This document shows positions 1-64,000 of a stretch of 64,000 bases of DNA, one piece after another. The position numbers were made by a program, and so were the translations under genes. Location: contig OZ037768.1 of assembly GCA_964035545.1 (NCBI GenBank), positions 5,736,741-5,800,740 on the forward strand, given 5' to 3'. Numbering within the stretch: the first letter of the stretch is position 1; the number at the start of each line of letters is the position of its first letter. The notes under the pieces are model-generated. The model had not been told where the DNA came from. It ran no database searches and saw nothing but the letters and a program-made list of their open reading frames with translations. Source of the DNA: Bugula neritina (taxonomy: Eukaryota > Animalia > Bryozoa).

Positions 1-503
1 ATTAAATGTCACATTTGCAGCCGTAATATTGCTCGTAATAATTGACCCAATCACCTGAAATTTAAATAGTAGATATTTTATAATAGGCCTATTTGTTTTT
101 AGAATTGATTCTGTCCTTTACAATCTTATTTTTTATTAACTCTAAACCTTTGCAATCTGTTTTTACATTATTGTTTTACAAAAAACTAGTTTTGTATAAC
201 CACTAAAGTGTTTAAAAAACTAGAAACAATCTACAAATGTTTTACTTGATGCAACATAACAATAACATGGAGATGCAAAATGAAGCTGTGCATAGTATAA
301 TAAATATATTTTTTGTGTAGAACTATATACTGTAGCTTTACCATGTATTAGAGTGAGATTCTAAACATTTAATAAATATTCATTACCAAGTTCTGTACAA
401 TTTAGTAATATTAAGTTTTTGTGATCTATAAGATTGTACAAGTTTATATATTAAACTAGCAGGTTGTAACTATTTGTTGTTAAAATGATGCACTTATTTT
501 TAG

Positions 504-2318
504 TTACAAAGCCTGAAGTTGAATCTCTACTGAGGATGTTTAAAAAATATGTTCCCAACAGTGCCAACTTGGGTCACACACATCACAGTTCACGAATGGA
601 CAGAACAAAGTTTAGAGATGTATTGCACAACAGTTTTGACATGACTGATGACATGCTTATGGATCGGAGTGAGTTACTGCAATTAATAATAAAATATGCA
701 TTTATGTTCAGAATTTTAAATTCAATGTTGATGGTAATTCCAACACAAACAGCTATGTTTTTTAGAGCAAAGTATCTTTTACTTTTTTAACTTCTTCAAA
801 TTATGAATGGAAGTTTGCGTTTTAATTATGTATAACAGTGTTTTTGTTAAAATTTCTCAAATAACATTAAAATTTTATGCTAATATAAAAAGTGCTTCTC
901 CTTCTATTTTAAACTTTTTAGTGTAAAAGATTATACGCATTACTAAAAAGAATTTTATAACTATAGTGTAGAATGTCATTATTTACAATGGTTGTCTCAA
1001 AAAAAATGTTTTACATTACATGCATTTTGTATGACTTTGCTTTAGTTGAGTTAACTCTGTATCAACTAAATCATTTGATTTTACACTTTGTTGTATTTAT
1101 TTTAGTATACAGAGCATTTGATACTGATAGTGATGGGTTTGTAAACATGGAAGAGTGGGTACACGGGCTTTCTGTCTTCCTCCGTGGAACTCTTGACCAA
1201 CAAACACAATGTAAGCACCAAATCTATTGAAAATAGCTGCTTGGGTTTTTATTAAAAAAAATTTAGTATAAAATTGAAACTTCAGTATAATAAATTGTTG
1301 ACAAACTATATAAGAGTACAAGTCTTTCTGCTGCATGGCAAGAGCGCCTTTAACATGTGATTATTACATATATAACGCTTTAGCCATCGGATAATTTAAG
1401 TTTGAAATGAAACATCAATGGAGTTCTTGCTCTATGTCTTTTGTAACAATTTGTTAAGAATGATAAGAATTTTCTCATGTCACAATATAGAAATTTTTCT
1501 TAATATTCATTTAATTGTAGTTTGCTTTACCGTATTTGACCTAAATCAAGATGCATTTATTTCAAGAGATGAAATGTTTCAACTTTTGAAAAACTCTCTA
1601 ATAAAGGTTTGTTATTAGTCTTTATTTCTAATATGAATGCGTGCTTGTTTAAAAGTTGACTCAATATTTACTTTTTGGCATTATGTAACCCATACTTGCA
1701 CAAAGTTTGATGTATATATGTAAACTATTGTAGTCAATATAGCAAATATACAACATGGGTTGTTAAGTTATTGTGGATGCCCATCAAACACATTTTATTC
1801 TCTGTCATAGAACTATAACACAGCTCTAATTGTTTAATTTAGATTGAGATCTTTAAATTCTGGAAATAATGTTACTTTGTACATTTAATTCTTAGCAACC
1901 AACAGAAGAGGATCCAGATGAAGGCATTAAAGATTTAGTGGAGATAACTCTAAAAAAGATGGTAATAATTTATACAGTGTATGCATTCAGCTCAAGCTGT
2001 ACATATTGTGAATTCATTTCCCTTACATCTTGAATAGTAGGCTGCATTTATCAACTATGAATATGTTTCGCAGGATCTTGATCATGATGGTAGACTTTCA
2101 TACCAAGATTATAGTGAAGCTGTAAAAAGCGAACCTCTTCTTTTAGAAGCATTTGGCCCGTGTCTGCCAAGTTCATGGGTTTGTATTCTAATATAATTTA
2201 TTAGCTGCAATGTTTGACAACATCATCATGTAGTTGACATACACAGAACACTCCTGCATATTATTATATGTTATAGGCAAGAATTGCATTCCTTGCCACA
2301 TTCTCTGAAGATGTATAA
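504..2318 (+). CDS. EFCAB1: Calaxin / EF-hand calcium-binding domain protein 1 (axonemal dynein-associated Ca2+ sensor), 5'-partial
   Basis: GT-AG exons 504-668, 1106-1210, 1521-1606, 1896-1961, 2074-2178, 2277-2318 join in frame. Translation includes [96 protein letters not shown] and [13 protein letters not shown], which are characteristic calaxin motifs. Start exon not found in the window. Confidence 0.93.
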
Positions 2319-3525
2319 GCTGGAACACTCACTACCTTCACACAGTGACGATTTAGATGCCAATGCAATCCGCACTAGATTATATTCTACAAGTATTTAC
2401 AAGCTTGAAAAGATGCTTTTAAAAACAAGATCTGTGTATTTCAGATGTGTATATATAATAATTATTTGTTAGTTATCTTGTGGTTAGGTATCTTATTACT
2501 ATATCAATGTGTTACACTATGTTATGGAGTTGGAACTATGAAATAAATTTGTATCAATACATGTGGAAATTGCACAGTCAAATTATACACAAAAAGCATA
2601 AATCAACTAGTTTTATGGGTAAAATTTATTTACTTCACCTACTTTAATTAAGTAGAATTTTTGCAGCTTTTCTACAAAGTAATAAATACAACATATGAAT
2701 ATACAAAATTGCATAAATAATTGAGGATTTATATAAAAAATAGACAAGTAATGTAACCTGGTCTAGCAAAATGAAGTAATAATACAATTGAAAATGTTAT
2801 AAGGTCAACCACACTGCTTATGCAAGAACAGCATATTACTTTATTAATTTAATTCCATCATAAGGTGAATAACTTATTACCAGGACAAAACTACAAATGA
2901 ATAAAAATCATGGGACTTGGACGGAATAAACAATCCTGTTAGAAAACAAGAACAGTATGGCTAGTGTTAGAAGAAAATAAAGTGCGTTATACTAGCTAAA
3001 AGGCATGCTAACACACACCAACTTTACAGACGTGACTTGTGACTTTACAGACGCCGCAAATTTTAATAACGTACACTTCAATTTATTTACCTTAAAATTG
3101 TTAGGAATGTAGAAGAAATCAGATTATTATGAATTTTGTATAGCTACTTCAATATACTAAGCCAATCTGAGATATAACTATGGAGTTATCTTCACAAATC
3201 AAAGCACATTTATATTAGATGATGACCAACACACAGCAGGTAGATATTACCTGCTTATGCTTTTAGTCAAATAAAATATTAAGTTCTTAGACATTTCTGA
3301 GAAATCAAATGCTTTACTCATTTATAACCAACCACTCCCAGCAGAGAACCAGCAAAGAGCTCTTGTACCCAGAAGGTAATATAAATAATACATGCACTTA
3401 CAGTGAATAATATGTGGGACCAGCAGGTACAAAATAACTAGCACCTTTCAAACCATCCCCCACATCAATAAATAACACCACAAATGCTGTGTAACATAGA
3501 TTCAGATAATTAGTTCAACAAGTGG

Positions 3526-6500
3526 TCACACATCTTTATTGCTTCTCCTGTGAAAGAAGCTGAACCTTCGCCTATCAGTTCTGTTGAAGGGAGATTTCTG
3601 CTTGACTTCAGGAGTTGTCTGCTTTGCTGAGGCTTGACTGGTTGACGCAGTGCGAGACAAAGAAGCATGCGCTGACGTACCAGCGGCAGCAGAGGGTGTA
3701 TTCGGTGTACTCGCCACATTCAGTGGTTTGGCAGATGACTTCTGTTCCAACAGAAACATACAGCGCACCTGGTTCTCTACCATCTCCTCCATGTCCAGCT
3801 ACATAATATATGTACACACAGCTTCAACAGCTTGCTGCAGTTATACTTTAAGAACTAATTCAGCTGCCTGATGCAGGAAATATGTTTACAATTAGTCAGT
3901 ATGCTTTTGTTATATACAGGAGACTGTGAGGGAGCAGCTGTGGTTTAGTAGTTAGAGAGTTAGAGTGTACCTAGTAAACACAAAGTCATGGGTTTGACAA
4001 AAGGCCATTGGTAATGTTGGTGATGTTTACAATTAGTCAGCTTCCCATGTATGTTTTTCTTATATACAGCAAACCGTGACGGCCTTTACTCACCTGCCAC
4101 TGCTCAACCTGCTGAGAGAGTTTTACTTTCTTCTGTATAGTCTCAAGTAATTCTCTCTCCAACTTCCTGTTGTCGGCTTTCGTAGACTGAAGTTCTTCTT
4201 TTAGTTTGGAGATGGTTGAATCAGCTGCTTCCCTTTCCTTAACAAATGAGTCAACAGAGATGTTGGGTGGGGCCTACTTTTATATGATATGAGAGTAAAA
4301 CTGGTTTATAAAGAACCAAGTCTATAAACTAAACTCATGCAGACACACATTTTATTAAAACCTTAACCAACAGCAAACACTAAAACACATGCTTTGCAGG
4401 AAAATAATAAAAAGCATATCCACTACCTCCTTCAGCTTCTTTTCCAGCTCGTCAGTTTGTTTTGTAGCCTTAGAGGTGCGTGATTGACTGAGATCGCACT
4501 CCAACATATCAATCTTAAAGGAACGTCAACAAAACCAGACATAAATAAGCGAAAACATATGCATACATGCTTGGCTGAGCAAAGCAAAAGTATCGACATT
4601 CATGACTAGCAAATACATGTGTATCACACTAAATGACACGACTACTTCGCTATATTATGGCTATGCTCTACTAAACATGGCAAAGTAATCCAGCACTACA
4701 TGTACAGACACTACACGGCTACAATATTTCACATGCAGTAATGGTGATCAAGATTAAGTAGACAAATTCCTATAAGACTTCAGAAAATACAGGTAAGGAA
4801 ATGAGAAAACCTGATTTCAGTGAGCTTGTTACTGCAGGGTTACACAGGGCAAATAATTAAGCCAATACACAACACAGTCAGTACTGAAACTTAGTGGGGT
4901 TAGGTACTAGAGCTACGAAATTAAAGTGGTGAAGCTATGCTAGCAACTTTCATAGATAATATGCTAATTCGAACACAATATGGCAGTTGAATTAGCATGC
5001 AATCAAGTACTAATGTGATGCAGTGTTTAGAGTGGCCCAGTTAATGAGAGTGCAGGGTTTGCGATAACTTTGAAAATAAAGTGATGGCATGAACAATGAG
5101 GTGTATTGCTGGAGATATTCTACATTGAAGAGCAGAAGGCAGCTGGCAGCATGTTGATAAGCATATATTGCGAGTAACTTTGGGTCCTAAAGAGTCCCAG
5201 AGTAGATTATTGGGTAAGTTCAAACAGAACAATGCTCATACCTGTAACTGCATACAACGAAACAAAATAAATCACAATATAATAACTTATATCACCATAG
5301 CAATACAATATCATGCACTCAGGTTGAAGGAATCCTAACCAACCACAGCATGTCTGTATTGAAAGTGACTCATCATAATATATCAAATAAAGGGCGTATA
5401 ACAATGTCATGGCAATAGAGTACCACAACCAAAGATATCCAAGTATGCCCAGTTTATGTATACCACAGTTCATCTACTAGAAATATATCAATATGCTGCA
5501 TTTGAACTCGTAACCAATACAGAGCAAAGTTTACCTTTTCTGATTGCTCGGCCAGTGAACTTTTCATATCGGCTATTTGTGCCAACAATGAGCCCATTTG
5601 ATGTCTTCTTGTTACTAAGTAACGGACATGTTTAGCTGTAGAGATCAATTCCCCGTTACTGATGTCTTTACTTGTGTTGACCTTCGGTTTAGATGGAGAG
5701 GCAGAAGCGCATTCACTCACTTCCAGCTCCTCAATAATAGCCTGTAGTTCTTGAAATGTGTCCAGCACTTCCAGTTTCAGCTGCAACATACAGACTTTTG
5801 TCAACTCTGTTGATATAAATAAGTAATAGATTTTAAGGACAGTGACAGTGTCAGTATACATGCATACTATGTAACACCACTTATGCTGATGAATGTCACA
5901 GCAAATAAGAATCGGAAATTAACTCCCCAATACAATTTGCTACCAAATTTGGCGACAATACATTAGATACGTTTGTATGGGAGCCCAGATGACACATATC
6001 AAAATAGTATGCAGTTCATATCTTGCGTCAGCAGTAATAGCAATGTATGCAGCCTAAGGTATGGTGTGCAAATCCCCTGACAAAAGTGAAATAATTAATG
6101 GGCTTTAGGACTAAATAATTATACCAGTTGACTATTTGCAGTAAAAGTGACTTAACATACTAAATGGCCACCTGTTTTATTTTCAATCGACTCAGTTTGA
6201 AAAGTTTCACATTCTTTCCGATTTACCAGTTCCCACACACCAAGTAATGTTTTGCCATGACTACAGAACGTAACTGCCTAATGACACCACAGTATCACTA
6301 CACACAGCATATTACACACAGCATAGTACACACAGTATATTACACACAGTATAGTACACACAGTATATTACACACAGTATAGTACACAGTAAATTACACA
6401 CAGTAAATTACACACAGTATATTACACACAGTATAGTACACACAGTATATTACACACAGTATATTACACACAGTATATTACACACAGTATATTACACACA

Positions 6501-9500
6501 GTATATTACACACAGTATATTACACACAGTATAGTACACAGTATATTACACACAGTATATTACACACAGTATATTACACACAGTATATAACACACAGCAT
6601 ATTACACAGAGTATATTACACACAGTATAGTACACACAGTATAGTACACACAGTATATTACACACAGTATATTACACAGAGTATATTACACACAGTATAT
6701 TACACAGTATAGCACACACAGTATATTACACACAGTATATTACACACAGTATATAACACACAGTATATTACACACAGTATATTACACACAGTATATTACA
6801 CACAGCATATTACACACAGTATAGTACACACAGTATATTACACACAGTATATTACACAGTATATTACACACAGTATATTACACACAGTATATTACACACA
6901 GTATATTACACCTGGAATAAAATACTGAGCTATCTGTATGTCTAACCTGACTCAAGTTATCAACTGGGAGCACAGTATTGGCTTCTTCACTGTCTAACTC
7001 ATCTAGTAGACTGAGATTTGAGCTGTAGCCTGAGGTGAGAGATTTCTGTGAGTATTCCAACTCCTCAAGGAAGGAGGGTGAGCTAACTGATGAGTTTGAA
7101 GCTAACTCATGAATCTGTTCAAACAGTTCTGTGTTTTTTTCCTTCAAGATCTCTATCTGTTTATCACTTATCCGCACCTGTTGATTGAAGATGGAATTGA
7201 GATCGCTTACAAAATAAATCTCAAAAACCCAGGAGACATTTTTTACTGTGGATATTTCAAATGAAAGAGACGCAACTAACAGAGTCATACAAATATGTAC
7301 ATGACTAGTAACAGAGCAAATTAGTTTTGGATATCAAATCAGTAAAGTTTTGTATTGTTTTTGCCCTCTTTCTTAGAATGTCTATTCCCACGCATCCAGC
7401 CATGATAAGACGGCACCACCCAAACAGCTCTCTTTTTTAACCACAGCTGGTAAAGATATTATGAGCCATGGTGGGGAAACAAGATAACACCAATTAATAA
7501 ACAGACATGATAATTAATCAACTTTCATTTTAATCTTGACCAAGATGGGCAATAAAATCTACTGAATGCTAGCAATAGTGTCTTCAGTAAAATATGGAGT
7601 ATCCAGTATAGTATGGAGTATTGAATATGACAAGCTGTTGCTAGAAGAAGTTGAGCAGCATGCTAATCTGATAAGGGACACCAAGCACATGTTATCTCCT
7701 GTCATTTCACTCATTAGACATGTGTCAATACAGCACAGCAAAGTAGTTAGCAGCATATCACTTCTATATTATTTTAATATAATCATAATATACTCATTTT
7801 CACACGCCCTTAACGGGTGGGACTAAGATTCTAACGACTAACTCCATGTGTTGGAGTTGCTCAAAGGAATGACTCATAAAATACAGTAATTTGACCAAAC
7901 TTAGCGAGCTAAAAAACAGAGGTAGGTTAGAGGTTAGAAAAACTAGATGAGAAACTTTGCAAAATAATTTACACTTCCATGATTGTCAACACACACCGAA
8001 ACCGAAGCTTATAAAAACCATCTAAAACCTTTGGCTATTAAAATTTCTTCGTTATCTTAAGACTTAAATGCATTAGCCTACACATGATGAATATTTTACC
8101 TATAGTGCGATCATTGATTTATATAAAACTTTAACAGTTAATGCAATATTGGAATGAAGCTTTTATACCTTTGTTATACATACATGATGTATATATAGAA
8201 AAAGTATACACTATATAGTATGCATGCAGTATATATAACTACTATAACAGTATAGTAAACTGTATAACCCACACAACACTTTGATTGTCAAGCTGTTAGG
8301 TAGAACTATTACATTAGTTTGTCCAATGACTTACTGTTTTCCCAAACCAGAAATTTGGTACATCGTTTTTACAACAACACCTCAAAGAGTGTATGTAACG
8401 TAAGCACTTTGACGACCATAAGGAATTCTAGAGCAACACGAGAACGAACCTGCTCGAGAGCTTCCTGCTTCTCTTTCTCCAGCAAACCATTCTTATAGGA
8501 GAGTTCGTCGCACTTCTTGTTGTACCTGTCATTCAGATTGGTGAGCATGCTGACTTTCTGCTCGGCATCCTGGTGCTTCCGTCTGATCATCGACTCCTGC
8601 ATGGAAATAGTCAGCATTACAATACCAGTAATACTAGAGACTTTTGCATATAATTACACATCTTCTTCTACACTCAGCAATGATATTCTCTGCATTTCCA
8701 TTGCTTCATGTGAATGAATTTTTCATTCTCATTGTTTGGAAATAGTTCCTTCGAATGAAACCACTGTAACCATACGTTAATGCAAACCCGTTAATGCAAA
8801 CCACAACCACAAATTGCTCTGAGCACATATATTCATAGGATCCATTTGAAGCAATGGAACGGCAGTGATAGTGACATGATACAGTGACAGGGGACACAAC
8901 TCATGGTCCACTGTAGCCTCAGTACCTTAGTGCACAGGTCATTGTAGTCTTGTGTCAGTGAACTATTTGATGCTTTCAGATCATCTAAACATCTTTTCAA
9001 ATCCTGATTGGCAGCCTTCAACAGTTCTTCAGACTCCAAAACCTGGCAGCAACACAAATAATCATATTACTGCTACTAGCTAATCAACTGCTGTTAAGAA
9101 ATGAGAAATTAATTAAAACAAGAAACAAAAGCATGCTAAGAGATAATTCACTGCAAGGTGATGCATCAACATGTTTTACACAACCAACAATGTAGTCTAG
9201 TGACTACAGTCTACAGCCTAAAATATGCTGAAAAATTACTAACAGTAAAAGCCAAAAAAAAAAAACTCAAAGCTTGCAGAGGCCTCTCTAGAAGAGATTT
9301 GGTGCATCCACCACTTGCCCCCCCCCCCGCCCTCCCAGGCACCTGACAACACCCTGATTACCTTGTCCAGCTCCTGGGAGAGTCGCTGGTTCTGCTGAGC
9401 AAGTTGGTTGATCTCTTGAGCACTCTGACTTTGTATAGCAAACTGCTTAGCCCTAGCACTCAGCTGTTCTCTCAGCACCATTATGTCTTCATTGTGGGTC

Positions 9501-11373
9501 CTCATCACATCGTCCCACTCCACTGAATGCTTAGCTAGCTGATTCTTCAACCACATATTTTCACTCTTGAGTTTCTACAAAATGTGAAACAAGCAGCTGT
9601 AAGATGTCAGTACCAGATGAAGGGTAGAGGGAAGCCTTAGGTTCAGTGTTTAGTCCACAGTAACAGTGTGAAGGGTACATTAGCCGTAACTACTTCTGTG
9701 TTCTCAACAGAGTAAGGACCAGGGTTTCCATATCATGAAAAAAGAATATTGCTAGAAGCAGCACTGACTTAGGGGGTGACTGAGTACAGTATTTGTATAC
9801 ACTTCAAACTCTAAACCGCCAACCAAAATACTCAGCGACCACCAGCTCGGTGCTGCTTCAAGCAACTTCCAAGACGAAATATAGCCTCTCCTCTAGGAGT
9901 TGTCCAACACCTCAGCTGCCCATCAACTGGTCACATCTGAAGCTTTGGTTGGAGAGTTTTTTTGGCATAAATAAAGCAATCAGATAACAAAGACTATGAG
10001 TAATTTTGAAATGTATTGGGGATTTATTCCAGTATTTGCTTCTACACACAGTTTCTGAGCATAAAGTTTCTACACATACACTTGCTGCACACACAATACG
10101 CCTCAGCTAGTATATTGATTTGCACCTGATTGCTGAATGCAGTGTATTACAGGACAAGTATTTGGAATATGAGATATTCTATAGACAACCATGTTTCTGT
10201 CAACAAACAATGTATGTGTTTGTGTAAAATAACCCAAGTGGGTGGGTCTGCAACATATCAGATGACTGCATCTTTCATGCTATTATATATATATATATAT
10301 ATATATAGGACTATATATATAATATATAATATAAAATATATATAATATAAAATATATATAATATAAAATATATATAATATATAGGACTATAAAATGTGAG
10401 CAAAAGCTCTAGATTCTATAATATAAAATGTATAACATCTGAACAGTGTAGGTATGCTTCACAGTGTAAAATAGAATAAATATTATGTTCTGCTTATTCC
10501 AATAGGGTTTAATTGAATTTTCATATTCAAATTTATAAAATACTATATAATATCCAGTAACTAGTGGAGCTCTAGGTATATCAAGGTGTGTGAGGCAACA
10601 GGTGACTATGGAAACCTTATATCTATCATTTTATGTTAAGTATTAACCTATGACTAGCTAATAGTTAGCACAACACTATTACTGGCCCACTCTAACTGAT
10701 GAATAAAAAAACTTCATAGATTACTAACTATGAGCATGGTTATGTAACATGAGTTGTCACACTAGAATAGTTATAGTAAATCCTAATCAATTATCACCAA
10801 GAGAACTTAGTGAGGTGTCATTGGATAAACATTAGTGTGAATCAGTACAAAATTAATTACTGAATTTTCAAAATGCTGAAACCTAAAAATTCTGATATAA
10901 CAATTTAAATGCGTTGGTTTTAATGAAATGAAACACATAACTAAAAAGACAATTAAATGATTTGCGCTTCATGAGTGGTGAAACTAAATCTTTTCATTTT
11001 AAGATCAGAACATAAAACTTTAGGGCAAAATGTGGAATTGTTCTATAAGCAGCTCCAAGTTGGGGGTGAAGGACCATTTTAGTTTGGAAGTCTCAAGCTT
11101 GGAGTTGAGACCAAACTCCAAACTTGAGACCCCCAAACTAAAATGGTCCTTCACCCCCAACTTGGAGCTGCTTATAGAACAATCCCAAAATATGGGCCAC
11201 ATAGCTTTCCAAGTTCTCACCTCTGTCTGAGAATGATAGTCCTGATAAGCTCTGTCATACTCCCTTGTCAAGGACTCGTTTTTCTCTAAAAGAGCTTTAC
11301 CAAGTTCCCCAGCAAGTTGAAGGTCATTTTCACGTTCTTCAAGCATGCGGTAAACTTCATCAATGGAAGACAT
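3526..11373 (-). CDS. BICDL1: BICD family-like cargo adapter (BICDR/CCDC64-type coiled-coil dynein adaptor), ~548 aa
   Basis: Phase-0 exons 11373-11221, 9574-9362, 9042-8926, 8596-8450, 7177-6947, 5780-5535, 4513-4427, 4273-4094, 3798-3526. N-terminal CC1-box DLQLAGELGKALLEKN; C-terminal LLETIQKKVKLSQQVEQWQLDMEEMV matches the BICDR end region. ATG in gccATG context with stops in all three frames upstream within the same exon. BICDL1 versus BICDL2 orthology cannot be resolved. Confidence 0.82.
6298..6911. repeat. 14-bp minisatellite (CACACAGTATATTA)n, roughly 44 copies, intronic
   Basis: Directly visible tandem array with variant units (TAGTA/TATTA, CAGCA) and occasional CA deletions. Confidence 0.97.
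10284..10390. repeat. (TA)n microsatellite followed by a TATAATATAAAATATA-type tandem repeat
   Basis: Directly visible. Confidence 0.9.
11037..11183. repeat. 147-bp hairpin (70-bp arms, ~7-nt loop), MITE-like
   Basis: attgttctataagcagctccaagttgggggtgaaggacc... is the reverse complement of ...ggtccttcacccccaacttggagctgcttatagaacaat; about 3 mismatches. Confidence 0.95.
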
Positions 11374-11719
11374 GGCTTCTACTCAATCAAAAACTCCAAC
11401 ATCCAGCCCAGGACCAATTCTAAAAATTTATAGAATTCACAATGAACAGAGATCAGCTTGCTATATTTCACTCACTGATAGTGGCAGTCAGCATGTTAAC
11501 TGATGTAACTAGCCAGTGACACCTGCTAAGTAGTGTCAGATGAGTAGCAGGCTACATGTATTATGAGATCTTTAAATTGAGACTACAGAGCAGGTGCTTG
11601 TACAGTTCTCCTCATTATTGTGCCCAAAAACTGGTAATGGCTAGGTAAAGACAATGAAATGCTAAGCAAGGACACCTTTGTTGAAAAATGGAAAGAGTTA
11701 CCATGCTCAAAAGCCAACC

Positions 11720-14700
11720 AATAGACCATGTAAGATTGGTACATTTACTACCTTGTACCAATTCTAGAATACTCACCACTATAACTTATATAAACTTCTG
11801 CAAGTTCAAATGCAAAATGCATACTTCTAGGAAATAGCTGTGCAACTTTTATTACATGCATTATTTTATTTCATATCTTAAATTTATGAAACATGAGTTC
11901 ATTTTTCAAAATGTTTAATTCAAGTGCTTAAAAAATGCAAATAAAAAGTACAAGTTTAAAAAAATACCCTGGTGCAAATTGACCACAGCCCCAGCTGTTT
12001 TGGCAAAACACATTTAATGACATTTTCATTGACATAGTGGTAAATGGGCTGGTTGTTTTTGGCAGATGAGTAGCACGCTGGCTGGCTGCAACTTTATACA
12101 ATTCTGATTGGCTGGACTCTACCTGACCAGCTAATGATTGTATATGATTGGCCTAATAATTCATTTGCATTTGAAAATGTAGAGTTTTATATAAGTTATA
12201 GTGGTGATATTTTAGAGTTGGTACACACCCATTTTTGGTTGAGTTTTATAGTCTGATCATGCTGTAGTCATCTACAATACTTCAGTGTATGGGGAAATTA
12301 TTAGTATTACGAAATCTGTTCTGGCTTATATTGCTATGCCAGTTTTCTGGCTTGGTTTGTAATAAACCATAGGCAGCTATATAACTTAGGTGATTTCATC
12401 GAAGGTAGACACTGTTTAGGTGCAGCAAATCAAACACTGTTGTTACTATTGCAAAACAGTAGCAATAGCATAGCACAGTCAGCGCACTGTAATGGCAGTG
12501 CTGCACCATATTTATCATCACTAGCATATATTTACAGCACACTGACGAACACATGTATAAGCATGTGCTAAGCATAAATTAGTAGCTTATGTACCCACCA
12601 TTATTTTACTTAAAAAAATTACAACAGTAATTTTTTTAACTTGGTTGCATATTTATTTGCAGGGGTTAAAATGCACAGCTTTTAGCAATAGACAACATAG
12701 ACGATTTATATAAAAATGAGCTTTAACCTGTAGTGCTTAGCATGCTAGTCTACACTGTTACTTGGTATCATGACTATTTTGTACATTATTTACTTAGTGA
12801 AACAGCATGTTTATCCCACAAATGCAATGCCATCAGCCATAGGACAATATAGTCCAGTTTTTTCAACTATGAAGTAATTTTGTTAGCAGCTTGCTTCATT
12901 TTTAAGTGATATTTAACGTGAGCTTCTCAGTCTCAAGTCATTGTTCGAGCAAATATCTGCACCTAGCTCTGAAGCTATACTAATGAGTTTTCAATACATG
13001 TTTTTCCTCACTCAAAGTAATCATCAACCACCATTGAGGCAGGAAGATGACAAAAACATTCCGAGGGCTATAGTATCCAATACCATATGCCAGCCATTAA
13101 AACTTCACTATAGTGCTTCCGGAGCACACCTATTTCTACTACATGGCGATCTTCCTACAGTATTTACTTATTTCCTAGCCATGCCACCTGGAAAGAAAGG
13201 CCATTTTCAACTGTCTAGAATGCAGTAACTCTAAACTAAATTAATTGCTATATCCTTAGAATCCAGGTTAAAAGAGCAATCAACCATAAAGGACTTGATA
13301 TCCTAAATAGTCCTGGAGGTGTAAGCTTACTGTTTGCATCTCTTTTAGAAAATATTATAATAGTCTGCTGTGCTTTCTGCAGCTACCTTTGGTAACCAAT
13401 AAAGTGTAGCACTTTAATATATTTTTTTGGTGTGCTATTGTATATGCATGTGCTATACCACTATGCTTTGTAAGTTAAAGTCTGATATTAATGGTTTTTG
13501 GGTGAAAGAAAATGGCAGCTCAGACTCGATGCTTATTTTTGCAAAATACAGCCTCATATATGGATAATATTTTGTTGGTAGCAATGTTGTATGCAGTCAG
13601 TGTTGAAATATAATGCCTTCATTACAGTTTTAGTGGGATCAGCAATTTCTTTGTAACTATCATGTTGCATCACACAATAAGAAAAAAATGTTCATCAAAT
13701 CCAATGTTTAATCACCATTTATTCTAGCATACCAGAGAACCTTTGTATTTTACCCAACTGACTAAAACATGTATTGAAAACTCATTAGTAAAATTGTTGA
13801 TGTTATTGCAGTAGCTTCACAGCTAAGTGTAGGCACTTCATCCAGCAATGGTTTGAGGCTGATTACTTCACAGTTAAAAGAATCTAGAGTCTATAGATTC
13901 TAGACTATATTGTCCCATGGCTAATGTCATTACATTTGTAGGATAATCATGCTGTTTCGCTAAGTAAATCATATACAAGAAAGGGTTATCAACATGGTAT
14001 TATATGGTGATGATACCAACTGGCAATATAGACCCACATGCAAGGCATTACATGTTAATACTAATTTTTATACAAAATGTCTACATTATCTGTGCAATTA
14101 AACTCTTGCAGATTAATATGTGATTGATTAAAAAAGCTAATGCTATATAAATTTAAAAAAAATAGTAGTGAGTACACAAGCAAATAACTTATGGTTAGCG
14201 TAGGTTCATGCATTTGTAATATGCGTGTGAAGCAATTTTTTAAATAATTATATTAAAGTAAACTGAAGCGCAAAGTAATCAGACCATGAGAATGTATTCA
14301 GTAATATGCATTGATTTAAAACTAAATCATGAAATGATTATCATTTTTGCAACCTCTGTACTTGGTAGACAGGATAGAGAGGGGTGGTGTGACTGCTGTA
14401 ACTGTGTTACTGCTCTACATACTAACAGACTAGGCTAGTGTATTTAAGTGCTTTACATAAGATATTTTAATAAAACTGGTGAGTTTAGTGTGGCCACTGC
14501 CATTGCAGCTTGGTGACTGTGCTAATGTGCTATGCTCTCACTACTGCTTTACAATACAACCAAGTAACAGCACTGGTTGATTTGATGTTCTAAGGCCAAG
14601 TAATGTCTACCTCTGATGAAATCACCGAAGTTATAACAGCCTGCATATAGTTGATGAAAAACTAAGTCAGAAAACTGGCATAGCAATATAAGCCAAAACA

Positions 14701-15297
14701 GATTTCGTAATACTAATAATTTCCCCATACACTGAAGTATTGTAGATGACTACAGCATGATCAGACTATAAAACTCAACCAAAAATGGGTGTGTACCAAC
14801 TCTAAAATATCACCACTATAACTTATATAAGACTCTACATTTTCAAATGCAAATGAATTATTAGGCCAATCAGATACAATCATTAGCTGGTCATGTAGAG
14901 TCCAGCCAATCAGAATTGTATAAAGTTGCAGCCAGCCAGCGTGCTACTCATCTGCCAAAAACAACCAGCCCATTTACCACTATGTCAATGAAAATGTCAT
15001 TAAATGTGTTTTGCCAAAACAGCTGGGGCTGTGGTCAATTTGCACCAGGGTATTTTTTTAAACTTGTACTTTTTATTTGCATTTTTTAAGCACTTAAATT
15101 AAACATTTTGAAAAATGAACTCATGATTCATAAATTCAAGATATGAAATAAAATAATGCATGTAATAAAAGTTGCACAGCTATTTCCTAGAAGTATGCAT
15201 TTTGCATTTGAACTTGCAGAAGTTTATATAAGTTATAGTGGTGAGTATTCTAGAAATGGTACAAGGTAGTAAATGTACCAATCTTACATGGTCTATT
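11720..15297. mobile_element. ~3.6-kb foldback / long-inverted-repeat element, probably a non-autonomous DNA transposon
   Basis: 11720-~12350 is the reverse complement of ~14668-15297 (about 8 mismatches by eye). Degenerate inverted similarity continues inward to ~13005 vs ~13765. Termini aatagaccatg...catggtctatt. No clean TSD and no intact transposase ORF. Confidence 0.75.
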
Positions 15298-18229
15298 AAT
15301 CAACCAACTATATATGGAAGAAGAAACAGATCTACAGCTGCCTGCAGTATGAAGTAACTATTTGCAAACAGTGACACGAATGTATAATTATAGTTGAAAC
15401 TTGACCAGCTAATTAAGTCTTGCTTCTCACTGAATCAAGTCAATGAATCATTAGTTAGCATTCCAACGAGATGAATTGTACAAGTTTTATGGAAGTTTGG
15501 CTGAGAGTAGGAGTGGTTTGTGGGACTTTTAGATATGTTTAGTATTAGTCTTAACTGCTGACTTAGATAAAAAGTTTAATTCAAAAAAATATTAGCAATC
15601 ACCATGTTTGACGTAATTTTCACAAATGATGCACCAATAAAAACATGTTCCCAGCCATGAATGTATTTTCTCCAATATTGAAAAGCTATTTTTCATGCCC
15701 AGGGTTGCTTGAAATGACCTCATTGTTACAGTAAGTTTAAAACAGAAAATTTAAAACAAATTTACTGGGGAAATAGATTTTTAAGCTCGTGAGTCACACA
15801 GCCGTAGTATTATGAGATCAGCTTATGGTTATCAAATTTTATGTTTACAGTAAAGTATTGCATAACCAAAGTGTAGAAAATGAGTCAATTTTAATAATGA
15901 AAGTTAGATCATTGAAATAGGAGCAATCCCAAAAATGAAATTATATAACAGGTATTTTGCTAACATTTGTTTAATGGCTGAATCAATAATGTATTGATGA
16001 CAGAGTATCAAATAAAATTCTACATTTTTAATTTGTAGTCAAACGATGTGTTCATATATATGCATTCTTATCATTATTAGCAAGCAAAGAGAATTATAAA
16101 TTTCTATTTCCAATATAATTCCCAGAATAACTCTGTCTAGCTTCTATTTAGATTAAAACTTTCAATACATATAAACACCAGTCACCATTGTATGAGCTAA
16201 CATACCAGCATTAATTTTCAAACTGTATTAAGTTCACTTAACTACCAACTGGACACCTGTTAGGGAGAAAGGAGGGAAAGCTGCATCCATTTTATAAAAA
16301 TTGGTAGCAATTGTTGCTAGGCACCAGTGTAATGCAGTTGGGCAAGGTCTGCTACTCAACTATTTAATTGGTTGATAGTGTTTGGGGAGTGGGTCTCTTG
16401 CACATACATGTTATTGAAGGTTAAGGTGAAAGAACTGGGGCTGCCTAGTGCTGCTGCTACCACAGTTTTCTGTGACATTAGTTACTTGGTGCCGGGTGCA
16501 AGCTATGTGCTTAGTATTTTGAATAACTTCATTTACTGCTTGAGCTGCTTTCATGCTAGGGTGGTTATACCTAAACATGCTCTAACTTTTGCACTCCACT
16601 GCAGAGAACTACTAATACTAATTTTAAGCACAGGGCAGTATTTTCCTAATTCAGCCAGTATATTTTTATCTTCATTTAAATGAACTTCAGGCATAAAATA
16701 TCAACATTAAATTCAATAAGTGAATAGCAAATTAATACCTAAGTGATGTTTGAAATATTGTCAAACCTTTGTTCCTTTTAGTATGCCTAACACAAAGCAT
16801 ATAATTGGGAAATTGTATAATAGTTTGAGTACGCATTTCAAGCCTTAGTAGGCAGCTAGTAACTATTCTCTACTTTGTAAATTTACTGCATTGTATAATT
16901 TCACCTCAAAATCTCACGTTCAGCTATAAACTGAAATCTGCACTCCATTATGTTTCAGAAGCTAAACATATGATGGAACTCAACTGGACCCACCTTGATT
17001 AAGTTATTCACTACTCCTATCAGAATATTGCTGCTGTACTAATTCTAGTACATTCACTCCAGTGTATTAGCATAAAGTACTAGTATAAACAAAAAATATA
17101 ACTGAGTTGAACTGCTATTAAAATGGTTATTTAACTCTGAACTAGATTTTTAAACTAGTCTTAGTGACAGGCTAAAGATTATAGTTTTAAAATCAAATGA
17201 TGCCTTTCTTAAGTTATGTACACCCTCATCTATGTCTATTGATCTCTATTAGAGTGCACTGACAAAATATACACAGATTGGGGCAAGCATTACTACCAAG
17301 TATTTCAGGTTTGCTTTAGGTAGGTTTTATTATCATACTAGGCCATCATAAAAAGCACTAGCCAACTAATGGTTAACTTCTAAAGCTAAATTTATTCAAT
17401 TTTTAGTAGTTAGACTTGCTTCACACCTGGCCATAGTTAAAACTTTAGGTTGTTTGAACAAGTTTCTAACAGGCAGAAAAATGAAACACGGGAAAAGCAA
17501 AACATTACTGATATTACTGGCATTACTAGAGCTAGGTACAGTAACTAAGAAATTGAGAACATCCTTTATTTGAGATTCGAAAAGAAGTTCTGTTGTGATG
17601 AGAATTTCAACCTGTGCCCTCAAACTGAATTCTTTTCAGAAAACCAAACTTAAAATTTAAAATGTTTTCTCCATTACTGCGCCTAATTGCATGCCTAACA
17701 GCATTGGATTCAGCACTTTATAGTCAAGCACTCGTCTTCTCCTAACAATAAGTACCAGTGGACTAAGGTTTTACATGTAAAACAACATAAACGTTTAAAT
17801 GATTTTAAAATATGGGTTTCCAAAAGTAGCCAAGTGGGTGATCCTCAATCAGATTTACAATCAGAAGGGGGTTGAAATTAACTTTCTTAACATTAATTGC
17901 ACAAAGAATGCAAAAGTAAAACTAATTAAAAATTTGCACCAGCAATAGTCACCACTGCACAACCCCCAAGGCATATTAGTGCTACAGATATGCATACTGA
18001 AACTAAAACCTGAAGCTGTAAGCATCTTTATAAATATATAGACAATAAGTAAATAAGAATAAACATCAAATTAAATGCATAAACTTATAATTGATGATTT
18101 ATCTCTGATTTAAATAAACTATAAATGTAATAAATATGAATAAAAATAAGTCAATAACTATAAGTGAAAATCAGATCTAATTTTAAAACACTCATATTGA
18201 TAAAATTTAAATAGTTGTATTTAAAATAT

Positions 18230-18850
18230 TAGCATCAGTATGAGTATCAGTATCACATCTAGTTGAGTACTAGTTCTACGATGTAAACATATATTTAATT
18301 TTATCATTATATTTATAATGATAATGAGCTATTTTATATTTATTTAATAATATTAATAAATTATAATTCATTATAAAAATATTATCACAATCATTAAATT
18401 TAATACTATTAATAATAATAATAATAAAATATCAATTAATTTTAATGCAAACTTACAATCAAAATGACTAATACTAATAGTAATAGTAAATGTAATAGTA
18501 ATATCAATACTAATACTAATAGTATTAGTAAATGTAATACTAATACTAATAGTAATAGTAACACTATTACTACTCAGTATGACTATGAGTATGACTACGA
18601 GTATAAGTATTACTATTAGTATTACTATTATTATTACACTTAATCTTATGACTTACAGTTACAGTATTACAATTACAGTAAATGAGGAATACTATTAGAC
18701 ATTAGTATTAGTATGACATTTAGTTTTACTATTACTATTAGTATTAGTATTACTATTATAATTACATTTAGTATTTACTAATTACTATTACTATTAGTAT
18801 TAGTATTACTATTAGTATTACTATTAGTATTACTATTAGTATTACTTAAG
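18230..18850. repeat. TA-triplet low-complexity tract (TAA/TAG/TAC/TAT; AGTAAT/ACTAAT hexamers)
   Basis: Visible runs such as tactaatagtaatagtaaatgtaatagtaatatcaatactaatactaatagtattagta. Confidence 0.85.
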
Positions 18851-19926
18851 AACCCCAATCAGTATCACAATGGTTATTGAAGATTTAAAAAAATTAGTTT
18901 CTACTCAACTACCAACCAACCTGTAATCTGCTCTAGTCATATAATTATATATAATAATAATATAATGTATTTTATTCCAGAGTAAGACTGAGAGTCATCT
19001 AGTTAGTTAGGTCTAAAAACCCAGTGACTACACAGAATCTTATTCCGTTAGGAAATGTACGGGTATGGCAGTTGGCGAAATCACCTGTTGCAATATTTTT
19101 ATGTCGCCACAACACCAGCTGGGAGAGAAGATAATCTATAAAAGCACTCAACTGGAATAAAATATATTTTACGCTCTCATATTATCGTAGAATATCAATG
19201 ATCATATTATTTTTATTTTAACAAATCTTTATCACATGTGAGGACAACTCTTTAATTATGTTATAACTAACGTTGGTTTGGCTCATACATAATGTATGTA
19301 GTTTTAATATAATATCTTGCAATTTTCTTATAAATTGTAACATATCATGTTACAATATGCCAATGATTGCAGCTGTATTAATATGATTTCCTAGTTATAT
19401 AATATTTAGAACTACAGAACATCCTTTTGATGAGGGCTAAATTCTATGTTATCTACACAACATGAAAATCCATGAATATTTATTTGCCAAGTGGAGAAAT
19501 TTTGGAAGCAATTTTTGTTATTGTAACTTTGACAGTATTGGTAGTTGAAAAAGTTATGGTTTTAAAACTGTGCATTAACAGCACCTTAACATATTTTTTA
19601 CCACAAAACAGTAACCAATTAGCATATATTGCAAATTATGCTTGCATATTTTGTAAAGTTGCATTTTACCTACTAAATTGTAAATTTAAATAGTCAGCTA
19701 GTTCCATCACCATCACCTTTAATAATATTCTTACCATAAAATCTCATCATTTATAAAATAACAAAGCAGATAGTTTGTAAAATTATTTTATTACGAATTT
19801 CTATTGGTACCAACCACCAAAAAAGTAAAATAAGTTAATTCAAACCCATTTGATTATATTATAAAATTAATCAATTTACAAAGTTACCCGAAAAAGAAGT
19901 AAAAACATCAGCAGTTAGAAAACTTA

Positions 19927-26149
<6,223 letters not shown>

Positions 26150-26570
26150 AGCACTATAACTATAACGCTGCTGCTGTTCAGAAATAGGTTGAAACGAATT
26201 AATATGATATATTAAACCATCTAAATAAATAATTGTATAAAATGAAATAAAAATCTAGTTCATTCAGTTTCGGGTAGAAAGAATCTTTGAAATCAGACCA
26301 TAGAATTCAGTGGGCGTTAACTTTAGATATAATTGACAAATTAACTAGAGGTATCACGCAGGGTGCTACTAACAACAAAATAAAATCGCACACATCAGAT
26401 ACAGTTGAAGGCTTCTATCCGAATCGTCAAAGACCAATCGATAGGCTAGACTATGGGGTCAAGGTTGGTTAAAAAGCGTACTAGTAAGAAAATACGCGGT
26501 TTCACAGTCGACTAATACTACGAGTAACTTGTGTTAGCGTTTGGAAAAAGTAATACAAATTAGTCAGGTA
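26150..26570. promoter_or_regulatory. Probable bidirectional promoter region (AGPS / zinc-finger gene A)
   Basis: Head-to-head arrangement with locally raised CpG content. Plus-strand donor CAG|gtatgt at ~26568 suggests a non-coding first exon of ZNF-A. Confidence 0.5.
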
Positions 26571-27256
26571 TGTTCTTTATTCTAAAACGCTACGTTATAA
26601 ATGTATAGCAGTGCTGCTCCTAAACTTTTTTTTAGGGAAAACTTCGTCTCAAGTTTAAGATTTCTCTTTCAGTTTAATTTTGGTTTGGAATTGAATTTTG
26701 AATGCTCACTCACTCGCTTTTATCTGTATGAAACGAAATCAAAATGGCGTAATTGTATTGTTTTTATCCAGTGATGAATTTATTCGAAGTTAATGAAAGT
26801 CATGTGTGCCGTACTCAGAAATTAATTTTAAAACGATATTCTGTTATTCTACAACATGATTAGTGCAGTAATTGTCACCTACACAACCACCTGCAATACC
26901 TCTGTCTGCTTATAACTGTAGTCCCAGATAATGGACTGTAGGCCAGATCATTTTGTGACGTCACGCTCGCCGTTGTAATTAAAGCAAGAGAAAGTAACTC
27001 TGAAATGCGTGTTAATTGGGTTTTTGAAAGCGAATTATAATATTAATGTATTATTTACTTCAATATTTTTGTTCAATGTTTAGGTAAAAGTCTAAATATG
27101 AACCAAACAAATTCTAAAAGAATTGCCATTTGTAAGAATTTGTCATTGATGTATCTATTATGTTTATTTCACTCTTGTATTCTTAGTCATTCAAACTATT
27201 TAAATATAATTTTCTGATTTATATAGTTCTAGTGTTTCCAATAAAGAGGGAGTATC

Positions 27257-30200
27257 ATGGCAGACCACCATGTACAAGTAGATAATGAAAAGGTTTATAA
27301 ATGTGGTCACTGTGGAATGACGAGCCAGTCTATTGAAGAGTTGAAGTTTCATATGCTGAGTACTCATTTGAACGAAGCGGCAGGAAATATGGCTGCACCA
27401 GAAGTAATAGATGATAGTGGTGCACAAGAAGAAGTTACTGTAAACTTGCCTATAGATTCTGAAGGTAAGTATAAGCAACAATTGTTAAGAAAATAATATA
27501 AATGGCCATTATGTGGAAAATCACACTAGTACATAGTATGAACATTAAAATTGATGAGAATACAAATAAAAATTTGATGCCTTTTAGTGGTCAATGAAGT
27601 AAATTCTATGGATATATTAGAGCAGTTTGCAGCTGCTCAATCAGGGCAAGTTGTTCAAACCACTCAGCAAATACAACCTCAACCGACCCCTCCCGTTAGA
27701 GAAGTTCACAGAGTAGACCCTGACAAACTGCCCGGTAGTAAAGTCGATCTCTCTTTTAATGTAAGTGTCCCATCACCATTTTGGCAATTGTACTTTTATC
27801 AATTGTTTGAAGACAAACTCAAGGCAGAACTGATTAAATGCACATTTTATCTTATGTAGGCTAAAGCAATTTTGACATAAAAGTTCTGATATACTGTGTT
27901 GAGACATTTATGTACATTTTATGTAATTAAACTTTTAGCATATACTATTTTGTTGAACAATTTCATTGCACATAATGTATAATACTTTGCTATGGTTGCT
28001 AGCTGCGTTAAAGATGAATTTTGCTGGCGAGCAACTCAACTCCGAGTGTCAACATGACATATCTTGTAGGTTCACGTGCCCGATACAGAACTACCCATGT
28101 TTCCTCGCCACGTCAAACCTGCATTATTCTTTACTTGTGAATACTGTCAATACAAGCACCCAAATTTTACGGTAAATGTTATGAATTTGTATGTTTTTAT
28201 GCATTCCCATTGTTTATAGACAAATATTGAGTTGAAACAGTTGCATAAGTTGACAAAATAAAACAAGATTTTCATTTCAGAGTGAAAGCAAAATTTAATG
28301 AGTGTCAATTTATTCATTATTGCCAATTTCTGATCAATATTTTATTCAATTATATATTAATTTGATACTCAAGAAGAAAACAAAATAGGGTTCAACTGTT
28401 TTTGTAACCATCTATTTAGTATTATATAAATTATAGTATAATTTTACTGGGTTACTTCTGTAGAATGTGTCCAATCATGTTACTGATGTTCATCCTCGGA
28501 AAATATCAGAGGAGTTGAGGAGACGACCCCGAATAGAAAATATTAATGGTAAGAATTGCTGTTACTCATCCTTTAATGCTTGCTAAACTTCTCGACTAGC
28601 TTTTTTAAATTCACATGCAGCAGCTACTATTTATTATCAAATCTGGCTAGACTAATACTTTACAGCATAGTAGTGATTCAATAACCCAAAAGGCAAGTCT
28701 GGGGCGACTTGTAGAAGATCTTTCGGAAAATACTTCTAATCAACCTAGATAAGCGCTGTGAATGATTTGGATTTTTAATGTAAAATAAAGTATTACAAAT
28801 TTGGCAGTATTAAATTTCTAGAGCTCAATGTTTTTCAATTTATTTTGGTTGTTTTTGATTTTTCATTCTGCACTCTTATGCATTTTAGAACTACCAAATA
28901 ACACCGCGTATACGGATGGCAGACAATATAAATCAGAAAATCTAAGTGGCAGAACTAGGAGAGCTGATCCACATCGGCTGTTACAAGTATTCAGTTGTGA
29001 CATATGTCCTATGTAAGTGTTCAGTTGTGACATATGTCCCATGTAAGTGTTCAGTTGTGACATATGTCCAATGTAAGTGTTCAGTTGTGACATATGTCCC
29101 ATGTAAGTGTTCATGCATTCTGGTTGTTTTTGTAGAAATAAAGCTCGACTATTTTATACACTAACTTTTTGATGGAATACTAAAGGGCATAAGCAGATAT
29201 ATACATTATAACTGCATATATAGTTTGATATGGATGTGATGTACTTTCGCTCTTTCTATCTGTTTTGTACAGATGCATGGCTAGTATTTTGTGATAGTTA
29301 ACTCTCAATACATGGGCATCATTTGTTAGTTACTGCTGGTTCTTTATGTCTAGGCGGTGTGCTAATGAGCAAGAGCTCCGTGTTCACAAGAACTGCCATG
29401 TTGATGGTACAGAGGCTATGAGGTGCTGTGTGTGTCAGAAAGATGCACCAGGAACTAAGCCCTGGTATGCTTTGATGAGACACATCTTGTCTAAACACCC
29501 TGGAGTTGTACCACCTCGCATAGAGTGTGGCATATGCAGTAAGTCTTTGTCATAGACTCTAAGTCTTTATAATCATCTACTGTGCGTGATATTTAAATGG
29601 ATGATTCACATCCTCGACTAGCTTCGCTATTGTGCATATGGACCCTCATCACTGATTTTTTTTCTATTTTTCAACCTATGACATAAACTACTATTTGATG
29701 AAAATACAAACAAACATGTGATGCTTCTGTAGAGAAAGGATTCGTTAAGGAATATGACTTAGAAAAGCATTTAAGTGTCCACAATACACATAGACCATTC
29801 CTCTGTAACGACTGTGGAGATGCTTTCAAGTCAGAGCTTCGACTCAAAGAACATGGAATACTACTGCATGGTCACGGCTCAGAAGAGCAAAGGTATGTAT
29901 TGCATCCCTTCTCAATGTGAAACCTGTGTTCTCTAATGCTGAAGGTACATTCTTGTTTCACTGAATATCTTCTTATACGTTGCAGAATTAAATTAGAAGA
30001 AAGGAAACAGAAACGGTTGTTGGCCAAGAAAAACAACTGTTTGCCGGTGCTTATGTGCAGTCAGTGTGGGTATCGAACCAAAGAGAAGTATCAATTTAAA
30101 GTGCACATGAATAACCACAATGGAATTAAAGACTTCAAGTAAGTTGGTAGCACTTGTACATTGTCATGGTGAGGCTGTTCCACACCTGTATGGGAGTCTG

Positions 30201-31454
30201 CTGCACTCTTTTGATGAAACACTAGCAGAATACCAGTTATTACTGCCAAGTACTACTACTAGCAGTAGTATTTCATTTTGTTTTAAAATTGAAGTCTAAT
30301 GAATAATTGTGTTACATTACTCTGTTCTGATGGGTTAAATTTTTAACGCTTCATGCTCCAAATATAAGTAAAATTGTATTTAGTACTTTGAAATGTGTAA
30401 GTTTACTGATATTAGTGAAGCTAGGTAGTACTGCAGATAAGATGTAAATGCCCTAATACCAATTTTTCTACCGTGAGCTTGAAATAGAACACAGTTCTGC
30501 CAATGCACCAGTACACAATAGTGGGGCAGATTGTATAACTGTCCATAAATGCGTTGCCTTCAACAATTTGTAGGTGTAAGTTCTGTGACTATAAAACGGC
30601 CGACAGTTCGTCCTTAAACAGACACATGTGGAGACACAAAGAGGAGAAGCCTTACTCTTGTAGACTGTGTTCCTTCAGCTGTATACAGAGAACTCAGATG
30701 ATGGCCCACTACAAAAATAAACACTCTCTCGCAGCTATTGATGCTAGAAAGTTAATAACGTAAGTCAGCTAATGGTAATGGCAACGTTCTAATCCAGCTC
30801 CAGTTTGTTAATGATTACTCACAATAATTTCACTCTTGCAGCCATATTAATGGACCGAGAACTGTGGCAGCCCACCGTATACAAACTGAGAATCAACAGA
30901 CTATAGAAATAACGGACCAAACCGCTCAAGTAGTATCCTCTCATCATGGTGCTATCAACATCATTGGTCAAGATGAGGGGGGAAATCCTATAGACATTCA
31001 CTTGGTAGGTTCAAGAACCATTTTATTGACATTGAAGATAAAAATTTTATTATTTAATATATTAATTATTTGATTGCTTTTTATGAGCCTTAAGTCTAAA
31101 ATGTATTATGCTTTTAGGGATAAATGTTTATGCAAGTATAAACGTTTATTACTAAAAGCATAACGAAGTTGTAATACAATTATGAAACAAAAAGTTACGA
31201 TCATTACTCTTCTTGTAACAAATTTTATATTTGATATTTTGAATGCTCATTGAAATTGGAAAACATAATATCTATATAATGTACCTTGTGCCCACCTGAT
31301 TTTGCTTTGGCTTTTATATAATCTGTCAGGGCACATGGTTTTCTTGCTATCCAAGTGAAATTGTTACATTGCATAACTATTTATTTTTTCTCAGATAACT
31401 GAAGCTGCAGAAGGCCTGTTAGCTGCAAGCCAGATTGAAATTCATACAACATAA
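27257..31454 (+). CDS. C2H2 zinc-finger protein, paralog A
   Basis: Exons approx. 27257-27464, 27588-27760, 28070-28171, 28464-28548, 28889-29012, 29355-29538, 29733-29892, 29986-30138, 30574-30759, 30842-31004, 31395-31454. Fingers include YKCGHCG..LKFHMLSTH, CKFCDYKTADSSSLNRHMWRH and YSCRLCSFSCIQRTQMMAHYKNKH. Ends ITEAAEGLLAASQIEIHTT*. Confidence 0.88.
28985..29113 (+). repeat. 30-bp tandem repeat x4 spanning an exon/intron junction
   Basis: Unit aagtgttcagttgtgacatatgtcc(c/t/a)atgt; each junction recreates AT|GTAAGT. Confidence 0.95.
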
Positions 31455-32132
31455 GTGACTTTCTCCTTCAAGTGTCGAACTGTTTTTTTGACTTGACAAA
31501 ATATTCAGTGTGCTGCAAGTCTGAGCAAGGAGGTATTTGTTAGTGAAGATTGAGTCAGTATTTTTTGCTGTCGCCAAGAAGAATAAACCAAACCTATATT
31601 CATCAGTATTCTTACCTAAATTTTGTGTTAATGAATGATAAAATATAATTTATTGATATTTTGATGATGCAATATTATGTTTTTTAATAGATTATTGTTC
31701 CGGCCATGGCTGCCAATAGAATTGCATGCAAGTCTGTACAGATCATGGACTGTAAACCTTATCTCGCCTCACAAATTGCTTTACCAGTATAATTATTTTA
31801 ATGTACATAGTTTGAGTGTGCCATTTCACATTATTTTATAATACAAATTAAAATTTTAAAAATAAAACATAGCAACTCACATGCTTTTTTTACAAAAATA
31901 ACAGCAGCTTTGCACCGTAATTAAACTATAGGTGTGATATCAGACAGTTGATAAACTTTTCTGCCAGTACAAATATTGTGCGAGTCATGCAATTACACTA
32001 TAGTATATTTCTGCAACAGCTATAAGTACTATAAATACTATAAATACTATAAATACTATAAACAATATATACAGAGTTAGATGAAGACCTAAAGAAATAA
32101 TGTAACTGTTTCAGGAGTTGTCACATTGAACT

Positions 32133-35100
32133 TCAACCTGGATCAGTGGTGTGTAGCTCAATTTGACTGGCAGCCAACAGCCCTTCGGCAGCCTCAGTTA
32201 GCTAAAACATACCAATAGCAGTATAAACAACCTTTTGAATTTTCCTTCTTAGAAAATTGCATTACAAAAGCATAAAGTGGAAACGACTTTACAGAGCTTA
32301 CTTATTTGTAGGCGTGTGGAATAATGACAAATGATGGCATTACTTTCAGTTATCAGTTGCTCAAATTTACTAGCAAGTTTTGGATTGTTGAACAAGCCAT
32401 CTTTAGAAACAATTACTATACTTGAAAGTTTCAGTGTGGATACATTATAACTGCCCAGCAGCAACTTACCAGATCAAGGTCAACTGGGTTGTCCGAGACA
32501 TCAGGTATGGATATGGTATGAGTTTCTGAGCTAATTTCTACTTCCCTGGTGATGTCTGAGACACACTCAACCAGATCTTCTTCAGCAACATAACTCCTTG
32601 AACCATTTATATGTCTAAACACAGATGGAAACAACTTTCGTGTGCATTTTCAACATGCTTGTCTTATAAAGAAAACGCATGTTTATTATAAAATATCCAT
32701 CCCTGAGAAAACCACTGATGGTAAATGATTTTTATAGGGGGCTAAGGACTTGTTTCTACTGTGGTACAGAAGCAATTATGCCCCATAACATTACCAACAA
32801 ATTCGGACCATGACCCTGCTATTACTAAACCAGTGCTAAAAACACTAGACCACAACTGCTCCCTATGCTTGTTCTATAATCACTGTTAATTTGCTAAATA
32901 TTATAGACATGTTTGTGCAACGTCTTGAGACACTTTTTCCTACCTAAACGCAATTTGTAAAGACCAAAGAAAAAAAATATACATTTATGAAAAATAAAAA
33001 CAAATTTTAGTAAAACTAAGATCTAATAAATTAAATATAAATAAATATGGGATATATTAATACTTTCTAACTTACTGCACTAATTTTGAGGCATCTCTTG
33101 GCAGAAGTGAATGTTTGTTTTTATAATGAGACAAGATTTGCGGCCGTTGTATACAAGTAAAGCCACAATATGTGCAACTAAACGGCTTGTCAGCACGATG
33201 CCGCCATTCATGACGCTTTAGACACGAACGATCTCCTGTCCTGTAGTCACAGTATTGACACCTGAAACAACACCTATAGCTACAGCATGAAAAATGCATG
33301 ATTGAGAGGCCAATATTATCTTTAGCATGAGTAGAAAAGAGCATGTAATTCAATACGTGATTGTTGCAAAAATTACTTCCAATGCATAGAAAACCAAGAT
33401 TAAAACTAGCAACAGCTTAGAAAATATCAGCTTAAGATATGGCACAAATATACCAGGAAAAGCCTAAATAGAATGTTTATTTGCTAGAATCAAATCAGTT
33501 GTTCATTAAAACGTTTTAGTAGTCAGCAAATTTCCTGCTGTTAGTGGTCCAGCTATCTTACGCCATGTCCTTTATTCCTGCGTGTATCTTGGCATGCACA
33601 TTAATCTTTGCTGGAAACTTTGTTTTATAGTCACAGTGGGCACACTGAAGCCATGGCTTGTTCACATCTAGTTCTGGTCTATTTCTTGTTTTTAATTTTG
33701 TAATTAGAGCCAACCTAAATATTCAACAATACAACTGTATGCTTTCAAGGTCAACCAACATACAAAAACATAGCATCTTCTACATTACGATATAAGCTTG
33801 TATTTTCATTATAATATCAGACACGATGATGAGTAAGGAACATAATTTGAAGCTTTTGTGTACCAAATGTTACATACTATTACTTCCAGAGGAATGAAGT
33901 ATTTAATGATGAATATTATATTACCTATATAAAAACATAGAGCATAGACTTCATACAAAGGCCCGTAGGCTTGCATTAAAATAACTATGCCACAATTGCA
34001 CCATGAATTTTAATTAAAACTTATAGAAATCTGAAACATTATTGCAGTAAGGCAAACTATAGTTGGACTTATAAATGGGAAAAGTAAAATATTCACAAGT
34101 TAATGATGCACTTTTGGTCACCCAAGAATTGAGCTATGAAATATAAGACAAAACTAGCAGCAAGTGCTTCGAATTCAATCTATTATTATAACATGCATCA
34201 CCTTTCTTGAGCTGTGCCCATCTTGTGTTTGAGTATCTTGTGGTCATGGAGATTTCTCTTGTATTTAAAGCTATAGTCACACAGGTCACAGCTAAAGGGG
34301 CGAGCAGAACTGTGGCATATCATGTGTTTCTGCAAATCAAACTCCTTCACAAACCCTTTTTCTGAAAAGATTACAACACAATTTACAATTAATAATGTCA
34401 AAACACAACGAATAGCTGAACTTGGGTGTGCAGGCATATTTGGCAGTTGCAGTGGGTATACCGTATATACATATAATAAATATACAGTATATTATCATTA
34501 GAGCTGCCATATAGTGAAAAGAATTTAATTTAGCTTCAAATTACATCAACTAAGTTATATTTGAGTATAAATGGACATACAGTAGCTGCTGAAATTATAT
34601 GGTAAAGAATTTTAATTTCTTCTGTTGTGCTTTTTCTAATATTTTACCTTTGAGTATACAGTAATATTCAACCAGTAGGAGATACTCACTACAGACACTA
34701 CAGGAGAGGGGAGCTGGTACTTCAGCAGGGTGCTTGTTTACCATGTGAATAAAAAGACCGTACCAGGCCTTTGCCGTCGGCGCCTGTTTCCCACAGAAGC
34801 AACAGATGAGTTTATCTGAACCCTCAACATGACATCTCTTATGAATATTCAGTATAACTTCCTTATCACATTTCCTACACATATTATTATCCAGTGCTGA
34901 GCTGATCATGCGTGACAAATATATACATTGTCAAGAGATTTACAATAAAAGAGTTTAGGTAGCTGATGCTTACGTGTTACAAAGAGCGCAACTAAAAGAT
35001 CGCTTAGACTCAGCCTTCTTAGGTTTTGCTGAAGACTCAAAGAGAAAGGTCCTTTGACGCTTCAACCCATTTTTTGAAAGATAAGCAGAATTATTTATCA

Positions 35101-36567
35101 CTGCAACGTCTAAAACACATATCTTGATATACACATGTAATTTACAAGATTCAATTTAACAGGCACCTCGTGAAGGCACAATAATGCAACACAGGATTGT
35201 ATAAACTATTCAGAAATGAAATACCTTGAGCTGTTCGCTTTAATGTCCGCAGCTTGTGGTCTAACTTTTTAGGATGATTTTCAATTAAATGAAAAGATAC
35301 TTGCTACAAAGATATAAGAATACCAACATGTTTTATAATACGAAAGTGGCGTGTATTAACCAATCAAGAATGTTTTAATCTACATTGTAACAATTATACT
35401 CTACAAACACTAGACCAAGAAGGTTTGTCATGAGCTAGCTGACTGTAACTTGAGTATAGTGTGTTACCAATAATCACAAGAGAGAAGTTTCACATTGCAA
35501 AAGGAGACAGATATTATTAAACTACAAACTAGCAGTACTTGTACCCACCTTAAAGCTTTGGTGTTTGAAGTCACAATATGAACAGTTAAAGAGAAGTGCT
35601 GGCCTAATATGTTTGGGAAACATAGACATCTCTGATGAGGGCATTTTTACCTAAACAAGCAAACACCAGAAAAAGTTAGAAAAAGGATAGAAAAAGTGTC
35701 ATATTCTGGATTATAAAAAATCATTAAGAACAGAATTTAAATATAAATATATTACATAATATTTTAAAATTAAATAGAATTTAAATATATTATATAATAC
35801 TTTAAAATTGAGATCAACATCCACTGTTGGATCCTCACAACCAGAAACATCTCTAGTCTCATTTTCTATGACATTGTTTTCAATTTCGGGCGGTGCTTCA
35901 TCAACAAAAGCGTATTGCAGAGTTTCTGAGGAATGCAACCCTAAAAACATGATTACATACAATATTGAGCAAAGCTAAGCTAGCTCATACACAACACTTT
36001 TGATGTCAACTAAAGTTTGAAAAATATAACTATATTTAAAACACAACTGTCAACCATTTATGGCTGTGTACCTCATTAGCTGCAGTGTTATTGTGCCTGA
36101 TTAACAAGATTTGTCTCTTTTAATTACATGTATTTTTTGTTCACTTTATTTTAACTAAACAATAACGAACAAGACATTTTATAAAAAAAAGTTCCTTATC
36201 TATAAAAAGTTTCCATCTATTTTTTTTTAAAAGAAGGGACCTGCAGATTAATTAATATTAGGAATCAGGCCTTTTTACAAACGCCTAGGTGAGAACCAGT
36301 TATTCCCCAGATGAAGAAGCAGAAGTAAGTGCAGACGATACGACTATTTCTGTGTTATAGGTTCTATTAAAAACAGATACATGTTCTATGACAAAACTTA
36401 CCATTCTCATTGATCTCAACTGGTGATGAAATATCTGCTTGAGAGTTTAAATGTGCATACACCAAATGTTCTCTAAGTGCTCCAATATCTGTCGATGTGA
36501 GGCTACAAATTCCACAGCGATAAAGCCTGTTCATAGTTTCTCCATTTATATCCACTGCATCTGACAT
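32133..36567 (-). CDS. C2H2 zinc-finger protein, paralog B
   Basis: Exons approx. 36567-36402, 35940-35801, 35650-35549, 35303-35225, 35109-34974, 34874-34690, 34361-34202, ~33714-33561, 33262-33076, 32614-32470, 32201-32133. Collinear with paralog A (YRCGICS..LREHLVYAH; EKGFVKEFDLQKH; CQYCDYRTGDRSCLKRHEWRH). Ends LTEAAEGLLAASQIELHTTDPG*. Confidence 0.87.
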
Positions 36568-37049
36568 GCTTTACATGTATGCTACAAAAATCTACATCTT
36601 GTATATGTGGTAAGAAATACAGGCCTTTCAAACCAGATATAAACTTGGCGGCTTTCAGGCATATGAAATGCATTTCAAACTCCTAATTGAATGACAGAAG
36701 ATTTCAAATAGTTGTAGATTTACATGAATGAGTGAACTTTGGTATTGACCATTATGCTTCGAAATTAGGTAGTTTATTGATTAACATTCTAAGTGCCTGG
36801 TAACACAAAAGTGAAATAAAGTTGACACCTCATTCCATTGACTAGCTTAGACACTGGTAAATTGGGAAAAGATAACTCTGCATTAGCTGTCTTTCCATAG
36901 TTAAACGCTATTAATTAGCAGTACACAGGTTCTATAATATACTATTAAAATCAAAGTTATACAATTAATTGAAAATAATTACTGGCACTTTTTATCTATT
37001 TTACTAAACTTTCTCTGGCATTATTGTATGACCGGAGTAATTGCAATGT

Positions 37050-39420
37050 TACTGTTAGGGTAAATTGAGAACAATAATTACCATAATAGTATTGTTCATA
37101 TTGCATTATTACCATTAGTATTACTTTATAATGATACTTATACTTATAACTGTATATTTCAGCATTCATTTTTATTTTATTACTATGACTATGACTATGA
37201 CTATCAGTATGAATATGATAATGATACTCATACTGATGTTGACTATGAGTATGATGTTGACTATCACTATCAGTATGAGTATGACTTAGACTAGGAGTAT
37301 CAGGATAGTATTACTATTGTCTATTACTATTTCTATTAGTATTACTAGTAAGTTAGTATTACTATTACTAATACTAATAGTAATACTAATAGTAACTCAC
37401 CTCGTAAAAATTACAACACTCTGCTAACACCTACAGGCGCAAAATTATGAGTGTAATAGTAATACTAATAGTAATAGTATTACTAACAGTAATACTAATA
37501 GTAATACTAATACTAATAGTAATAGTTATAGTATTAGAATTAGTATTACTATTAAGTATTATTAATGTTATTATTTATTATTAAAATAATTATTATTCTT
37601 GGCAATTGCAATAGTTATACTTATACTTATAGTAGTAGTTATAATATTAATGATACTAAATTTATTTTTAATACTAATAGTAATACAGTCTAATGTAATA
37701 GTAATAGTAATAATGATTTCATACAATAGTTCAATATATGGCTGTCTACGGCTTTTTCTTATTAGACATCAGTCCTTAATTTAAAAATTTCCAGCAAAAT
37801 AGCACTGGGGCGTAAAAATCAGCCCGAAATTCACCTTGTAGCAATTTTCTTTTTTTGTAGAACTTGGACTGCATTAGCCTACACTTCTTGAAAAGTTTAG
37901 CTGGGCTCCATTTTTTAGGTTTGCTCATATGATTGGATGACCCATATAAATTAGCTAAAGTTAAATTGAATTGTTGTACGAAAATTGAATAGATTTGATA
38001 AATCATTGTGAAAAATCAATAAAAATTTGTATATTAGACTAAATAAAATTTTTAGGTTTTCATAAAATAATGTCATAGTTTTTTCCTTTGTGAAACTCAC
38101 TTTATCATCTTTAATAAAGATTATGTATTCCGCAAAATGAAGAAGAAGACCAAGTTTCAAACGTTGAACTGAGTAGATTTTTATTTTTGCATATTCTATT
38201 AGAACTAGGTATATCAGGTTAAATTTGTACGGCATATTTGGTAAAGAATAATAATTCTGAAAATTAGTGTAAATTGGTAATACAATTTAAAAGCAAAATA
38301 CTTTGTTTTTGGCCAAAATGATTTTGGCACCCGCGTAATTTTTTTAGACTGAGCCTGACTTGGCTGCGAGTCGGTTGCGTGGGGCGCGGTATTTCCACCC
38401 AGTTGAAAAACATTTAAAATAAGTTCCTATTTTACACCTTTGCCAATTACATATCATTGATACTAATATATTTATATTAGTGCTTGTAGTTTTAGTAAAA
38501 CTAAAAGTAGATATTAATTTTCTTTGATTGTAAGAATTACTATTAGAATGCTAATTTTAATAAGTATTACTAATACTATTAGTATTAGTATTAGTATTAT
38601 ATTAAATTTTAATAATTTATATTTATACTTTATATTTATATTACTATTAGACTTTCACTTAGTATTACTATTATTATTAGTAATAGTGTTACTATTAGTA
38701 TGGCTATTAGTATTAATAGTACTATTACGATCAGTATTCAACTATTTATCATTATAATTTTTACAGCTATGAGTTAAACTTCATGTTATACTTAATCTTA
38801 TACTTATTGTTAATACTGAGTCTAATACAACTACTAGATGTTGATCAAGTACAAGTGGTAGCCTGAAAGCTTTAAGACTAAGAGTAAGTGTATGCATAAC
38901 CAATGGCAATGCCAATAGGCAATGGTATAGTCATGGTGAATACTAATAGTAATGGTAATACTAATAATAGTAGGGTAAGGCCAAGAGTACATCATTATCA
39001 ATATTTTTATGAATTTGATTTTATGCACCTGTGATGTTACTACTTTACAGTTTAAGATTTATATTGATACCCAATCTCAATCTGTTATTGTTAATATATA
39101 GACTATACTTTAACTGATAGTTTATGAGTTATGCTTATACTTACAGTACCGGTGATACCTATAGTGAATGTCAATGTGATATACAGTATGAATATACTGG
39201 TACTGAGTAATAGTAACTTCACTTTGACATTAAAATAAGTTCATATTTTATATTGATAACTCGCACTGCATCATGCTTAGCTTAACCTAAGCTGTTGTTA
39301 GTGCTATACTTACTTGAACTATGTCCATTGACTAATAAATCTTATTGTTGGTAGATAGTAAAACTATGAGGCTGAGTATTAGTAATAGCAGTGCTAGCAG
39401 TATTAGTTTTACACTTGGTA
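37050..39420. promoter_or_regulatory. Divergent promoter region of ZNF-B / ZNF-C flanked by TA-triplet tracts
   Basis: Head-to-head genes. CpG-rich core ttggctgcgagtcggttgcgtggggcgcggt at ~38360-38390. Minus-strand donor GAG|gtgagt at ~37400. Low-complexity tracts at ~37050-37720 and ~38520-39420. Confidence 0.45.
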
Positions 39421-39659
39421 AACAGAAACATTAATAATAATGTTAATATATTATTATAATCTGCTCTAGATTGTTTATGCTGCTGTCATATGTTAATTTG
39501 CCACTGTTTAAGTTTAATTTTATCATTTACAAAATTTACATGTCATCTAAATTAATCATTCTTTCTACTCATGTTACATCTATAATGTTGCAAGAGTTGT
39601 ACTAACTTTTGGTAACTTTTGAATTTCTTCAATCAAACTGTGTTGCTTTTGTAGAAAAG

Positions 39660-42600
39660 ATGGCTACTGCAACTGATAAAATCTACAAATGTGGCCACTG
39701 TGGGACAACCAACGACTCTCTTGACAGTTTGAAGCAGCATATGCTTGAAGCCCATATGTCAAATCCTCCCAGTCAGCCTAATGCAGCAGCAGGGGACTCT
39801 CTTTCACTGCCTGTGGAAAAGCCTTCCACCAGCTCAGTTGTGAGTGTGCCCAAGCCTGTGCAGCCAACCAATCCCCCTTCTGAGCCGAAACCCGCTGGTA
39901 GATTTAAATGTGGCCATTGTGGTATAATTGTTGCAACTATGGATAAGCTGAAGTCTCACATGCTTACCACACACGTCAATGATCAGACGGGAGAACATGC
40001 TGGTCAGCAAGTAACACCTCCCGTAGCTAAAGGTAACTTCATTACTTTTCTTCTCTTTGCATTTATGTACAGGTTTTTATTATACTGTGCCTATTTTTCT
40101 AATACATGTATTTTGTATATTTCAACTGCAGATCTAGCTATTCTCTCAGTGTAAAGTTTTTTCTAAGAAGAGCTGCATCTATAATCAAAGTATGGATATT
40201 TTTGCCCAAAATAAATAATACTCCATGATCCAGTTTCCATTTTATTTTTTGTAGAAACGCCACCTGGTGGCAAGTCTATGGATGTGAATGATGATATGGA
40301 AGAAGGCGATCTAGGGCATGAAATACAAGCCAATAAAGTCGAATTAAATTTTAGTGTGAGTTTCTATTGTTTAACTAAATAGGTATGTGTTCTCCTAGTA
40401 GTCAGTGAGATAAATTATTTTACATTCATACACTGATAAGTTCCTCATAGGTTTAACACCAAGCCGTTTATCTTTGAGTTGAGTAAATCATAGGAGAGAC
40501 AACTCTTACTTTCAGGCACGAATAATTGTATTGAATACAAGATTCTTTTGCATTCACAAAGTGTGTTTATATTTTTTGCTTCTCAATTCAGGTGATGATC
40601 CCAGATTCTGAGCTGCATATTTTCCCTCGACATGTAGAGCCAGCTTTATATTTCACATGCAAGTACTGCGATTTCAAAAGTAAACAGTACAAGAGTGTGT
40701 CCAATCACGTCGCTGCGTGCCATCCGAAGAAGCTAGCTCCAGCGGTCCGAGCCCAACGGCAAGGTTTGTATGTTATAAGGTGTTGTCTATAGTTCAAAGT
40801 GAAAACATTAGCATGTCTAACTTTATGAGTTGTATACGGTAATTCTATTAACATTTTTATGTCATATTTCTTTTGGGTTTTCAACTTCAGTAATTTTGTT
40901 AGTTGTTCATGTGGGATTTATCCTCTTTGACTGAAAAGGCTGAGTGGCTTAGGTTTATGAAAGGTGATGGTTATTTTCAATCTTATTTTAGAGGAACTCA
41001 AAGGGTTGGACCTTTCTGAGTTAGAAGCTGTTTCGAATGAGAAATATGGCCCTGGAAGAATTCGAACTCGCGTGGTCAAACCTCTGCCATATCCCTGTGG
41101 ATACTGTAACTTGTATGTCTTATTTTGCTTTATTAGCTAGTTTTCTGTACACGCATTGTTGACTATAATAGGTTAATATTTTGGCTAGCTTCTACAGTGC
41201 CATGTATTTAATAGATCATTTGAGACTCAAGTTGATCAGAGTGTCCACCAGCGCTGCCATATTCCTGACAGCAAAGCTATGAGGTGTTGCTTTTGCTCTC
41301 GAGAAGCTCCCGAACATCGGCCCTGGAAGATGTTGTACAGACATATTGTTACAATGCATCCTGGGAATGTCACACCCAAACATCTTTGCAAGTTCTGCGG
41401 TAGGTTGATTTTCATTTTCAGGCCTTTATTTTATATTGAAATGTTTGACTTGTGTGCTATGGTTAGTAAGTTTATTAGAGTAAACTGATAGTCCTAATAG
41501 CAAACTTCACCCACCATATAGTATTAACATAGGGTTATCTTTCTGTTAAATAACTAATTACCCACATATTGATCACTTTTAACTTTAACGTATTTTATAT
41601 ATTAGCTGTCGTAATGACAATGCTGTTGGTGGCAATTTTTTATGCGTCACTGTTCCTGCTACTGACTGCTCATTATGCAATCATGTATAAAGTTGTATCT
41701 GCTATACAGGTGTTGCCTGTATGTTCCCTCATAACCTGAAGATTCACCTCAAAACTGAACATGGTATAGAGGAAGACCCGGCTGACGTTGGTGATGGTGT
41801 GACGTGCGAACACTGTCAGAAGACGTTCAAACACGCCAGCTACCTCAAGTATCACCTTGTAATCCGCCATGGAATTGGTACACCGGAAGAAAAGTGAGCA
41901 AGACTTTTGTGTTTTCCCTATCAACTATTTTAACTCCATTAGCTATTGGAATATTATTGAATTATAGACATTGTTGATTTTAGTAAACATGCTTGTGCTG
42001 TAGAGCGAAGATCACCGCTCAGAGCCAGAGAAAGAAGGAGCAGAAAATAGTAAATAAGCGGCACAAGCCAATGATGACGTGCAAGCTCTGTCCTTACCAG
42101 ACTAATGACCAGTACCGACTCAGAACTCACACTGAAGTCGTTCATCAGGGTGTCAAACGTCATAAGTAGGTGTTAAGGCTTCACTTATTGTAATGTTCAA
42201 TTGAGTTTATTTTCTCTTGCCTTTATTTGTTTCTATTTCTGTAGCATACAATAAACATGCTAGTCCTTCGTGGTGATGAAACTATTAAAGTTTATATTCT
42301 CTTAGCTTTATTTGTTTCCATTTCTTGAGCATGATAGTCCTTCATGGTGATGAAGCTATAGCTTTTGTTTATATTTGCTGTCAAAGTGTGTAGTCTGTAG
42401 TGGGTACAAATGTATGTTGTAGGTGTGGAGTATGCAACACAGCTTTCTCTGATTACTCCACTCTGAGACGTCACATGTGGAGACATAGAGATAGTAAACC
42501 CTACTCCTGTCAGTTCTGTGGCTTCACCTGTATTCAAAGTACCCAAATTAAATCTCACTACAAGAATAAACATGGGATGAGTCCAGCTGATGCTAAGAAA

Positions 42601-43506
42601 CTCATCAGGTGCAGTATAACGCGTAATATCAAATGTTCACTTTTTGCCTCCATGTCCTGATTGGATGGCAGGCTTGTAATTTCAAATTAATGTCAACAGA
42701 CGAATTTTTTGTCTAACTTGTTATATAATAGCTGCTCAAATACATTTGAGGGTAAAACTACCTCTTTCACTCTCTATAGTTTCTCTTATATTTAATATGG
42801 TGATTGAATTGGTGATGGGTACTCGTGCGCCTTAGTTGATGTTTCACCTTTTAGTGTCAATTAATTGCAGACATATCAATGGGCCCCGCCACAGCATCAC
42901 TGGTACTGAGTCTGCGCCCACCACCCAGCAGATCCAGGTTCAGCCAACACATGCTCAGCAAGTGGTCATAGCACAGCAACCTCAGCAGCACCAACAGCAG
43001 CAGCAGCAGGCTACGGTGATACACCCTCAACAGATGGTTCAGGTTCACCAACAGCAGGTGCTGCCTCCACAAGCGCATCAGGTGCACCAGGTGCCTGTCA
43101 GTGGACAGCAACACGGACATAGAACCTATACTGTGTTCAATGATGGCCATGGAATGGAATACACCGACATACAAGCTGTGAGTATACACCTCTTGTCTGT
43201 ATTTTTTACCTTAGCAACTGTAAATTTGTGTGTGTATCATAATTTGTTGCTTATTTGAATTTAAAATTATAGAGCAGTTGATTTGGCGTAAGAAATTTGT
43301 AAGTTGTCAGTCTAAACTGTAGAATATAGAAACACTTGATTTGTAAAAGTAGTTATTTTGACCCCTTGTTGATTCCCAATCATATGTAATACACAAATAA
43401 ATCATACTCTGGCAAGTTTCTCATGTTTGATATTGTTCTATTTCAGCTTGCGGATGCTGCCGAAGGATTACTTGCTGCCGAGCAAATTGTTATTGCCACG
43501 TCTTAA
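39660..43506 (+). CDS. C2H2 zinc-finger protein, paralog C (two N-terminal fingers, Gln-rich C-terminal region)
   Basis: Exons approx. 39660-40032, 40255-40355, 40592-40763, 40992-41112, 41215-41399, 41710-41893, 42004-42165, 42423-42608, 42871-43177, 43447-43506. MATATDKIYKCGHCG..; LRRHMWRHRDSKPYSCQFCGFTCIQSTQIKSHYKNKH. Ends LADAAEGLLAAEQIVIATS*. Confidence 0.9.
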
Positions 43507-45435
43507 ACCATTGGACTTTCATTTGTCACCCAAATGCTTTCAATTTTGCTTTCCAGCCTTGTGTAGTTTTGGTTACCACAATGTTAGTTCACCCTACATA
43601 TTCATGCTGGGTACTAAAATGATGTGATGTAGAAGTGTAAATAATATTTAAGCATTGCTTATGTTGATATATTTAGTATGATCCTCTTGCATACCTCTTC
43701 ATGTACATGATTGTTTCTTTTGTAGTTAGTTGTTTATTTACTATTTCTAATCATTTTACGAATTTGTTAAAAAGCATATGCATGAAATATCACTAGTGTG
43801 TTACGGTTAACAATAGTATGGAATTTTATTATGGGACTGTATTATGCACTTCTTCAATTTTACAAATGTTATGATTTAATGCAGATATACGTTTTGATAT
43901 GGAGGTGTTGAATTTTTAGTGTCTGATAATGCTAGCAAATGAAGTATTACTACAGTAGTGGCAGCCTGTGTAACTTATAATATAACAGCATATTAACCAC
44001 ATACTCGCTAGTGACTTCATTCATTTCACAGTAAATCTTCACAAATTTCTCTCTTTTGCTGCGCTGTAAAATCTTCATCACAGGTTAGGAGAGATAACCC
44101 CAGAACTGGTGTCAGGAATATGTTGCTGAGTAGAAGCTAGCATTGCATAACTCTTGTGTTTAGCTGCCATTGGAAGCTAACTAAAAACTTTCCAATACTG
44201 TATGAAAATGATTGTTTCAAATAATACATTTATGCTGAGAGCTAAAATATTTAGTGGGTCAATTTAAAATCAATGCCCAGTTGATAACATTGGGCCGCAA
44301 TTACTCTGGGAAAAACTAACTTGTTTGCTATAAGGTTTTCTCCATGCCATTGAATTATCACAAAATTATGTAGAAAGTGTAGCATTTAGTTTAATGCTAT
44401 TATGCATAATCGCAGGAAATATGTATTTTAAATTATAATTATCACTGTAGATCAGGCTATCAAAAATACTTGGTGTAATAGGATTCATACAGTAAGGCAG
44501 TTTCTTCAAAGCCTTACCCTATATAGCTGATGTATTCTCAGTTAGCACTTTAGTGCCTGCAGTCAATAGCTTGTCTTTTTGGGCTAACTAATGTAGCTAG
44601 TCAGGTTGTTAAAAATATATATTTTGTGCTACTGTCAATGGAATTATAATGTTTAAATGTATAGTATCATGCTACTTAGCTTTTGGCATTTCTAACATCT
44701 CCAGCCTTTTTTCTTTTGATATTTGGGACGAAATCATTGTTTACTGGTCAACCAATCGTGTAGGTTTTTGCACGTGCCAAAGTTTATATTGCGGAGGGTA
44801 GATTTTTTAGAAGCACTCAGTCTCAGTTGAACCTCAATGTTGAGCTTGGTAGACGCCATATACAAGCCATTTTTTAGAAGTTCCATCATCATTGTTTAAC
44901 CTGAATTACATGTTCTCGAAGTTGTTTAGGTATTGAAATTTTCAAATTTGTTAAGTGAGCTAAAAAATTACAACTTTTCTCTTACAGTCGGTGTAATATT
45001 TTTAATAAACTCAAGCCCGTTTAGTTTTACTAAAAGTAAAAGGAAAACAACCAAGTATCAGTATGAAGTATAAGTATTACTTAAACTATAAGTTTTAGCT
45101 GTAACCAATGCCAATGGGCAATAGCAATAGACTAAGGTATGCTCATAGTAATACTAATAATATTAGTAATATTAATACTATAACTATAAGTATAGCAACC
45201 ACAAGTACAAGTAAGAATGAACAGTTCCAAGTTTTTGTTACAAGTACAACTAGACCTAGTAGTAATACTACTACTACTAGAGCTGGTGAAGTACAAGTAA
45301 TACTAATAGTAACTTACTAACAGTTACTAATATTCAGTTACTAATAGTGATACTAATACAGTAATAGTAATACTAATAGGAATACTGAATAATACTAATA
45401 CTAATAGTAATAGTATTGCTATTAGTATTACTAAT

Positions 45436-45890
45436 ACTACAAGACTAGGCGTAAAACTATAAGTATAAGGCCACGTATCATTACTATTAGTATAAGTATA
45501 ACTATTACTATTAGTTTAAGTAAAACATCAACCCACTGTCAACACTCAACACAAACTTGTTCAAGGTGAGCTTGACAATGACGCTCACTTACAGCTACCA
45601 AATGAGTTAAACGTAAAGCAGTATGAGTATTTGTTAGCGAGTTAAACTTGATGTTACTAATAGTATTAGTAACATCAAGTTTAACTCGCTAACAAATACT
45701 CATACTGCTTTACGTTTAACTCATTTGGTAGCTGTAAGTGAGCGTCATTGTCAAGCTCACCTTGAACAAGTTTGTGTTGAGTGTTGACAGTGGGTTGATG
45801 TTTTACTTAAACTAATAGTAATAGTTATACTTATACTAATAGTAATGATACGTGGCCTTATACTTATAGTTTTATGCCTAGTCTTGTAGT
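45436..45890. repeat. 455-bp near-perfect palindrome (227-bp arms, 1-nt centre at 45663)
   Basis: actacaagactaggcgtaaaac...gatgttactaata-g-tattagtaacatc...gttttatgcctagtcttgtagt; one mismatch seen (45451 vs 45875). Confidence 0.97.
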
Positions 45891-46683
45891 TGCAATTTAA
45901 AGTTAAACATGCACTTAGGCTAATACATACAGGTGCAGTCAGAGTCAATATTTTTGTTGTACTAAGTCCAATGTTTTTATTTTTTAGGCCTAGGTTCATT
46001 ATCATTATTTTTATGATCATGAAATGGATATTCATATTGATATTGCTATTACTGTATTAGGTAGTATTAAGTTGAGCCTCAAACCATATCAGTAGATGGC
46101 TACTCATCAGTATCAGTATGACCTACTGTCCTTTGGCTATGGTTGTTTCTATTACTAATTATTAATAAAAATATTAAAATGTAATCATACAAACTGTCAT
46201 ACGAACTGTTTGAATTATTGTGAGAGATGATGATAATCAGTGCTAGTCAGACTCATGATGATAATCACTTCAAATAATAACCAGTAAACTGCTAAAGTTG
46301 TAAAAACGATTATCCAACAATTGATGGCACATTTAGCTATTCTTTGTAGTGCTATAAACCAAGTTTCAGTAAGTACCTGACTCTCCTCTATGTCGATGAG
46401 TGTTACTATTTGATATGATATATTATATTATACTTTTTTTCTTAAACTTCTTCAAGTAACTTAAATTATTAGTAGGTATGACTATTTGGTCTTTGGTAAA
46501 ATTCTAATCCGCAAAGTTTTAAAAAAGGGAAGTTTTATAACAAACTGATTACAGCTATAGTAGAAAAACTTTTGTTTAATAATATTTCAACTATTGTATG
46601 TTTGATGGCAAAATTAACAATAGGTTGGCTTATCAATAGTCGTGGAAATAGTAAATGGGATAAATTTGATTACAGTTTGGAAG

Positions 46684-49600
46684 ATGGATCAGAGCACAAA
46701 TGAAGCTACTTCATCACCAGCCGGTATGACTACTAGAAAGCGATCTAGAGCATCAATGCAGATAGCCCCATCTTCTACACCAGTAGTTAATACTGATGCC
46801 TCTGTTGCTGGCTCAATTGCAGCATCAACATCTAGTGTAAGAATCTTCTTTCAATATTTCAGAAATATTGTTTGAGGACTCAGGACATATGTATTCTACA
46901 ACTATGCTACACCACCAGCCACACAAATTAGCTGGAGTAGCTTTTATTTTACGTTTGTTGGTAAACTTTGCATAATATGTAGATTGATTGAGTTCTTAGA
47001 ATATTATCATTGGGTTTTGAGAGGCAAAAATAGTTAAATTTAGGTAATTTAATGTTATGAGTTTGCACAAATTTTGTTTTACTATAAATACATATTTCTA
47101 TAGGCTGAGGATGCAACACCCTTGTCTAATGTTGCCCATGCTCCTCGCAAAAAGGCAAGGCTAACACCCACCCTTACCCCTGTGGAGTCTACAGAGTCTG
47201 CTGCCGATACACCAGACACTAGTTTGATACCCGATGCCTCAAATATTTGTGAGGACGGCGTGAAGCCCACTCAACTAAAATATGAGCCAAAGCAAATAAT
47301 CTTGGGAACTCTGCACTGCTATGCACCTTCACACTTAGTACTGAAACCAGATGGTCTTTTGCTATCCATAAAAAGTAAGAGTATTTCAGCCAACTTTTTT
47401 TAATGAGCTGGTGAATTCATTTTAACTAAAGACAAGCCTTAAATAGTGAACTTCAATTTTAATTTCATAAAATATCTGCCAGTTATAAAATCTTAACACG
47501 TTGAACGCTTTTTGAATAATCTTCTGCAACTTTCTGTTAATATTTGGTTTGTGCTTTGTAGCACAGAAAAATGAGAGTGCGGAGGTGGTGCTCACGTTCC
47601 GCTCTATTAATGAATATTTGGTCTGTGACTCTCCAGCACTGCCACTTTTGATCATAAGAAGTTTTGGGTCATTTGGTGAGACGATAAGGGGTGCTCTCCC
47701 TTCATTAAAACGAACAGATGAGTTACTCAGTGCTGATGTGTTTGACCCTCTCTCTTCAGGTGAGTATCTAAATAGGCTATTCATCTTTGGCCATCATTGG
47801 CCTTCTATTACATATAGAGCTCGGACAGGTTTGGGTTTCTGTATTGTTATTAGCTGCCACAAGATTCTTTTCTAATGAAAAGTCTATTTGATTTTTCTGC
47901 ATCTCCGGTTCACAAGCTGTTTTTTTTATATTTCAACTTCTCTAACAGCTGTTTGGAAATTACTTTAGATAATATGGGTGATAGATTGTTATCTCCTTCT
48001 AGCAGTATTTCAAATTTATTTACAAAGTATCTCTAACTTCAGTTAGTTTGATGTCCCCCAAACCAAAATAATTTTGGTTAGAATAAGTATCTATTGACAA
48101 TAATAGCTGTCATTTGCATTTTGGATATAAAGCTCTATAATAGTTAAATTCTGGGCCCGTGTGATTATGTAGTAATAGAAATTGTAGGCTTTTGGTAAAA
48201 TTGTTTTAAATGAAGTAGTTTCTTTGTGACTCTAGTGTTATGCTATGTAACATGTAGCCATTGGTTATAATAACTATCATTCAACACATTTTACGTTGTT
48301 TTAGATAAATGCCACAGTTTCATCATGTTTGAAATGAAGTCAATTGGTGAACTGTGTGATCTCATCTCTAAGCTAATGCATTTCAATGCAAATGAAGAGT
48401 AAGTTGTATTAAATAAATACACTGCTGCTTTTTGCTCTATGTTCATTCGGTTTTGAAACTTTGCTGCAGTGTACCTAATTAGTTTTGATGTGTGTGTCAG
48501 CAGTTATCTTTACTTTCTCCGAGGTTTGGTTATATGATATTGTGCTAGATTATTTCGAAAAAGTTTTCACATGGTAGTGCTAGATAGTATGCAAATGCCA
48601 GAGACAATACCTTTTTATAGATTGTTGAATGCTGAGTAATTAAAACATGCTTTGCAAAAATTTCTCTTTTCCTATTGTATAATTTTTTGACACGTATTTA
48701 TCAACTTGTGGAGGTATACTTACTGACATGTACTTACCTATGAATACTACTTTATGGTTCAGTTTTTCAACTGGTCGCCTGCTGGTGCCTCGATCTATAT
48801 CATTAGAAGAAGCTAAGCGAAAACTTCACTCTACACAATGCGTCGTCTTCAAGTGGAAAGAAATGCAATTAGGCACGTGGAAGTCCAAGCCTTGTGCAGA
48901 TAGTACTGTTCACATGTCAGGCAGCAGGATTAAATTCAAAGCCAACAGTGAGTCTTAAATGTTGTAATGTGCTTTTGATGATTACTGGAAACTACTTTTC
49001 TGCTTACACTAATGTCATTGGGATGCATTATCAGTTTTGTTATCAAGTGTAAAGTATCAATACGTGTTGAACACCCAAGTTTTGGGTCTTGCTATAACAA
49101 GGATTAGTATTTCAATATATGTTGTGTTTAATTTTGTTCCATGTGTGCACAATGTACTTTAGTAGTAAATGTTACACTTTTGTATTTTTCATTTTCTAGC
49201 TGGGGTAGGAGCCGATGTAACTTTGGCAATTCATCTCAATGAAATCAACTCTCTCATGCTATGTGTGGCGCAGGCAAACCCGGTGTTATTTATACGAACT
49301 ACTGAGGCGTTTGGCTGGTCAGCCAGAGATAGGCTTGGCATTTCATCAACCTTTCAACAGGGCAAGGACTACTACAATCCAGACAGTCCAGGTATTGGCA
49401 TGCGTGGTGATTTTAAAGCTATAGTGAATGTGTAATTATTATGCATTACTTAAATTTATTTATCACATTTTTTATTTCTGTTGCAGAAACAAGATTCAAG
49501 TTTATAACATTTAAGCTAGAAAAACAGGGCGTTTCTCGAGAGTCTTGGCAGAACATGTACGAAGTTTCCGGGGAAAGATATTTTACATTTGATCACATCT

Positions 49601-51891
49601 CTTCACGTGTCGCCACAGAGATGCTGCACAAACTTATCTATCAACCAGTGCAGTGTACTTCTGTCAGAGTTGGTGCCAATGAATTTGATGAGATACGAGC
49701 TGTGACCATTCACTTTGACAGTTTATGTATTTGTGGTAAGTAGAAACGTGGTTTCTGGTGGTTTCTGGTATCGGATAGTAATGGTGCGGCGTAGTGGCCA
49801 TCAGCATTTGGACTTTTCGGAGAAATTTCTGGAATGTTTTGACTTTATATTCCAAAAACTTTTTTTGGCTAACTGAAATTTCTTTCAAAGAATGTTATTA
49901 GGAAGTTTTTCTACCCTGTCACTACCTTGTTTAATATTTTTTGATGGAACGTTTTCACTGTTAATTTATTATAATGCTTGGAAGGCTACACGATAAGTTT
50001 AATTATTTGAATAAACTTGGTAATAGCTGTAGTAGAATATAACCCTGATATATGTTATGTTGCATTGCCTTTGCCCAGGTTGCATGCTCGACTCTGTCGT
50101 TACCATGAATATCTGTATTGCTGACATCAAAGAGCTGAGCATATGCTTACATGACAAAGTGCCTGTGCTGTTTGTCAAGACCTCTACTGCTATAAGTGAC
50201 ACTTTAAAGAAAAACATGGCTTCCAGATCTGCGGATGTATTTTTTGATCCCAACTCTAAGGGTAGGCATATACCTCTATCAACCAACGCGTAGATCCTGG
50301 TCTTGAGCTCATTTCGGGTGGGGATTCCCTCAACTTAGCCATGTATTCAGGAAAAATGAACAATTTTTGGTACATCTATTAAGCATTCTGTTGTTGACCC
50401 TTGAAAATTGAAAAAGGCTTAATGTTCCAGTTATATTATACTTTCTTTGAAAGCAGCAATTTTATCAAGCAGTAATATACTGGTTTCACATGGATTTTTC
50501 ATCTTCACATTTGTATGATTTATACCGTTTTAGACATAAAAACACAGTACATAGTGATTGAGCTGAGCACCACGTCAAAGCCCTCCTTGAAGAAAATCCA
50601 TCATACGTTACAGACAGTGTTGAGTAACTTCAATGACCGGTGTAATGTGTATGTATTGTTTATTGAGCTCAAAATTTATTTGCCAAAGTTTTATTATTTG
50701 CATATTAGATGAACTTGCATAGAAATGCATGAGCCAATATGCTAGCCAATTTCTACAGTTACACATTTGGAATATGAAAATTTTAAGCTGTTGTGGAGAA
50801 AAAAAAGTTGTGTCCACAATGTGGACGCTGCGCATGAAAAGTTAACATTATGTACAAGTGAAATGTGAATAATATTGCAGGCCCAGGGAACAGAGGGCTA
50901 ATTTTGTGAAGTTATTGTCCAAACAAAAAGCTGAAGAACTGGTTGCCAAGATTAAGGAGCCACTTCCAGCGAAAGAGTGTGTGTGCGGTGAGCATAGTGT
51001 TATATTAAACTTGAATTTACTTAGAAAGTTACACAGCATATTTGTAATTTGGTTACATATATTTACATGTTACAACAATAGTCGCCATCTAATAATTGTA
51101 GGGAAACAACTACTGGTACATAGCTACATTGATATAATATATTATATAATATTTTTTTCCCATGAAAGGATTTTATATTAAAATAATTGAATTTTACATA
51201 TTGCATTTGTAGGACACATGTGTAAGGTTAATTTAAATATTTGTTTTATGCATAGAGTGAGTTCATGCTAAATGGATAAAAGTAAATCTGAGTTTGAAAA
51301 CAATTACTTAGGAACTATTAACTAGATTACATAAAAACCATTAATAATATAACTGTGGATTGGATTTTGTAGGCAAAAAAGAAGACATTAAACATAGGGA
51401 GGTATGTTTATTTATTTGAGATCTACAATAATGTTAACCCATGTTACAAATATTGCATGACTCTACTGTGTTACAAATATGCGGCTATGCAACTTCTTTT
51501 ATGCTTCTGCGAACTGCACTGAAATAAAATTCATTTACAAATTTTGGATCAACAGTTTTATAGCTTATAAAAGGCAGTTGTAATGTTGTATGATTTTGAT
51601 AATTTCTTCTAAGTTTATAAAAGTTGATAATTGAACTGGTGTTTTTTTTCACAGGAAGTCAAGCAATATGTACAATCGATGACCCAGAGACATGGCTGTA
51701 GCGCATTAGAAAAGATAGCATCAAGAGCTGTTGATTTACAAAAGAAGATCCTGTGCTCCGTGTGTCTTGATAAAGATTGTCAAATAGTGTTTACTTGTGG
51801 TCACATGATATGTGAAAGATGTGATCAGTCGTTACGTAAATGTCATATCTGCCGAATGAAAATATTGAAGAGGATTAAGATTTTTATGTGA
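46684..51891 (+). CDS. Uncharacterised ~667-aa protein: disordered basic N-terminus, three tandem SENP6/7-like PH-type repeats, C-terminal C3HC4 RING (putative E3 ligase)
   Basis: 12 exons with compatible phases: 46684-46836, 47104-47374, 47562-47759, 48305-48398, 48763-48947, 49200-49391, 49487-49735, 50079-50261, 50534-50639, 50881-50987, 51373-51401, 51655-51891 (2004 nt). RING: CSVCLDKDCQIVFTCGHMICERCDQSLRKCHICR. Repeats share P(V/L)L(F/I) and (F/Y)(D/N)PxS motifs. Confidence 0.8.
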
Positions 51892-52135
51892 GCAGGTTTT
51901 TTTACATGTATATATTCTTCTGTACTCTCTTTGTTTGCTACATGAATTGCATCCCTTATAAGCTTTGAGATTCACATCATGAGTTTATAACAACTTAACA
52001 TAAAAAAGTGCATCAAGACATTTATTAGTTTTTATTGTAGATTATTTTATTTCTTGTCAATAATTTAACTGCGCATAAAATATATAAAATAAAGTTTTAT
52101 TTTTTGTATAATAACATGTTGATAAATAAATGTAG

Positions 52136-53712
52136 TTAAAAAAACTTCACTCCATCATTTGCTCCACCAAGTGATATTAATTCAGCTTTTCCTGATGATT
52201 GCAATGTTTTTAAGGCACGTACTAATAGCCAGTTTTCTATTCCATGGAATTCTAAACAAAACCAAAGATTATTTATCCTATAGGCTGACATTTAAATAAT
52301 GGGTTATGAGAAACAAAAATTTAAAAGAACTGAAAATTGAACTCACCCTGTCCCTCACTGTCCTCCCCATTAGTTAACTCGTAAAGGGTGCAAACAGTAT
52401 TCATAAGTCCAAAGCTTTTAGCCTTGAAATACATGGAATGACAATTTTAACAAATAGAATATAAGTATAATAAATATTATTTGTGTAGTAATGCTAATTA
52501 TCCAATAACTTGTAAAATACTCACCCAGTCATAAATAAGTTTTCCCCATTCTTCAGGTGTTCGCCACATGATAATGCAGCTCTTTTTATTAGTATCTAAC
52601 CATTCCACATGTCCCTTCTTTGACAAAACATTAAGTATCCCTACTATGTGTTCTGTAGCTAGTTTTCCTGTTGAATAATTAAACCAGTTGCTACTAAAAA
52701 TTTATGGTACAATTTGGAAAATATCAAGTTTTGTGTCACAAACATTATGCAGCTACAGAGCAATACAAATTCAACATACTCTGTATTGATTTGTTGTTAA
52801 AAAGGGGACCAGCAGATATCTCTGCAACATCTAACTGATGGGTCTTGTAGTGTTTGCAATAGGAGAGTACGAGGGTGCACCAAGCTTCTTCCTGCTTTCT
52901 TCGGGTGTCAGCATTAGGCTGTAACCTGCAGAAAAGTTGTATACAATGTAACACTATCTAATTGAAAAATACTACAAATATATTTTAAATATAAGCATAA
53001 TGATCATGACAAACTTGAAGTAATAAAATTAAATATAAACATAATAATAATCATAATGATAATCATCAGCACAGTTAAACTTAATTAGTTAATGAGTTAT
53101 AGTAAAGTTATAGTATTACTTAATTTCATATTTCAACTTGGTCTTTTAGTTTTACTTACAGCTATCATTTCTTAGTCACTAACTTTGTGATGCTATCATA
53201 ATTATAATGATAGATGATAATCATTATGATTAATCAGTGACTTTGAATTTAGATGAATATAAACATTATAAATTATCATGAGTCATTATGATTATGGTTA
53301 CAACTATAACTATAACTGAGTATAAGTAAAAGTTAAAGTATAACATTAACTTAATGATTAACTATCATTATACTTTATAGCAATATGAATATGAATAATT
53401 TAATTCAATAACTATGATTATAATCATAATAACTATAGTGTCAATGAATAGATTATTAGTTATTACGATGATTTAAATTTCATATTAATATTTCATTATG
53501 ATAAAGTGATAATCATAATGATTATAATTATTTATAATGATAATCTTATTACAAGTTGAAATTATAATTATTTATAATATTAACAGTAAATACGTATTAA
53601 TATAATATAATGTATTCATAATTAAATATCAAAGTTAGACTTGAAGTTCTCACGTATAGAAAGGTGGAAAATCATGCTGCCATGGCCAAGGAAAACTATC
53701 GTCAGTAGTCAT
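52136..53712 (-). CDS. VPS25: ESCRT-II subunit VPS25, 179 aa
   Basis: Exons 53712-53654, 52925-52780, 52667-52525, 52422-52347, 52251-52136. FPWPWQHDFPPFYTLQPNADTRRKQ, WRTPEEWGKLIYDW, NTVCTLYELTNGED, terminal GVKFF*. Confidence 0.97.
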
Positions 53713-53860
53713 TACTTTTATAAGCAACAAAAAGAAATCTAAGAACAAAAGCAGGTGCAGTTCAAAATGGAAAAATTGTATGCTGCGGATACCTTTTAGT
53801 TATGGAGTTGTTTTACTTATTAAGACGATAACTCTAGGATGTTACCACAAATTTGCTGTA
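53713..53860. promoter_or_regulatory. Probable compact bidirectional promoter (VPS25 / UBE2F non-coding first exon)
   Basis: VPS25 ATG at 53712 on minus. A plus-strand donor (GCT|gtaaga, ~53858) could splice to the acceptor at 55077 just upstream of the UBE2F ATG. Confidence 0.4.
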
Positions 53861-55090
53861 AGAAATAGTAGATTTTAGGTTTTTTGACTTTTAAAGAATT
53901 GCTAGATGCAGCTCGACATTCAAAGTCACTGAGTGCAAAGTTTTTATTGTCCAAACTTTAAACCTAAATTCGCCCCAAAACCGCTGCACTCAGTAATTGC
54001 ACTACTTCTATCGATCTTCTCATTTTTATTTCTACTCAAATGCATTATAATTAGCAAGTCCAGTTTTTTCTTTTATTACAAGCCAGAACCAGTTAGTCTT
54101 TTACTAGCAGTGCTAGTAATAAAAAGCCAAAAGGTATTATAAATGTTGATGTAGATATTGTTAATAGCAAGTTAGTAAACTCTTGTATTTATATTGTCAT
54201 TATGATTATGGTAAACTAGAAGTGATTAAGACTTAGTATCAGTAGTGCTAGATTTATTAGACTTACTCTTAGTATTACAGTATTAGTATTACTTTTACTC
54301 TGTTAGTGTTAGTATAACACTATAAGTATTGATAATTATAATAATCATAATGATATTATTAACACTTATACTTATAGTTATTCTGTAAATCAAGATGTAT
54401 TGAGTACAAAATCTATCAATAAAAGTAAAACTCACAGTTACTTCCCATTGGCTTTGAGGCAAAATTTTTTGAAGATATCAAGCACTTGGACACACTAAAA
54501 CTTAAACTAAAATGTTGTAAAACTAAGAGTACTTCTGTGAAGGAAAAGTTGAGTCATTTTATTGTTTTAGACTTTAAAAGTTGCATTTGATACTGTGCGC
54601 TAAAATTTGCTGATCAAGAAAATATAGAGATTAATACAGTCTGGTTGTGAAGATTTACTGAAAAAATCTATTTGTCATTATGTTAAACTAGTGATAAAAA
54701 TGAAGGTGCTGCTCAAAAACGCTGCTTATAATATATATTATGTGGTATGACTGCACTGAGACCTGGAAACATGCAACTGACATTTTAAATTCACCATAAA
54801 ACATGAAAATTTTCTGGAGACACAGCATTATGCATGTCTATATTTTCCTCTCTTTTAATTCTTTTATTTTGATTTTGCTGGTGCTTTTTAATTTTATTTA
54901 CCGGTTCACCTCTATAACTTGGCTTTTTAGGTACTGTGCATGGACAAGTTAAATCTGTACTGTTGATTTTGTATAAAAAGTATACTATTTTCTAAAACTG
55001 CAAATAACTAGAGCTGACTCAGACTCATCTTTCTACAGCTTACAATTTTTTATTTCGATTAATCTTTTTTGTTGTAGTGCTAATTGAAGT

Positions 55091-58000
55091 ATGTACAATT
55101 TACAGAAAAGAATTAAGGAACAAACTAATAAAAAGACTAGCTCAGAACCAACATGTGAAAATTCTACTGGTAGAGTCTCTGTTAGGGATCGTCTTCTCAT
55201 TCAAGGTGCAATATTAGACAATAAACATACCTTTTGCAACAAATAATTAGAGTTAGCATCATAGTATTGCCTTTTTAGCATGCTCTACTTGTCCACCATC
55301 TTGTAATGCTACTACAAGCCATCCTAGTTTTGGGTAGCCACATAAAATAATGTAGATATATCTTTTGTATGGCTGTTTAGGTTGAACCAATAGAGCTATG
55401 AACTTGCTTCAAGTGCTAATATTCAGTCTCTTATCAAATATAAAAAATTCTTAACTGTTTGTCTGCAAAGCTTCAGCTTCACCAGGATTTCTAAGCTTGT
55501 TACTTATATTTTATAACGTGGTTGTTATTGAATATTATTTTTATCCTATGATGTTTTATTACTTTGGAGTTGCCTTCCTTATAACATAAACCCCCTATAT
55601 AACTTTGTGCATAGGTTTATAATTCTGATAGGCTGCTGTGGTTGACAAAAATTGCATATATTAATATTGGTATTTAAAAGAAAAAAATACTGATAGATTG
55701 TGTTATGCTCTTTAAATCAGTCCTATGACTGGCAAATGTCAAATTTAATTAAATTATAACACTACTAATAACAAAAGTGAGTTCTCCAAGAGATGTAGTG
55801 TTTCCTGTTTTAGAAGTCAATGAAGTGCCAGATCACCTTCCTAAAGGATGTAATATTATATTTCCTAATCCTGATAGACTCCATGAAATTCTTCTCCGTA
55901 TCAATCCCAACTCAGGTTATTGGAAAGGTGGCACGTTTGAGTTTGAAATTTCGGTGCCCTTGGAATACAATATTATGGTAACTAACCATCAGTCTTGCGT
56001 CAGAAATATATTTCAGTTTATTTTTTGGACACATTATAATGTGCTCCTGGAAGAGTATATAATGCCTGTGACTGAAATGAAACTACCTCTGCACATGTAA
56101 CAAACTACTTATATCCACATGATTTATTTATTGATAGAGTGTTATTGACTTGAACAAATAAACAATTAATAAATCAGATAATCATCTAAAGCTCTGTTGA
56201 TTGACTGCATAATATTGATAACGTATTTAGTTTTTTTTTGCAATGCAAGTATGGCTTATATCTCCATTAATCTGTTGGGTATTTTACGAACTCTTGTTAC
56301 AGCCCCCATCAGTCAAATGCAAGACCAAGATTTGGCACCCCAACATTGACATCAATGGAGTTGTCTGCCTTAGTATATTGAGAAGCAGATCTCTGGACCC
56401 CACGGGCTGGGCACCTACAAGAACTCTAAAAGACGTTATTTGGGGAATCTGCGCTCTATTTGGTGTAAGTTTTACTTTAATCAACACCCTATGGCATACT
56501 TAAAAAGTAAGGCTATAAAAGTCTAAAGCAGGTCTGTTCAACAGGCGACCCCAAGGTCGGATGTGGCCCTTAGCCTACATTTATGTAGCCCTCAAAGGCA
56601 TAACAAATAAAATTATTTTGCACACATATATGAATTAGAGTGAAAAACCACCTTTTAAATGCCTTATTTATATACATGCTACAAAACATGCAACCTGCAG
56701 TATTTATTGGGACTTCATTGTTTAATGACTTATAGGAATTTGGAATAAAGTGATTTGAAAAATACTCAACTTGGGGCCCCAGCTCAAGCTAAAGTTTACA
56801 ATATATCCTTTGCCACCAGAATATTTCTTTTCAGTGGCCCTTGCTCTGAAAAGGTTGGACACCCCTGGTCCAAAACTATTTTAAATTTTGATGTCAACTA
56901 GTTAGTATTTTCTTCAATGAAGATCAGCTATTTAAATCTTATGAAAATGGGTAACACCTAGTTGCTTGCTTTATATACAAAAACTTTTTCCAATATCACT
57001 GTAATTTATTTCTTTCTTTAATTTATCATGGTTTTGTGAAGGTATTACAAATTTGGTTCATCAAGCATTGGTTATCATCTTATTTGAAAGAAATGCAAAG
57101 CAATCATAGCCTGACAGACGTTTGGATGTCAAAATAATATTTGAACCATATCTAAATCTTATTACTATAAATGAAAGGAATTTGAGGAGAATTAACAAAA
57201 AATGCTAAAATGTATAACAACTATGACTTTTATGGATGAAACCTAGTCAAGTTTTGCTAGATGTTGCATTGCATTTAAATAGTTTTTTTGTGAATGGTAC
57301 CGAGTGCAATGTACAATCATAGTCTTGCACAATGTCACTGTAGTTCATTAAAACCAAACACTGGCTCCACCAGCTGTTTCCTAATAGAAAGACTATTACT
57401 AAGCCACATGTTGATATTTATAGTGAGAGAATAGTTAACTAAAATTTGAAATAAAGCATTGCATTTCATTTGTCAGATTTTGAACTAAAGCTAAAATATA
57501 TCCAAGCAATGTTTAATTGAACTCCATTTAATCAACCGAAAAAGTCAAGATCCCACTGTACTTTGAAATTTGTGTCAAAAACATATAATTTTAACATTTT
57601 TTATTCCTGGTGCCAACTGACACAAGTCTCTGTAAGAACATATTTTTGTTCCAGGTGTAATACACAAATGGAATGCACTACAGAGCGTAGTGACTTGACA
57701 TAATGTATGTTATTCTTGGATAAAAGAGGAAGAATATTAATATAGTTTTTTTCTCAATTAAGGTCATGTCCTAATTAATTGCCACAATGGCATTAGATAG
57801 TTTAATTAAACAATACATTACTTTTGGTTTATTTTGATTACTTTAGATTTACTTGCTCTGCCATTGACTAGTTCTTTTTCAGCACATTTGTAAATAGTTT
57901 AATTAGTACGTCTGGTTTTACAGGATCTCCTTAACTTTGACGATCCACTAAACGTGGAAGCGGCAGACCTTTATTTGAAAGACAAAGTGAGTGGCAATAA

Positions 58001-58405
58001 ACACTATGCTTTAATTAAGTAGCTTCTATTATAAATGTTACATTTTGAATGTAATTTTCATAACTTTATCAGAACTTTAAAATCTTACTTGTTTTTCTAT
58101 GACATATCTTCTATTTAAAACTAAAATATTGTTTACACTAATAGATAGTGTTAAAGCAAACATTTTACTCAAACTATTCAATTCTTCAGAATAAGGGGAC
58201 TTGCTTGGTATGGCAATAGCCAAAGAGAAATTCCAATACTGACTATATAGTTAGAGCTATGTTATGCTAGTTGCTCTGCTGTGCTCCATGACCTGCTTTC
58301 AGTCTGCATACTCAACCATGAAAGTGTTTTTTGACTTGTATGTTTTAGGTAGCATTTGAAAGCAAAGTGAAACACTATGTGAACTGTTATGCAAGATACT
58401 TGTAG
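55091..58405 (+). CDS. UBE2F: NEDD8-conjugating enzyme UBE2F, 186 aa
   Basis: Exons 55091-55205, 55814-55977, 56303-56464, 57924-57986, 58349-58405. [22 protein letters not shown]; catalytic region [17 protein letters not shown] with the UBE2F-type [19 protein letters not shown]; [13 protein letters not shown]. Confidence 0.93.
56529..56867. mobile_element. Non-autonomous hAT (Charlie-like) MITE in a UBE2F intron
   Basis: Imperfect TIRs caggtctgttcaac / gttggacacccctg, subterminal GGCCC motifs, and a degenerate 8-bp TSD (gtctaaag vs gtccaaaa). Confidence 0.7.
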
Positions 58406-59371
58406 CAGCACACAGTGGATACTAGAACTAAATAATTCTACATACTTCTTGGCAGGAATAATGCTACTAGAAAATATTGTATGATTTCAAGTTTTCTTAA
58501 ATTTGAATTTTTCAAGAATACTTACGGAGCTGTTGCTAGTTTTCAAACCTTTGTGCAATTTTAGGTCTTAACTTTTAAGACATTAATATATCTGTTCTAT
58601 GTATATAATTATATTAATATTGCTCTGCTATAATATTATTTCCCAAGTTATGTCCAATTAAAATCAGCTATCATTCATTTTATGGTCTCTAGTAGCACAA
58701 TTCTATTGTAGCTGTCATTTTAGTATATTTGTAAACTGTAATTCAATATGGGTGTACGGTTAAATGCATGGAGAAATTGTTGACCTACAAAGACATGCAG
58801 ACCATAAAACACTAATTAGGTCGATCTGGCACTCTACTTCCAGGACTTTAATTATAGTTCTCTGTATTACATATTCTATGTTTCATTTACTGATGCCACT
58901 CATAACCTTATAGTCACACCGGTCAGATTTGACCCATATATATAAGCTATGCCGTTTGCATTTAAAAAATGAGTTCTTAATTTAATGAATCAAATGTAAT
59001 TTATTTACACTATTTTTTAAAAAATATAACATACTACATACAGTCTGAAGTCATTTTATGTACACTGGTGGCACGGTAGTGGCTGTAATTTTGCTATTGG
59101 TGTATCTGAAACTTCAAACCATGGCAACTGCTTACAAGTTCATCTTATAAGTGTAATACATGTAAACAAACTCCAGCTATTATGCTTTTTGCAATCAGAT
59201 GCTTAATAAATATTTAAGAATCACCATCGATTTATAAAAAAAATCTTAGTCATTTTACATATAATTATTATCCACTGTTGTTGGTGCAAAATGCACTAAA
59301 TGCTCAAATAAATATCTTTTGCACATCATCATAGCACCATCCTATCATTTCAACGCACATTGAATACTCCA

Positions 59372-62300
59372 TCAGGATATTGTACTTGCATCATTTCCAA
59401 CCCTGGGAGATTCGTGTCTAATGGAAGTTACATTTGTTCTTTTCAAGCTTCTCAGACTACCAGATTGATTAGGTTTCAGGTTAGAAGTAGAAGATTGCTG
59501 GAATAGAGTTCTTTCATACGCTGTTGGTCCCAGCTCTGGTGATAACGAGAGTTTAGCCATATATGCACTGAGCTTGGGTCTTACATCACGTAAATCTGGC
59601 GAAGAGCAAAGTGATGTATCATCACCATCATTGTCAATATTGTTGTTTACTGAAGCAAGATTAGTTGGCTTCAGATGTGTTTGATTGTCTGTGGCTATTT
59701 TTTGTCTTCTTAACTCTTTCTCTTTTAATCTAGCTTTAACTTTATAGTGTAAGGCAGTTTCTCGGTTCTCTAACCCTTTTAATTCTGATTGTTTTTGCCT
59801 CAAAAGAGCCTAAAATATAATTTTATGTATATCTATAATATATATACACACATGTACATATATTAAAAAAAAAACAATGTATAAATTCTCACTTGAGATT
59901 TGTATAGTTTTAAATATCTTGGTATTTTGAAAGCTAAAATGCTGATGAGGTAATTGTGATATTTCTAGATCAGACAAAGCATAAGCTTTAGTAGGTAATT
60001 ATTTATTCAAATGTTGAGAAAGGGCCAAACGGCTCATCCATATGCATTGCATCACATTATTCTGAGGACAAAAGGATACTTCAGGATGGTTTTCTGACTA
60101 AGCATTTCAATGTGTTTTTCTTGTAACCAAGGTAACCAAATTACTGTAATATTGCATTACTACTTTTTTAAGCTCATTCAAAAAGTTTAAAGCTGTACTA
60201 AAAACCAATATTTACATATTTTAATAAGCTGTAATTTGCCCAAATATTGCTCATATAGCTATAACCAACTTAGTATTCCAGTATGAGCAGTGGCAAGCTG
60301 TGTGTTTATCAACATGTTTCAACAGCAGCCTTAGGCTATACCCCTCACTTCCCTCAAGCTGTGATGGGTTGGAATGTTGCACAAAACCAACTCTTAACAA
60401 ACAACTTTATTGGAACTTTGCTAACAGGAACAATATCAGTTGAAGGTTGGCCAACCTTATTGTCTGCTATAATGAATCATTTTGAAAGATGCATGAACCT
60501 ACCTGTAGCTTTTGCCGTCTTTGATGCAGCTCTACTTTCTGACAGATGTTAGAGTTTATTAGAACCAGTCTATAATCAATAAGGGATAAAATCATACATT
60601 GCACAAAACCACATAATATGTGATGAAAATTTGGCCGACAAGCACCTAATCTGGGTAATCCAGTAGATTCATCCTTGAATGTGGACAGAAAAAGGTTCAA
60701 CCATGACTAGCTGGTTATTTGTCAAAGCCTTTTCAGCATTGTGTGATATTCAATGTTTCTAGCCTTTCAAAAATTCACTCTAAGAGTGAGTAGGTGGCCT
60801 TTTGGAATGTTGTGATGAGCGAGTAAGAAAAATATCTGCATTCTTCCTGTTGATGCGATTAAGGTGTCAACTTGAGCCACTATATTCTTGAAAGTTATTG
60901 TCATACGTTATCACTTCTGATTTTCAGTTGATATTAAACTATCTGAGACATGTAAGTTAATGGATATAAATAGTTATCACCAGTTCTCAAATGCTTCAAT
61001 TGGTTTAATTTGGTTTGCCAAGTGGAATGTAAAATTGCTCCAACTTTACTATATATAGTAAAACATGGATCTGCCAAAATACAACTTATGGTTTCGCAAT
61101 ATAAGTTGATTTCCTTTGCTGACAAGAGCAACAATTGTATCTTATACCAAATGTGATAGACTTATGATTTTTCATCCCATGAAGTTTAAAACTTTACAAA
61201 AATTCAATAGCTTGATATTTACTAACTATAGCAGGCTACTGTGGGCTCACCTCATACTGTTTTTACATGCTTTCACTTTGTCCACAAGCTCTGTGTGTGA
61301 AAGATTTTCTGTTGATTGTCCATCTACTGCGAATATTATATCACCTACAAAGTATAGTCGAAATACATGTTGCATCTCACCACTACAGCTGCAATGTTAC
61401 ACACCGTGTACAGTGTACACAGTGTGTCAAATCTGAATCCAAGAACCTAGAGTAATTAGTACCAAGTAGAATGTAGAGTTCTTACCAGCTGTAAATGTGC
61501 TTTCAACTAAACTCTGCAGAGCCATAATAATATGAAACTCCTAACTCGTAAAGCAGCTACCGTGACTATAATATTTTGCTTTGAAAATCTAGCTATGGAA
61601 GAAACTATGTCTGTTTTAAGCTAGGTAGTCGTGTTGTATACAACATGATACACATAGATAGTTATAATATCTGATGTAATCATCTAATCTACCAACTCAT
61701 CAAATATTTCTGGTACACACCCCATTATATCTATAGCATAGACCGGTTCATCATGTTAATCAGATCTTATAACTTTTCTTTTCAAAAAGTATTAGCCAGC
61801 AAAAGTATCATAATACCATTACAAGTTGTCAGTGATCAATTACACTGAGAAATATAAAGGCGACTTAGCCCTTAAATGGTGTGAATACGTAATAATATTT
61901 AGGATAAATGATATGAATTAGTTACCCACAGCTTAAAAAATTACAAGAGGCCTTCATTGGCTTAAAAAGAGTTATTTTCTGTTTGTCGTAATGTATCTAT
62001 GGCATTGAGGCTTAGGTTGATTGCTCGTATCAAGGAAACGAGCAGAAAATCTGCCAAAAGTTACGTCATGTTTGGCTCAGTAACTAGATAAACAATTACT
62101 AGTGTTATACTAGAAACTCCACTCAACTATATCCCTAACTTGTATATCAGTTTCCAAGAGTGGAGTCAAATGTTTTTTGATGAGCTGGGAGTTGTCTATC
62201 TTGAAAGTTAAATGAAGTATTAAAGTAATGTATTCGTGACAATAGACTAATATCCTGCTTCAGAAATTTCAAGTCATTCAGACTTTTTTTACTACTAAAG

Positions 62301-63396
62301 CACTTCTCGAAAAATATTACTTATACTGCAGTAATTCTCTATTTACTAGCAAAAATGTGAAAATATTATACTATATTATATTATCCGTCACATCATAATA
62401 TAATCATATTCGTTCAGCTGTTTCTAATTTTCTTAACTATAAAAATAATATTATAATGAGATTGATGCGGTGTCAATTTTATTCAACAGATTTTGACTGC
62501 AATGCAAATTTAGCAGATATAAAATAAGACCACTTGAGCAATTATCCTGAGGAAATATCCTAGCCATGGCACTTGAATAGAAAAATATGCAAAAAACAAC
62601 TTTAAAACCTGCAGGAGATTTACCCTGACTCCGAGTAACACCTCTTTCCAACATTATATAATGAAACTTTGTTGAAAATTAACTTTTGCAATAATGTCTG
62701 ATAACATACACGAGTTTTGCGGCCTTACACAATAATATTGTGGCTTGTGGTAATATTTCTAAACACATGAAGAATGCATTTCCACTTTTAGCTTCGGAAA
62801 TAGATGAAAGTTTTTTTGCATTTGCATAAATATGAAGTTGAAAATATATAAATTAGAATACTATTTTTATAACAAAGCTTATTTGCCATACAATGGCTGC
62901 ATGCACTCGTGCAGATGGTGTGACTGACACCATTAATCAAGTGTATGGTAATAGTCCAGATGGAAGATACTTGAAGGTGCGTTACATCTCTATATGTTTT
63001 CCCTTTTTAAGCCAATCAAACGTTTACTCAAGCCTAAATAATTTGTTTTCCCAAAAGCATTACTCACCAAATTCAGATTATTTTTACCCATAAAAAAGTG
63101 TATATCATCTAGTTAGTACTGCCAGTGGAGTTTTACCCATTTCCAACTGCCCCAAGATGAGCACAGGTGAATCTAAAGACTTATGAAGATAAACACTCAG
63201 CTATTCTATGGTAGAGAGCCTCTATTGCGGAAAATATCGGCTGTAACAGCTAAGGCTGTGACAATGGTATTAGTAAGTAAATACTTGACTCACTTCTCCG
63301 CATTCCAGACAGGAAAGCTGGGCTTTTCATTTCCACGTAATCCACGTATGTGTAGTTTTCAATGCACTTGGTAGCAGTGTTGTATATGCCGTAAGA
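59372..63396 (-). CDS. Tamalin/GRASP/CYTIP-like PDZ + coiled-coil scaffold (cytohesin partner), 5'-partial
   Basis: Exons 63396-63294, 61344-61251, 60569-60503, 59809-59372 give SYGIYNTATKCIENYTYVDYVEMKSPAFLSGMRRSDIIFAVDGQSTENLSHTELVDKVKACKNSMRLVLINSNICQKVELHQRRQKLQALLRQKQSELKGLE: a PDZ C-terminal half followed by the KVEL..R...LQ..L..K..EL zipper typical of this family. Confidence 0.85.
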
Positions 63397-63710
63397 CTGA
63401 AATAATATAAAATATCAATACTGTGTCAAAATATAGGTCAGGGAAACTATACAATTTATCAATATGTACTGCTGTAGTCAATTTATTATATAATTGACTA
63501 ATTATAATATATAGACTACCACAAGTACTTTTTGTGAAAAAATAAGTAATCAATATTAAGAAAAGCGATTGCTAATAGACGGCATATGTCATAACAGCTT
63601 CAATGTGTATATTTAGCAACGGCTTCATCCAGGTGTTTCACAAACTTATCAGAAATGAAGATGCAGCTGCAAGAAATCTATTCTTTCAGAGTATGATGAA
63701 ACGAGATAAG
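62893..63710 (+). CDS. Possible small antisense gene interleaved with the tamalin-like gene (two candidate exons)
   Basis: ATG exon 62893-62976 (AAG|gtgcgt) and exon 63633-63710 (catccag|GTG...AAG|gtttgt) join in phase 0: MAACTRADGVTDTINQVYGNSPDGRYLKVFHKLIRNEDAAARNLFFQSMMKRDK. No family recognised. Confidence 0.3.
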
Positions 63711-64000
63711 GTTTGTTATAGAGTGATATTTTAAAAAATTAAAACTAATGTTGGTGCTGCAAGATTGGTGCAGTTTATATATTGCATTAGACAGAAATGT
63801 ATCTACGCAAGACATGAGAGTTGCGCCCTCCCAGCAGAATAATTAGCTTTGTGTGGGAAATCATAGGTAATCAAACTCTACAGTGTGGGAACTAATATTA
63901 GTACACGGAACAACAGCTGTACTTTATAATGCAGTAAAGGCACAGACCTTTTACATAGTGTTATAATAATAACACAAATGAGCACTCTCCATAATATACA

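Follow-up and report, generated by a model that had tools for sequence, protein, structure and literature searches.

A gene joining three SENP6/7-type PH-like repeats to a C-terminal Mind-bomb/IAP-type RING finger

Introduction

What is the role of a protein in which a domain of SUMO proteases recurs three times ahead of a RING finger? The question is raised by a gene in the window, by which we mean the whole stretch of 64,000 nucleotides of Bugula neritina DNA analysed here. The preliminary description of this gene had proposed an in-frame model of 12 exons, encoding two basic NLS-like motifs, three repeats of ~150 aa akin to the PH-like domain of SENP6/7 and a terminal RING of Mind bomb type, with neither an Ulp1/C48 protease domain nor a clear array of SIMs. 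These proposals stand up well to the searches, RNA contigs and structure predictions presented below.

Results

Gene model and transcription

Twelve coding exons at 46684–51891 on the forward strand join into one open frame, with an AG acceptor and a GT donor at every intron. The joined exons encode 670 aa (667 aa with an alternative donor at 50639), which run from a disordered basic N-terminus through three repeats of ~150 aa and a helical linker to a C-terminal RING. The two basic motifs, TRKRSR (residues 17–22; 46732–46749, exon 1) and PRKKARL (residues 65–71; 47143–47163, exon 2), and the strings quoted earlier from repeat 3 can all be located in the translated exons; the D of 'NSKDIKTQY' in repeat 3 comes from a codon divided between exons 8 and 9. 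An additional non-coding 5' exon, ending at 44929 and spliced to 46676, brings the RING-PH repeat gene to 13 exons. It is seen in RNA contigs as 66–80 loose letters ahead of 46674, which match 44898–44927 exactly, with a GT donor at 44930. The exons are as follows.

44850..44929, forward strand: non-coding 5' exon; 5' end approximate; joined to acceptor 46675/46676
46676..46836, forward strand: exon 1; ATG at 46684; Ser/Thr/Ala-rich, with TRKRSR; RNA joint 46836>47104
47104..47374, forward strand: exon 2; disordered, with PRKKARL; first strands of repeat 1 from ~47293; RNA joints
47562..47759, forward strand: exon 3; repeat 1 core with strands 5–7, helix 1 and FDPxS loop; phase-1 introns on both sides; RNA joints
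48305..48398, forward strand: exon 4; later part of repeat 1; RNA joints 47759>48305 and 48398>48763
48763..48947, forward strand: exon 5; last helix of repeat 1 (to ~48826), then first strands of repeat 2; RNA joints
49200..49391, forward strand: exon 6; repeat 2 core; phase-1 introns on both sides; RNA joints
49487..49735, forward strand: exon 7; remainder of repeat 2 (to ~49638), then first strands of repeat 3 (VQCTSVRVGANEF...); frame, profile and RNA joints
50079..50261, forward strand: exon 8; repeat 3 core; phase-1 introns on both sides; RNA joints
50534..50648, forward strand: exon 9; later part of repeat 3 (IKTQYIVIEL...); RNA donor 50648, joint 50648>50881/2
50881..50987, forward strand: exon 10; last helix of repeat 3 (to ~50953) and start of linker; frame, profile and RNA joints
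51373..51401, forward strand: exon 11; 29-nt linker exon; in RNA contigs, 28 letters of it separate joint sides 50986 and 51653
51655..51891, forward strand: exon 12; pre-RING helix, RING (Cys/His ligands 51754–51852), linchpin Arg, tail ...RIKIFM, stop

RNA-seq contigs from three studies, spliced at the predicted sites, connect all of these exons, among them exon 11 (29 nt) and the RING exon; the contigs derive from runs taken as RNA by guess from their records, and from a strain ~3–7% different from the window. A single spliced contig of 2860 nt (runs X2 and X3) has joints at every predicted junction, with the donor at 50648, and spans the region from the 5' UTR exon to the 3' UTR, the RING exon included; the same joints are present in two contigs of run X8 and in pieces from run X1. 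A separate transcript for the RING exon, which had been considered earlier, is thus contradicted by the presence of that exon and the repeats on one spliced contig. The contigs differ from the window at 83 positions in all, and of the 40 differences listed, 17 synonymous and 3 conservative replacement changes fall in the folded repeats, and 9 synonymous changes and 11 replacements in the disordered N-terminus. Purifying selection acts on the folded repeats.

The repeats and the PH-like domain of SENP6/7

The core exons 3, 6 and 8, each situated between phase-1 introns, align at ~28% identity and have motifs in common; the three repeats are genuine. In the whole genome the repeat core is found only in these exons and in one exon upstream of the C48 domain of the SENP6/7 orthologue, and own-genome searches find no retrocopy of the repeats. 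That orthologue, with a split C48 domain, is at C6, ~7.895–7.905 Mb, and the fourth copy lies 3–7 kb upstream of its C48 exons, on the same strand and with the intron phases of the repeats. This paralogue is found at an E-value of 2e-8 in one search and 6e-18 in another, exon 6 being the best of the three core exons against it. Identity between the repeats and the SENP6/7 copy is only ~25–35%. The E-values of exon 3 in own-genome searches are 1.2e-24 and 3.5e-11.

An independent profile, built exclusively from copies of other organisms and including a tick 'sentrin-specific protease 6-like' protein, matches exon 8 at 3.5e-11, exon 6 at 1.6e-10 and exon 3 at 6e-5. The flanking exons of each repeat match this profile weakly but in the correct order; residues 64–89 of exon 2 are collinear with profile positions 2–28, and residues 33–59 of exon 5 with positions 2–27, both as weak matches. 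The domain occurs together with PF02902 in P0022, P0028, P0029 and P0035–P0039, one of which is named 'sentrin-specific protease 6-like' by NCBI. Given the genomic paralogue ahead of C48, the independent profile, the co-occurrence with PF02902 and the PH-like model described below, the three repeats are homologous to the PH-like domain lying N-terminal to C48 in the SENP6/7 (Ulp2-class) SUMO proteases, as the preliminary description had supposed.

Each of the exon fragments obtained from other samples corresponds to one repeat in particular: exon 6 for P0006 and P0010 (76% and 57% identity), exon 8 for P0008 (80%), and exon 3 for P0011, P0014, P0015 and P0019 (44–60%). The triplication therefore predates those species. 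Exons 2–10 have no Pfam matches, and for PH_ULP (PF25352) and PH_35 (PF25424) there is no match in the window exons, nor in 32 alignment rows at E up to 10. The animal SENP6/7 PH-like domain has no Pfam sequence model.

Predicted fold of the domain

An AlphaFold2 model was made on an arthropod homologue (P0022:12-168), not on the repeats of this gene themselves. The model (pLDDT 91.8, pTM 0.87) has seven strands followed by a helix and an extension. With VIA-align, the top 50 matches are almost all PH-like (Z 5.5–9.1), led by chromatin- and chaperone-type PH folds (a SYCP2-like protein, SSRP1, Rtt106 and Spt16) and also including the GLUE domains of Vps36/EAP45; Foldseek alone gives weak matches, the best at E 6e-3. 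As modelled, the domain belongs to the PH superfold, with a seven-stranded beta sandwich and a helix cap. The top match in the Atlas is a chordate 'Sentrin-specific protease 6' cluster (TM 0.76 over 145 residues), followed by fungal and plant Ulp proteases with the Pfam domains PH_35 and PH_ULP. The suggested kinship with chordate SENP6 is thus purely a structural match to the model, and the apparent relation to the plant and fungal PH_ULP and PH_35 families is likewise structural only.

The RING finger

The RING encoded by exon 12 has eight zinc ligands in the spacing C-x2-C-x10-CGH-x2-C-x2-C-x6-C-x2-C, with all Cys and His positions as reported earlier, and matches zf-C3HC4_3 (PF13920) at 33.3 bits against a cut-off of 27 (E 4e-8). 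Sequence matches in the PDB include cIAP2, cIAP1 and BIRC7 at E ~2e-10 and RING3 of MIB1 at 4.8e-9, in alignments that span the '...CxICR...' linchpin and the '...F' tail; the tail ...CHICRMKILKRIKIFM is aligned to ...CPICRSTIKGTVRTF of cIAP2 and ...CPICRAPVRSRVRTFL of BIRC7. The last Cys is followed immediately by the linchpin Arg, and the residue adjacent to the C-terminus is aromatic; these are the ubiquitin-priming features of dimeric RINGs. Within the same genome, the closest RINGs belong to two Mind bomb genes and are the terminal ones; the better of the two has 44% identity without gaps and identical Cys/His spacing, in agreement with the Mind bomb type proposed at the outset; IAP RINGs score about equally by sequence, but two one-residue gaps are needed. 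Judged by its sequence, the C-terminal RING is a complete Mind-bomb/IAP-type finger.

Prediction of a RING homodimer gives a score of 0.37, compared with 0.00 for the best control, although this score may stem from the model's memory of solved IAP dimers. Among proteins of solved structure, 0.37 is attained by 21 of 30 that form pairs of one chain and by none of 23 that are single chains; for eukaryotes the figure is 17 of 29, but just one of seven when there is no older solved relative. At least 90% of contacts agree between runs, the pLDDT of the partner is at least 76, and the predicted interface comprises the pre-RING helix, residues 45–51 and the tail (72–78).

Absent domains and taxonomic range

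A search for PF02902 finds no C48 domain in the window or its surroundings, as had been claimed, and a genome-wide search for MIB_HERC2 (PF06701) has no match on C4 near 5.78 Mb. A regular-expression scan detects hydrophobic SIM cores only in strands of the folded repeats, and none in exon 1 or the disordered portion of exon 2, consistent with the earlier view that there is no clear SIM array.

Among the proteins found there is no RING-bearing relative of the repeat protein, and none of the annotated ones combines three PH-like repeats with a RING, in line with the earlier remark that no described protein is known to have such an architecture. In arthropods the same domain occurs in multi-copy proteins that lack a RING, with three copies in Ixodes and six in Amblyomma, and others in krill, wasps and thrips. 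This distribution shows that separation of the domain from the protease has taken place several times, in ticks, insects, krill and the lineage of the RING-PH repeat gene, which itself appears to be restricted to one invertebrate lineage.

Discussion

We propose, with a probability of roughly 0.6, that the gene encodes a dimeric RING-type ubiquitin E3 of ~670 residues that recognises its targets through SENP6/7-derived modules. In this model the RING and the preceding helix would dimerise in the manner of IAP and MIB RINGs, and the dimer would recruit E2~ubiquitin, where the ubiquitin on one protomer would be primed by the tail Phe of the other. The three PH-like modules would constitute the recognition part and bring the ligase to a protein ligand of the SENP6/7-type PH-like domain, and the two basic motifs of the disordered N-terminus would send the protein to the nucleus. 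The gene may have arisen in this animal's lineage from an old triplication of a SENP6/7-type PH-like domain together with a Mind-bomb-type terminal RING exon. We infer the E3 activity, the targets, the nuclear localisation and any tie to SUMO of the RING-PH protein. As no description of the function of the SENP6/7 PH-like domain was found in the literature searched, a ligand in common with SENP6/7 is a guess, and specificity may have changed given the modest identity of the repeats to the SENP6/7 copy.

A different role for the modules would be that of a decoy or antagonist of SENP6/7, in which they compete for docking sites or bind the protease, and the RING mainly controls turnover of the decoy or of SENP6/7 and not that of docked partners. 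The domain is common to exactly one other gene of the genome, the SENP6/7 orthologue, and the independently made RING-less proteins of arthropods show that an array is useful without a catalytic partner, both of which would suit such a role. However, the RING retains all features required for catalysis, the linchpin Arg and the aromatic residue of the tail among them, and the low identity to the SENP6/7 copy speaks against strict competition for one site, so that we regard antagonism as unlikely.

It is also conceivable that the protein is a SIM-independent SUMO-targeted ligase, whose PH-like modules read SUMO or poly-SUMO and would help to select chains in SENP6/7. Otherwise the domain is specific to the Ulp2/SENP6/7 class of poly-SUMO proteases, over a range that extends from fungi and plants to chordates, ubiquitin-binding domains of the PH superfold exist (the Vps36/EAP45 GLUE domain is among the structural matches), and several reader modules in tandem with a dimeric RING bearing a C-terminal aromatic residue would parallel the layout of RNF4. 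Against this, the top structural matches are PH folds of the chromatin and chaperone type, and the SENP6/7 paralogue of the same genome has a SIM-like stretch of its own (EVYVISSSDDDSDEV), so that the protease would not need the PH-like domain for SUMO. We consider such SUMO reading rather improbable, and about equally so the wider proposition that the PH-like domain of Ulp2/SENP6/7 is an unrecognised reader of SUMO, poly-SUMO or a SUMO-dependent chromatin mark, with the present gene as a SIM-less SUMO-targeted ligase.

That the model is a chimera of a repeat-protein gene and an unrelated RING exon, or a decaying pseudogene, is very improbable: exon 11 has just 29 nt, the final two introns are AT-rich and long compared with the exons on either side, and the arthropod relatives are without a RING, but single spliced contigs from several runs and studies extend from the 5' UTR exon via exon 12 into the 3' UTR, the frame is open throughout and synonymous changes prevail in the repeats.

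If the gene encodes a ubiquitin ligase guided by SENP6/7-derived modules, as we favour, its interest lies in the module, which is here triplicated and coupled to a putative ubiquitin-ligase output. A fusion of this kind usually marks a module as an autonomous recognition unit. The ligands of the three repeats would be candidate docking partners for SENP6/7, and the gene suggests a possible direct hand-over between deSUMOylation and ubiquitination; were the modules to read SUMO, a role for the uncharacterised domain in human SENP6/7 would be revealed. As the gene is apparently limited to one invertebrate lineage, its broader weight depends on the ligand of the domain.

Comparison with known systems

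The protein has in common with SENP6/SENP7 a PH-like domain of ~140 residues, which there lies just N-terminal of C48; this arrangement is seen in the orthologue of this genome, where the intron phases around the core exon are those of the repeats, and in the 'sentrin-specific protease 6-like' proteins of ticks, as well as in chordate SENP6 on structural grounds. Unlike SENP6/7, the present protein has no C48, no N-terminal zinc ribbon and no SIM-like stretch, and the domain is present three times, not once, ahead of a terminal RING.

With the terminal RING of Mind bomb (MIB1/MIB2) it has in common the Cys/His spacing, the KRIxxF tail and the place at the extreme C-terminus after a helix, although MIB_HERC2, ZZ and ankyrin domains are missing and there is one RING in place of two or three. 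The RINGs of cIAP1/2, BIRC7 and XIAP are the best sequence matches among solved structures, and IAP-type RINGs have the same pre-RING helix, linchpin Arg and penultimate aromatic residue; unlike IAPs, the protein lacks BIR, CARD and UBA domains, and both RING loops are one residue shorter. STUbLs of the RNF4 type follow a similar logic, in which several SUMO-pathway modules precede a dimeric RING that lies at the C-terminus and has an aromatic residue in its tail, whereas here there is no SIM cluster and any link to SUMO would go via putative PH-like readers.

Finally, proteins of Ixodes ricinus (A0A131XRX8), Amblyomma americanum (LOC144099460), Trichogramma, Aphidius, Thrips and krill have two to six tandem copies and no protease; they are annotated as uncharacterised and all lack a RING. 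The identity of ~65% between the tick copies and the tick SENP domain suggests that their duplications are recent and took place independently; unlike these, the repeats described here are old and divergent.

Gene model and transcript

The DNA studied here lies at G000:C4:5736741-5800740 (contig C4 of the source genome G000, an assembly of 216 Mb) and has the composition of AT-rich eukaryotic DNA, with about 33% GC. Twelve coding exons were placed within 46400-52200, with AG acceptors and GT donors throughout, and when joined they form a single open frame ending in TGA at 51889-51891. The product has 670 aa if exon 9 uses the donor at 50648 and 667 aa if it uses that at 50639. This join served for local frame arithmetic and codon classification, searches and modelling being done exon by exon. 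The strings quoted in the preliminary description (TRKRSR, PRKKARL and the repeat-3 peptides, which run across a split codon) are all found in the exons, as is the RING spacing C-x2-C-x10-CGH-x2-C-x2-C-x6-C-x2-C. The features of the locus are as follows.

39609-43258 (+), upstream neighbour with C2H2 zinc-finger exons and an extended Gln-rich region, ending short of the RING gene's 5' exon
44898-44927, RNA-matched part of an extra non-coding first exon of the RING gene
44911-46710, uORF of 15 codons that begins in the non-coding first exon with the ATG at 44911; once spliced it overlaps the main ATG out of frame
46684-51891 (+), RING gene: main ATG at 46684 (A at -3, G at +4); exons 3, 6 and 8 form the centres of repeats 1, 2 and 3, and exon 12 is the RING exon
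55777-56503 (+), downstream neighbour at a distance of about 4 kb, with exons encoding a NEDD8-conjugating E2 like UBE2F/UBE2M, whose position beside a RING gene is probably coincidence

Thirteen sequencing runs contain about one-tenth of the sampled words of the stretch, a pattern consistent with spliced RNA, and runs X1, X2, X3 and X8, from four studies, were compared with 46600-52000. A 2860-nt contig, identical in X2 and X3, has GT..AG joints at all predicted junctions, an exon 11 of 28 letters between the joint sides and about 660 nt of 3' UTR beyond exon 12; it uses the exon-9 donor at 50648, so that the expressed form is the 670-aa one. The same joints are seen in two contigs from X8 and in pieces from X1. 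There is no retrocopy of the gene in the genome, where the domain matches are the three core exons and one paralogous exon, and the matching contigs therefore derive from spliced RNA. They place the RING exon on the same transcript as the repeats, as had been proposed, and a separate transcript for the RING is thereby excluded. The 66-80 RNA-contig letters preceding 46674 give an exact match to 44898-44927, with GT next in the genome, which defines the non-coding first exon.

Over 46600-52000 the RNA contigs, whose organism label is that of the DNA, diverge from it by about 3-7%, with transitions prevailing; another strain, or else a cryptic sibling species, is the probable source of the RNA.

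Homology of the repeats to the SENP6/7 PH-like domain

The three core exons share about 28% mutual identity and are all bounded by phase-1 introns. A profile built from them detects one further locus in the genome (E 2e-8, or 6e-18 with a larger profile), an exon on contig C6 with the same intron phases at both ends. Upstream of this exon are a zinc-ribbon exon and a SIM-like stretch EVYVISSSDDDSDEV, and 3-7 kb downstream on the same strand are C48 peptidase exons (PF02902) with the motif order and long insertion typical of SENP6/7, so the domain occurs in just one other gene of this genome, the SENP6/7 orthologue. Its features are these.

G000:C6:7897598-7897744 (+), paralogous PH-like core exon
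G000:C6:7897717-7898097 (1620-2000 of L004, the SENP6/7 paralogue locus), a 45-bp unit in about 8 tandem copies, each made up of the terminal codons of the PH-like core exon plus its GTAAGT donor (...NPYYTPDSTSK / gtaagt...)
G000:C6:7905043-7905447 (+), long, possibly coding open frame of Ser/Gly/Thr low complexity, which immediately follows the last C48 exon

As the 45-bp unit is a multiple of three, splicing at any of the repeated donors would stay in frame, each unit contributing 15 more residues.

An exhaustive profile search of 1.84 billion representatives returned just 25 matches, among them P0022, with the domain at 18-160 and Peptidase_C48 at 248-344, and multi-copy proteins without any other domain. 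Word-based searches brought up tick proteins combining the domain with PF02902, one of which is named 'sentrin-specific protease 6-like' (Ornithodoros turicata). In the reverse direction, a 138-position profile made exclusively of foreign full-length copies finds exon 8 (E 3.5e-11), exon 6 (E 1.6e-10) and exon 3 (E 6e-5), with weak matches to the flanking exons in the correct order. Pfam recognizes none of the 32 domain copies in our alignment, PH_ULP and PH_35 included, and exon by exon its sole match in the gene is the RING exon; a PDB sequence search with the domain profile gave no real match, and our literature search turned up no relevant paper on a PH or PH-like domain in SENP6, SENP7 or Ulp2.

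Predicted fold of the repeats

An AlphaFold2 model of a homologue of the repeats (P0022:12-168, with the 32-row alignment; pLDDT 91.8, pTM 0.87) has seven strands and a helix, followed by a strand-helix-strand-helix extension. Foldseek against the PDB gave weak PH-like matches only. The VIA-align list for the model belongs almost wholly to the PH superfold, with Z up to 9.1, and includes a SYCP2-like protein, the RDR2 N-terminus, SSRP1, Rtt106, Spt16M, pICln, REC114 and USP37. In the Atlas shape search the first match is a chordate 'Sentrin-specific protease 6' cluster (TM 0.76 over 145 aligned residues, rmsd 2.9 Å), followed by fungal and plant Ulp proteases, some with Pfam PH_35 or PH_ULP; the Atlas search by features gave scores of 0.81, which serve as leads only. 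A link between the repeats and chordate SENP6 is thus supported at the level of predicted structure. The suggestion that this type of domain precedes the SENP6/7 catalytic domain is borne out by homology in invertebrates and by structure in chordates.

Selection and age of the triplication

Substitution classes were assigned to 40 of the 83 differences between RNA and window. Among these 40, codons 106-381, which cover the folded repeats, have 17 synonymous changes and 3 conservative replacements, and in codons 1-105, the disordered N-terminus, replacements (11) outnumber synonymous changes (9). Fragments of ORFs in other samples match exon 6 (P0006, 76% identity; P0010, 57%), exon 8 (P0008, 80%) and exon 3 (P0011, P0014, P0015 and P0019, 44-60%). 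Since each fragment pairs with one particular repeat, the triplication predates those species and every repeat has been retained. The other-sample contigs with orthologous exons are 0.7-2.8 kb long, too short for RING linkage.

Relatives

None of the 25 exhaustive-profile matches bears a RING (the profile having only 61 positions), and the word-based searches, limited in length and words and dominated by ticks or thrips, yielded neither a RING fusion nor a vertebrate protein. This is weak evidence, bryozoan proteomes being apparently missing from the collections. Our literature search found no paper describing the PH-like domain or its combination in repeats with a RING, and within this limited scope the architecture appears as new as the preliminary description held. 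The multi-copy relatives that could be named are without exception uncharacterised arthropod proteins (Ixodes, Amblyomma, Trichogramma, Aphidius, Thrips and krill). Those of ticks share about 65% identity with the SENP domain of ticks, and this points to separate and recent duplications. In Amblyomma americanum a gene with six tandem PH-like copies and a tick SENP-like gene (P0001/P0036; LOC144099460, LOC144099462) share a 185-Mb record, their locus numbers differing by two, an arrangement suggesting that the stand-alone array arose recently and in tandem from the protease gene.

RING finger and working model

Exon 12 matches Pfam zf-C3HC4_3 with 33.3 bits (cut-off 27), and its best solved-structure matches are cIAP2, cIAP1 and BIRC7 (E ~2e-10), MIB1 RING3 (4.8e-9) and XIAP. 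In dimers of the RNF4/BIRC7 type, an Arg that follows the last Cys and an aromatic residue next to the C-terminus prime the donor ubiquitin, and the exon-12 RING retains both. A predicted exon-12 homodimer scores 0.37 against 0.00 for the best control, a score reached by 21 of 30 solved one-chain pairs and by none of the 23 solved single chains, although IAP dimers have been solved and the pass may reflect the model's memory. At least 90% of contacts are shared between its runs, with pLDDT of at least 76, and the interface is formed by the pre-RING helix and the tail; we read the prediction as likeness rather than as binding.

The evidence shows that the gene is expressed and that its conserved product combines three SENP6/7-type PH-like modules with a complete RING of the MIB/IAP type. 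The protein would most likely act as a dimeric RING E3, directed to the nucleus by its two basic motifs; recognition would fall to the PH-like modules, which may dock on ligands of the same class as SENP6/7 does. That it is instead a decoy or regulator of SENP6/7 seems to us unlikely, and we consider it quite improbable that the modules read SUMO itself, which would make the protein a SIM-less STUbL. A chimeric model or a pseudogene is ruled out for practical purposes by the spliced RNA contigs and the substitution pattern.

Comparison with known systems

The absence of a C48 domain, stated in the preliminary description, is upheld by the Pfam exon scan and a PF02902 search, and membership of the SENP6/7 protease family is rejected. 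Membership of the Mind bomb family is rejected likewise, as no MIB_HERC2 or ankyrin domains are found in the exons, and so is that of the RNF4/SIM-type STUbLs, as the disordered N-terminus has no SIM-like core. We class it as a RING E3 whose recognition module had not previously been described in that role. As to the RING itself, alignment of IAP RINGs with exon 12 requires two one-residue gaps, whereas its best paralogue in the genome aligns gap-free.

C6:11394205-11394363 (-), exon downstream of ankyrin and MIB_HERC2 exons and therefore encoding a Mind bomb terminal RING

This RING is 44% identical to exon 12, with identical spacing and the same KRIxxF ending, and the second-best RING paralogue in the genome adjoins MIB_HERC2 exons too, so that the Mind-bomb type assigned to the RING at the outset agrees with both of its best paralogues there.
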